64,000 bases of DNA. Source: Eledone cirrhosa. Its lineage: Eukaryota. Both the position numbers and the translations under genes were made by a program. The stretch is taken from positions 141,484,001 through 141,548,000 of the forward strand of contig OZ024742.1 in the NCBI GenBank assembly GCA_964016885.1, in the 5' to 3' direction. The notes below the pieces were generated by a model. That model worked only from the letters and a program-made list of their open reading frames with translations, made no database searches and was not told the origin of the DNA. Each line of letters starts with the position of its first letter. Position 1 is the stretch's first letter. Positions 1-64,000 of the stretch are shown here, piece by piece.

Positions 1-1640
1 GTAACAGTAATGGTGTCGACGGCCTCGGAAATCGGGGCGATCGGCACCTTACTGGAGGAGTACGAAAGGTTTACAGTGGCTAAGCTGAACCGGGACAAAT
101 CGATCGGTCTGCAACTCGGCACGTGGAGGGGCAGATCGATGCCCTGCGATGGCGTCGTCGGGCGCTGGACGGAGGGCCCGGTGAAGTTGCTCGGGGTCTG
201 GTTCGGACCAGACCTCCAGGTGGAGAAGAACTGGGGTGAGGTAACGAACAGGGTGTTTGCACTGACCCAGAAGTGGGCCGAGTGCACACTGTCCCTGAAA
301 GGTCGGGCGGAGGTGGCGAACACTTATATAGCGTCCGTCATCTACTACCGCCTGACCGCTGTGCCTTGCCCAAGGGAAATGCTCGCCAAAATGGAGCGCG
401 CACTCTTCCAATTCCTTTGGAAGAAGCGGGCTCCTATGGTGAGGAGATCCATCTGCTGTCAACACCCTTCGAAAGGAGGGCTGGGGATGCCGTGGCTAAT
501 GATACGTAAACACGCATTAAGGCTACGGCACCTTCAGGTATTCCTCTCCGGTCAACCGGTGTGGGCCTCGTTTGTGAGGCGAGCCTTTCCCCGACTCGTC
601 TCACTCACCGAGCTGCAATCCTGGGTCAAGCAAAGACCGAGAAAACTGGGCGCCTGGCACACCGAGTGTGCCCAGGCGCTCACGGCTCTCTGGCAGGCGG
701 ACCCGGCTGTCAGTGGAGAATCCACCTCGTCATTCTATAGAGGGCTGGTGGTTAGCAGGTGCGACGACGCCCTCGGAGAAGCCCTAGGCATGGAGGAAGA
801 CGAACTGGCCAACCTGTTCGGTAGGACATTCCGCCCGGGACCCATGGACAACTTCCAGAGGTCCCTGGCCTGGCAATGCTACAGAAGGGCTCTGCCCGTT
901 CCAGAAAGGCTCTACAGACACGGGCGCCCGGGTAGCGACCCCTCGAAAAAGATCTGTCCCAGATGCGTGTGCGACGAGGAAACCGTTGCACACGCATTGG
1001 TACACTGCTCGGGCATTGCCAATCTGTGGGGCTATGTCGAACAACTGCTGTCAAGGGTGGGACCGATCCGGTTGACCACCGAGTCTATTGTAACGATCAA
1101 GCCGCCTCCCCTCTTCAAAAACGAAGAAGAGGCGGTGTTTCTGTGCGTAATAGCCATGGCGAAAGAGGTTGTATGGTGGACGCGTCTGAAAGGACTGAGG
1201 TCAGACACCTTTCTCTCTGGCCAACAACTGGTCCGTTTCTTCCGATATCATTTCGGAAGAAGGATCAGGATGGAGAGAGAGGTGCTGCACCCCAGCCGTT
1301 TCTATGAAAGATGGGTGAAAGTGGCGAGAATGGCCCGTGTGAATGGGCCTTCACTCTACATCAGACTATAGGTGAGGAAGATGAAAGACCAAGGGAGCAC
1401 CCCTTCTCTGTGCTCCTGAGGAAAAGGGTTGCACACTTTTTTTCGGGGGTGTGTGCGACCCCCCAAGGCGCCTCCTCTCTATTGAGGACTTTGTTATAAA
1501 TTTCATTTTTTGTTATATTTTATTTTATTTTTATATATTGTTATTGCCTCCTCCTTATTGAGGACGCCTTGTTTTGTAAACTCCCCCCCATTGTACTTGT
1601 CCCACTTTTGATGCCCTGGTGGCAAATAAAAGAAACATAT
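1..1640 (+). mobile_element. Tx1/L1-clade non-LTR retrotransposon, copy 1 (3' part of ORF2 plus 3' UTR; 5' end lies outside the window)
   Basis: ORF 10..1371 has the RT C-terminal/thumb region (KLLGVWFG, GGLGMP) and a zinc finger (CPRC...EETVAHALVHC). The 3' UTR ends at AATAAAAGAAAC followed by a TATC/TATT-like run. Near-identical protein to copies 2 and 3. Confidence 0.93.
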
Positions 1641-1649
1641 CTATTTATT

Positions 1650-4600
1650 TACCCACATTTAAAACTAATAAAAATCCCAATGAACCTCTACCAAAAACTA
1701 AAAAAGGATTTTAAGGAGGACGTAGGACCACCCTCTGTCAAACCCATAAACCGCGTCCTACTAAAAAGCTTTCCCCCTCCCCTTCCCCTCCCCAACACAA
1801 CTCCAAACACCCCAACCCCACCACACACCGACGACCCCACACCACCACAAGACACCCCTTCACCCAACACCCCCGACCCCATGGAAGTCGTGCAACCCGA
1901 ACCCCGGGAAGCGGAAAGGTAGGTCTCTACACTCTCCTTTGGCTCTGCCGCCCACATGGATGTGTTAAGAGTAGGATGTTTGAATGCACGTGGCCTGGGC
2001 TCAACTTGGAAGCAAGCAAAGCTTCTAAATGACCTCAGGTCATGTGGTATAAATGTAATGGTTATCTGTGAGACTCGAATCAGCGTCATGCGGCAGCTGG
2101 CCCCCACCTTCGATGACTTTGAGGTGCATGCATCTCTCTGTCAACCTGGAGGTGGGGGTGGGGTTGTCGTGCTGTTGCAAAAACACCTGGGTCTTGCCGT
2201 ACAGGTTGTGCACTCGGACCCGGAGGGTCGTTTGTTGGTGCTAGACGTTGGCAGTAGTGAAAGTGCGGCCTTGAGACTGGTCGCCGTCTACTCCCCTTTC
2301 GGAGCTGAACGGCCCGACTTCTTCCAGCGTTTGGAGACTTTTCTGGGAACGTCGCGTTCCCTGCTTCTAGCGGGGGATTGGAATGACATCCTGGATGCAC
2401 GTTGGGACTATGCAGGAGCATGTCCTAATAGAGGGGGTGTAACAGCCTCAAGGGGTTACTCGACCGTTTTAACTTGGTCGATAGATATCGACTAGATTTT
2501 CCAACTGTGCCTACCTGGACTTGGAGAAACCACAGTGGTCAATCTAGATCGTACTTAGATAGATTCTTAGTTAGAAGTAAGGATAGGGACATATTAAGCT
2601 GTCCAGAAATGCGCACGGTTGGCTACACGGATCACAAATTAGTGACCTGCGTGGTCAATCTCGAGAAAACACATAGACAGGGTCCCGGTTACTGGAAACT
2701 TAATTTGTCTTTACCGGCAAAAGAGACTTACAGAAACCGGATTAGCAGATTAGTTAAGGAGAGGTTGACGGGTGCAATCGTCAACAACCGATGGTGGGCA
2801 TCTCTCAAAAGAGAGATTAGAACAGAATCAATAAGTTATAGCAAGATGTTAGCTGCCAATAGGAATAGAAACGAGAAAGAATTAACAGGTAAATTAGAAG
2901 AGGCAATCAAGAGCGAAGATGTGGCCAGAGTGCTGGCATCGAGGACGGCCTTGAACCAGTTTTTCGATGCAAAGCATGAAGGCTGCGTCATTCGAAGTAA
3001 AATACGTGCTCTAGGTAATGAGGGGGCCAAAGCCGTTGGATGGGCCCGCGTGACAGAAGCTAAAAGTGGAAATCGATCCACCATCCGGTCGTTGCAAGAC
3101 GAAGATGGACGGGTGATCCGGGAGCCTAAGCAGATGTGCGAGGCCTTTCAAAAGCACTTTGCCCGATTGTTCGGGGGAGGCGAGGGTCCGGGCCGGGGCG
3201 TGGATTTCGGTCCATACCTCGACGGCCTGCCGCGTCTCTCGAACAAAGAGGCAGAGTCCTGCGAGGGACCAATCTCGGCTGATGAGATCGGAGATGCGCT
3301 GAGCCAATGCAGCAGACGCAAATCTCCAGGTCTCGATGGTATACCTTACGAACTTTATTTAGCAATGCCGGTCTTCTTCTCCGAACTCCTCGAAGCGGTC
3401 TACTGCAATTGGCAGCAGAACGGGAGAATTCCTTGTTCTGTAGCCAAGGGCGTAGTCACGCTGGTGAGGAAGGACGAGAACAAGGGGGATAGTATAAATA
3501 ATTTTCGGCCCATAACCCTGCTAAACACAGAGTTAAAGATTTTGGCCAAGGTGTTAGCAAAGAGGTTGGCGCTTGTCGTGGGTGGCCTGGTGGGAGATGC
3601 GCAGACATGTGCTATCCCATCCAGGTCCATTCACGATAACCTCCACCTCATGCGATACATCATAGAGAGGGTTGGCAACAAACCCGGCTTCGGTGGGGCC
3701 CTGATCAACTTGGATCAGTCTAAGGCCTTCGATAGGGTCGACCATGGTTACCTGGATGCGGTGCTAGCGGCGGCTGGGTTCGGTCCTGTTTTCAGAGGCT
3801 GGATCACCGCCCTACATAGCAACCACATCTGTTCTAGGATCAAGGTGAACGGCTACCTTTCGAAGCCGTTCGAAATCACACGATCCATTCGACAGGGGTG
3901 CCCTCTCTCCTCCCTTCTGTACGTATTGACTCTCGAGCCTTTACTGAGGAAGTTGGAGTTGTTGCAGGGTATCCCCCTGGAACCAGGATTGAGCAAAGCG
4001 GTGTCGGCCTACGCCGATGACGTAACAGTAATGGTATCAACCGACTCGGAGATCGAGGCGATCGGTACCTTACTGGAGGAGTACGAAAGGTTGTCAGGAG
4101 CGAAACTGAACCGGGAAAAATCCATCGGGCTGCAACTCGGAACGTGGAGAGGCAAACCGATGCCTCCTGACGGTGTCGTCGGACACTGGACGGAGGGCCC
4201 GGTAAAGTTGCTTGGGGTCTGGTTTGGACCGGACCTCCAGGTGGAAAAGAACTGGAACGAGGTTACGAACAAGGTGTTTGCACTAACCCAGAAATGGGCC
4301 AAGTGTAAGCTGTCCCTAAAAGGCCGGGCGGAGGTGGCGAACATTTACATAGCGTCCGTCACTTACTACCGCCTGACTGTCGTGCCTTGCCCTAAGGAAA
4401 CACTCACCACCATGGAACGCATGCTCTTCCAATTTCTTTGGAAGAAGCGTCCTCCTATGGTGAGAAGATCCATCTGCTGCCAACAACCTTCGAAAGGAGG
4501 GCTGGGGATGCCGTGGTTGATGATGCGTAGGCACGCATTAAGGCTACGGCACCTACAGGTATTCCTCACTGGTCAACCGGTGTGGGCTCCGTTCGTGAAA

Positions 4601-5610
4601 CGAGCCTTTCCGAGACTCGTCTCACTCACCGAGCTACAGTCCTGGGTCAAGCAAAGATCCGGAAAACTGGGAGACTGGCACACTGAGTGTGCTCAGGCGC
4701 TCAGGGCTCTCTGGCAAGCGGGCCGGGCTATCGGTGGAGAATCCACCTCATCATTCTATAGAGGGCTGGTGGCTAGCAGGGGCGATGACACCCTTGGAGA
4801 GTCGCTGGACATGGAAGAAGACGAACTGGCCAGCCTGTTCGGTAGGACTTTCGGCCCAGGACCAATGGACAACTTCCAGAAGTCACTGGCTTGGCAGTGC
4901 TACCGAGGGGCTCTACCCGTTTGAGAGAGGCTCTACAGACACGGGCGCCCGGGCAGGGATCCCTCAAAAAAGATTTGCCCTAGATGCGTGCGTCACGAAG
5001 AAACCGTAGCGCATGCATTGGTGCAATGTCCTGGCGTGGCTGATCTGTGGGGCTACGCCGAACAACTGCTGTCGCGGGTGGCGCCGATTAAATTGACCGC
5101 CGAGTCCGTGATGACAATCAAACCGCCTCCCCTCTTCACAAAGGAAGCAAAGGCGGTTTTTTCTGTGCGTAATAGCCATGTTGAAAGAGGTTGTTTGGTG
5201 GACACGATTGAAAGGTCTGAGGTCAGGCAACTTCCTCTCTGGCCATAGTCTGGTCTACTTCTTCCGATATCACTTCGGAAGAAGGATAAGAATGGAGAGA
5301 GAGGTGCTTGGCCACAGGCAGTTTTATGAAAGGTGGGTGATAGTGGCGAGAATGGCTCGTGTAAATGGGCCTTCTCTGTATACCATCATGTAGGTAAAGA
5401 AGTAAAGGAGAGGGGAGCACCTTCTCCATGTGCTCCCCGGGCAAAGGATTGCACACTTTTTCGGGGGTGTGTGCAACCCCCATCACGTCCCCTCCCTTTT
5501 GAGGTTATTTTCGATTATTTTCATGTTACACCCTTTTTACTCGATTATATGTAAACTCCCCCTTTGTATTTGTCCCTTCTTTTTATGCCTTTATGGTAAA
5601 TAAAGAAATC
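1650..5610 (+). mobile_element. Tx1/L1-clade LINE, copy 2: ORF1 C-terminus, APE endonuclease, RT and zinc finger; disrupted
   Basis: Pro/Thr-rich ORF1 tail ending at 1922. APE motifs LNARGL, ICETR, GDWN, YLDR and TDHK from 1956 with a frameshift near 2440-2475. RT motifs PGLDG, FRPITLLN, DQSKAFD, QGCPLS and YADD in 2474..4924. Stop at 4922 and frameshift near 5160. Ends AATAAAGAAA+(TCTA)n. Confidence 0.95.
1956..5393 (+). pseudogene. Tx1-type ORF2 (APE-RT-zinc finger) with two frameshifts and a premature stop
   Basis: ORFs 1956..2495, 2474..4924, 4988..5248 and 5178..5393 tile a single ORF2. Confidence 0.9.
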
Positions 5611-6948
5611 TATCTATCTATTTATCAATCTGTCTGTTTGTCTGCCTGCTTGTCTATCTGTCTGTCTCTGTTTGCCTGTCTATCTTTCTACCATTTTTCC
5701 TGTCTACCAGTCTGTCTCTGTGTCTATTTATGAGTGTATGTCTATATACAAGTGTGTTTGTATAGATCTTTCACGTATGTATATCGTCGAAGTATATAAC
5801 TAGTTCAGCCTCGAGTATCTCATTAAAATTTCGATGTTTTTTTTTCAAAATGGTACTATTATTTATTTAATCTTTAAAATAACTCAATAAGTTTATATCT
5901 CATCTTTCTATCGATAATAAAGCGCTCACTTTTTACATGTCTTAGATCTTATGATTTGGAGTGTATTATGTTTGTTTAGATAATTCTAAAATGGGAACCT
6001 CCTCAAACTTTGGTCCTTCAAATTGGCACTATCCTATTAAAAGGTCAGAGATTACAATTTTAACGAATCATCAGTTTATTGACTTGAAAAATGTGAAGAT
6101 ATGGTAGTTGTTACTGTCAGGCCTTTGGCAAAGGAATAAATGGCGTAAATCGAAATAGTTGCAACCAGAAAAAATGTTTTTAGGTACATAAGATTATTCT
6201 ATCTAGATATTTTTCTTTGAAGATTAGAATCGACACAATCTCAATGCTTTTCGATAGAATCTTTATCTCTTTAACTCAATTTCTTACAAGTTTTCTATAC
6301 TAAAATCTTGCCACTGCTTGCATTACCACATAAAAATCTAAGTTGTATTGTTCAACTTCTTTTATCATATAATGAATACATTGAACCACCAAAATGTCAT
6401 ATCGATCAGAGCATTAATACCTACCTAAGTTAATCTTGTATTTCTATTAGATGAGTCTGCTCTAGAAATAAGAAGTATTAAGATAGGAAATTTCCATAAA
6501 GTTTCAAAGCTACTTTCCTCGACGGCTCTGTGATTGTGAAACGAAATACCCATAAGTAGCGCTTTATTATATGATGTTCCAAAATAACATTTTCCTGCTT
6601 CAATATCCATACGGTGCTTTAATGAATTTCAGATTTTATTTTGAGTTAGTGTTCTACAGACTACATCCTTACGTAATAGTTCTTACCTATAATTAGACAA
6701 AAATGTGAGACATCGGTGTTTCTTTCATTAACGAGATCTTATCGAAAACTGAACAGGTAAAATGTTTATGTCTATGAAAGCACATTTCAGACATTAACTC
6801 GATCGTATTATATATTTGCGACATTTACCTGCTTTGAGTTTCCCGTGATATATATATTACTTTATAGTGTAGCTTATTCAACTCTGTTAATCCGATTTTC
6901 TTATTAATCCCTGGTCACGTAGTCAGGTTTAATAGCTTTGTTTCCAAG

Positions 6949-6992
<44 letters not shown>

Positions 6993-7357
6993 TCTCACAA
7001 TCAAACACGAACATATGGATATATGTGAGTATGTTCTCACATACAAACACACACATATATAAATTTCCACATACACACACGTTTTATTATATGAGTATTG
7101 ATATATATCAGTTTAGCGATTTGGTACTTAAATCGAAGGACATTTTGACAGAACACATGGTGAGATTGATTGTTTTCAACGGGAACTATAAAAGATAGCA
7201 CCGGAGAAAGGAACAAAGAAGAGAAAATAATTTTCCAAGCACTGAGGTATCTTGCTTTGTTTCTTACATTCATTTATTTCTAACATAAAAACAAAGTTTC
7301 CTTTGAAGTTAAAGGTAAAGAAACTTCAGTTAGTATCTTGTCAAAGAAATATCGACA

Positions 7358-7465
<108 letters not shown>

Positions 7466-8742
7466 TTCTATGTATGTATGTATTCGTTTTTTTTTCCAAT
7501 TGAAGATAATTAATTTTCTATATAGAATGACAGTGCAAAGGAAAAAACCACATCCACAGTTGTTTCTTCATATCAATATAGCGAATAACTTCCCCCCACT
7601 CCCGAACAAGGAGATATACGATCAAAACTAGCTTTACTGGCTAACTCTTTCGTTACAATTTAACAACATTTTTGCACGAAATTATGTTGGAGCGATTTTA
7701 GATATTTAAAATACTTTAAATCACATTGATTTGTATTACAGAAGCAGTGGCAGTTTTATGCGATTTGGTACTTAAAGGATTAAATTTGTGCAGTGGGAAA
7801 ATTATATCACACATGTACATATGTTTATGAAAATGTATTTTCTATATATATAGACAGTTGTACTTTAATATCAACGCAGCGACGGAAGCGCGCAAACAAG
7901 GTGATAACAGATCGAACTAGCTTTATTGTCTTTAGATTTGCTGTGGAGAGAAACCTATGGCGCACAGTTCATTTTGTTTCAGCCATATATTTTCTATTTT
8001 GATTTTAATCCTTTTGGCATGAAAGACACGGCCAATTTGTTTGAAAACAATGCATTTGGAGGAATTTAGTAACACAGCAACCTTTCTGCTATTCAACTGA
8101 AGTTTGGAACAGTACTTAACTAAACGTTCTCACATAAATTTATGATAGAAGGGTTTAATATAAATATAATCCCATTAAAACAAATAATTCATATAATAAA
8201 ATTAGGGGCAATTTCATGAGAGTTCGTATCAAAATGATTAAACTTCTCTAATATTGTTAGTCAAAAGGAATTTTACTTTTGAAGTTGGCTTACATCTTTT
8301 TGTCTATTTTTTTCCGTTGAAATTAATTATCGAATGAGATTTCCCAAGTTTCGAGTAGTTGGAATTAATACACTATTTCTTAGGGAAAGAAGGATCACAC
8401 TACTTTTAAAGACCAGATATGACTTCAATTACAAACGAACCTATTCTTTGAATAAAACTAATAAAATAGAAAATTATGATGAAATTTTAAAGGCGCTACT
8501 TAATTCAATAAACTAACGGATTGAGAGTTTAGTTTTTCGTCATAGAAAAGTGATTTATTCCATTGTATGTTATCTTTCCGAATGTGTGTAATGAAATAAC
8601 AGCATACGGAAGATAAAGTAGTAGCAATTCTGTACAGAATACAGAAACACTAAAGAAGATTTTTCATCAAACGGTTCCGATGATTCCTATAAGCTAATAA
8701 GTTATAGTTCATTATTTAAAATATATTTTAATACTAAATCAT

Positions 8743-8743
8743 C

Positions 8744-8804
<61 letters not shown>

Positions 8805-8884
8805 CTAGTCCTGTAGAAGCTTTTCTATATTAAAACATTTATATATATAAATGTTTTAATATAGAAAAGCTTCTACAGGACTAG

Positions 8885-8930
<46 letters not shown>
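8743..8930. repeat. Perfect 86 bp palindrome (8802..8887) extended by (TG)n and (CA)n arms
   Basis: GTTCTAGTCCTGTAGAAGC...ATAT|ATAT...GCTTCTACAGGACTAGAAC is an exact reverse complement with no spacer. Confidence 0.95.
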
Positions 8931-8964
8931 CTATTTATTCTTTATCATTAACATTAATTAAAAA

Positions 8965-9152
8965 ATAATTGTTTCTACTTTTTGGCACAAGGCCACCAAT
9001 TATCCTAGTACATTACTGGTACTTTATTTTATCGACCCCGTTAGGATGAAAGGCAAAGTTAACCTCGGCGGGAATTGAACTCAGCTCGTAAAGGGACGTA
9101 ACTATGCTGGAAACATAATCCGACCTTCTACCGATACTGCCAATTCACCGCC
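8965..9152 (-). mobile_element. tRNA-derived SINE, family A
   Basis: Reverse complement has the B-box-like GAGTTCAATTCC, the core CTTTGCCTTTCATCC...GGGGTCGATAAAATAAAGTACCAG and the tail GGCCTTGTGCC...AGAAACAATTATT. Confidence 0.88.
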
Positions 9153-9336
9153 ACAATAGTGCAAATGTCACAAGTAACTACTCTTTAAGACACCCCAATG
9201 GGAGATTACTCGTACTTGACACTGAATTATAGAGAGAGAACAGAACCATTAACAGAACATCCAAAACGTACTCCACTCACGTTACAGAACATTTTAGAAA
9301 ATTCGGTTAAAAAATGTTCAATAATTATACATGATT

Positions 9337-9527
9337 ATTGGATTGGCAGTATCGGTAGAGGGTCGGACGCCATGCTTTCCAGCATAGTTACGTCCCTTTA
9401 CGATCTGAGTTCAAATCCCGCCGAGGTTGACTTTGCCTTTCATCCTTACGGGGTCGATAAAATAAAGTACCAGTAATGCACTGGGATAATTGCTGGCCTT
9501 GTGCCTAAAGTAGAAACAATTATTAAT
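9337..9527 (+). mobile_element. tRNA-derived SINE, family A
   Basis: GAGTTCAAATCC B-box, shared core and (ATT) tail. Confidence 0.9.
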
Positions 9528-9532
9528 TAAAA

Positions 9533-9720
9533 AATAATAATTGTTTCTACTTTAGGCACAAGGCCAGCAAATACCCAGTGTATTATTGGTACTTTATTTT
9601 ATCGACCCCGTAAGGATGAAAGGCAAAGTCAACCTCGGCGGGATTTGAACTCAGATCGTAAAGGGACGTAACTATGCTGGAAAGCATGGCGTCCGACCCT
9701 CTACCGATACTGCCAATCCA
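9533..9720 (-). mobile_element. tRNA-derived SINE, family A (inverted, near-identical to the preceding copy)
   Basis: Reverse complement of 9337..9527. Confidence 0.9.
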
Positions 9721-10169
9721 ATAATTATGTATGATTATTGAACATTTTTTAACCGAATTTTCTAAAATTTCATATAGCTTAGAGCCTCAGCAGGTGAAAG
9801 TCCAACCCTGAGTAGCAGATATATTTTGGATGTTCAGTTTGGTATTGTCCCTCAAAACAGAGACCTTTTTGATTACTGGAGGATTCGCCAGAAATGTTCT
9901 GTAACGTGAGTGGAGTATGTTTTGGATGTTCTGTTAATGGTTCTGTTCTCTCTTTATAATTTAGTGTCAAGTACGGGTAATCTCCCATTGGGGTGTCTTA
10001 AAGAGTAGTTACTTGTGACATTTTCACTATTGTGGCGGGAATTTGCTATGTGCGGTAGTGTACACACAGTATTTTGTTCATCCATCAAATTGTTAGTGTG
10101 AAAGAATCCTTTTAGTGACGAGGTTAATGTTATCAATATACCGACAGTATTGTGCCGTATTAATATTAG

Positions 10170-10358
10170 AGGATTGGCAGTATCGGTAGAGGGTCGGGCG
10201 CCATGCTTTGAAGCATAGAGTTACCTCCCTTTATGATCTGAGTTCAAATCTCGCCGAGGTTAACTTTGCCTTTCATCCTTACTGGGTCGATAAAATAAAG
10301 TACCAGTAATGCACTGGGATAATTGCAGGCCTTGTGCCAAAAGTAGAAACAATTAATA
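10170..10358 (+). mobile_element. tRNA-derived SINE, family A
   Basis: Same head, core and tail. Confidence 0.9.
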
Positions 10359-11914
10359 TTAGAAGTCGCTAACGTTTGTCTTTTTTTAATTATTATTTCC
10401 CTATAACCTAAGCCTTTTGTTATCGCACGCGATTTTAAAATAATTTAAAAACTAATCAACAACTTGGAGGAATTTTCTAATATAACTTTCTCAATCATAA
10501 GCCCGTCTTTAGAGCATAACTTAACAAAGGTTCCTACATAAAATTATGATGAAAGGTTTCAAATAAATATAAACTTTGAAATAAATAGCTTAATATCTAA
10601 GAACCAAAGGCGGATTCGGACGGTTTCTTATCCGAAGGGTTAAAAAGGTTGGTAAGACCTCTTGCAATTTTAACTCCAATCTGTTAATAAAGTGTACTGT
10701 TGAGTTTGGTTGTAAGCGTATTTTTTTTAATGTGGCGTTAAGGTTGGCGTCGATTGCATGCCCAGTCGTGGTTCTCATGTTATTAGTAACTAAATGAAAC
10801 TAGGTAGGTTTAGTTCAGTTTGGTCAACGTTCACATTTTCAACAGTAGAGCTAATAGTGGAGAGTTATATAGAGATTTGATCAAAAAGGACAGGAATTCC
10901 CTTGGCCATGTCAGGACAAGTATTTCTTACTAAAAGTCAGAGTTAGGAATATGCTTTCTTCACCAAAAGCGACATTATGTAATGCCAATTAACTCTTGTA
11001 AATAAGTTCTACATATTCCTCAACAGCTAAATCTACAGCAATAGATAGATTGAAATTACGTCCACAGTACCAATAATGCAGTTATTGAAAACATATTCAT
11101 GGTTTTACTCATCAATCCAACTGAGGCAATTCTCCGTGCTGTGAAATCTATTGTGACGTCTGCCAGTAACCGTACGCGAGAAAATAAGATAGATAATTGT
11201 TGTTAGAAGCACAGACATGACAAGTGTGGACGCTATGATCCTTTCTAAAGCCGTACGAGATGTTGATGGAGAGATGGATTTCATTAACACTTGCTTGGAA
11301 GTTGTTCACTGTCCATTTCTTTGATTGTAAGGTGTTGAATTACATTCCCTTATAGTATTTAGGACTTTTGCATTTTTTCATAACAGAGTGAAGTCATACC
11401 CTTAACGTGTGGTTGCATGCTATTAACGTAATTCTGTCTACAGATCTCCTACCAAACTCATTATCAGTAAGGAAGTATACGATTCCTTTATCTTAATCCA
11501 TTTTATTAGTTAAATCAACTTCCCTTTTAATACTGATGTATTCGGTTAATGTATTTCGAAATTACGTTATTTTATTTAGATATAGCTAATATGAATTTCG
11601 CTTTCATGTCAGCTTCAGCATAAGATGGCATTCTAAACCTTTTGTTGAGAGGCAACTTGATTGGATCAAATTCTTTTCAAGTCAAAAGACATCACAAACA
11701 ACGTCTGTTTGTCATAAAATCCAAGAAGAGTGGTGGGTTGACATCAAATATAATCTTTATAGTATTATTATTTGTTTTATAATCATAATGTAGTTTCCAT
11801 CTCAGTAAAACATTTTTTGATATCTGATAAAATCGACATGCCACTAACCTTAATATATTATAACGAGTTTTAGGGGATGTTCAGAAACTTAATTTCGTTT
11901 GTGACTACACACAA

Positions 11915-12256
<342 letters not shown>

Positions 12257-12457
12257 CAATTGAGTAGATTTAGGATCAAAGACGTCCGAAGCAAAACCAT
12301 CCCGTCTTGTTTTATATTAGGGAGAAAATTGTCTAACGCGACCTTCTTTAATTCAGATGGTAAGCTTTGAATTGTGGGAGATTTAACTGCTGTTTCTAGT
12401 AAATCGATACACCCGAAAGGCAGATATATAGCGAGGGAGAGATAGAGAGTGAGTGAT

Positions 12458-12624
12458 CGGCACGTGGCTGAGTGGTTAGAGAATAAGATTCGCAATCGTG
12501 AGGTTGTGTGTTCGATTCCCGGCAAAGCGTTGTGTCCTTCAGCAAGACACTTTGCTGTGAACAAATCACGTTGCTCCTTCTACCTGGAGTTGCGAGCGAT
12601 TTGATGAACCTCGATTGACTGTCG

Positions 12625-12625
<1 letters not shown>
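12458..12625 (+). mobile_element. tRNA-derived SINE, family B
   Basis: A-box TGGCTGAGTGG, B-box GTTCGATTCC, central GTGTCCTTCAGCAAGACACTT motif; ends GACTGTCGA followed by a microsatellite. Confidence 0.85.
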
Positions 12626-12654
<29 letters not shown>

Positions 12655-12659
<5 letters not shown>

Positions 12660-13248
12660 AATGGAAAAGAATGAAAGGAAATTTCATTTCTCACTCTTAG
12701 TACGGCTGATACTTAAATATAATTATGTATACGTACATACATATATGTATACAGATGTACAGTAGTATGTATATATATACATACATGCACACATATATAT
12801 GTACGTATGGCTTTACCGAACATTTGTAAACAAACAGCCCGAATTACGCCGTACAGTGTTCAGCAACCATCGTTGCCCTTTTGTTCAACACTGACAAAGG
12901 AACGATGAACTAGTTTCAAGCTTATTAGCTATCGTCAGCATCGTATACCTTCCTGTCAGATGATTGAACGTTTGAAAGTATATACTTTCCTTATGCATAT
13001 TAACGGCTGAGCAGCCTAATTTTCATATCGAGTGAGTTAGTCGGCCGGGCGTACCGAAAACGATAAATGGAAAAGAATGAAACGAAATTTCGTTTCGTTC
13101 CTTTGTCAGTGTTGAACAAAAGGGCAACGATGGTTGCCGAATACTGTACGGCGTAATTCGGGCTGTTTGTTTACGTACATATATATATGTGCATGTATCT
13201 ATATATATACATACTACTGTACGTCTGTATACATATATGTATGTACGT

Positions 13249-13260
<12 letters not shown>
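12655..13260 (-). mobile_element. Non-coding HHR-bearing retrozyme/pLTR-like element (about 406 nt period, terminally redundant) with an inverted arm at 13095..13255
   Basis: TAAATGGAAAAGAATGAAA.GAAATTTC.TTTC repeated at about 12658 and 13064. 13095..13255 is the reverse complement of about 12726..12904. Homologous to 35711..36216. Confidence 0.8.
12902..12944 (-). ncRNA. Minimal type I hammerhead ribozyme
   Basis: Minus strand: ACGATG-CTGACGA-T AGCT AATA AGCT T-GAAA-CTAG-TT-CATCGT. Helix I ACGATG/CATCGT, helix II AGCT/AGCT, palindromic helix III ACTAGT, GUU cleavage triplet. Confidence 0.82.
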
Positions 13261-13289
<29 letters not shown>

Positions 13290-13291
<2 letters not shown>

Positions 13292-13538
13292 CTTGACCGA
13301 CCTGTCTGTCGGGCGTCGATTCGGTCACAGCACGTCATGCTGTTTTAGCCATAAGATAACGCCATCCGACTGGGCGGGCAGGCCGGTACCTCTTCATCTC
13401 ATTTCTACAGGTGAGTAAACTGGAGCAACGTGAAATAAAGTGTCTTGCTCAAGGAAACAACACATCACCCGGTACAAGAATTGAACTCACAACCTTTCGA
13501 TTGCAAGCCCAATGCTCTAACCACTAAGCCATGCGCCT
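13290..13538 (-). mobile_element. tRNA-derived SINE, family B
   Basis: Reverse complement GGCGCATGGCTTAGTGGTTAGAGC...GAGTTCAATTC...CCTTGAGCAAGACACTT. Confidence 0.85.
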
Positions 13539-13575
13539 TATATATATATATATATAAATGTATATATATATATAA

Positions 13576-16500
13576 ATGAGACCAGAACGGATAGCTAGAA
13601 TACTACAACGTGTGCCTCTGGATGGAAATTCCTACATAAACATTTCTGTTGAGGGTAGGCGGCCTTCATGTGACCAGTGTTTAAGCAGTGGTCACATGAG
13701 GGCGTCCTGTCCTCAATTAACTGCATTAAAAAAAGGCATTACTGCCGACATCCAACACAACAACACAACCACCACCACCACCACAACAATAACAACAACA
13801 ACACACAAAAATAACAAAAACAAACCAAACTGCAAACACAGTCCCACCCAACCCCACTCCACCTAAAACCACTGCAAAATCCCATACAGACACAACAGCT
13901 CCCCAAGACATACCCCTCCCCAATCACACAGACGATACAACAGATGAGGCTATCTCGTCATCACCCAGTGAAGACGAGGGAGAACCCCATCGCTCGAAAA
14001 GAAAGAAAAGACACCACAAAAACAAAAAAAATCAGCAAACACTACCACAAATATACAACCACCAACACAAACAACAAAAACATCACAAACAAAACCCCCA
14101 CCTCCTGAAAACAAAATACCTACAACAAAACGAAAGCACACACAAGAACTACAGACAAAAACAAACACAACACAAGAAAATTACACTTACACATACATAA
14201 ACACTGAAAACAAAATACTAATGGAGACCATCACGAACAACCCTTCGGTTTTCACCGAAGGGAAAACTTTCGCCCACTCTATTAAAAATAACAAAAAACT
14301 GAACCTAAAACTGATTAGGGTCCCTATACAAACTTATAGGTCCCTAAAACAAACATTTGAAAATGATGTGGGGGAATTCCTGCGTGAAACCACTTAACCG
14401 CGTCTTTCTCAAATGTCTCCCCACCCAGACACCCCCACCCCAGATATCCCCTTCCCACCAGACACCCCCTCCCCGCCAACATCTCCGTCCCCACCCCGCC
14501 GGAAACCACCACCCACACAGACAACCCCTCCAACACCCCCATGGAAATCATGCAGCCTGGTTCCCAGGAGACGAAGGGTGAGTGATTTCTTTTTCTCCTC
14601 TTTTAACTTTTCAGAACCAACATGGCCAATATAAGAGTTGGATGTGTGAATGTACGCGGCCTGGGGATGCCCTGCAAACAGGGCAAACTCTTAAACGACC
14701 TCAGATCGCACAGTTTGGATGTAGTAGCCATTTCCGAGTCCAGGATCCACAGCGAGCGACATCTGGCCCCCATCTTCGACGACTTTGAGATCTACGCATC
14801 TGTCTGTCAGCCGGGAGGTGGGGCGGGGTTGCCGTTTTGCTGCGGAAACACCTGGACCTCGTAACACAGACGGTACATCTGGACCCGGATGGTCGACTGG
14901 TGGTCCTAGACGTTGACAGTAGTGAAAGTGGAGCCTTCAGGCTGGTGGCCGCATATGTCCCATCCGGGACGTCGCGGCCAGACTTTAGAAACTTTTCTGG
15001 GAACGTCCCGCTCCTTGCTTTTAGTGGGGGACTGGAATGGAATCCTAGATGCACGTTGGGACTATGTGGGAGCATGTCCCAATAGAGGGGTGTGTAACAG
15101 CCTCAAACAGTTAATCGGCCGATTTGACCTGGCCGATAGATATCGACTAGATTTTCCGATAGATATCGACTAGATAGGGTTCTAGTTAGAAATAAGGATA
15201 GGGACATGTTAAGCTGTTCACACATGTTCATGGTTGCCTATTCAGATCACAAACTAGTTACCTGTATGGTCAACCTTGATAGAACCCATAGACAAGGACC
15301 CGGCTACTGGAAGCTGAACTTGTCGTTACCGACAAGCAAAGCCTACAGTAGACGGATGAGCACTTTAGTTAGACAGCACTTAACAGGGGCCATTGTCAAC
15401 AACAGATGGTGGTACTCTCTCAAGAGGGCAGTTAGATTAGACTCGTTAGTTTTTAGTAAAGAATTAGCGTTAGATAGAAATAGGATCGAGAAGGAACCGG
15501 TAGATAAAGTAGAAGAGGCAATTAGTAGTGGCAACGTAGCCAGCGTGCTAGCAACGAGAGCGGCTTTGGACCAGTTCTTCGACGCAAAACACGAGGGCTG
15601 CGTTGTCAGAAGCAAAATACGTGCTCTGGGTAACGAGGGAGCCAAAGCTGTTAGCTGGGCCAGAGTAACGGAGGCGAAAAGTGGCAACAAGTCCACGATT
15701 CGGTCTTTGAAGGACCAAGACGGACGCGTGATACATAAGCTGAAGCAGATATGCGCGGCCTTTCAGCGGTACTTTGCTCAGCTGTTAGGGCAGGTCGGCG
15801 CTCTAGGAGGGGCTATGGATTTCGGTCCATACCTCGATGGCCTACCGCAATTCTCGGACAGCAAGGCGAAGTTCTGCGAAAAGCCGATTTCAGCCGCTGA
15901 GATAGGGGACACGCTGAGCCAATGCGGCAAACGCAAATCTCCAGGTCTCGACGGTCTACCCTACGAATTTTACGTAGCAATGCCGGACTTGTTCTCCGGT
16001 CTCCTGGAAGCGGTCTACTGCAACTGGCAGCAGAACGGGAGAATTCCCAGTTCTGTGACCAGGGGCTTAGTCACACTAGTCAGGAAGGACGAGAATAAGT
16101 GGGATGACATAGGCAACTTTCGGCCCATAACTCTGCTAAACACAGAGTTACAGATTTTAGCCAAGGTGTTGGCAAAGAGGCTGGCGCTTGTCGTCGAAAA
16201 CTTGGTGGGAGAAGCGCAGACATGCGCAATCCCGACCAGATCCATACACGACAACCTCCACCTCATGCGATACATCATAGAGATGGTAGGGTGTAAACCC
16301 GGCCTCGGTGGGGCCCTGATCATCTTGGATCAGTATAAGGCTTTCGATATGGTTGACCATCATTACCTGGATGCGGTGCTCGAGGCGGCAGGCTTCGGAC
16401 CCGTGTTGAGGGCCTGGATTGCTGCATTGCACAACAGCAACATCTGCTCAAGGGTCAAGGTGAACGGCTACCTCTCAGAGCCGTTCCATATCACGCGATC

Positions 16501-18238
16501 CATTCGACAGGGATGCCCTCTCTCCTCCCTTCTGTACTTACTGGCTCTCGAGCCATTACTGCGGAAGTTGGATCTATTGCAGGGCATCCTTCTGGAACCG
16601 GGACTGCGGAAAGCGGCGTCGGCCTACGCCGGGGACGTGACAGTAATGGTGTCGAGCACCTCGCAAATCGAGGAAGTTAGCACCTTACTGAAGGAATACG
16701 AAAGTTTCACAGGAGCGAAGCTGAACGGGGACAAGTCCATCGGTTTGCAACTCGGATCGTGGAGAGGCAAACCGATGCCTTCGGATGGCGTCGTCGGACG
16801 CTGGACGGAAGGACTGGTAAAGCTGCTCGGGGTCTGGTTTGGTCCGGACCTCCAGGTGGAGAAGAACTGGAACGAAGTGACGGCCAAGGTGTTTGCACTC
16901 ACCCAGAAGTGGGCCGAGTGCAAACTATACTTGAAAAGTCGAGCGGAGCTGGCGAACACTTTTATAGCGTCCGTCATCTACTACCGCTTGACCGTCGTGC
17001 CTTGTCCAGCCAAAACGCTCAGCAAAATGGAGTGCGCGCTTTTCCAATTCATTTGGAAGAAACGGGCTCCTTTGGTGAGAAGATCCATCTGCTGCCAATA
17101 CCCTTCAAACGGAGGGCTGGGGATGCCGTGGTTGACGATGCGCAAACACGCGCTCAGGCTTCGGCATCTCTACGTATTCCTCACCGGACAACCGGTGTGG
17201 GCCCCGTTCGTGAGGTGGGCCTTCCCACGACTCGTCTCGCTGACCGAGCTGCAGTCCTGGGTCAAGCAAAGACCGAGGAAAATGGGCAACTGGCACATCG
17301 AATGTGCTCAGGCGCTCACAGCCCTCTGGCAGGCAGACCAGGCGATCAGTGGAGACTCCACTTCGTCATTCTATAGAGGGTTGGTCCGCAGCAAGTCCGA
17401 CGACGCGCTCGGAGAAACTCTGGGCGTAGAGGAAGACGAACTGGCCAGTCTGTTCAGTAGAACCTTCCGCCCGGGACCGATGGAAATTTCCAAAAATCCC
17501 TGGCCTGGCAGTGCTACCGAGGAGCTCTACCAGTTCGAGACAAGCTCTATAGACACGGGCACCTGGACAGGGACACTTCGTAAAAGATCTCTTCGAGATG
17601 CGTGCGCGACGAGGAAACCGTCGCGTACGCATTTGTACACTGCCCGGGCGTTACCGACCTGTGGGGATATGTAGAACGACTATTGTCGCGGGTGGGACCA
17701 ATCCAGTTGACCACCGAGTCCATTGTCATAATCAAACCGCCACCCTCCTTCAAAAACGAAGGAGAGGCGGTTTTCCTTTGTGTGATAGCTATGGCGAAAG
17801 AGGTTGTATGGTGGACGAGGTTAAAAGGGCTGAGGTCAGACACCTTTCTCTCCGGCCAACAACTGATTCTTTTTTTCAAATACCACTTTGGAAGAAGAAT
17901 CAGGATGGAGAGAGAGGTGCTGTACCCCAGCAAGTTTTATGAAAGGTGGGTGAAAGTGGCGAGAATGGCCCGAGTGAATGGGCCTTCTCTCTATATCAGC
18001 CTGTAGGTTGAGGAAAAGGAGGAGGAGAGGAAAGGAGTACAAACTCTTCGTACTCCTGGAGATGAGGGTTGCACATTTTTTCGGGGGTATGTGTTACCCA
18101 TATGAACTGTCTCCCCCCATTGGGGAAAATCGATTAACTTTTAAATTACATTTGTGATAATATTTTACGTTTTTATTGTATGTAAACTTCCCCCTTTGTA
18201 TTTGTCCCCTTCTTTTGTGCCCCTGTGGCTAATAAAGA

Positions 18239-18241
<3 letters not shown>
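13576..18241 (+). mobile_element. Tx1/L1-clade LINE, copy 3: 5'-truncated ORF1 with CCHC knuckle plus ORF2; degenerate; flanked by (TA)n on both sides
   Basis: ORF1 CDQCLSSGHMRASC (13576..13866). APE 14622..15200 with frameshifts. RT 15206..17674 with catalytic YADD mutated to YAGD. C-terminus 17602..18006. Ends AATAAAGAAAC+(AT)n. Confidence 0.94.
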
Positions 18242-18282
<41 letters not shown>

Positions 18283-18284
18283 TA

Positions 18285-18369
<85 letters not shown>

Positions 18370-18372
18370 CTA

Positions 18373-18438
<66 letters not shown>
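18241..18438. repeat. (TA)n microsatellite
   Basis: Direct reading. Confidence 0.99.
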
Positions 18439-18440
<2 letters not shown>

Positions 18441-18498
18441 AAAAAGTATGACCCCGACGGCAGAGCTCAAGCCTTTTCGACGGCTATTTCTGGACGCA
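18437..18498 (-). repeat. Fragment of the GAAACGGCT-hairpin element family (see 21813 and 47760)
   Basis: TAGGAAAAAGTATGACCCCGACGGCAGAGCTCAAGCCTTTTCGACGGCTATTTCTGGACG matches the 47760 arm; flanked by (TA)n. Confidence 0.8.
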
Positions 18499-19659
18499 TA
18501 TATATATATATAGAGAGAGAGAGAACGAGAGAGAATGAGACTATTTGTGCGTGCATGTGAGTCAAGAGAAGCGAAATAACCGAGTAGATAAGGTATAGGA
18601 CTCTCTGCAATTCGATCGTGGGCTCAAATGCCCTTCATAGGGTTTTGTTGTTTGTAAGGAAAACACTTATACTGAAGTATGTAAGATTATCTATCTGTTG
18701 GGAGCAGTTAATAAATTCTGAGGAAAACACCAAGAAGGTTACATCGACCTTTTTTCTGATCCCGTGAAATGATGAAATTTTTTATACACATCGTACTATT
18801 TACGTAAGTAATTCAGAGAGGAATATAATATGATTTGTATTCGAAACAACATCAAGCAAATTACTTGCAAAATGAAAAACAGCTAATCAAAATTTTTTTT
18901 TCTTGAGTACGTTAATGTATGACTTAATCCTAGGATTAAAGTAACCCATTAGCTCAATTTTTTCATGTTAGTTTCTGTCTTCATAGATCGGTTTAAATGT
19001 CATACATTCAATTCTATGCACGTAAGTTTTGTTTTGGTTTCGTCTTGTAGAATACTCCAAGGACAGTGAAACTGCTTTGTAAGACACTGTGACATTAGAC
19101 AAATCAGCTGTGCCGTCGGTAGTGGTCGAAACTGTACACCCATTTCGACGGCCGATGCCCGCGGAAAATTTGAAGCTGATGCTAATTGCATTGGGTGCAG
19201 CACTTGCACATCAGGGCGCGGGATGCAGCGAAGAAACCAGCGATATCGAACTCGAGATCTAATGATCGAGAAGCGAGCCTCTTAACCGTTCAATCATGCT
19301 ATATTCATCCAGCTCAAGTAAGAGTAACGGATAACCTCATTCTACAATTCCACATGTTCCAGTAAATTGGTGGCATTCAGTATACTAGAAATAATAGCCC
19401 AATCTCCGACTTAAATATAGAAAGAAAACATTAGTTAATGTATTGCTACAAATGACAGGCTGGTTACGAGTGGAGTGTCTTTTATCAACAATAACAACAA
19501 CCATGAGTGATCCTTATATTGGCATTTCTGTGTGTATCCGGTTTAGACTCGTTTGAGGAGATTAAATGGGTTGGCGTTAAGAAAGGTGAACGCCTGCAAA
19601 ACATCTCAAAAAGGACCCCTATTAGCAGAGAAAATGGTCTCAAAACGTTTGTCGTATAT

Positions 19660-20475
19660 ATGTATTGACTGATCGGTTGGCTCATTCAAATGCACCTCTC
19701 CAACTGATCCGGCTGGATTCCCTAGCGAGACCAGCCAAATTCATGAATGATATCCAACCATCTTGTTTGGGATCTATTCCTGGGTCTTCTGTCGGTTGGT
19801 TTTTGCCCATAAAATCTGTCCAGCGATTCGTTCCTGGGACATTCTTACCACATGCCCATATTAGCAGTACTACCTCAATTCGGAGAAGTAGCGGCACGAC
19901 CTGGAGTGACTCTCCGATCTCCGAGCTACGCACTCTATCGAGTAACGTTACTTCAAAGACCCTTCGGAGGAACTCCATTGGTCGCTTGTATTCACGATCG
20001 TATTCTTTCGATCATTACCCAATATTCATTACCATCGGTAAGGTTTGGCACAAATCGAAGATAGTGAGTTTGGCTTTTACACCTACATCCCTTCTTATGA
20101 TTAGTGAATGCTGAAGCTGGCGCATTACTGCAATTATTGCACTTAATTCAGCCTCCTGCCTTCCACCACTCGTGAACACGGCCCCGAGATACTTGAACTT
20201 CTCTACCTGTTTCAGTGGAAATCCATTCACATGTAGAGTGCACTGTGCAAGCTTCCTTGAGAGGACGAGTGTCTCAGTCTTTGCAGCACAGATTTTCATT
20301 CCAGTGGTGCAGTACTCGGCATCTATCCTATCGAGTGTAAGTCGGTGATTACCTGTCGAGTTAAGTAACACCATGTTTTCTGCAAATTCCAGCCAACTGA
20401 TTTTACATCTGCCAGTCATGATACCACTTCCAGCCCGGCTGTGCATGTCTATCCTATTCATGTGAATATTGAACA
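19660..20475 (-). mobile_element. RTE-clade LINE 3' fragment (degenerate)
   Basis: FAENMVLL...GMKICAAKTETLV...QVEKFKYLG and EFLRRVFEVTLLDRVRSSEI are typical RTE RT C-terminal sequence. Confidence 0.8.
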
Positions 20476-20604
20476 CGAAGTTATTAAAAATCATAATCGT
20501 TTTATTGGCTCTTTTGAATTTAATGCGAAAACCATTTTCTTTGGAAAGTAAAGACATAGCATCGTAATTTCAGGAGAAAGTGACTGCGAGAGATGGCATA
20601 CGAT

Positions 20605-20605
20605 T

Positions 20606-20636
<31 letters not shown>

Positions 20637-20916
20637 AGAGAGAGAGAGAGAGATGAGGAAAAAGAGTAATGAAATGAGAGAGAGAGAGAGAGAACGAGAG
20701 AAAAAGAGAAGGACAAAGAAAGAGAAAGTAAGAAAGAGAAAAAGAAAGAGTGAGAGAGAGGTGTGTGACGAGAGAGTAGAGTGAAGAAGTGAGAGAGAAA
20801 GCGACAGAGAAAGAGTGGGAAAGAGAAAGAGAGAGATAGAAAGAGAGAGCGAGAGAGAGAAAGGTAAAGATGTAGAAAGATAGGGAGAGAGTGAGGTGAG
20901 AAAGAGAGAGAGAGTG

Positions 20917-20965
<49 letters not shown>

Positions 20966-20985
20966 GTTGAGGGAGAGAAAGAGTG
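20605..20985. repeat. (GA)n-rich purine tract
   Basis: Direct reading. Confidence 0.95.
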
Positions 20986-21289
20986 TGATTATATCTTTGT
21001 TTTGGAAGATTCATAATGTGAAACTGTGTTGAAAGAGATATTGACGTACTTTCTACTAATAAAAGCACACACATGCTGGTTGTAGTTCACTTTACCATTA
21101 GAAATTAATTAGTAATTAAAAGTGAACTACAACCAATATTCGTGTGTTTCTTAGTGGCAGAATGACATAGCCCAAAATAAAATAGCATCATTCACCCACC
21201 TCTCTCTCTCTTTCTTGGAAGAAACCGGCTCTGTTCCGCCAGGTTAAAGACCTTTTAAAACATTCAAAACCTGGCTGAGTCAATCTCTT

Positions 21290-21490
21290 ATTGGGCTGGA
21301 ACACAGACAATTTCTTTCGGGGAGAGAGAGAGATGGGGGACATAAATTGATAGAGTGAAACAGGAAGAATCGACCCCAATACTTTATTCATCGACCTCGA
21401 ACGGATGAAAGGCGAAGTTGACACCGATTGGATTTGAACTCAGAGCGCACTCAACCGGAACAATGCCAAGGCATTTTATATTCGCCGCTA
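21290..21490 (-). mobile_element. SINE family A-related, diverged
   Basis: ATCGACCTCGAACGGATGAAAGGCGAAGTTGAC...GATTTGAACTCAG core. Confidence 0.65.
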
Positions 21491-21606
21491 TATACAGGGT
21501 GTCTCAAAGGTTACTATCTATTTGAGCGATCAAGCGTTAACCTAATATATATACCTTCCATATACTGTACCGATTGTGTTGTTATTTATGTTTACCTTTT
21601 ACATAC

Positions 21607-21690
<84 letters not shown>

Positions 21691-21747
21691 TCTTTTACTC
21701 TTTTACCTGTTTCAGCCATCCGGCTGAGGCCATGCTGGGGCACCGAT

Positions 21748-21812
<65 letters not shown>

Positions 21813-21816
<4 letters not shown>

Positions 21817-21886
21817 AACGAGTAGGACCCCAGAATTAGCCGTCGAAACGGCTTGAGCTCAGCCGTCGGGGTCCTACTCGTTCCTG
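21813..21886 (+). repeat. Fold-back fragment containing an HHR 3' half (GAAAC-GGCT...AGCC-GTC)
   Basis: AGGAACGAGTAGGACCCC ... GGGGTCCTACTCGTTCCT inverted arms enclose GAAACGGCTTGAGCTCAGCCGTC. Confidence 0.75.
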
Positions 21887-22587
21887 GGTATAATCAATCC
21901 CGTATCCAACATCACTAAGGCACTCTATTTCAGCCACATTAACATACTCCATTATAGGCTGTTCTCCCGCACTCCCTACATATGTATCTTTGAAGTAATG
22001 TGTGTATTTTTTCTACGTATTCCATTATGTAACACCTTATATATCTTTTCATGTACAACCCAATGTGTATTTTTTATATATTTTTTTATATATTTCTTAT
22101 ATATTTTAATATATTTTTTATATATTCTTTATATATTTTTTATATATGTTTTGGGTATACCCTTTACATTATTCCCATGAGCTTCCCATATGTAATTTTG
22201 TTTAAAATTTCTATATGTGGATTAATTCACGTTAGCACCATATTGCCAACTCTGTCAACATGTGCATCAAAGTGTGTCTGCATATACGTATATACCGTTA
22301 TGTGAGATGCTGCATGCATTCACTGACGTATCCCCCTTATATACTTTGTTCGTACTTTGCACGTATTTCCCCACGTAATATTTCGATGTACAACACCATG
22401 TGCATGCTTGCATGCACCTTCCAAATATTTTTTATACAGATTATTTTCATATATGTGCGCACGTGTGTGTGCGTATATCTGTCTGGGTGTGAGTGCATAA
22501 ATGGGTGTGTGTGTGTGGGGGGGGGGGGGGTATATATGTATGTGTGTGTGTATGTATAAGTAGAATTGGCGCTCTGAAATAGCGATA

Positions 22588-22952
22588 TATATATGAATGT
22601 ATATATAGTGTATTTTGCAATACACTGTATGCTTAATTAAAAGCATTTCGAAGACTTTACGCTATTATTTTAGAGTAGTGACCGTCTCACTTACTTTTAA
22701 TTTTCAGCAAACTGATTATTACTAGAAATTCTATAAGAATCAAACATTCATGATTTTCAGCAAACAGGTGGCGTACTTGGCTTTGATAAGTACCAATCAG
22801 TACGAAACATAGCTCTGTCAGCTTTATTTCCCCTGTTTGCTGAAAATTAAAAGTAAGTGAGACTGTCACTACTCTAAAACAATAGCGTAAGGTCTTTGAA
22901 ATGCTTTTAATTAAGCATACAGTGTATTGCAAAATACACTATATATACATTC

Positions 22953-22960
<8 letters not shown>
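22588..22960. mobile_element. Fold-back element (arms of about 125 bp) in (TA)n with a degenerate HHR in the spacer
   Basis: Arms 22588..22712 and 22835..22960. Spacer GCT-TTGATAA-GTAC CAATCA GTAC-GAAAC ATAGCTCT GTC-AGC at 22780..22822. Confidence 0.75.
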
Positions 22961-22988
<28 letters not shown>

Positions 22989-23141
22989 ATATATATATAC
23001 GTCTGACTGTGTATGAATAGATGTATGTATATACGTGGGTCTCGTATGTGTACGTGTGGGCATGTGTCTGCGTATGAAAGTACTTATATATGAGAGGTAA
23101 TATATTTATGTATGTATATGTGTGAACGCAAGCACGCAAGC

Positions 23142-23231
<90 letters not shown>

Positions 23232-23808
23232 TGAGTGAGTGTGTTTAGGTCCACACAGATAAGTGTACGATTAATGGATCGGAATGCCTCTACATAGGTG
23301 TGAGCACATGTGCGTGTGGGTGTATATGTATGGGGAGGCTGACAAGCAAAGGAATGGCATCGGAAATAATAAAAACTCTACTACATACAGCAGTAATTTT
23401 GCCGATTTGATTTGGGTGAGTGACAGCTCACACCTGAATGAAGATCGGCAGTGGGCAGATTTCAGTGGTCAAGAACTATGATGACGTCACGAACTATCAA
23501 CCAATCTAAGGGCCGCGCAAACAGGATGAAAGCAGATGATATAGATCCGAAGGGTCGGAGCCCAGGAGAAAGAGAATTTGCTTCGAAATCACTAGACGTA
23601 TCTGAGGAACTTGCGAACCCAGAGTCAGGTTCGATCCACACACAGATCCCACCTCGAGCTGTTCGCCGGAGAAACAATTGTAATACGTAATAAATTGTGT
23701 TCCGATGCATCACTGGTTCTTCGTTTTCCATTTTATCACACTCTGCTCCGACGGAGCATAGTGTGCTCAACCGGCATATCGCCTATGGACGCATCCTAGC
23801 AACCATAC

Positions 23809-25001
<1,193 letters not shown>

Positions 25002-25641
25002 ACACACATACACATATATATATATATATATGTACATACACTCATACACATATATGTGTATTTGTTTGGGTGTCTGTTTGCGGGTGCGTGTGGTAGTATG
25101 TCTGTATTCACAAAGTATACGTCAACAGCATTAGATATATGAATGTGAGCACGCACACACGCATACACGCGCCCACCCTCCGGGTACGAGTGCGCGTGCG
25201 CTGGTTTGAGTGCACACATTCAATTTCTGTCTCTTTGCTGATGTGTATTTTGTAAATGCTAACGGCAGAGCAATAAATGTTAGGTGGGCGACTTTACTCT
25301 GTAAGACATCTTTGAAAGATTCCAGCAATCATGTTAGTGTAAATGTCAGGTTACGATTTAATCAATGATAACTAAGAAACAGGACTAGAATAATTCTTTT
25401 CGATAATGGAAGGGTGAGACATATCCCGACTGTGACGTCAGATTAATTGTGACGTCAGATAAACCACTTTTATTTGACTTTCATTAATTTTTCTCGTATA
25501 AATATTTGTTTTTTTTCTGTTCTGATTTTTTTTGGTGACATTCTTTGACGTTACCACTTCTGTTATAAATTTTGGCATATTCATTTACTTCATATTCATC
25601 CACCTGCCCGTCTGTTTGCCTCTCTATGTGTCTCTATATCG

Positions 25642-25910
<269 letters not shown>

Positions 25911-26662
25911 TGTTTGTCAGTCTGTCTATCTTATTTTATATGTATTTGTAGCAAGGATGCACCGATAAGAAAATTGGTTACTTATTCATTATCGAGTACA
26001 CAGTCTTGCCTTATCGGTCGATGTCAGATAACTGACCGCCGGTTATCTATAAAGTAATGTACTGTGACATGAAAATGTGTATTATAATTTAATTAATTGT
26101 AATATACTATAATAGTCCAAAACAATTCACAACTAAGGAGCCACTATTTAAAAGCACATGGTTACAAAATAAAGTTGATTTTACAATAAAAGTTATCATA
26201 AATAAACCTGCAAGGAATCGACTATTCTGAAAATGGAGAAATATTTTTTTCATTATAATTTACGAATTCTTAAATTTTGTTTCAGTAAGTTAAGGAAATA
26301 GGAATTATTATTACTGAAAAACGTTTGAACACCTATAAATAAACATGTATTCAGAATCTTTGTAGTTTCATAATCAATTAAAAAGATTTAAACACATATT
26401 CTCTTAGGTGAGTAGGAGATCGTTCTTCTACTTCGACACACATTAACCTACTGGGAGTTACATTCCATGGGCAATCCCAAGTAGTTTTCAGTTGTATAGA
26501 TCAGCACGTTCGAGCACTGGGAAGGATCGTATTACAATAGTGTGTTTAGATTGTGGGTCCAAGGAAATAATGTATGTCTTTTTATGTATTTCTAAAATGT
26601 TGATTCCATTGTTTTCTGAAATTTTTTGTCACTTCTGATTTTCTCGTTTCAAATGTGGCTAT

Positions 26663-26871
26663 CAATAATAATAATGGTTTCAAATTTAGGCACAAGGCCA
26701 GCAATTTTGTGAGAGGGGAAAGTCGACCCCAGTACATTATTAGTACTTTATTTTATCGACCTTGTATGGATGAAAGGCAAAGCTGACCTCAGTGGGATTT
26801 GAACTCAGAACGTAAAGGGAAATAACTCTATGCTGCAAAGCGTGGTGTCTGACGCTCTACCAATACTACCA

Positions 26872-26904
<33 letters not shown>

Positions 26905-27092
26905 TGTTTCTACGTTAGGCACAAGGCCAGCAATTACCCAGAGTGCATTACTGGTACTTTATTTTATCGACCCCGTAAGGATGAAAGGCAAAGTCAACCT
27001 CGGCGGGATTTGAACTCAGATCGTAAAGGGACGTAACTATGCTGGAAAGCATGGCGTCCGACCCTCTACCGATACTGCCAATCCACCGCCCT
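26663..27092 (-). mobile_element. Two tandem family A SINEs separated by (AAT)n
   Basis: Copies at about 26665..26872 and 26895..27092 with the shared core. Confidence 0.88.
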
Positions 27093-27899
27093 ACATAATA
27101 ATAATGGAAGAAAAAACGAACATGGTGGATATATCGTTATGGAATCGCTCCCGTAAGTTTTTGATTTTTACATATTTAAAACAACTGTGATAGAATAATT
27201 CTTATTACAAATGAAACATAAGATTACAGTTTCACTCTCAGCAAGCGACAACGCATCACATAATGGCATAGGGCCCCAATATTTAATATTTAATTTTGGA
27301 TCAGAAATGTTATAGTCAAAATAGAGGAAAATGGCTACGTGGACAGACAGGCAAATAATTTCACCACCAACACCACCACCGCCACCATCACCACTGCCAC
27401 ACCAAAAAATCTAGCCAAGTTACCCCAACTTTTATTTCTACTTCAACTTCAACACCATCACTACAGTACTACGATCACATCACCACCACCACCACCACCA
27501 CTGCCTCATTATCGCTACCGCCGCTATTCTCTCCCACTACTTCCTGCTAAGTACTACTAGCACATCACCACCACCATTGCCTCATTATGGCTACCGCCGC
27601 TATTCTCTCCCTCTACCTCCTGCTAAGACAGAGGTATCGTAGTATTCCCACTAAGTGAGGAAGGCATCAAAAGATATAAATAGACTGATTTGATGACCCG
27701 GTCAAAAATTCAAAAAATCAAAAATCAAAATCAAAACAGCACAGCAGCAACGAAAAACGTAAAGAAAAAAAAAAAGAAAAGAAAAACAAACAAACAAACA
27801 AACAAAAAAAATAAGTCAGACATTCAAACATTACATTACAATGAAACTTATGCTTATTTTTTAAAGTTTTTACCTATTTATTTGTTTATTTATTTATGT

Positions 27900-30800
27900 T
27901 CGTCTACAGCGTGATAGTGCCACGCTAAAATCACCGGGGGTGATCAAATCACTGGGGGGTGATGAAATCACCGGTGGTTATGTAACCATACATTCACCAA
28001 TCCTCGATATGAGCGTTTAAATGTCGAACCTAAACAGTTCGAATAACGGTGAAGTGGAGACTGGAATGACATGTGACAGACTCTCCCCCAGCAGGTGCTC
28101 CCTGGCCCAGCAGCAGGGATCTGGCTGTCATCCAAATACTGCTGGTGTTGGAGGAAGAAGAAGAAGGAAAGGGACCAGAAGCAACTGGAAGAAAGAATTG
28201 AATATAACTGTTATGCAATGTTACCTGAAGAGTAACCCCAAGGAAAAGGGCTATAGGAAACGGTTGCATAACATCTGGAACGAGATTGGTCTATTTAAAT
28301 TAGATGAACAAAAATTGGCCGGGTAGGCTCGGGTAATAAGAACTAATGGGTGGATAAGCGAGCTGGAACTGGAGGAACTCAGCAGAGATATTAGATTGGA
28401 AATGGAGAGTGGAGTATGCCAGGAAAACGAGCCAGTAAGAGATGAAGGTGGAGAAGAGGTTGAGAGAACGGAGGAAGTATCCGAAGCAGACAATGATCTG
28501 AATGCTGAAATAAATAATACCTGGAACAAAGATACGGCCATTGAGGAAATGAATGCTGACGGGCTAGGACAAGATTTTGTTGATATCCTAAACTTAGTGG
28601 TAGATGAAATGAACAATGATAGTGGGAAACCTATGAACCTAAGATTTGTAGACAGGAAAAAGTTAAAAGAAACAACAGCTAAGGTAAACAAAGTCATCCC
28701 ATACCTTGAGGCGAGGACCCTTCACCAGTGCAACAATATCCTCAAAGCAACAGCAAATGCGGTGAGGAAATTACTTGGCATAAAAGCGAGAGGAAACAAC
28801 AAACAAGAAAGATCAGAACCTTGGTGGAAGAAACGACTGAATGGTCAAATCAGGGAAATGAGAAATGACATTGGAAAGCTTGAGTCCTTACTGAATGGGA
28901 CACTACAAAACATAGACACTAAAAATAGACTGGAAATAAAGTACAAAACTAGGAGGAAAAAGTTAAATATTATCATAGAGGCACTGAAGCAACGCATTGT
29001 AGCAAAGAGCGCAAAGATTAGGCGATACGAGAGCAGAGTCAGTCAGTAGAGAGAGAACCGCATGTTTGACAACAACCAGAGGATGTTGTTTGGACAGCTT
29101 GAAGGGAAATAAAGAGGCAACGACTTGATCCCTGAGGCGGAACACACTAAGACATTCTGGAGAGGAATATGGGAGCAGGATGTTGAACATAATAATCAGG
29201 CAGTGTGGATTGAGACAGTACAAAAGGAGATTAGTGAACAGGCACACCAACAAACTGATTTGAGTATCACAGTTGAAACTCTTAAGGGGCAGGCCAGAAA
29301 ACTAACCAACTGGAAATCACCAGGCCCAGATGGTGTGCAGGGGTATTGGATTAAAAATATAACATCCCTCCACCCGAAACTGACAACCATGTTCAATGAC
29401 TGCTTGATGTCAGGTGAGGTACCAGAGTGGTTGACAAAAGGTACCACAGTTCTGGTAATGAAAGACCGAATCAAGGGTAATGATGTTACCAACTATAGAC
29501 CTATCATTGTGTCTGAGGAAATCTACCATCCCCTCTACATAAACAACTTGTTACCGGACGAACAGAAAGGATGCCGAAAGAAGTCCCGTGGTACAAAGGA
29601 CCAGTTACTTATTGATAAGATGGTAATGAGGAATTGCAGGAGGAGACACACTGGTCTTGCCATGGGATGGATAGACTACAAAAAGGCATTCGACATGGTA
29701 CCTCATTCTTGGATAACCAAAAGCCTAGAGATCTTCAAGGTGGCAGATAACATCAGACAGTTGTTGAGCAAAAGTATGAAGTCCTGGGAGGCGTGAGGAT
29801 CAAGAGAGGGATCTTCCAGGAAGATAGTTTGTCCCCTCTGTTGTTTGTCCTTGCCCTGATCCCTCTGACCATTATACTGCGAAAAGTGAGAGCAGGATAC
29901 AAGTTGGGAAAGGGAGAGCTTATCATCAATCACCTCCTCTTCATGGACGATCTTAAGCTCTTCGGGAAGAGTGAGAAGGAGTTGGATGTGCTTGTTGACA
30001 CTGTCCGTATTTTTAGCAATGATATATGTATGCAATTTGGTGTTAGTAAGTGTGGAGTCCTTGTGATGAAGAGGGGTAAATTGAGCAGAAGCAACGGAAT
30101 CCAGGTACCAACAGGTGAGATGATAAAGGAAATTGATACTGAAGAAGGATACAAATATTTAGGCGTACTGGAGGCTGATGACATCAAGAACAAAAAAATG
30201 AAGGAATTGATAAGATCTGAATACATTCGGAGAATAAGGAGCGTATTAAAGTCACATCTGAACAGTAGGAATGCCATAAGTGCAGTAAATTCCCGAGCTG
30301 TGTCTATTATTAGGTACAGTGCGGGAATTCTGAGAATGGAATGTTGCTGAACAAAAAGAAATGGATAGGAAGACTAGGAAGCTATTGACTATCTACAACA
30401 TGTTCCACAAAAGGAGTGATGTCGATAGACTCTACTTAAGGAGATCTGAAGGTGGAAGAGGTCTTATCAGCATAGAGGACTCTGTTCAGATGGAGAAAAA
30501 CAACCTACACAAATATGTGACTGATAGTAGGGAGCCAATGCTCACAATTGTACTGAAGTAGAGGACAATAGACCAGGGGATGTCCAAGGAGGAAATAACA
30601 ACAAGGAGAAAGAGCAACCTTCATGAAAAATCCCTTCATAGTGCCTTCTTTGAGAAAACTGAAGTTAGAGATCCACAGACATGGAACTGGTTGAAAAGAT
30701 GAGACCTTAAAAAGGCTACAGAAGGAATGCTAATGGCTGCGCAAGAGCAGGCCCTGAAAACGAAGTGGCTGAAACACCATATTTACAAGGAGGAGGCTAT

Positions 30801-31478
30801 CCCACTGTGTAGGATCTGTGGAGAGAGAGAGGAGACTGTGGCTCACATTGTATCCGAGTGTAAACACCTATCCCAGACTCACTATAAAGGCTAGAGACAT
30901 GATGTGATGGGCAGAGTGAACCACTGGCACCTATGCAAAGTAAACAAATTACCACATTCTGAGAAGTGGTATGAGCATAAGCCAGAGTCGGTGATGGAAA
31001 ACAATCAGGTGAAGGTGCTGTGGGATTTTAGGATACAGACGGACAAGAAACTGGAACACAATAGACCTGACCTGGTGGTTTTGGACAAGGGAAAAATATC
31101 GTGCCTGATTGTGGATGTAGCCTACCCATTTGACACGAGAGTGCAAGAGAAGGAGAGGGAGAAAATTAACCGATACTAGGACTTAAAGTGGGAGGTAAAA
31201 AGGATTTGGAACTGCCATGAGGTCAAAGTGGTCCCGATTGTCATAGGCGCACTAGGTACTATCTCAAAGAGTTTCCAGGGATGGTTAAAGAAAATTGGTC
31301 CCGCCCCGCTTTTTGGAACACTTCAAAAGGTATGGTTGCTGGCAACAGCAAGAACCCTCCGATACGTCCTGAATATCTGAGGCTGCAGGTAGCGGCTTGA
31401 TATTCATTTCAACAAACTTTCCAGTTAAATAACATCAATGACTGAGACTCAAAGAACAATACTACTAATAATAATAAT
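27900..31478 (+). mobile_element. R4/Dong-like RLE non-LTR retrotransposon, near full length, pseudogenised, ending in (TAA)n
   Basis: Single-ORF remnant 28021..31380: PWWKKRL, SPGPDG, NYRPI, DYKKAFDMVPH, GIFQEDSLSP, LFMDD, YKYLG, DVDRLYL..GGRG, CRICGEREETVAHIVSEC, RHD and RLE motifs RPDLVV...DVAYPFD...EK..RY. Several in-frame stops. Tail CTAATAATAATAA. Confidence 0.92.
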
Positions 31479-31648
31479 TGTTTCTACTTTTGGCACAAGG
31501 CCAGCAATTACCCAGTGCATTACTGGTACTTTATTTTATCGACCCCGTAAGGATGAAAGGTAAAGTTAACCTCGGCGGGATTTGAACTCAGAATGGCAAG
31601 GGCCGTAACTCTATGCGTCAAAGCATGGCGTCCGACCCTCTACCGATA
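31475..31648 (-). mobile_element. SINE family A, tail-to-tail with the Dong 3' end
   Basis: Shared core; shares the TAA repeat with the LINE tail. Confidence 0.88.
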
Positions 31649-31669
31649 AATAATAATAATAATAATAAT

Positions 31670-32070
31670 AATTTATTTTCATTTATCACAAGGGCTAAAA
31701 AAGACGGAACAATACAATAGATAGGGACAATGGAGGTTTACATTGAAATCGAGTAGAAAGAAATTAATAAACAAATAACAATGAACAACAGAATTGCAAC
31801 AATGAAAATTCCCCAATAGGAGGACCACCCAGGGGTGACTTAGCACCCTCACAAATCCTAAACCACCCGACTATCGAAGAGCACCCTAGGAGGGTATCCC
31901 TATCCTCTCTAAATCAGACAGCCTACAGGCGCTTGTTCAGAGTAGACCCATTCACACGGGCAATTCTTGAAACATTCACCCATCTTTTAGCAAATCTACT
32001 GTGGGGCAGCACACCCTCCTTTCCAAGTGAAAGTTGATGAGGGATTGACCGAAGAGAAAGGTGTCTGTCT
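31670..32070 (-). mobile_element. Tx1-like LINE extreme 3' fragment (copy 5)
   Basis: Reverse complement encodes VLPHSRFAKRWVNVSRIARVNGSTL, matching the ORF2 C-terminus of copies 1-3. The 3' UTR ends in an ATT repeat. Confidence 0.75.
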
Positions 32071-32072
32071 TA

Positions 32073-32260
32073 TAATTGTTTCTACTTTAGGCACAAGGCC
32101 AGCAATTACCCAGTGCATTACTGGTACTTTATTTTATCGACCACGTAAGGATGAAAGGCAAAGTCAACCTCGGCGGGATTTGAACTCAGATCGTAAAGGG
32201 ACGTAACTATGCTGGAAAGCATGGCGTCCGACCCTCTACCGATACTACCAATCCACCGCC
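32073..32260 (-). mobile_element. SINE family A
   Basis: Near-identical to 26895..27092. Confidence 0.9.
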
Positions 32261-32379
32261 ATGTCTGTCTTATAATATGTTCTGAAAATTTCCCCAGTTC
32301 TATCAAACTTTCTGAAATACAGCATGTCTGTATGGAATACAAACCTATTATTGTCACACAGTGATGGAATTGTAATTTC

Positions 32380-34122
32380 CAGCAGCATAAGTATTAACTG
32401 TGGTATTTCTAAAGGCGATACGGTTTCTCCTCTGATATTTTACATTGAACTCACATCGCTGTCTTAAGCGCTCAACAAAACAAAATATGGCTACAAAATA
32501 GACAGCAAAACAATAAATCACTTGAAACTTTAGGCCAAATAGGACAACGAATTGGAAGGACTGTAGAAGACAGTCAAGGTGTTTAGTGATGATGTGGTGA
32601 TGGAGTTTGGAGTGCAAAAATGCTCCAAAGCAACATTCAAGAAAGGCAGAATGACAAGCACAAATTCAATGGAAATAGATGTGAATACAGTAATTAGGGA
32701 ACTAGAACAGGAACACGTCTACAGATATCGAGAGATCAATGAAGGTCAAGGTATTCACCACACCAGCATAAAAGAGAGAATCGGGAAAGAATACTACCGG
32801 AGATTACATGCTGTTTAGAAAACTGAGCTTAACTCGAGAAATAAATTATCTGCCATAAATGTGGTCGTAATCGCAGTTGTCACGTACAGTTTCAATATAA
32901 ATTGGAACGCTAACGGAATTAAGAGAATGGACACCACCATCAGGAAACTTTTAACCTGTAATAGATCCCCCCCCCCCACCCAAAAGCAGATGTGGATCGC
33001 CTTTATCTCCCCAGACAAAATGAAGGTAGTGGAATGATGCAGCTAGAGCTTTCAAACAGAATCTCGGCCATTGGACTCAATCAGTACTTTAAAACCACAG
33101 ATGACTGGAAGATGAAAATGGTCGCAGCCCCCGAAAGGAAGAAGAGGTTACATTCAGTCACAAAGGAAAATAGGAAGTTTGCAGAAGAATTGGGAATGCA
33201 AGAAAATGATGGCGATTCTGTAATTGAATCCGCAAAGAATATCAAAGCGAAGGCCAACATAGAAGGTGGAATAAACGGGAGCAAAAACCATTGTATGGGC
33301 AGTAAGTTCCCGTAGAAAATAACCTGATGTAGATCAAACCTTTACCCATCAGTGGCTGCGGTGTTCTGAGCTAAAGACAGCGAGTGAGGGCTTATTTTTA
33401 GCTGCACAAGACCAGTGTCTTCCAATGTGCAACCTTCAATCCAATGTGATCAGAAACGGAATTGACCCAAAGTGTCGTTTATGTGATGACCATTGTTCAC
33501 TTGGTTTCAGGCTGCAAAGTATTAGCTCGCCAGGAATAAAAACGACATGATAGAGTGGGGCAATACTTAAACTTGTTAATGTGCAAGTTTCATAGTCTGA
33601 AAACGGTAGGAAAATAGTACAACCATTACTCAGATGCAGTAAAATGCAAGAATGTGACAATCATTTGGCATTTCTCTATAAATACTGACAGAACAATCAA
33701 GGTCAACAGACTCGATATAATTGTGAATGGCAATACAGGGAAAACATGTTTCTTAATTGACATGAGCATTCCATCAGATTGTAACATCTCAGCGAAAGAT
33801 TTGGGAAAGCTCAGTAAGTATAAAGTTCTATCGATTGAAATTGCGAAAATGTGGCATCTTAAGGCCTGTACAATACCAGTGATAGCAGGTGCACTTGGAG
33901 TGATAATAAACGATACTGAAAAATATCTGAACCGGATACCTGGAAAGCCACCTCTGCAAGAGATACAGAAAATAGTGCTGACTGGCACTGTCCATGTCCT
34001 GAGAAGGGTATTATCAATTTAAAAAACCTTGCAAAGGCACTTCAGGTGTCAGGTTAACATTCGGCATGGTTTAGGAAAGAAGCAGAATTCAAAGGAAGTC
34101 TCAAATAAAAATAATAATAATA
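32380..34122 (+). mobile_element. R4/Dong-like RLE element, 5'-truncated, degenerate, with (TAA)n tail
   Basis: FSDDVVMEFGVQKC, DRLYLPRQNEG, ILAAQDQ, RHD, NRLDIIV...LIDMSIP...KLSKY, PVIAGALG; tail AATAATAATAA. Confidence 0.88.
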
Positions 34123-35710
34123 AACAATAATGACCGATTATCAACACTGATTAATCAGCAAAAAAGCTGATACCGATTAATCAACAAAAATAGCCAATAT
34201 GGCTAATACCGATTATCTGCCGATTAATTGGTGCAACCCTAATCCGTAGATATATGAAAATACGCATCTATCTATCTGTATATCTTTTTACTATTTCTGT
34301 ATTTACTTGTGCTCGTGAATTGTTTCGACCTAGTCATATTCCCAGAAATACTGAACCAGAAAATTCTATTGTGCTTTGTATTTATTTTACTTTCTGTATT
34401 TCCATTTTAATACAAAATATTAGTGTTTGTGTTATTGCTGATGTGGATGTTGTTTAGCCCAAGATAAGCTTTCATTGAGCAAACTTATGATTAAAAGCAT
34501 TTCAACCATGTCTTTCGGCGTCCCAAAATACAAGTTCTAGTCTAAGGATATGGATTAGCAGAATTGTTAGTACATCGGATGAGTCACCTTATGCTACTTC
34601 TTCCGGCTAGTTGCAATATGAGTACTTGCGTGGTAGATTTAAACCGTCACCCGGTTGAACACAAATAGCTGGTCATTGGGCGATTTTAACTGAGTTCATT
34701 CTTTTACGAGAATTCGGGCCAAGTTTCCCGTTTGAGCATAATTTCCTTCCTTCCTCTTATCAGTCCTCGAAAGCCTTAAAGAAAAAAAAAAAAAATAAAG
34801 GGCCCCGAAAGGAAAAGGAGATTACATTCAGTCACAAAGGAAAGCAGGAAGTTGGCAGAAGAATTGGGAATAGAGTTTAAAAATGATGGCGATTGCCATT
34901 TTTTCTTTCTGATTCAGCAGTAAAAAACTAATTTACGAAAGACCGGTGTTTACCACTCAGCATCAGTCTTATTAATAGCGTCACATAGGGTGGTGGGTGG
35001 AAGTATCGTTAGTGGATCGGAGGAGACTGCTGAATATTAATATGCTAGCGTTGGTGTTCCTGTTTATGAAGACGAAGATATTTCAGCGCTTGTCATTTTC
35101 AAACTGTAGTCATTTTTCTAACAGCAATATACTTCAACCGCCTACACAACTGCCTGAGGAATTCTATTATAAATGGTAATTGCAAATTTTTTAATAGCTA
35201 TGGTGTTCTAAAATGTGCTAGGAAAAAAAATGTCTAAAAAACCTGACGGCCCAGTTGAGGTTGGCTGGTCACATGAGATGGCTTTTGAATGATATTCAAC
35301 ATTTCTAATATCCGAAGAAACTGAACTGTCAAACTTTGTGAAGAGAAGTGAGATGGGACAGTGTTTGTGAAGAAAGGTCTTGTCTATACATAATTATATA
35401 TATTTGTTGTTTCTGAAGGCGTAATGTATGCACACGCATTTATGAATAATAATTACAAGCTTACACATACACACCCAATACACACATATATACACACTAA
35501 ATCGCACACATGTGTGTGAGTATGTGTGTTTGTTTGTGTGTGTGAGTGCGTGCGCGCACTGGATTACAAATTTGTATTTACAACATACGATTTTTGTAAA
35601 TTCATTGCGTGAGTAGATAGCAACCAAGCTTGACGGATTGCAAAGGTATAGCTTCGTTAAACTTAATTGTTCTCTCTCTCTAGGAGACAGGACCCATGTA
35701 CTAGTTTCAC

Positions 35711-36216
35711 TTAAGTAAGTGCCGTACTAAGAGTGAGAAATGAAATTTCGTTTCATTCTATTCCATTTATCGTTTTCAGTGCGCCCAGCCGATATGCAAA
35801 CTCACTCGATATGCAAATTGGGCTGCTCAGCCGTTAATATGCATAAGGAAAGTATATACTTTCAGACGTTCAACCATCTGGCAGGAAGGTATACGATGCT
35901 GACGATAGCTAATAAGCTTGAAACTAGTACATCGTTCCTGTGTCAGTGTTGAACAAAAAGGTGACGTGGTTGCCTAAACACTGTACGGCGTAATTCGGGC
36001 TGTTTGTTTGTTTACTAAACAAACAAACCGAGCATTATAATAAATGTTCGGTAAACTGATACGTGCATATATATATATATGTGTGCATGTATGTATATAT
36101 ATACATACTACTGTACGTCTGTATACATATATGTATGTACGTATACATACTTACCTTTAAGTAACTGCCGTACTAAGAGTGAGAAATGAGATTTCGTTTC
36201 ATTCTATTCCATTTAT
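35711..36216 (+). mobile_element. HHR-bearing retrozyme-like monomer, 446 nt period with 60 bp terminal redundancy
   Basis: TTAAGTAA.TGCCGTACTAAGAGTGAGAAATGA.ATTTCGTTTCATTCTATTCCATTTAT at 35711..35770 and 36157..36216; homologous to 12655..13096. Confidence 0.82.
35893..35935 (+). ncRNA. Minimal type I hammerhead ribozyme
   Basis: ACGATG-CTGACGA-TAGCTAATAAGCTT-GAAA-CTAG-TA-CATCGT; GUA cleavage triplet; palindromic helix III. Confidence 0.83.
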
Positions 36217-36240
36217 ATATATATATATATATATATATAT

Positions 36241-36458
36241 CGACAGTCGATCGATTTTCGTCAAATCGGATCGAGGAAACAATGTTTCCGTTGGTCTCTC
36301 CAATTGCTAATACTATCTATCTGTCGCAACTCCAGGTAGACGGAGCAACGCGAAATAAAGTGTCTTGCTCAAGGACATAACGCATCGCGCCGTCCAGGAA
36401 TCGAACTCACAACCTCACGATTGCGAATCCAATTCTCTTACCACTCAGCCACACGCAT
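36241..36458 (-). mobile_element. tRNA-derived SINE, family B
   Basis: Reverse complement TGGCTGAGTGG...GAGTTCGATTCC...GTCCTTGAGCAAGACACTT...GACTGTCGA. Confidence 0.85.
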
Positions 36459-36694
36459 TAACACAAGTACAGAGTTATTCTCGCGATATTCTCATGTTTC
36501 TAAGTAGCTTTTAAGGAACTGGTCTCTTTAATATTGATTTATATCTTTCTTAATCAATCGATCTCTTTCGAATCCCCTCATAATTATTAACGTTTTTCTT
36601 TTGTCAAATTGTCTCCTCTAAACCATTTAGATTATCTGCTCTTGGTTTTGGGGCTCTTCTCTATTTCACTGTTCTGTTTTTCTCTTTTGAGCAA

Positions 36695-37300
36695 ATCAAG
36701 GAATAGCATAGAAAGGACTAAGAAAAAGATAGGGAAGTCCATCTCATGGTATGACAGCCAAAAATACCATTGTCATGATCGTTGATGCTACCTCTAGAAA
36801 CGAAATGGCGTATCGCTTTAGAAGAGCTTTAAAAAAAATTAACCTTGGGATTAAAGTAGTGAAAATACCAGAAGCTACCATAAAACCCTGGATCAGTAGG
36901 ACATACCCTTTTAGGAAAACCCCCTTTACTGATAGAAACTGTATAGTCTGTAAGATAAACCCACAGGTAAATTGTAAAACTAGAAATGTAGTCTATAGGA
37001 TAAGATGTAAAGAGGGACGATGCAGAAACAAAACAACAACATACATAGGAGAGACAGAACGTAGTATAGGAGAGAGATTAAAATAACACTGGCGAGAACT
37101 TAAGGAGGAGAAAAGCTCATCAGCGCTATACAAACATGCCAAACGTGAATACGAGGGCTCAATAGATAGCATAAATAAAGATCTTATCCACACATAGAAC
37201 CGACGCAACTCAGACAGATTACGGAGACTATTCACATAACATAAATAGTCTTAGCCTGAACAGAAAACACGAGTGGAATAGTAACAACCCGCATCTTAAT
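36695..37300 (+). mobile_element. Penelope-like element fragment (linker plus GIY-YIG endonuclease), disrupted
   Basis: CIVC...NCKTRNVVYRIRC...C....YIGETERSIGERLK*H...SALYKH is the PLE GIY-YIG pattern. Confidence 0.85.
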
Positions 37301-37432
37301 GACTGAAGACAAAATAAAGACAAAAACAAAAACACGACACAAACAGCAAAACAGCAAATGATACAAACCATCCCCAAATATAACAATATCGGTTTCAACA
37401 CTCGATTTCACATCAAGAATCGTCCAGAACAA

Positions 37433-37615
<183 letters not shown>

Positions 37616-37629
37616 TATATATATTGGAC

Positions 37630-37800
37630 GAGATGACAGTCAGTTGCAGAAATAACCCTCGGTTACCGATGTTACACATTTTTAACTGAGTGAACTAGAG
37701 CAATGTTAAATAAGTGCCTTGTTCAAGGATGCAACTGGCCACTCAAATCCATGTCTTTATGATCGTGAGTCCAACATTCTAGCCATTAGTCTATGCACCG
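37630..37800 (-). mobile_element. Diverged family B SINE
   Basis: AAGTGCCTTGTTCAAGGA core and tRNA-like head on the minus strand. Confidence 0.6.
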
Positions 37801-38008
37801 TTAGGCCAAACAAATACGACTGCAAAAGTACTGACAAGAAATAAATGAAAACTGAATGTTAACAGTATACATATGTGAGTTTTAACTGCAATATAAAGAA
37901 ATAGAGTAGTATCTTTTTAGATAATCATGTAAATTTGTATTTCTACGGGTTTTTATAAGGTATAATTTACCAACCAAAGTTATAGAAACCTACGCACACG
38001 ATATGAAT

Positions 38009-38053
<45 letters not shown>

Positions 38054-38833
38054 CTCACACACATACATACACACATATACACATACACACACACACATAT
38101 ATATGTATATGTGTATGTGTCTGTGTGTGCAAATATATAATTATATATCATTTCCTTTTGTGGTTTATTGCCAATTCCTCGTTTCAATCTGTGTTTAAAC
38201 CTAAATGAGAGAGAGACAGTTTTCAATTATGTTAGAATTAACGAGCTTTTAACAATAAACTTAATCTCAATTTTCAAAACCTAGATCCTGTGTCAGCTCT
38301 TTAACTTGGCCTTTTCAAGCCAACAATTTCCATCATAGAGACATTAAACATTATTCATACGCTACAAACGTACAACATGTGTTGCATTATGAGTATTCTC
38401 GCGCCGCCGTAGATTGTTGGTAAGTAAACGTCTCACATATCTAGCCAGCGATTTAAGTTCGATTCTAAGTTGTACCACTTTGTCTCATACGTGTCTCACA
38501 TTTTTGTATATATAATTTTCGATGGGAGTCAGTAGACTGTTAGTATGATGAGCTCTACGTGGTAAACATTTACCTACCATACTCTACGAGGGACACTATA
38601 TGTAACCAAATCCACCTCGAAACCCAGCCAATCATTTTAAACCAATAATGGACAGAATCTCAACCTTAAACTGGATGTAGTGTCTTTTTCTCTCCTTTAG
38701 ACCGACCCGTGCAATGCCGCACATCGGCCCGTCGTTGGCCCGTTTCAGTGACATATAAGCTTTGCTATGGGAAATGCCACCAACCCTTCGCTTAACACTT
38801 CTCCTTTAACCTTCTTACATCAGAACATACCTA

Positions 38834-38899
<66 letters not shown>

Positions 38900-38900
<1 letters not shown>

Positions 38901-40862
38901 ACTATGTAATTCAATTCTCTCCTCTGTGTTCGATCCCTCAGCCTGTAGCTACCCGGCTGCTGGAAACAACGCATCGCTCCCGCAGCGCAAAGCCTACAGA
39001 GACAGGATTAGTGAATTAGTTAAGCGGTAGTTGACGGGGGAAGTCGTCAACAACAAATGGTGGTTTAGAATAGAATCCATTAGGTCCAGTAAGGCTGCAG
39101 CGATAGAGTAAAAAAGGGGAAGAGAGAGAACCAGTTAGAAAGTTTGTTGAGGCGCTTATTAAATGCATTGCAACCGACCTGTTTCCGACGGGATTTGCCC
39201 TCGAAGAATTCTTCAATTCTAAGCACGAAGTCTGCGTTGTCAGAGTTAGGGTGCGTGCTCTTAGAAATGAAGGGTCGAGTGGTGGTGCTCTTAAACATGA
39301 AGTGCTCAAGTGGCGGTGGTGCAATGTGACGACAAAGCCACAATCCAGTCTCTGGCGTACCATGACGGGAGCATGTTACTTGATCCCAAGCACATGTGTC
39401 CGGCCTTTCAGCAGCACATTTCTCAACTGATCGGAAGCAGTGGCGGGCTGAATCACGAGATAGACTTCAGTACCTACCTCAATGGCCTGCCGCGGATCTC
39501 GACGACCTGTCGTGGGAAGAGTCCTACGAAAGGCCGATAACATCCGCTGAAATATGGGATGCAATGACTAACTGCACAAGGGCTAAATTGCCTCATTTGG
39601 ATGGTCTGCCAGACTTGTTCGGCGACCTTTTGGCAGCTGAAAGGGAGAATTCGCAGTTCTGTGTGCCGAGATGCGGTGACGCTCCCGAGAAAGGATCCAA
39701 TCAAGGGCGACTACATAGAAAATGTCAGGCCCATAACTGCTAAACACATAGTCCAAAATGTTGGCCAAGGTGTTAGCGACGAGGCTGGTGCTTGTCGTCG
39801 GGAGTCTAGTGGAAGAGGCACAGACATGCGTTTTTCTGGACAGATCCATCCACGAGAAACTTCACCTCATGGAGAAGGTGGATAAGGAACGTGGCACTGG
39901 TGGAGCCCTGATCAATTTAGATCAACTGAAAGCATTTGATAGGGTCAACCATTGATATCTGGCGGCCTCAGAGCAGCCGATTTTGGACGCGTTTTCAGAG
40001 GGTGGATCGCTGAAGTGCACAGCAACATCTGCTCTGTGGTGTGAGTGAACGGTCACCTTTCGGAACCGATCAGCATCTTGTGGTCGGTTCGCCAAAGTAG
40101 TCTCCTTTCGTCCCTGTTGTAAGTATTGACTCTAGAGCCATTATTACACAAACTGGAGATGTTGAGGGGCATCCTACGCGAACTAAGATGCGGGAGAACT
40201 CTGTCAGCTTATGCTGACGGCGTCACCTTAATGGTGTCGAGCGCCAAACACATGCGGCTCGGCACATGAAAAGGCAGGTCCATGCCCTCGAACAGCGTCG
40301 TCGGGCGCTGGGCGGATGGCCCGGTTAAATTGCTCGGGATCTGGTTTGGTTCGGACCTCCAGACGGTCAAAAATTGGGGTAAGGTGACAAGTATGGTGGC
40401 CGAGAGAATACTATCCCTGAAAGGTCGAGTGGAACTGGCGAATTCGTACATCGCGTCAGTCATCTACTTCCCCCTGAGCGTTGTGCCTTGTCCAAAGCCT
40501 AGTTTGACTGGACCAGAGCGTTTGCTCTTTCGCTGTTTTGTGGAAAGGACGCGCTCCGATGGTCAGGCGGTCCATCTGCTGTCAACACCCGCTGCATGGA
40601 GGACTGGGCATGCCGTGGCTGATGATGTGCAGACATACGCTAAGCCTACGATATCGCCCTACTGCTCTTCCTTAGCCAGGAAAGGAAGACTGTATTTCTC
40701 TGTCTTGTGGCCATGGCGAAAGAGGTCGTATGGTGGACGCGTCTGAAAGGGCTGAAGACAGGCACTTCTCTCTTCAGCGACTCTCTGATTAACTTCTTCA
40801 GGTTTCACTTGAAGAGGAAAATCAGGGTGGAAAAGGAAGTGCTGCCTTCAAAGCAATTTCTT

Positions 40863-40900
<38 letters not shown>

Positions 40901-41225
40901 GATAAGAATGGCCTGAGTGAATGGGCCTGCTCTGTGCGTGTAGATTGCGGAAGGACACCTTGGCGGTCAGCGTGACTGTGGCTTTTGTAGGCTTTCTCCA
41001 CGAGTATCCCTCGGAAGTCTTCCCCCCATTGGGGAATTTTCTCTTGTTTCTATTTTTTTTACCTCCTTTACCTCCTTAAGCTCATTTTACACGCAGAAAC
41101 CCACATTGTACCGTCCTGTGTTGTCCTTAATGTATTTATATTGTAAACCCTTTGTGGTCGATAAAGAAAACATTTATAATTATATTGTAAACCCTTTGTG
41201 GTCAATAAAGAAAACATTATTATTA
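38900..41225 (+). mobile_element. Tx1-like LINE, copy 4: heavily degenerate and internally deleted
   Basis: Fragments LAKVLATRL, GGALINLDQLKAFDRVNH, GPVKLLGIWFG and AMAKEVVWWTRLKG. The 3' terminal ~37 bp is duplicated and followed by (TTA)n. Confidence 0.88.
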
Positions 41226-41235
41226 TTATTATTAT

Positions 41236-41628
41236 TTAGTGGAGTAGAGTTACGGCCCTTTATGTCCTGAGTTCACAACCCACAGAGGTTAGCTTTGCCT
41301 TTCATTCATACGGGGTCGATAAAATATAGTACCAGTAATGAACTGGAGTCGATTTAATCGACTTTTCCCCTCCCCTAAAATTGCTGGCCTTGTGCCTATG
41401 GTAGAAATCACTATTACTATTATTATTAGTTGTTGCGGTGGATTGGCAGTATCGGTAGAGGGTCGGACACCATGCTTTGACGCATAGAGTTACGGCCCTT
41501 GCCATTCTTAGTTCAAATCCCGCCGAGGTTAACTTTCCCTTTCATCCTTACAGAGTCGATAAAATAAAGTACCAGTAATGCACTGGGATAATTGCTGGCC
41601 TTGTGCCAAAAGTAGAAACAATTATTAA
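41236..41628 (+). mobile_element. Two tandem family A SINEs
   Basis: Copies at about 41236..41425 and 41434..41628. Confidence 0.87.
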
Positions 41629-43767
41629 TTGTTGTTTTTGCTTTTATTGTTGACTAGTCCTAACCGATCAAACGTATGATCAAACCGTCTGATGCAGTCC
41701 AAATTAAATTGTACATATTCTCCCTTTTCAGTGTTTAGATTAAATAATCGCGTAGAGACTAACTAGCTGGCACGTAAAGTTAGTTAATGTTTTACGCCTC
41801 GTCAAATGTGCAACCAAATCATAAAGTGCATGTCAACTCTGTCATTCGTATTTTAAATTATTCCATTTAACCTGAATTGTTTGGCGTGTCTTGCAGCGAA
41901 AATATATTTTATCAACAAATAATTAAGACATCAGGAAATAAATAAATATATTTTCTTTCACGACAAACGTTTTCTATAATTAAAAGAAAAATATAATCAA
42001 TAAGAAAATGTCCTCTTTACTCTAGCCTGTAACAATTGTATTATCTTTACATAGAAACTTACTTGCCTGAAACCATCTTATCATTAAGATATGTATAAGT
42101 TTGGCAGTGTTTCCAATGATAGCATGTTCAACCTATCTCTGATCACTTTACCATTGCTAGATAAGGAGCCTCAAAGCGATCATTCCACATGTCAGAAATA
42201 GTAATCAGCTTCCCTTATATAATAGACTATTGTTTTTAAAAGGTGAATGTGATATTAGATAATGTAGTTCTCGATACATTATGCTTAAAAAATAAAAATA
42301 CAACAAAATGTGATTGTAGTGGATGCAGCGCCTTTGATAAGAGGTCTGAATACACTAATGTTTTTAAAGATGAATATGACATTAGATAACATAGTCCTAC
42401 ATACACGATGCTTGAAAACAGTAACAAAAAAAAAAACGAAAAAAAAAAAACGTGCTGGTGATGGCGCCAACGCCTTTGACCAGAGGCTTGCTCGATGAAA
42501 ATTACTTAATGCTAAACCGCAACACAATGGATTTCTGACATAAAACGTGGATCAGATGAGTAGATAGGATGCGATGTATCATCATAGTCCTAAATACTCG
42601 ATGGTTTAAAATATCAATTCAAAAATATACTTTATAGAGAGAGCAGTCACCCGATTGACATGTTTTCTGTTCCTTGGTCAAGTAACCTCCACCTACCAAA
42701 ACAACAACACCACCACCAACAGCAACAGGAAAAAGGCAGCAGCAACAATAAATAAGAACAGTTACGGCGATAACAAAAATAAACAACAACAACAACAATA
42801 ATAAGAGTAGAAGCAGCTGATAATAACAACGTCGATAACAACAGAACATAACTACAAAAACCAACATCAAGAAAAATAGTTTCCCCACACAAATTGTTTA
42901 TTTAATAGAGAATTTATTTGGTGATGCGCCATGTTTGTAAGACCTTATATTAATTGGAAAAGCTTCTAAAAAAAAAGCAAAAAAAAAAAAAAATGAATTA
43001 AGATAGTGACGTCTTTAAATCGATGGCATTTAAAATGTTTAACCGGAAGCTCACCAGAACAAAGATGCAATCACTGACAACCAATGATAAATTATCCGTG
43101 CGTAGGACCAATCAGAAATAACCTGAGCTAAAAATATAGATAGCGTGAGGGAATGAGTTTTAAGGCAAATTGAAAACTAGCTTAACAACAACAAAAACAA
43201 TATATATTAATGAACTGAATTAAATATAATCTAAGCGCTCGGATAAACAAAATGGAAGCATTCCCATATTCAGTATCATAATGGAAAACTATTTGTTGAA
43301 TATTCGGTTCTTGGTTTATAGGATTTATCAATAAAAGCCTAAATTGGTAATCGATGTATTATGAGCATGTAGGCAATCACTGTCATATCGTTTCTGGTTG
43401 TAAAGTCCATTTGTAAAGGGACGATATTTCAGCGACCGACATACCACTTAGTGGAAAGTGTCATAGAATTCAGTGTAATATCAATTCATTTACATTTCAT
43501 TAAACAGTAAATTGGCCTTTAAACTTGTTTCGTATTGAAAGACGGATATATAGAGAGAACGATTCTCTAACAGACGCCAGATGTATCTTCACGCGAGGCT
43601 GCCATTTTGTTTAACCTCAGTCTCTATTATTAAGACGTATATCTAGACTTTACAATTTTATCTTACTGCACTAAAATCTAGATTCTCATTTCAAATTTAA
43701 TTTGTTCTTTTTTTTTTTTTGCATGCCGTTAATATTTAAGTAAAGGATATAGAATTGCATTACATTA

Positions 43768-44000
43768 AAGGTGGTGGTGAATTCCCAGAATCATTAGAAC
43801 CTCGGACAAATTATATCGCTGTATTTCCCCGGCACTTTATGTTGTCAATTCAAATCCCATCGAGATAAACTTTGCCTTTCATCCTATCGGAGTTGACAAG
43901 ATAAAGAATCAATCAAGTATAATGTTCGATGTAATTGCCCCCCCCCCCCCCCCAAAAAAAAAAGAAATGCTGGTCTTGTGCCTAAAGTAGAGACCATTAT
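43768..44000 (+). mobile_element. Diverged family A SINE
   Basis: TTCAAATCCC...AACTTTGCCTTTCATCC...GGTCTTGTGCCTAAAGTAGA. Confidence 0.7.
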
Positions 44001-44241
44001 AAGGCAGAGAACCTAATTATATATATGGCGATTGAATCAAATTAAGCCGCACTATAAATACTATGGAAATGTAACTATGTGTAATGTTATTCCTCTTGTT
44101 ACAATATTTTGAAATGTTACAATATTTTGAAATGTTATGCCTTTAACAACCTTAACGAAATCGAAGACACCAACGAAATCTTTAACACAATGAAACAAGT
44201 TTGATGTTATACTTTGAATAAACCTGAAACGAAATTCAAGG

Positions 44242-44403
44242 CTTCTTCTTCTTCTTCTTCTTCTTCTTCTTCTTCTTCTTCTTCTTCTTCTTCTTCTTCT
44301 TCTTCTTCTTCTTCTTCTTCTTCTTCTTCTTCTTCTTCTTCTTCTTCTTCTTCTTCTTCTTCTTCTTCTTCTTCTTCTTCTTCTTCTTCTTCTTCTTCTT
44401 CTT
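44242..44403. repeat. (CTT)n microsatellite
   Basis: Direct reading. Confidence 0.99.
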
Positions 44404-44404
44404 T

Positions 44405-44595
44405 TCAACACTTATGAAAATGTCCCCGAGATACTTGAACTTCACCTACTTCAGTGGAACTCTATTGGAATCTGCAGAGGACATGGTATTACTTAACTCG
44501 TCAGAAGGTGATCTCCGAGTGTTGCACGGCAAGTATGAAGATCTGTGCTGCGAAAACTGAGACACTCGTCTTCTCAAGGAAGCCTGCACAGTGGA
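44405..44595. mobile_element. Rearranged RTE fragment (two adjacent pieces in opposite orientation)
   Basis: KFKYLG on the minus strand (about 44410..44465) and MKICAAKTETLVFSRKPAQ on the plus strand (about 44480..44593); same family as 19660..20475. Confidence 0.72.
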
Positions 44596-45067
44596 ACGAA
44601 ATTGATGACATAATTGATAGTTCGAGTGTTACATTTTAAACGAACTTAACTATGGAACGAATATTATGAAGATATATACATTTATGCATCACAATAGAGG
44701 CAATATGTTTATTTCGTCGTTATATATAGAGGAAATATGTTTATCTCTTCGTTACAGCATATAAACAATCTATCATCTGAGAATTTAAGTTATATTTTTC
44801 TAATGTATGTATAAGTTATAAATGATCAGGAAAACTGAAATGGAGGAGCTAAGAACGATACTTTCGTTCACGAAGCTGAACACACATTTTATAATATTTA
44901 AATGTTTTTCACTAAGTTGATTCAAATAGCGGAGGTGTTTATCCTTCCCAAGCAACACACTTCCAGCTTGAATAGACTTCTCGGTGAAGTTCATTGAATA
45001 TATATGCCTCTATTTTTCTCTCTCTCACTATATATATATGAAGAAGAGATATATATATATATATATA

Positions 45068-45200
45068 CATTTTAATATAAAATGGCTTCTACAGGACTAG
45101 AACTGTTTCATTCAAACGAAATCACCAGGAAAGCCCTTTCCTGGTGATTTAGTTTGAATGAAACAGTCCTAGCCCTGTAGATGTCATTTCTATAGTAAAC
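45068..45200. repeat. Fold-back hairpin, same family as the 8802 palindrome
   Basis: GCTTCTACAGGACTAGAACTGTTTCATTCAAACGAAATCACCAGGAAAG-CC-CTTTCCTGGTGATTTAGTTTGAATGAAACAGTCCTAGCCCTGTAG. Confidence 0.9.
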
Positions 45201-45322
45201 TTGATATGTAAACTCTACTAAAGTATTGAGTACCTTACTAACTGTGATTATCCCTGATTAAACTAGGGACTCAGACACACACACACATGCACACACACAC
45301 ATGCACATACACGCACACACAC

Positions 45323-45455
<133 letters not shown>

Positions 45456-45967
45456 TTCTACACACATACATACACATGTATATAATATATAGTCTCGTAC
45501 TCTTTTACTTGTCTCAGTCAGTAGACTGTAACCATAGTGCTTGCACCGCCTTGATTTAATCGATCATATCGACCCCAATACTTATATTTTGAAGTCTGGT
45601 ACGTATTTTATTGATAATATTCTTGTCGAAATTACGGAGATAAAGTTAAACATAGGTATTAGGCATTGGCATATACAAATACGGCTGGCTTTTGTAATTT
45701 CCATCTAGCAAATTTCCATCTAGAATAATATAAACATCGGCGAGAAAGGAGATTAGGAATTTACTTGTAATTGTCCACATATGCTGACTACAATATATAT
45801 ATTATTCAATCATATGCAATACTTAATTATTTATCACACTTCACCAGAAAGCCTATAATTGTGGACTATTCACTACGCGGTAGAATTCAGGAATGGCAAG
45901 TAGTTTTCTTGTTTAAACATTCATTCCTGATATACATAAATAAAACCTTACCTACCTTCACACACAC

Positions 45968-46093
<126 letters not shown>

Positions 46094-46473
46094 TTGCGTG
46101 TGTGTGTGTAGCTACATATATATATGTATATATAAGTCAAACTGCCACACAGTTTCTGTAATCAGATTCGAAACACAAATCATTAGTTAACTCGAAGTCA
46201 TGATAGAAGACATTCACTGGAAGTAAGGTCCAGTGAAATCAACTTCAGTATCATATGACTGCAATGTGAACCTCTGAATCTTACTGCAATGTCTTTGCCA
46301 ATTTAGCTCTGATTACTATCTATACTTTACATTGTAGTTTATTTAAGTCTACAGCTATTTTGATGAGAATAATAAAGCATCATTTCGAGCACATACACAC
46401 ACATGCACACAGATACACACACACACACATATACACACAGACACACACACAGACACACACACAGACACACACA

Positions 46474-46671
<198 letters not shown>

Positions 46672-47556
46672 GATAAATGAATAAAATAGATATATAAAAT
46701 CATAAAACAATGCAGTAAAACAAGCTAATGATTAAATCTCGAATATAATGAGGTAACAAGTAATCATCATTCTGTTTTTAGTTTTATCTATAAAGATGCT
46801 CAATAAATAACAAATGATATAGTACATCTAAATAATTAACATTTAGAACCACAACTTTATCAATAACCTTTATATACCTAAATATTATTTAATTTATATT
46901 TCGTCTTGTTATGAATAAATGTTCTCCTAATAACTTGAGCGAAAAACCAGATGTTTTCATATATTGAAATTTTCAGAGCCGTAAGTTATTAATTTTTTCA
47001 TATTATTGGTCTCATTGACTGTTATCGTTCTTTATCTATAGTCTAATCTAAGCTGCCATGTGATTTCTATGGGATTCAATATAGTGTATATATTTTATCT
47101 AATTGGACGAGGAAGTATGTAACACTAGCTCTACTCGCATTTTGGGGAACAACAAAAGGGTCGAATAAACGCGATCATTAGACTGCCAATCATGTGTTCC
47201 TTCATTATCAATAAGGATTTTCTTTACAACATAACCAAACATGTTTTCATACTTAGAATTTATCAATAAAAACGAACACCGGGAGATACAAAGAGAAACA
47301 TGTGCATACAGAGGCTACAATGAACGTGATACACAGGCATACATGCACACACATATACATATAAACATACTCTCTCGCATATATTTAGTACACACACACA
47401 TAGAAGTATGTACATATACAACTATACGCACACACACACACATATGCACACACATACACATATGTAAATACATACATACATATATACATATATACAAATA
47501 CATACATACACACACACACACATACGCACACACACACATATATATGTATAGACACA

Positions 47557-47602
<46 letters not shown>

Positions 47603-47633
47603 TGTGTATATATATACATATATATACACACTC

Positions 47634-47683
<50 letters not shown>

Positions 47684-47759
47684 CGAAGGAAATGTGGTAA
47701 GGAACCAGGTGGACCATAACGCACCAAAGTACGCAATACTTAGGGTAATAGAGTGGGTA

Positions 47760-47873
47760 ATAGGAACGAGTAAGACCCCGACGGCTGAGCTCAAGCCGTT
47801 TCGACGGCTAATTCTACGTCCAGAATTAGCCGTCGAAACGGCTTGAGCTCAGCCGTCGGGGTCTTACTCGTTC

Positions 47874-47877
<4 letters not shown>
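47760..47877. repeat. Perfect hairpin (56 bp arms, 6 nt loop) built from an HHR 3' half
   Basis: Arms 47760..47815 and 47822..47877, loop ACGTCC; contains GAAACGGCTTGAGCTCAGCCGTC. Confidence 0.92.
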
Positions 47878-47955
<78 letters not shown>

Positions 47956-48051
47956 AGGGAGTGTAACTTGGAGTTACTGCAGGTTCACCCGGGTGAGCAC
48001 TCGATGTTTAGGTTAACTTCTGTGTTGAGGTGTAGAGCTATACAGAGTGTA

Positions 48052-48436
<385 letters not shown>

Positions 48437-50326
48437 TGTGTATATTCATATATATGTGTGTGTGTGTGTGCGCATGTGTGTGTGTGTGTATGTATGTTTT
48501 TGTATATATATATGTATGTATGTATGTATTTACATATGTGTATGTGTGTGCATATGTGTGTGTGCGTGCGTGTATTTGTATATGTACATATTTGATGTTT
48601 TTCATGTATGTAAGATATAATTAATTATATATATATCAATTAAGATATAAATATATATTTACAAACACACATCTAAGACCGAAAAACAACTCCAACGACA
48701 CTCGTACATCGTACCTATCACGTTGTTGAATATATCATAGAACGACAGCCGCCCCTTCCTGTCAAATAAGCCAATAGGATTGTTTACTCGTACGAAGGAA
48801 CAGTTTTAACCTTTTTCATTACACATGCGTACCACAGATAACTGCATCGTCACTTAATCGGCAGATATTTGTCTACTGTCTAATAGACAAGTTTTGCATT
48901 TTCATTTGCTGTTTATGATTATAATCTTACTCAAGAACTATGAATAATTAATAATTCAAGGATAAAAATTTAAGCATACCTGTACTAGATTAGTGCTTGT
49001 TAATTTACTATATAATTTATATTTAAATTTTAATCATTAATAAATTTTAATCATTAATAAAGTAACATTTCTAAATTTAACCAATCGGGAGTTTACACTT
49101 ATTTAACCACTGGGCATGATACCACCATATCACATCCTGAACATATACATTTCTGGTTAAAAAGTTCGCTTTGCAGTCAAAAGGTTCGGGGTTCGATTAT
49201 ATATTGTAGCATCTTGGATATATTTTTACTATAATCTCGGATCAACACAAACCCGAACAGTGAAATTTCTTAGACGGAAATTGTTCAAAGGCCCGTCGGT
49301 TGGATTGCATTTATAACTCAAAGGTCCATCCTTGTCAAATATTGGTCATTCAGCTGAGGATTACGCTAAGTGCATACTGCCTGTAAAATACCCAACAAAT
49401 ATTACATTTTTAGTGGGATTCATTCCGTTGCAAGCATTCACACAATGTCTCGTCTTAGGATAAATCGATAATTTATTGTGTTATTTTCTTCTGCTATGGT
49501 CTTTTCCACTCTTCCCATACACCAGTTTTGGAAGCTTTTCAAAAGGCTTGTACGTCGCCCATTCTTCTCTGACTAAGCCATAAAACACCTCAACGTTTTG
49601 GCGATATTACAATGTAACAAAACACGACGATATACATGGTCTGTGATTCCCTCTTTAGTTACATTTCCTTTTCATCAATTCTATTTGTAAATGATTTAAA
49701 ATGACAACGAAAACTGGATAAGAAAATATGACGCCATTTTCTGTTTTTAATGGAAGTAGGAGTAAATGTAAAAAAATAAAAGAGGAAAAAGAAGAATGAA
49801 GAGTGTTTTAAAGATTTCTTTTATTTTCTCTCTTTCTCTCTTGGGTTATTTATTCGTTTGTTTCTTACATTAACAGCGATGTTTAGATGCTGTCAAAATG
49901 TGGAAAGGTCAAATATTATACAATAACTGGAAAAAATAACAACAAACGCAGCAGTAGCAGCTTACACACAGGTAAGTGTGATAACAGAAGCACTGACAGA
50001 AGAAGTGACTGGTGAACTGATAGAAGCGAAGAATCGACAGATCACTGACAGAATAACTAACAACAGAACTGACAGAAACACTGACAGGAACTACAGCAAC
50101 AGCAACATGAAGGGCAACAGCAACAGGATCAACAAATATCAATATCCATAAAAAATTTAAGCAGAAAAAAGTGTAACAAAACAAAATTAGTAATACTATT
50201 TAAATAACATTCGTGAACAGGTCAATAAATAACAAAAAGTAAGGTGAAAAAATAACGAGCAAGGGAGAGAGAGATTATATTAGAGTAATATTATTAATAT
50301 CTTTAGCAACACTAGCAGCGGGCAAT

Positions 50327-50376
<50 letters not shown>

Positions 50377-51330
50377 GGAGTAAAAAAAAAAAAGAAGAGG
50401 AAGAAGAAAAAGAAGAAGAGCAACAACAACAAAAATAGCAACGAGAAAACATCAAAACATTATGTTTTCAATAACAATAATATCTCCAAGCAAAGCAGTA
50501 GTTACAACAACATTTGGGGCAGCAATAACAACCTCAACAAAATACAAAAAAAGAAACATAGTATCATCATCATCATCATCATCATTATTATTATTATAAT
50601 CATCATTGTCAAAAACAAGCCATATAGTGTTCAAGTTTTAAAAGCGGATTTCACTTCTCGCGTGTCTGACACCGACACATGTATAGACATGTATGGAAAG
50701 TTAAAACTTGCATACATGTAAAATAGGCAAACAAATATGTACTATTGCGCTAAACCCGTACTTTTCGGTGTATGAGAAGCATATTCCCTTTTTCTTTATA
50801 TTTTTCTCATAGTTCCTTACATATTACTACTCTCATTTTCCTACACTCACCCATCAGATTGAAAACATTTTTATTTAAATAGCCAAACATTCGATGGATC
50901 TTAATGGTGTTGGTAAAATTTTGATTAGATAACCAGAGTTCTAATTTGTTCTTATTTTATTGCTATGGTAAGAATATTTGATTCCCTAATCTTCCAATTA
51001 GATGTATTTTCTCTGTTCTTGACTAAACTACCTCAGTGCATAACAGTTTCTCTCAAGCTGGCTGAGATGTAATTTATTTGAAAATATATATCAACAGTTT
51101 GTCCGTATGTCAGTCTTTTCTCTTTTTCTCTCACTCTGAGAAACTCGGAGTAGCGAATCGGTAAATCCCTATATATATATATATAACCTAATGTTAAACA
51201 AGGTTCATTGATTATTCAATGAATACAGTTTTACAATAGATTAAAAGCACTCAACAAAGACATTTTTGGGAGTTATTAATATTATTCAAAATATTAATAA
51301 ATGGATACATTCACATAATCAAAATATATG

Positions 51331-51392
51331 TTTTATTATATATATTTCGGAGGTACTGTGGTGTTTTTTCAGTACGTCCTCATCAGATAAAA
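51331..51392 (-). ncRNA. Type I hammerhead ribozyme
   Basis: Minus strand TTTTAT-CTGATGA-GGACGTACTG(11 nt loop)CAGTACCTCC-GAAA-TATATA-TA-ATAAAA: intact core, 9 of 10 pairs in helix II, palindromic helix III. Confidence 0.85.
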
Positions 51393-51451
51393 TACATAAA
51401 TTGATGCATGACATACCTCAACTGTGCTGATGGTTCAATTTCAGTCTTGGC

Positions 51452-51520
<69 letters not shown>

Positions 51521-51770
51521 TTATTATTTCTTTCTTTCTTTTTTTCTTTCTTTTTTTTTCTCTCTCCCTCACAATATCACCTTCTTCCAACAGTTTAATT
51601 TAAATAAACCGTTATCTTTTCAACTTTTCGGACACTCATTTGCATACTCACTCATAATTTTCTATCACCCTCAATAAATGTAATATCTCCACTATCCAGG
51701 AAGCTCCAACCGTTAAGGTTGTCTTTTTTCAGGGTATGTCAATATTTATTTATAAAACTAATCTGTATTG

Positions 51771-51836
51771 TATTTTATCTGATGAAAGCGCACCATAATT
51801 TGCCTTGGTAGCCCTTGAAATATGTATAATAAAATA
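51771..51836 (+). ncRNA. Type I hammerhead ribozyme
   Basis: TATTTTAT-CTGATGA-AAGCGCACCA(loop)TGGTAGCCCTT-GAAA-TATGTA-TA-ATAAAATA; 8 bp helix I. Confidence 0.8.
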
Positions 51837-52992
51837 AATATGGTTTTATAAATATAGTTTCCATTTGTTAATATATTGTATATTTATATATATATATATA
51901 AAAAATAAATTTTAACTTCGAACATAGCTGTATTCATGTTTGACAGATTTTTATTTATAAATTCCATTATCATTACAATTTTGATTTAAAAAAAAATAAA
52001 ATATAGATATTTTGAAATAATTATGAGAAAAAAAGTATATCCTCATATTTATTGTTTACTAATCTGAATAAGAACAGCAGTAACCCGGACAACACCTGGT
52101 CATTCAGCTAGTATATATATTTACACAGCACATGCACAACAACTACAGCATTGAGAGACTCTCATCCTGGCTGCTCGATCGAAGACTTCAAGAAACAAGT
52201 TATACACTTCTTGATTAAAGGAGGGCACAGTAAACTGTAATTTATGTGGACTACAATCAATCAGTCAATGCTGGTTTGCCCTTGATCATAGCTGTGTTCA
52301 AATCTATTATTTTCATGCAGGTGGTGCCTCTGAATATTTTTTTAATTTACACCAACCACCAACCAATGTATATTGTTGTATATTTACTTAGTCATTCTCC
52401 CATCACTACGTGGGCATATAAGGTGGAGCATATACTTCGCTGATGAGGACATAGTAAAACCAAAACTTGCTTTGAGTTATTTCCCGCAGTTAAACAAATA
52501 ATAAAATGACTCAAGTCAATAATTTAAACTGTTCTTCCTCACTGCCTCATTACGTTTAACTATATTTGATGCTTCCAGCACTAAATATATTAAAATTATC
52601 CCATTTATAATATTTACTTTTATTTACTATTCTGATTGTAAATATTGTCTTACAATTTTCTGTTTGAACGATTACATGAATACTCTAGTTCCTGGTAGTT
52701 ATTTCATATTGAAGGAGAGCGTTAATTAAGATCTCATGTTTGTGTAATCTAAATCCTGTATAGTAATGACACTCTTTGCTGTCTTTTGTGCTTTCAGGTC
52801 ACTTAATTTCTGAGTTGCTACCTTGAAATTAGTTAAAATACCGGAATAGCAATTATGTTTACATTAATTACCTTATTCATATAAATTGAGTTCATTTTCA
52901 AGCAATTCTCTAAAACGCATTCAGTTATGATTGTTTTACTTCAGTTATGATTGTTGATTATTTCTCTCTATATATACATACACACACGCGTG

Positions 52993-53061
<69 letters not shown>

Positions 53062-53080
53062 ATGAGTGTGTGTGTATGTG

Positions 53081-53171
<91 letters not shown>

Positions 53172-53312
53172 TGCCAAATAGCGGGAACAAGAAGGATAGA
53201 AATAAATACCCAATGCGTATTGGCGTATTGTAGAGTGTGTTATCATATTCTTTGTAGACTTCACAAGCTGTTACTCCAAGTTTGACGTTTCCAATGTTCT
53301 GGCGTTCAGCTT

Positions 53313-53389
<77 letters not shown>

Positions 53390-53392
<3 letters not shown>

Positions 53393-54000
53393 ATCAAAAG
53401 ATGGTTAAAAGAGTTCCATGTATTTTATTATGCGCATTTCAAAAACAAATATCATCATGCGATGATATTTGCGTTTTCGTCAGATAAAATAGGGAGACAT
53501 GATATGAAGGTTAAAAAACACTTGTGAATAGTGCAGTTTTAAATCAACCATTTTCTGCTAAAGTTGTTACATTAGTTGTAACAACTTTAGCAGAAAAAGC
53601 TTGGACGCTCAGGGATAGCGATCAAAAGTTTACCCTAAAATGGGAAAAATTAGCTAAAACCCAAAGCTTTTCCAGGAGCCAAAATTTCTGCAAATTGTGT
53701 AATCTTGAGATTTATTACATAATCACACACAAGAAGAAACTGCTGAATAACAGAATTGAACGAACATTATTCTGCCGTCACAGAACTAAAACCCTTTTTT
53801 CCCACTACAAGCCGAATATTACATAAAAGAGGGACATCCCCAACTATATAAACCTTAATCTAGTTAGAAAAATATAAAAACAATCTCTTCTCAACATATA
53901 TTAATAACCTTAAATTACCATACTAATAATGGAAAGATATGCTGATGAGAATAGGTACAAATATGCGATAATGAATGTGTCTAAAAACGTCCATAAGTAT
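53390..54000 (+). mobile_element. Penelope-like element 3' fragment with a degenerate terminal HHR
   Basis: LKWEKLAK...NFCKLCNLEIYYII...LLNNRIERTLFCRHRTK resembles the PLE endonuclease C-terminus. It is followed by TATG-CTGATGA...AAAAC-GT-C-CATA (53938..53995), in which GAAA is mutated. Confidence 0.7.
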
Positions 54001-54681
54001 GTATATATATGTGAAAATGTATATAAATAAGTAAATATATATATATGTTTGATGTGTATAGTTATATGTAAGTGTATTCATGTATTAAAGTGCTTATATA
54101 TATATATATATATGTGTGTATGTATATATGTGTATATGGATGTGTATGTATGTGTATGTGTGTACACATGGACTAGAGTATGTATGTATATATGTGTGTG
54201 TCTATACGTGTGTATATATAGATAAGTTGAGTATGAAAATGTATACACATGAGCGCGTATGTATGTACATGAATACATGTGTGTATATATATGTGTATGC
54301 ATGTGTATATATATGTAAGTATGAATATGTGAATTGTGAGTATATGTATTTTGTAGAGGTGTGCAAATATATTTGTGTGTGAATGCGTGGGTGAAAGGAT
54401 ACGTACACTTGAAAGAAAAATTTAAGTCTGAATGTTAATTAAGTGCAAACACAAAACCAACCACGCATATCTTTACTATCTCTAATCCTTCTATAGATTT
54501 AGAAAAATAACCAATAATATATTCTATAAAAAATATCAAAACAACAGATGGGAATCTAATTACTCACTGCCACCAAGAATTCTCACTGCTATCGAAAAAC
54601 CACTCCTTCAACTATTCTTCTAACAACTTCACCCCTCCCTCCTAATATTCTCTATAAAAACTAAATAGGTCCTCAGTAATA

Positions 54682-54801
54682 TTATTCTGATGAAATGACA
54701 GTAAATAATAACATTGAAATATTGAATGTCTGCATAACTAAAAGTTTGTAGATAGCAGCTGTTTTAGGTTATGTAACTGTTATAGAAACACGTGTCAATA
54801 A
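54682..54801 (+). ncRNA. Type I hammerhead ribozyme with a greatly extended helix II
   Basis: TTATT-CTGATGA-A ATGACAGT...(about 73 nt)...ACTGTTAT A-GAAAC-ACGT-GTC-AATAA; palindromic ACACGTGT helix III and GUC site; (TA)n about 40 nt downstream. Confidence 0.75.
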
Positions 54802-54864
54802 ATTCCTTTCAACTAAACTGTATCCATTCAAATCTTTCTATATATATATATATATATATATATT

Positions 54865-55062
54865 CTTGACCCACTTATTCCTGAGAGGGTCGTTGTGTTA
54901 GAGTCCCCAAATGCTCCTTCCAGCGGGTCATGTTAGAAGCAACTATCTCCAAATGATCCGGCTAGATCCCCAAGCGAGACCAACCAAGCTCATGGATGTT
55001 ATTCAACCATCTTGCTTGTGGGCTACCCCTGGGTCTCCTGTCGGTTGGTTTTGTCCGTAATT
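54865..55062 (-). mobile_element. RTE 3'-terminal fragment
   Basis: Homologous to 19690..19815 and 56860..56985 (KPTGDPG.../RPRARWL region). Confidence 0.65.
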
Positions 55063-55315
55063 TCATACTCGGTATCTCTGGTGTATAAAATCGAATAATA
55101 TTGCATATTTCTTCACTACTAAATGACAACGTGTCAAATAAACTACATGTATCTATTGTTCTGACCCATTGACATTCATATTATTTAAATACATACCCAG
55201 AAACCGTTACCAAATGTTGTCACTTTGACAAGTATCAGATTAAATAGACTAACACACCACACCATTTAATATGACTATACAGCATTACCTTATAACTTTA
55301 CTTATTAATTGACTT

Positions 55316-55483
55316 TCTCGAGCTCAGTATAACCTTTCTTCTTCTTCTTCTTCTTCTTCTTCTTCTTCTTCTTCTTCTTCTTCTTCTTCTTCTTCTTCTT
55401 CTTCTTCTTCTTCTTCTTCTTCTTCTTCTTCTTCTTCTTCTTCTTCTTCTTCTTCTTCTTCTTCTTCTTCTTCTTCTTCTTCT
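55316..55483. repeat. (CTT)n microsatellite
   Basis: Direct reading. Confidence 0.99.
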
Positions 55484-56212
55484 CATCGTTGTCGTCGCCG
55501 TCGTTGTTGTTGTTTTACAATGTTTGTCCTTTCTGATCCTTTACATATATTACATTTTGCCATTTTTTTTATTTAGTTATCTTGTTAAAGTTCTTGTTTA
55601 GGATGAATTTAGATTAATAATATATTTAATGAAAAGATTAAAACAAACATACAACAGGCAAAAAAAAAAAAGTTGCAATCAAAGATAAAAAAATATGTTC
55701 GTGGCCACACATTGACACGCACACACACACACAAACACACTGATTACTCTCTCATAAAATTTACTCATACACAAAAATCGGCTAAATGATTAAAAAAAGG
55801 CGCAGACGTTAATTTAGTGCAATCTAAAAAGAAAAAAAATATGAAAGCAACGTACAAAATATAAAAGTACGCAAGGACTTAGTTGGTAGTATTTGTGTTG
55901 GTGATAGTGATAGTATTTACAAACGCAATGCCATATTTACCAAGCCAGACCTGAATAAACTCACCATTAATAATATTTGTAAACAGAAACTTCATCAGAT
56001 TACAAAATGGTGAATGTTGACTTTAATTATTAACATTTTTTTCTTAGCCTACCGAGTAATTCTAATTTTGTTTTCAATATAACTGGGGAATTATGGATAC
56101 GTTCGATCATAAGTTCTCACGGCGCATGCGTTGTTTAGTGATTTTGAACCACATGCGATGATCTGTGTGTCTTTTGGCTTCAGCCTACAAACACTCATGT
56201 ATGTATGTATGT

Positions 56213-56785
56213 ATGGAGGAAGGCGACCACCGCACAAACCAAAAATGCGGTAATGGGACTGTGTCAGGAGCACCTTGGCTTGCGCTGGAATTTCATCTGA
56301 CGAATGGGAGAAAATGGCTGAGGAGCGTGTGAAGTGGACACGTCTGATCAAGTCAGGTAGTGAACACTTTGAAACTCGTCGAAAAGAACACCTAACACTA
56401 AAAAGGAAGGTGAGGAAAAAGGACTGTTCGGAACTGCCTGCTGTTGAGCAGCATCTAGTTTGCCAGCACTGTGGTTGAGTCTGCCTGAGCAAAGCTGGTT
56501 TTATTAGACATGAACAGAGTCATATCAGTAGACCTCTTGTAGATTATCATCTGAAAAATGTAAATAATGTGGCAAGAAATATCTTAAAAGACATATGAGA
56601 ACACACAGTCAGAACCAAGCAGTGGAAAGTCCCAGACGAGCCTACAGTTGCCATGCGTGTGCCAGAGGGTGCAAGTCCTTGGCTGGTTTAAAGAATCACA
56701 TTCGTGCCTCACATTTTTGAGCATTTTATCAGCCGGTGGCAATGCTCGAACACGGGTTTGCTGCCATCATGGATGTTTGTATGGA
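56213..56785 (+). mobile_element. RTE/BovB-like LINE 3' end with C2H2 zinc-finger remnants
   Basis: GRRPPHKPKMR...WEKMAEERVKW..LI..G...FE..R...LVCQHCG*VCLSKAGFIRH...H pattern. Confidence 0.72.
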
Positions 56786-56839
56786 TTCGTAAGACTTGAC
56801 GGAGACGTAAGGTGCCATTGTGATATACGGTGTATTTTA

Positions 56840-57552
56840 AGCATTGAAACCTAGCAGAGTCTCCAATTGATTCGCCTGATTCCCCAAGCAAGAACAGCCA
56901 AGTTCATGGATGTTATCCAACAATCTTGCTCGGGGTCTACACGTGGATCTCCTGTCAATTGGTTTTGTTCGTAAAATCTGTCCAGCGATTCTTTTCTGAG
57001 ACATTCTAACTACATGTCCGTAGTATCGGAGTAGTAGCGTCTCCATCTGGAGCGACTCTCTAACCTTCGAGCTACGCTTTCTATCGAAATTGAAGATAGC
57101 GAGTTTGGCATTTACACATACCGCCCTTCTTCTGATTACTGAATGCTAAAGCAGGCATATTACTGCACCAGCTCCTGCAATTGCTGCAATTAATTAAGCC
57201 CCATGCCTTCCATCACTCGTGAACATGACCCTCAGATACTTGACCGTCTCTACCTGTTTCAGTGGAACTCCATTTACATATAGAGTGCACTGTGCAGGCG
57301 TCCTTGCGAAGATGAGCATCTCAGTCTTCGCAGCACAGATCTTCATTCCAGTGGCGCAGCACTCAGCACCAAACCTATCAAGTGCATGTCGGAAATCACC
57401 TTCTGATGAGTCCGTTTGTAAATTCCAGTCGACAAATTACAGCCGCAAATTACACCCACCAGTCGTGATACCACTTCCGACCCAGCTGTACCTGTCAACC
57501 ATCTTTATGAAAATTATAAACAGGAGAGGTGACAGTACGTACCCCTGGTAGA
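56840..57552 (-). mobile_element. RTE-clade LINE fragment (RT to 3' end, internally deleted)
   Basis: Minus strand YQGYVLSPLLFIIF, GMKICAAKTE, QVETVKYL and LRYYGHVVRM. Confidence 0.8.
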
Positions 57553-57987
57553 GTTTGATTTTTTATATGAATCTTTAAGATTGATTACTAGAATGTTTAA
57601 TGAGTAGTTTGAAATAGGGTCTACGTTTCACATCTGGCCTGCGGCTATTGTAAACTTTGTGGACCTACATTTTCCTTCTGGTCTGGACTTATTACCAGCT
57701 GTGCACAGGCCTATATAGACTTTGTTATGTTTAGTATAATTTCTGAAGAAAAATATGCAATATGTAGAGTAAGTGAAATAAAAGAATTGTAATCAGGAAA
57801 CAACTCGGATGACATACTCAATTCTCAATCTATTATTGATAAATACCTTGTATACTTAATATGCAATTGTGCTTAGGAGCACTGATTTTAAATTTGTACA
57901 TGATTTCTATCCTAGAATTGAACTTTTGTTTTGTTGTAGCACGGAGATGTTTGTCATTACAGAAAGCTGTTTAAACACTGGATTATC

Positions 57988-58036
<49 letters not shown>

Positions 58037-58147
58037 AATTAATATCTAGTAACATATATATACATACAGATGCATATCAATGCTAGCAAATATATAGGTT
58101 TTGTCTTAGTAACTTTGTGGTTCAATGCGTGGGGTTGCAGAACAATA

Positions 58148-58729
<582 letters not shown>

Positions 58730-59889
58730 GACACTGAAAACGTCTCGGCTTGACTCATTTCCCTAAACCTTCAGTATATATGAAATCTTTTCTCATTTCC
58801 CGCATATGTGCTGAAAAGGAAATTGGGAAACGGGTTTAGCCGGGAACCTTTCATCATCTCGCACTTCTGTTAGAAACGTTTAGGTCGAAATATAAAACTG
58901 TTCGCTGTTTCACGAAACTGTTTATGTAAAAATAAAGCGAATTGTCAAAGTCATTAAGTCGTCGGAATGAATGCTTCTGTAAATGTTCTGACTCACTTCA
59001 CTATGGTTTCATATCACGCCATGATTAATATTGCCTTCATTGCTTTTAGGGGCGATAAGTAAAATACCAGTCCAGGGGCGGTGGATTGGCGGAATTGTTA
59101 ACGAGTCAGTTGAGATGCTTTGTGCTATCCCATCCAGCTCTGTGGTTTCTGAGTTCCAATCCCGCCTCCTTCTATCAAGTTTACTCTTTAGTCCGATCTA
59201 ACGATCGGCTCCTCTCCTATTAGTTTTATTCGAAAATAAAATTAATGAAAGTACATTTCATACGTAAACACGTTCAAAAGCTCACATAGGAATAGAAATA
59301 TGACTATGTTTCCTTCACATTTTCCACTTAGAGATTAGTTAGTTAAATGAAGCGAATTGACTACCTTTATGTAATTCAAACTATGTCAGGACATGAAATC
59401 CCAGGCACACACATCAGTTCTAAGATGCTACACAACACATAACGGTAATACAGACAAGGTAATTTGTAATTCTGCTCTGTCTGTTACAATATAACTTGCT
59501 GTGTTTGGACATGAAGTGTCTACATATAAGATTAATCGGTTTACCTGGTCTCTTTCACTCTCTCCCATTTCTTTCTTTCTCTCTCTTTCACACCTACTGC
59601 CATACCCTCACTTACTCACTTTAGTCTCTGTCTTTCCCGATCGCTCGCAACCCTATCAAAAAGTTCTCTACACGCAGCCACATAACCTCCAGAAGTATTA
59701 GAAGATAACTTGATATTTCTCACTCTAAAATGAAAACTGAAGTATCTATATATGCAAGCACATGTACATGTACGCATACACGCACGCATGCATGTTCTCT
59801 CGCATTCACGCACGCACATTTACAAACCAGTGAATCAGATAGTTATGTTACCCATTTAAAAATGTGCAGTACGGTTATATATATGTGTG

Positions 59890-59985
59890 CGTGTAAGTAT
59901 GTATGCATGTATGTATATTCTTCTGGTTTTATAATTTTATAAATTCTTACCAACACAGAGAGGGGGGAGGGGAGAGGGAGAGAGA

Positions 59986-60046
<61 letters not shown>

Positions 60047-60740
60047 TGTTTCTAACATAGACATAACACTTATTGGAATTTAGACATCAATTAGGTAGAT
60101 ATGTTTGCATGCCTGCATGAGCGTGTGTGTGTGCAGGTATGGATGTTATTGTATGTGTGGATGTGTATGCTTTGAGTTATATGTGTGCCTGTGCATATGT
60201 TTTGTATTTGTACATATGTATATGCAGTTATTACATGCAGAACTTTTGGAATGTTTTACATATTTTTACTGTTACATTAATGGATTGTACTTGTAATTTC
60301 CTTACTAGTCATGTTCTACCTGGTTCTGTGAAGCCCAGCTTCTTAAAATTTGTACTGAAGCATTTACTAACATATCCCAGTGCTCCAATAATCACAGGTG
60401 TAAATCTGAAGGTATAGTCAGTATCTACAGATTCCTCATTAGTTCTGCATAGATATTCTCCTTTTCGCTAATCTTTAATATTGGTTTATGATTTAGGCAC
60501 AAAGCCAACAATTTTTGGGAAGGGTAAAGACGATTAAATCGACTCCAGTCCATTACTGGTACTTTATTCTATCGACCCAGTAAGGATGAAAAGCAAAGCT
60601 AACCTCGGCAGGATTTGAACTCTGATAGTAATGGGCCGTAACTTTATGCCATAAAGCGTATCATCCGAAGCTCCGCCGTTTTATATTGGCATCTGCTGGG
60701 CAGCTAACTTCCAATACTGTGTATGCCTTCTTTTCCATTA
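59890..60740 (-). mobile_element. 3' fragment of the R4/Dong-like family found at 61190..64000, interrupted by a family A SINE (about 60480..60680)
   Basis: 60230..60480 and 60683..60740 align with 61490..61800; 3' UTR also shared. Confidence 0.8.
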
Positions 60741-61189
60741 ATAGATTGTACTTGTAACTATTATATGTATGTATGTATCCGGGAGAGATGACCCCTTAGC
60801 CTTTGTCAAGGCAGAATTCTAGGAGAAGGAAAACTCTGATGTAACACCTGCAACTATGATGGTATCCAATGATGTTGACTTGTTCTTCTTTTTGGTAAAT
60901 ATCATCTTGGTTAAGAGAGTGGGACTGGTTTTGTGCAGTGCCTTTGCTCACTATAAAAGCTTCACGGCACAGGCATTGCTTTATATCTGGAGATCTCTCT
61001 GCACTTGTCATCACATGGTACCATGGGCCCAGCACTATGTGTCAATAATTGTCACAAGTGTAGTGTTTGTACCAGAGTTTTCAAGTCGCTGGCTGGACTA
61101 AGAAGTCACACTCGTTCAGAGCATCGATGGGGGTTCTCCTACATGGATATAAAGTAGTGGCCATACTCGAAAACGAGTTGGCAGCCACC

Positions 61190-64000
61190 ATGTATGTATG
61201 TATGTATGTATGTATGTATGTATGTATGTATGTATGTATGTATGTATGTATGTATGTATGTTCTTCTGGTTTTATAATTTCACAAAGTTTTACCAATAGA
61301 AAGAGAGTCGGTTTCTCACATAGACACAAGACTCTCTCATTGGATTTTACACAACATCAACTAGGTAGATATGTATGTATGCATGCATGTGTAGATATGG
61401 ATGTTATTGTATGTGTGGATGTGTATGTTTTGAGTTGTATGTGTGCATGTGTATATGCTTTGTATCTGTACATATGTATATGCAGTTATTAGATGCAACA
61501 TTTTTGGAATGTTTTACATATTTTTACTGTTCCATTAATGGATTGTACTTGTAGTTTCCTAACTAGTTGTGTTCTTTCTGTTCCTGTGAAGCCTAGCTTC
61601 TCAAGATTTGTATTGAGGCAGTTACTAACATATCCCAGTGCCCCAATAATCACAGGCATAAATCTGAAGGTGTAATCAGAGTGGAGTATCTGCAGATTTC
61701 TCATGAGTTCTGCATAAATATTCTCCTTTTCACTAATCTTTGATATTATATTGGCGTCTGCTGGGCAGCTAATTTCCACTACTGTGCATGTTTTCTTCTC
61801 CCTGTCCCATATCATAATATCTGGTCTGTTATGCCTGCATTTTATTGGGGTTCTTACTGGAACATTTCAGCAGTACTCTTTCATATTATGTACATGGATG
61901 TCTTCCACATTGTTGTAGCTTTTAATGTGTTTATTATCGGGGCTATCTTTTTTACGAACTTCATTGTACAGTGTTTTGGCCACTACATCATGCCTCATAG
62001 GTAGATAGTACCGCGATGACATCTTTGGACAGCTGCTGATGACATGGGTGATAACCTCGATGTTAGTTCTGCAGAGTCTGCACTTGTTATCACATCTAGG
62101 TATTTTGCCTGCATCCCTATCTCTTTTGTGAATCAGGTATTTCGTGCTAATCTCCTGTTCCTGGATTGCAAAAGCTTATCCTTCAAAGTGGGAGCCAATA
62201 TAGCGGTTGTTGGTCGAAGATAGACTACTTTCCTTATCTATATTACTCTCACTCTGGAGCTTCCTGGCAACATACCCATGCATGATTTTTTGCTGATAGG
62301 CATGCAGTTTTTCATCCATGGATTCACTGCGATACTGCTGAGCGACATCCCTGGGTGTGAGTTTTTGATTATCACACAGGGAATATCTCGCAAGGAGTTC
62401 CTTCCCAACTCTCATGATCTTATCTGTTTCATGCAGATAGACTTGCTCGAGAAGCGGGCTCCTACGCTTCGAGGTTCGTAGATGTTGTCGGAGAAATATG
62501 ATGCGACATTCAAATGTTGTCTGGACTGATGTTAGTCCTCTGCCTCCCTGCTTACGTTTCAAGTAAAGGCGGTCTATGTCACTGTTGATGTGGAAGTTTC
62601 CGGTGTTGTTCAATATTTTTCGAGTTCCAACATCAACTGCTCGGATTTCGTCTATCGTCCAATTGAGTATTCCAAACGTTTGATGTTAGGACAGGCACAG
62701 CAAACACATTGTGAGCCACTGTTTTGTTTTGCGCAGAGAGTTCCGATGACCAGATCTTTCTTAATCGGGTGTAGTATTCCCTGGTTATGCGTTCTTTATT
62801 ACAGATACCATTATAGCATATGTTCTCATCTATCCCCAGGTATCTGTAGCAGTCCTCACCAGATATCGGTGAAACAGTTAGACCATTGATGACAATGTTG
62901 CTAGATTGGGTTGTTGTTTTTCCCCGCTTTACAGTCATGTATGAGCATTTATCTTAGCCAAACTCCATTCCTATATCCTTTGAGAACGTTGTAACCAGGT
63001 CAAGATTTTTCTTCATCCCATCCATGTTCTTGGCATAGAGTTTCAACTCGTCCACAAAGAAGTTATGGGTTAGGTTCGTATTTCTGTCCTCCTGTGAGCC
63101 AATGATGTATCTCTCACATTTCTTGAGCAGAAAGGACAAGGGGTTTAATGACAAGATGAACAATATCACTGAGAGACTGTCCCCCTGAAATATACACCTG
63201 CAATATTTTATTTTATCAGTGAAAATAGAGTCCCCCTCTCTGTTTTTAACCTTAGGATAGTAGCCCAAGAAGAAGACAGCCTCTCTATGGCTCTGACAAT
63301 AATGTCTGGGACTTTAGCAAGTTGGAAGGCTTCTATCATCCAAGCGTGGGGAACAGAATCGAAAGCTTTCCTGTAGTCCAGCCAGACTGTAGTCATATTC
63401 CTCCTAAGTTGTCGCACCTCCGACATCGCAGTTTTGTTGATTAGAAGTTGTTCAGAACATCCCCAAACCCTTTTCTTTCCAGCTGCTTGTTCATATGTGA
63501 TGATGTTATTATTCTCACAGTGATCTTGGAGGAATAGGTTCAGGCAGGCTGTATACATCTTATACATCAGGTTCTGGCATGCAATTGGTCGGTATTTTTT
63601 TGCCAAGTGGGTGTCTTTGTTCTTGGGGACCAGTAACGTTTGTGCTAATGTCAACCATTCTGGTATAAGTGTATATCCCTTAAGAACATGTTGGTAGAGG
63701 TCAGTAAGATACCTCCGATAGAATATTAGTTTTTTGTACCAGTAGCCAACAATCATGTCTCTTCCTGGTGTTTTCTGATCTTGGAGTTTTCCTATCACAG
63801 TCTCAAGGGTACCCTCACTTATTTCGTATGTTTTTTGTTGTAGTGTAGGGGCAATAGTTCTTTCGGATTTCTCTTAGCCGCACTGCATCTTGGTTGAAAT
63901 TCTTCTTTTCATCCCATATTTTGCTCCAAAAGTAATCTATATCTGGGATGGGGCCTCAGTGACACTTATTATTTTGCCCTTTATATCTCTATAGGCTGAT
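61190..64000 (-). mobile_element. R4/Dong-like RLE non-LTR retrotransposon (continues beyond the window), degenerate, with (CATA)n tail
   Basis: TPGRD, YRPIAC, LDYRKAFDSVPH, IFQGDSLS, FFVDE, YRYLG, DIDRLYLKRKQGGRG, CRLC...THVISSC, RHDVVAK and RPDI...VEISCP...KENIY; 3' UTR ends at (TATG)n 61191..61260. Confidence 0.92.

What the first reader, a model, noticed from the sequence alone, without database searches (positions are those of the whole stretch)
35711..36216. Retrozyme-like monomer: 446 nt unit, one HHR, 60 bp terminal redundancy, no ORF
Seen: the unit starts and ends with the same 60 bp, and the HHR lies internally (35893..35935) rather than at an end. The second copy at 12.7 kb is also terminally redundant, and its HHR differs only at the cleavage nucleotide (GUA versus GUU, both NUH-compatible). 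Inference: reverse transcription slightly more than once around a circular or multimeric RNA, as proposed for metazoan non-LTR retrozymes.
Basis: partly seen in the sequence, partly recalled or inferred. Interest (0 to 1): 0.75.

Follow-up and report, generated by a model that had tools for sequence, protein, structure and literature searches.

The report
Penelope-copied hammerhead RNA circle family
This is one ordinary copy of a non-coding repeat that carries a predicted self-cutting RNA motif and occurs tens of thousands of times in this animal genome, and the ends and RNA-editing scars of its sister copies show that one RNA molecule, likely a circle, was copied more than once round, likely by the enzyme of a Penelope-type jumping gene.

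Summary
Observation confirmed: 446-nt unit, type I hammerhead at 35893-35935, 58 of 60 redundant bases. The redundancy is not a designed terminus. 5' ends vary freely; 3' ends fall at two fixed sites about 63 nt apart and join microsatellite, mostly (TA)n. Of 52 classifiable head-to-head pairs, 45 have one end of each kind, the 'tail' signature of Penelope-like elements (PLEs). Autonomous zinc-finger-linker PLEs in this genome leave the same pattern. The hammerhead occurs 23,686 times exactly; none of 223 arms adjoins a PLE ORF. Rare copies carry sense-strand A-to-G clusters shared within an insertion (38 of 46 sites) but not between insertions (61 of 429). One arm repeats the same 14 changes on two successive turns, so one RNA was copied repeatedly, most simply a circle. 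Limits: no RNA data, cleavage untested, partner PLE unproven, and this copy's two ends differ at a subfamily-linked base. Verdict: new member of the metazoan non-LTR retrozymes, with strong genomic evidence for the proposed route. This scan noted related retrozyme arrays (467/468, 422 and 310 nt) on other DNA of this genome before.

The parts
35711..36216 (+). One arm of 506 nt (1.13 units): variable 5' end, fixed tail-bearing 3' end
35711..36156 (+).
35893..35935 (+). Type I hammerhead motif; predicted cleavage after 35929 (GUA); palindromic loop III, predicted to need a dimer
   Evidence: architecture as in PMC4209133 passages
35881..35941 (+). Predicted extension of stem I with an internal loop on its 5' side
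   Evidence: prediction only
35811..35818 (+). Octamer ATGCAAAT, possible promoter element (role recalled from snRNA-type promoters, not tested)
   Evidence: sequence; mean conservation 0.98 over unit 93-104 against 0.91-0.97 in other regions
36050..36153 (+). Microsatellite-like, self-complementary part of the unit, ending at the tail-less 3' site used by the opposite arm in other copies
36154..36216 (+). 63-nt 'tail' between the two fixed 3' ends (inferred pair of internal reverse-transcription start sites)
36214..36240 (.). (TA)n target microsatellite
35684..35709 (-). 26-nt inverted scrap of the 3' half of the hammerhead at the 5' junction; weak match, possibly a remnant second arm
   Evidence: 23 of 26, E=0.003
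12657..13096 (-). Second insertion, tail-bearing arm (unit 27-446, then 1-60), other subfamily, about 85% identical
12902..12944 (-). Hammerhead of the second insertion (GUU)
13095..13255 (+). Second insertion, tail-less inverted arm (unit 222-299, deletion, 360-439) ending in (TA)n

Best explanation
The stretch is one 5'-truncated arm of a high-copy, ORF-less hammerhead repeat whose RNA, likely a monomer circle, is likely reverse-transcribed in trans by a Penelope-like element protein. Steps: (1) Tandem or read-through copies are transcribed on the hammerhead strand (shown indirectly: sense-strand A-to-G clusters). (2) Neighbouring hammerheads would pair through palindromic loop III and cut out monomers, which a ligase would close (inferred from the architecture and from other animals). 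(3) A zinc-finger-linker PLE protein would nick both strands of a (TA)n tract and prime twice inside the RNA, at two sites about 63 nt apart (two fixed ends shown; enzyme inferred from published in vitro work on another PLE). (4) Each cDNA runs back through the uncut cleavage site for a variable length, sometimes more than one turn; the two are joined head to head with 0-8 nt of overlap (shown). (5) Both arms usually come from the same RNA (shown for edited copies), sometimes from two. The 60-nt redundancy is a by-product of step 4. Best partner candidate: the young PLE family of L081, whose tail is 66 nt (inferred, about even odds).
For: Copy number: 23,686 exact hammerhead matches, reversed control 0; 6 insertions in 40 random 10-kb stretches, about 45,000 per genome, 95% range 16,000-98,000. 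Ribozyme: 87 of 104 copies keep the core; the most variable stem I pair stays paired in 99 of 104 (A-U 77, G-U 13, U-G 7, U-A 1, C-G 1). Ends: of 223 arms, 104 end at unit 38-63 (97 beside microsatellite) and 82 near 410-446 (70 beside microsatellite); 45 of 52 classifiable inverted pairs have one of each, 14 further pairs were unclassifiable. Same pattern in autonomous PLEs here: 4 of 4 inverted pairs of the L084 family; tails 66, 48, 39 and 38 nt in four families against a mode of 63-64 for this unit. Long RT plus GIY-YIG ORFs with a CxxxxCxxC linker. PMC11167929 (part 1 of 4 and passages): a PLE protein cuts and extends both strands and starts at two internal sites that bound the tail. Template: 212 segments span the cut site and 5' ends are not enriched there (5 against 2.4 expected, P=0.10). 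Tandem units share rare variants in 10 of 28 arms against 1-2 of 22 matched controls. Editing: A>G 214 against T>C 160; neighbour bias 5' U 0.19, A 0.15, C 0.06, G 0.04; shared sites 38 of 46 within insertions against 61 of 429 between. In L236 the same 14 changes recur on both turns and 13 of them in the opposite arm. The two L196 arms are circular permutations with shared edits and no close sibling among the 40 best matches. Double-change pattern: 7 of 7 sense hits carry further A>G, 0 of 3 antisense hits carry further T>C.
Against: No transcript, circle or cleavage was observed. The ribozyme has two weak features (U-U at the base of stem II, one-pair stem III) and a GUA or GUU triplet; the 2026 preprint saw cleavage in 1 of 9 Xenopus dimers. 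No convincing nucleotide homology to the terminal repeats of four sampled PLE families, so the partner rests on tail length and target alone. The window copy's redundant ends differ at a subfamily-linked base, and two inverted pairs are clear subfamily chimeras (L009 15 of 32 diagnostic sites, L014 14 of 27). Arrays also grow at DNA level (L275 two-unit duplication, L265 70-bp minisatellite), so array identity alone proves nothing. Edited loci are few, were found by pattern or similarity, and the 13 within-insertion pairs were chosen by hand; one pair (L269) shared 0 of 3. Eleven of the 14 L236 sites lie where family polymorphism was not filtered. The A>G excess comes largely from one locus. 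Most loci were BLAST top hits, so young copies are over-represented.
Confidence: 0.8

Rival explanations
1. PLE-mobilised, but the template is a linear monomer that the reverse transcriptase re-enters by precise jumps from its 5' end to its own 3' end; no covalent circle is needed.
For: It explains identical edits on successive turns equally well. Chimeric arms show that template changes occur. Five 5' ends lie at unit 215-219, beside the cut site.
Against: That excess is not significant (P=0.10). Circles are the reported form in coral, mussel and axolotl (PMC7229834 parts 2-4).
Confidence: 0.12
2. The template is an uncut linear multimer read from a genomic array; the hammerhead is dispensable or vestigial.
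For: Young near-identical arrays exist (0-3 differences per unit). Heavily edited copies with a broken core were still inserted. HHR cleavage was not needed for PLE insertion in vitro (PMC11167929 passage). It would explain the window copy's mismatched ends.
Against: Independent units should not carry the same stochastic edits, yet they do (14 of 14 in L236), while different insertions share only 14%. No edited source locus was seen for L196. Core and stem I pairing are kept across subfamilies 12-19% diverged.
Confidence: 0.1
3. The copies are ordinary truncated terminal repeats (pLTRs) of an autonomous PLE that was not sampled.
For: Same insertion pattern as autonomous PLEs; the L084 family carries a hammerhead of the same build in its terminal repeat.
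Against: No arm of 223 adjoins PLE coding sequence. Upstream of unit position 1 lies position 446, not an ORF end. Only 45 GIY-YIG loci out of 10,595 candidates were inspected, so an ancestral pLTR origin is not excluded.
Confidence: 0.04
4. Satellite DNA or a LINE-mobilised SINE with a chance hammerhead-like motif.
For: Local DNA amplification occurs; the window holds long LINE-like RT ORFs.
Against: Two fixed 3' ends, one per arm; no poly(A) tail; no tRNA-like head in the unit; dispersed copies; strand-specific editing; pairing-preserving variation.
Confidence: 0.02

Closest known systems
Metazoan non-LTR retrozymes (Cervera and de la Pena 2020, PMC7229834, parts 2-4 of 6 read, supplement unreadable; review PMC7761336, passages)
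   Same: Non-coding unit of a few hundred bases, GC under 50%, one type I hammerhead per unit, tandem copies, predicted self-paired circle, co-occurring PLEs. U-U at the base of helix II as in axolotl HHR_Amex2; one-pair palindromic helix III as in HHR_Amex1.
   Different: Circular RNA and cleavage not shown here. Mostly dispersed 0.1-3-unit arms. The parts read describe no two-armed, tail-bearing, (TA)n-targeted insertions and no editing scars, and propose PLE mobilisation only from co-occurrence.
Animal retrozymes as non-autonomous PLE sequences (Li, Clavereau, Pollet 2026, 10.64898/2026.07.22.740005, parts 1-3 of 5 read, supplements closed)
   Same: Same conclusion on the helper; monomers dispersed, multimers rarer.
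   Different: Their evidence is co-distribution and pLTR homology in Xenopus, and their species list names no mollusc. Here no pLTR homology was found; the evidence is insertion structure and editing barcodes.
EN+ Penelope-like elements, Neptune/Nematis type (Craig et al. 2021, 10.1101/2021.04.23.441226, passages; Frangieh et al. 2024, PMC11167929, part 1 of 4 and passages)
   Same: Partial tandems, inverted 5'-truncated arm, tail on one end only, microsatellite bias, two internal start sites.
   Different: No ORF; tail about 63 nt against the 30-40 nt reported; the unit is closed on itself.
Non-autonomous Chlamys elements such as MRC1 (Craig et al. 2021, passage)
   Same: Non-coding, head-to-tail copies moved by a PLE.
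   Different: Those generally resemble the helper's 3' end, and most Chlamys lack hammerheads.

Membership tests
Metazoan non-LTR retrozyme | Type I hammerhead in each unit | tested here: met
   matched by descriptor and variation pattern, not by Rfam
Metazoan non-LTR retrozyme | Small (150-450 bp) non-coding unit, GC under 50%, no LTR, PBS or PPT | tested here: met
   446 nt, sister units about 422-510 nt; longest ATG ORF 70 aa; no tRNA gene; redundancy variable, so not an LTR; PBS and PPT not searched for separately
Metazoan non-LTR retrozyme | Head-to-tail tandem copies | tested here: met
Metazoan non-LTR retrozyme | Highly self-paired predicted circle | tested here: met
   circular fold z -7.2 (inflated by the microsatellite part); unique part z -3.7 and -5.4
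Metazoan non-LTR retrozyme | Self-cleavage in vitro | not testable with these tools
   needs a transcription assay
Metazoan non-LTR retrozyme | Expressed as circular RNA | tested here: inconclusive
   indirect support from editing barcodes; no direct RNA evidence available
Metazoan non-LTR retrozyme | Target-site duplication | tested here: inconclusive
   ends lie in microsatellite, where a duplication cannot be discerned
PLE-type insertion | Inverted 5'-truncated arm with a tail on one end only | tested here: met
   45 of 52 classifiable pairs
PLE-type insertion | Microsatellite target as for zinc-finger-linker PLEs | tested here: met
   97 of 104 and 70 of 82 ends
Autonomous PLE or its pLTR | Adjoining RT plus GIY-YIG ORF | tested here: not met
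   0 of 223 arms adjoin one; 3 lie 0.8-1.3 kb downstream of one
Non-autonomous derivative of a named PLE family | Sequence homology to the helper's terminal repeat | tested here: not met
   four families tested; best sense-strand score reached by 13 of 200 shuffles; two 15-17-nt antisense matches reached by 2 and 7 of 200, in ten comparisons; other families unsampled

The most novel reading that the evidence does not exclude
The genome keeps a single-molecule record of retrozyme transposition. A PLE protein, possibly a dimer, primes twice 63 nt apart on one covalently closed, ADAR-edited hammerhead RNA circle and rolls round it from both sides of a (TA)n break, without needing sequence homology to the helper's terminal repeat. 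A-to-I edits act as natural barcodes for the template.
Probability: 0.62. Interest if true: 0.8.

Novelty: new member of a known kind. Interest (0 to 1): 0.62.

Why it matters
Rolling-circle copying of retrozyme RNA by a Penelope-like element is proposed in the papers read here but not shown, and the PLE insertion mechanism is only partly worked out. This family gives a defined RNA, two mapped start sites, a known target, long-ORF candidate helpers in the same genome and natural barcodes, so both questions become directly testable. It also shows that A-to-I editing can be written back into the genome through such an RNA. The window copy itself is an unremarkable member.

Tried and rejected
60-nt redundancy as an LTR or fixed terminal repeat: rejected; tail-ended arms run from 37 to 1,440 nt. 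Cleaved linear monomer as the usual 5' boundary: no significant excess of ends at the cut site; no peak of mutation-rate change at the cut site, though subfamily clustering was coarse. Inversion junctions at bases paired in the predicted fold: 1 of 23 against 6% by chance. Upstream 35559-35668 as a second hammerhead family: it is an unrelated older repeat. Likeness of the tail end to the L081 family's end: reached by 33 of 200 shuffles. Expression: no RNA holder listed, which is no evidence either way; runs of unknown kind gave contigs only, and two runs of other organisms held the unit at depth under 35, not used. Rfam: no hammerhead family matched. Literature: searches listed no paper describing this family, octopus retrozymes or edited genomic retrozyme copies; subscription journals and Repbase are not covered, and the unread supplements of PMC7229834 and of the 2026 preprint could bear on this. 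The promoter role of the octamer is recalled and was not found in the passages read. The host group was not tested; earlier notes of the scan call it cephalopod.

Full report
Observation. The stretch 35711-36216 is a 446-nt unit plus 60 nt, the two ends matching at 58 of 60 bases. A type I hammerhead motif lies at 35893-35935, with the predicted cut after 35929; it occurs twice in the window and not in shuffles. Rfam does not recognise it. The build (6-bp helix I, 4-bp helix II, short palindromic helix III) is the canonical metazoan type described in PMC4209133 (passages), which is reported to cleave as a dimer. There is no ORF over 70 aa. The copy at 12.7 kb is 85% identical, redundant by 34 nt, and is one arm of an inverted pair.

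A large family. The window lies in a 3.0-Gb genome. A 34-nt hammerhead pattern has 23,686 exact matches and its reversed control none. Forty random 10-kb stretches held 6 insertions, about 45,000 per genome, 95% range 16,000-98,000. Subfamilies differ by roughly 7-19% and have units of about 422-510 nt. Of 104 sampled hammerheads 87 keep the core; variation falls mainly on position 7, loop II, the cleavage base (A 60, U 43, C 1) and one stem I pair that stays paired in 99 of 104. GUA against GUU is thus a subfamily trait; GUA is found in natural hammerheads (PMC1636495, abstract).

The redundancy is not a terminus. In 223 arms from loci found mostly as BLAST top hits, 5' ends are spread along the unit, while 3' ends fall in two classes: 104 at unit 38-63 (71 of 104 at position 60) and 82 near 410-446, nearly all beside microsatellite. 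Of 66 head-to-head pairs, 14 had an unclassifiable end; of the other 52, 45 had one end of each class, 2 had two tails and 5 none. Tail-ended arms range from 37 to 1,440 nt; the window arm is 506.

This is the PLE signature. Craig et al. (passages) describe partial tandems, an inverted 5'-truncated arm, a tail on one end and microsatellite bias linked to a zinc-finger linker. Frangieh et al. (part 1 of 4 and passages) show that a PLE protein cuts and extends both strands and starts at two internal RNA sites that bound the tail, a signature they call unique to PLEs. This genome has 10,595 GIY-YIG candidates; 45 loci were inspected, including RT plus GIY-YIG frames of 844-1,096 aa stop to stop with a CxxxxCxxC linker. 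Their own insertions show the same two ends in (TA)n, with tails of 66, 48, 39 and 38 nt against a mode of 63-64 for the unit. No arm adjoins a PLE ORF and no convincing homology to four terminal repeats was found. The unit is therefore read as non-autonomous; the L081 family is the best candidate helper by tail length only.

What was the template? cDNAs run through the cut site 212 times, and 5' ends there are not significantly enriched (5 against 2.4, P=0.10). Tandem units share rare variants in 10 of 28 arms and inverted arms in 6 of 32, against 0-2 of 21-22 matched pairs from other loci. Pattern and similarity searches found more such loci. Edited sites prefer a 5' U or A and avoid a 5' G, as I recall for ADAR enzymes. 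Thirteen hand-picked within-insertion pairs share 38 of 46 sites; ten segments from different insertions share 61 of 429; the two sites fixed in the patterns and polymorphic sites were left out. All 7 sense double-change hits carry further A>G, none of 3 antisense hits further T>C. In L236 one arm covers unit 292-446 twice with the same 14 changes, 13 of them also in the opposite arm; 3 of the 14 were filtered for polymorphism. In L196 the two arms are circular permutations with shared edits and no close sibling was found. One RNA was thus copied more than once round and from both sides. A covalent circle is the simplest reading; precise re-entry on a linear monomer is not excluded.

Against and limits. 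No RNA or cleavage data. The window copy's ends differ at position 9, where the two alleles mark subfamilies and 41 of 44 same-arm neighbours agree, so this copy may be a template switch, a mixed multimer or a mutation. Two inverted pairs are subfamily chimeras. DNA-level duplication also builds arrays (L275, L265). The ribozyme looks weak, and only 1 of 9 Xenopus dimers cleaved in the 2026 preprint.

Comparison and novelty. The unit meets the testable features of metazoan non-LTR retrozymes (PMC7229834, parts 2-4), whose mobilisation by PLEs is proposed there and argued from co-distribution and pLTR homology in the 2026 preprint (parts 1-3). It is a new member of a known kind. What goes beyond the text read is the insertion structure and the barcode evidence; nine searches listed no paper reporting these, within the limits of the library and of unread supplements. 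Earlier notes of this scan describe two-armed retrozyme arrays elsewhere in this genome. The 468-nt array at the place of one of them is 88% identical to this unit, so it is the same superfamily. My data favour an uncut or resealed template over that note's 'cut RNA units'.

Noticed in passing
L081, L099, L098 terminal repeats: Three autonomous PLE families carry hammerhead-like motifs with a U3-A8-type or further changed core and a palindromic CCGG loop III; the U3-A8 variant is described in PMC4209133 (passage).
   Followed up: partly
L084, L085, L088, L094, L096, L147, L165, L219: PLE family whose terminal-repeat hammerhead has the same build as the unit's (U-U at the base of stem II, palindromic 4-nt loop III) without sequence homology; short ORF-less inverted pairs of it are common.
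   Followed up: partly
L131-L170 (random 400 kb): 25 raw hammerhead-descriptor hits from several distinct families against 0 in the reversed control; the genome is very rich in hammerheads.
   Followed up: no
window 35559-35668 (minus strand); L032-L055: Older unrelated repeat that often begins at a microsatellite; two copies about 600-800 nt apart in some loci.
   Followed up: partly
L265:1602-3030: 70-bp minisatellite of at least 20 copies grown from unit 226-298 of an edited insertion.
   Followed up: no
L275:642-2473: Array alternating two unit types (17 differences); the fifth, partial unit breaks the pattern, which points to DNA-level duplication of a dimer or an assembly effect.
   Followed up: partly
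L273:430-6185: Two-armed array of 467-nt period with only distant likeness (65%) to unit 27-145, next to a 468-nt array of this family.
   Followed up: no
L133, L134: Both insertions border the same unrelated repeat across the (TA)n tract; another family that begins at (TA)n.
   Followed up: no
window 1923-4924, 15140-17674, 28327-30350, 62176-63873, 20015-20569: Long or broken LINE-like reverse-transcriptase frames (clade labels not tested); none has a GIY-YIG domain by eye.
   Followed up: no
window 12460-12600, 13390-13531, 36330-36460: SINE-like repeats beside both insertions; one scores as tRNA-like in Rfam (13474-13531, E=0.006).
   Followed up: no
L008 and L108: The same inversion junction (unit 270 and 11, 7-nt complementary overlap) recurs in two subfamilies.
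   Followed up: partly

What the first reader, a model, noticed from the sequence alone, without database searches (positions are those of the whole stretch)
51290..51875. Divergent pair of related HHRs showing helix II replacement
Seen: two head-to-head HHRs flank a (TA)n tract. They share helix I (TATTTTAT/ATAAAA), core, helix III and upstream GGTATGTCA, but have different helix II sequences that both pair (GGACGTACTG/CAGTACCTCC versus AAGCGCACCA/TGGTAGCCCTT). Structure kept despite sequence turnover is within-window evidence of selection on ribozyme folding. Helix III is itself a TA repeat, like the apparent target.
Basis: partly seen in the sequence, partly recalled or inferred. Interest (0 to 1): 0.7.

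Follow-up and report, generated by a model that had tools for sequence, protein, structure and literature searches.

The report
Two Penelope ends sharing a microsatellite
The two back-to-back hammerhead-ribozyme motifs are real, but they are the cut-off ends of two related families of a known jumping gene with tens of thousands of such motifs in this genome, and they likely landed separately in the same TA repeat.

Summary
Two type I hammerhead motifs lie head to head (- strand 51329-51394, + strand 51771-51836). They are pseudo-LTR fragments of two Penelope-like element families, B and A. Elsewhere in the genome each family flanks an RT + GIY-YIG ORF, and family A shows the Hydra-clade marks. 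One shared pattern has 30,934 matches, against 0 for the reversed control.

Helix II is not replaced. It is one homologous helix in which 6 of 9 pairs changed on both sides, with a fixed pyrimidine mismatch (0 of 206 paired). This points to selection on the transposon lineages, not on this locus. Helix III varies as a palindrome (a third motif in the window has ATGCGCAT), so its TA look is probably incidental.

Head-to-head pairs are routine: 32 of 35 are same-family fold-backs, and 31 of those 32 lack a TA spacer. This mixed pair has a 63-nt TA spacer, which favours two insertions. Cleavage was not tested. The scan has already reported such elements on other DNA of this genome.

The parts
51170..51185 (.). 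(TA)8 tract at the 3' end of element B (target remnant, inferred)
51186..51452 (-). Family B pseudo-LTR fragment. It starts 2 nt after the family's 5'-end hotspot and carries the hammerhead and the full ~95-nt tail (long 3' end).
   Evidence: 94-98% identical to 39 other copies (40 scored of 2894 candidates); the family flanks an RT-EN ORF in L238 and L239; end class
51329..51394 (-). Type I hammerhead motif B: helix II GGA(C)GTACTG/CAGTAC(C)TCC, palindromic helix III ATATATAT, predicted cut after AUA at 51337
51409..51417 (-). Conserved GGTATGTCA about 38 nt after the 5' hotspot; a splice-donor-like or promoter element (undecided)
51452..51514 (.). 63-nt (TA)n spacer between the 5' ends of B and A
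51515..51872 (+). Family A fragment: about 175 nt of 3' UTR plus pseudo-LTR with the hammerhead and the short 3' end. Its 5' break falls in the family's own ATATAT stretch; both ends are blurred by TA.
   Evidence: 94-97% identical to 39 other places (40 scored of 2381 candidates); the family flanks an RT-EN ORF in L132, L100 and L088; boundaries
51690..51698 (+). CACTATCC 5'-end hotspot, a likely internal transcription start; B families have the matching CACTGCC with a TATA box about 30 nt upstream
51733..51741 (+). Conserved GGTATGTCA in element A
51771..51836 (+). Type I hammerhead motif A: helix II AAG(C)GC-ACCA/TGGT(A)GC(C)CTT, helix III ATATGTAT, predicted cut after AUA at 51828
51873..51900 (.). 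Imperfect TA tract at the 3' end of element A

Best explanation
The two motifs are the hammerhead-bearing end pieces (pseudo-LTRs) of two related Penelope-like retrotransposon families, likely of the Hydra clade, which likely inserted in two separate events into one (TA)n tract. Shown: each piece matches a high-copy family whose full elements read pLTR - RT/GIY-YIG ORF - long 3' UTR - pLTR. Copies end in TA runs at two fixed points, about 100 and about 200 nt after the core, and short copies pile up at one 5' position. Inferred: the element protein nicks (TA)n and starts reverse transcription at one of two internal sites of an uncut RNA, since the copies span the cleavage site. B is then a nearly complete copy of the RNA's 5' end, back to the pLTR start site. 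A is a 5'-truncated copy whose break fell at an internal ATATAT. Helix II diverged between the families by compensatory substitution, under selection on the transposing RNA. The hammerheads are predicted to be weak as monomers, needing a palindromic helix III dimer or protein help. These two copies are likely inert debris.
For: Copy numbers: 30,934 matches for the shared pattern, 1,058 for the exact B pattern and 2,563 for the exact A pattern, with controls 0. ORFs linked to A (L132, L134, L100) and to B (L238: pLTR 772, ORF pieces 1031-3349, pLTR 4562; 34-67% identity to the A protein by segment). Of 35 head-to-head pairs within 1 kb, 32 are same-family, and 31 of those 32 have no TA run over 10 nt between the cores, while the window pair has 54-63 nt. 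The one other B/A head-to-head pair (L090) has an inverted A tail piece of its own at A's 5' side, the mark of a separate insertion. Mixed-family neighbours show no excess of head-to-head layout: 3 head-to-head, 6 convergent, 6 tandem. None of the 29 closest B copies has an A element joined as here. Solo copies with TA at the 5' start are common (68 A and 119 B matches). Forming helix III as a monomer costs about 2.9 kcal/mol. In vitro precedent for internal RT starts, uncut template and protein-assisted cleavage: PMC11167929.
Against: The window pair has one long and one short 3' end, as do 24 of 32 single-event fold-backs; chance would give this roughly 45% of the time. Both copies are equally diverged from their relatives (about 96%), so age does not separate them. 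No empty or single-insertion allele was seen. There is only one clean mixed head-to-head comparator. TA between convergent or tandem neighbours is expected anyway and does not test a 5'-5' junction. The Hydra call rests on motifs, not on a tree. Expression and cleavage were not tested.
Confidence: 0.82

Rival explanations
1. One insertion event used two different RNAs. A dimeric Penelope RNP primed from both ends of a break in (TA)n, one end on a family B RNA (long start) and the other on a family A RNA (short start), and the two cDNAs joined through TA.
For: The long+short pattern matches the fold-backs (24 of 32). The two copies have similar divergence. In one fold-back (L099) the arms look like different A sub-subfamilies with no TA between them. 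PAc extends both strands and is predicted to be a dimer (PMC11167929).
Against: The 63-nt TA spacer is absent in 31 of 32 fold-backs. Mixed head-to-head pairs are not in excess. L090 is a separate insertion.
Confidence: 0.1
2. The B-(TA)n-A unit is a composite mobile element or a host-selected bidirectional ribozyme cassette.
For: Both cores are intact and face away from each other.
Against: No repeat of the unit was found among the 29 closest B loci or the 24 closest A loci. The copies are no better conserved than other family members. No host exon was recognised near the pair among the 81 ORFs scanned; the only non-RT-type Pfam hits were a C2H2 finger at 60957-61154 and a weak DUF6647.
Confidence: 0.03
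3. The pieces belong to free non-LTR retrozyme (non-autonomous, circular RNA) families rather than being PLE end fragments.
For: Most copies are short and non-coding, and retrozymes are proposed to derive from pLTRs (bioRxiv 10.64898/2026.07.22.740005).
Against: The same sequences run directly into ORFs. Copies end at two PLE-type tail points. No head-to-tail array of short units was seen; the one same-family tandem pair within 1 kb has a 40-nt TA run between its members.
Confidence: 0.05

Closest known systems
Hydra-clade C-terminal EN+ Penelope-like elements (Craig et al. 2021, PMC8557442), including Hydra-1_Obim
   Same: Single RT-EN ORF, DKT, CxCX5C linker, CxxC before E, CxH, no CCHH, canonical HHR in the pLTR, (TA)n insertion, inverted 5'-truncated copies, tail at one end.
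   Different: pLTR-to-pLTR spacing is 3.7-4.2 kb with a 1.1-1.8 kb 3' UTR (published elements are generally under 3 kb). RWR stands in place of RWK. The tail is about 95 nt (30-40 bp published). Helix II is long with a fixed pyrimidine mismatch. The listed Hydra-1_Obim hammerhead has a different sequence, so these are other families.
Metazoan PLE hammerheads (Cervera and de la Pena 2014, PMC4209133)
   Same: [quoted passage not shown]
   Different: [quoted passage not shown] Pair 10.1-11.1 is A-U in 131, G-U in 43 and G-C in 26 of 206, not the conserved G-C.
PAc Poseidon element of Anolis (Frangieh et al. 2024, PMC11167929)
   Same: Two internal RT start points leaving a tail, AT-rich target, and copies that span the uncut HHR.
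   Different: A different clade. Here the ORF starts 238-265 nt after the core, not inside the HHR.
Non-LTR retrozymes
   Same: Short non-coding type I HHR repeats related to pLTRs.
   Different: Not tandem here, and the sequences are directly continuous with autonomous ORFs.

Membership tests
Type I hammerhead ribozyme | Core CUGANGA ... GAAA ... UH with three helices | tested here: met
   helix III is only 2-3 bp as a monomer
Type I hammerhead ribozyme | Self-cleavage at the UH site | not testable with these tools
   no bench assay
Type I hammerhead ribozyme | Match to a curated Rfam hammerhead model | tested here: not met
   no hit at gathering score; the permissive E-value mode was not run
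EN+ Penelope-like element | pLTRs flanking a single RT + C-terminal GIY-YIG ORF | tested here: met
   L100, L137, L139, L144 (A-type) and L238 (B); YRDD, FLDV and VVY..YVG motifs. Pfam gave no RT or EN hit; one homologue is named 'predicted GIY-YIG superfamily endonuclease'.
EN+ Penelope-like element | Inverted 5'-truncated copies and a tail at one end | tested here: met
   32 same-family fold-backs, 24 of them long+short; two end classes
Hydra clade | DKT in place of DKG | tested here: met
   SDKT in L132, L133 and L134
Hydra clade | CxCX5C linker; CxxC and CxH around E/N; no CCHH | tested here: met
   CNCRNKSNC, CDLCIEE and CRH in L134 and L133; L132 has a deletion in the linker. Absence of CCHH was read by eye. 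For family B these motifs were seen only in fragments.
Hydra clade | RWK motif | tested here: inconclusive
   RWR in these families; RWK in 3 of 5 aligned outside homologues
Hydra clade | Insertion into (TA)n | tested here: met
   a TA run follows the core in 28 of 30 A and 29 of 30 B loci
Hydra clade | Generally short (<3 kb) | tested here: not met
   3.7-4.2 kb between pLTRs; the paper gives this as a general trait, and it lowers confidence in strict membership
Hydra clade | Phylogenetic placement with named Hydra RTs | not tested
   no named Hydra protein was available as a tool-held sequence
Non-LTR retrozyme | Head-to-tail tandem units, each with an HHR | tested here: not met

The most novel reading that the evidence does not exclude
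The pair is a fossil of one Penelope insertion that used two RNA templates from different families at the two ends of a single break. That would show that PLE inverted ends arise from two-template, double-ended priming by a dimer rather than from fold-back on one RNA.
Probability: 0.1. Interest if true: 0.5.

Novelty: new member of a known kind. Interest (0 to 1): 0.2.

Why it matters
The pair itself is ordinary transposon debris. The families have modest value as a natural mutational series: the shared pattern has about 31,000 matches across many subfamilies. They show helix II covariation around an invariant pyrimidine mismatch and palindrome-preserving changes in helix III, which bears on the open question of what PLE hammerheads do. 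Mixed-family junctions could also test whether inverted PLE ends come from one RNA or two.

Tried and rejected
RNA evidence: no RNA holder listed. DNA contigs of X1-X4 did not span the stretch and showed no joint skipping either whole element, so they say nothing on empty alleles.

Intron idea (GGTATGTCA as a 5' splice donor, putting the hammerhead inside an intron): 0 of 30 loci with a changed donor base were spliced copies (30 of 59 matches fetched). The best acceptor candidate (ATTTAG|CTCC) is shared by A and B but lost in some A subfamilies. Left undecided, since PLE copies are known to keep introns.

Cap-derived G at the 5' hotspot: all 5 G cases among 30 loci can be explained by the inverted arm. 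At TA junctions G beats A by 7:3 of 68 and 16:5 of the 100 listed of 119 (hand counts), which is suggestive only.

Age test: uninformative, both copies about 96%. A genome-wide count of mixed pairs could not be run, so pairs were counted in fetched loci only. Pfam did not recognise the element ORFs. The look-up of earlier findings near this place was empty.

The script cut-off of 0.9 identity classed six same-family fold-backs as 'different'. I reclassified them by the helix II 5' strand. With the script's own cut-offs the table is 2 of 27 against 12 of 21 (Fisher p 2.7e-4). L073's partner is a mis-parsed hammerhead of another type and was kept among the 3 mixed head-to-head pairs.

Full report
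Observation. B lies on the - strand at 51329-51394 and A on the + strand at 51771-51836, with a 63-nt TA tract at 51452-51514 between their 5' sides. My scan found a third motif of the same type at 53421-53491 (-). Rfam at gathering score found none of them. The shared pattern has 30,934 matches in the 3.0-Gb genome against 0 for the reversed control; exact B and A patterns have 1,058 and 2,563.

What they are. The A piece (about 51515-51872) matches 39 other places at 94-97% and the B piece (51186-51452) 39 other places at 94-98%; in each search 40 candidates were scored of over 2,000. In other loci family A runs from the hammerhead into an ATG about 240 nt downstream and a 743-aa frame (L132). 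It recurs after a long 3' UTR (L100, L088). Family B does the same (L238: pLTR, ORF pieces, pLTR). The A-type proteins carry YRDD, SDKT, CNCRNKSNC, VVY..YVG, CDLCIEE and CRH, which fits the Hydra clade as described in PMC8557442 section 11. They differ in RWR for RWK and in a length of 3.7-4.2 kb. No tree was built, so clade membership rests on motifs. The best named homologue is an Argonauta hypothetical protein at 39% identity.

Helix II. Read base by base, the B and A helices align. Pairs 1, 2, 3, 6, 9 and 10 change on both sides; pairs 5, 7 and 8 are the same; position 4 is C.C in both; A has one bulged base. This is compensatory substitution, not replacement, and intermediate subfamilies exist. 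Among 206 distinct motifs from the window and the loci fetched up to then, helix II positions 1-3, 5 and 6 pair in 191-201, and position 4 in 0 (CC 189, CU 12, UC 5). That set was filtered on helix I, so helix I counts are circular, and many loci were fetched on A or B helix II patterns. On 17 hand-picked subfamily representatives, 8 of 9 helix II pairs change on both sides. The covariation score of 0.419 exceeded 500 of 500 shuffles and all slid controls (0.07-0.19). Pairs 8 and 10 are unpaired in 5 of 17 rows, at least partly because of the unaligned bulge, and the shuffles ignore relatedness. PMC4209133 already notes such covariation in PLE hammerhead families. The selection is on the transposing RNA; the window copies are no better kept than others.

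Helix III. The strand is self-complementary in nearly all copies: ATATATAT 97, ATATGTAT 92 and ATGCGCAT 3 of 206. A GC-rich palindrome in a family that also ends in TA shows that the constraint is palindromy, as in the published dimer model, and not likeness to the target. Closing helix III in a monomer costs about 2.9 kcal/mol, and the palindrome duplex gives only -2.2 (A) or -3.2 (B), so weak activity is predicted. The two motifs are on opposite strands and cannot form a dimer within one transcript.

Why head to head. Among 48 neighbouring pairs within 1 kb in the loci fetched up to, 35 are head to head. Of these, 32 are same-family, and 31 of the 32 have no TA run over 10 nt between the cores. 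These are the inverted 5'-truncated ends known for PLEs; opposite-strand pairs 100-700 bp apart are in PMC4209133. The window pair is mixed and has a long TA spacer. The other B/A pair, L090, shows an inverted A tail piece at A's own 5' side. None of the 29 closest B copies repeats the window's junction. Against this reading, the window pair has one long and one short end, like 24 of 32 fold-backs, and the two copies look equally old. I put two separate insertions at about 0.82 and one two-template event at about 0.1.

How the pieces form (inferred). Copies end at two points: about 100 nt after the core (19 of 30 A, 17 of 30 B) or about 200 nt (8 of 30 A, 11 of 30 B). This parallels the two internal RT starts of PAc (PMC11167929). 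Short copies often begin at or just after CACTATCC/CACTGCC. In B this site has TATAAA about 30 nt upstream: 17 of 30 loci were classed as continuing upstream, and 9 of 30 stop exactly at the A, by my reading. It is likely the pLTR start site. Window B begins 2 nt after it. The shared GGTATGTCA lies about 40 nt after this site and looks like a splice donor, but no spliced copy was found (0 of 30). It may instead be a promoter element; the donor and promoter consensus motifs are recalled and come from no call.

Literature seen. PMC8557442: passages, section 11 and supplement passages. PMC4209133: parts 1-2 of 4. PMC11167929: parts 1-2 of 4. bioRxiv 10.64898/2026.07.22.740005: part 1 of 5; its supplements are closed and could list related families. 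Four searches listed no title on these particular families or on the fixed mismatch; the other hits were seen as listings only. Earlier unreviewed notes of this scan describe the same kind of element in this genome; the family, mismatch and clade results above were obtained before I read them.

Verdict. A real feature, made of new families of a known kind of element in a known arrangement. Interest 0.2.

Noticed in passing
window 53391-53500 (-) and 53581-53805 (+): A third hammerhead family (helix III ATGCGCAT, long helix II) ends in (TA)37. It sits inverted against a 5'-truncated endonuclease fragment (tblastn E 7e-5), a typical inverted PLE end.
   Followed up: partly
all families; window 51376/51352 and 51789/51813: Invariant pyrimidine-pyrimidine mismatch at helix II position 4 (0 of 206 paired); function unknown.
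   Followed up: partly
L119, L120, L121, L123, L238, L239, between hammerhead and ATG: A long-range helix encloses the long RT start point and differs in sequence between families (A TCAGTTATAA/TTATAACTGA; B AATCTATTGTA/TACAATAGATT). A GAG(T/C)GCTT motif occurs twice in both.
   Followed up: partly
window 51733-51741 (+) and 51409-51417 (-): Donor-like G|GTAYRT about 40 nt after the likely start site in most subfamilies seen; if used, the hammerhead would lie inside a 5' UTR intron.
   Followed up: partly
genome-wide TA junctions: Excess of G over A just before the 5' hotspot (7:3 and 16:5), possibly a copied cap.
   Followed up: partly
L099:1166-1294: A fold-back whose two arms resemble different A sub-subfamilies, with no TA between them; a possible two-template event.
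   Followed up: no
window 52440-52470 (+) and 57403 (+): Two decayed hammerhead-like cores of other types (CTGATGAGG...CC then AAAAC; CTGATGAGTCCG) without an intact GAAA.
   Followed up: no
window 1923-4924, 15140-17674, 29113-30891, 61870-63873: LINE-type RT and endonuclease frames, two of them long and open (830 and 844 aa).
   Followed up: no
window 60957-61154 (+): A single C2H2 zinc finger hit (Pfam E 1.7e-5); a possible host exon.
   Followed up: no
window 13474-13531 (-): A partial tRNA-like match (Rfam 32.6 bits) next to a TA run, likely a SINE head.
   Followed up: no
window 51980-52100: Another high-copy repeat just downstream of the pair (very high contig depth).
   Followed up: no
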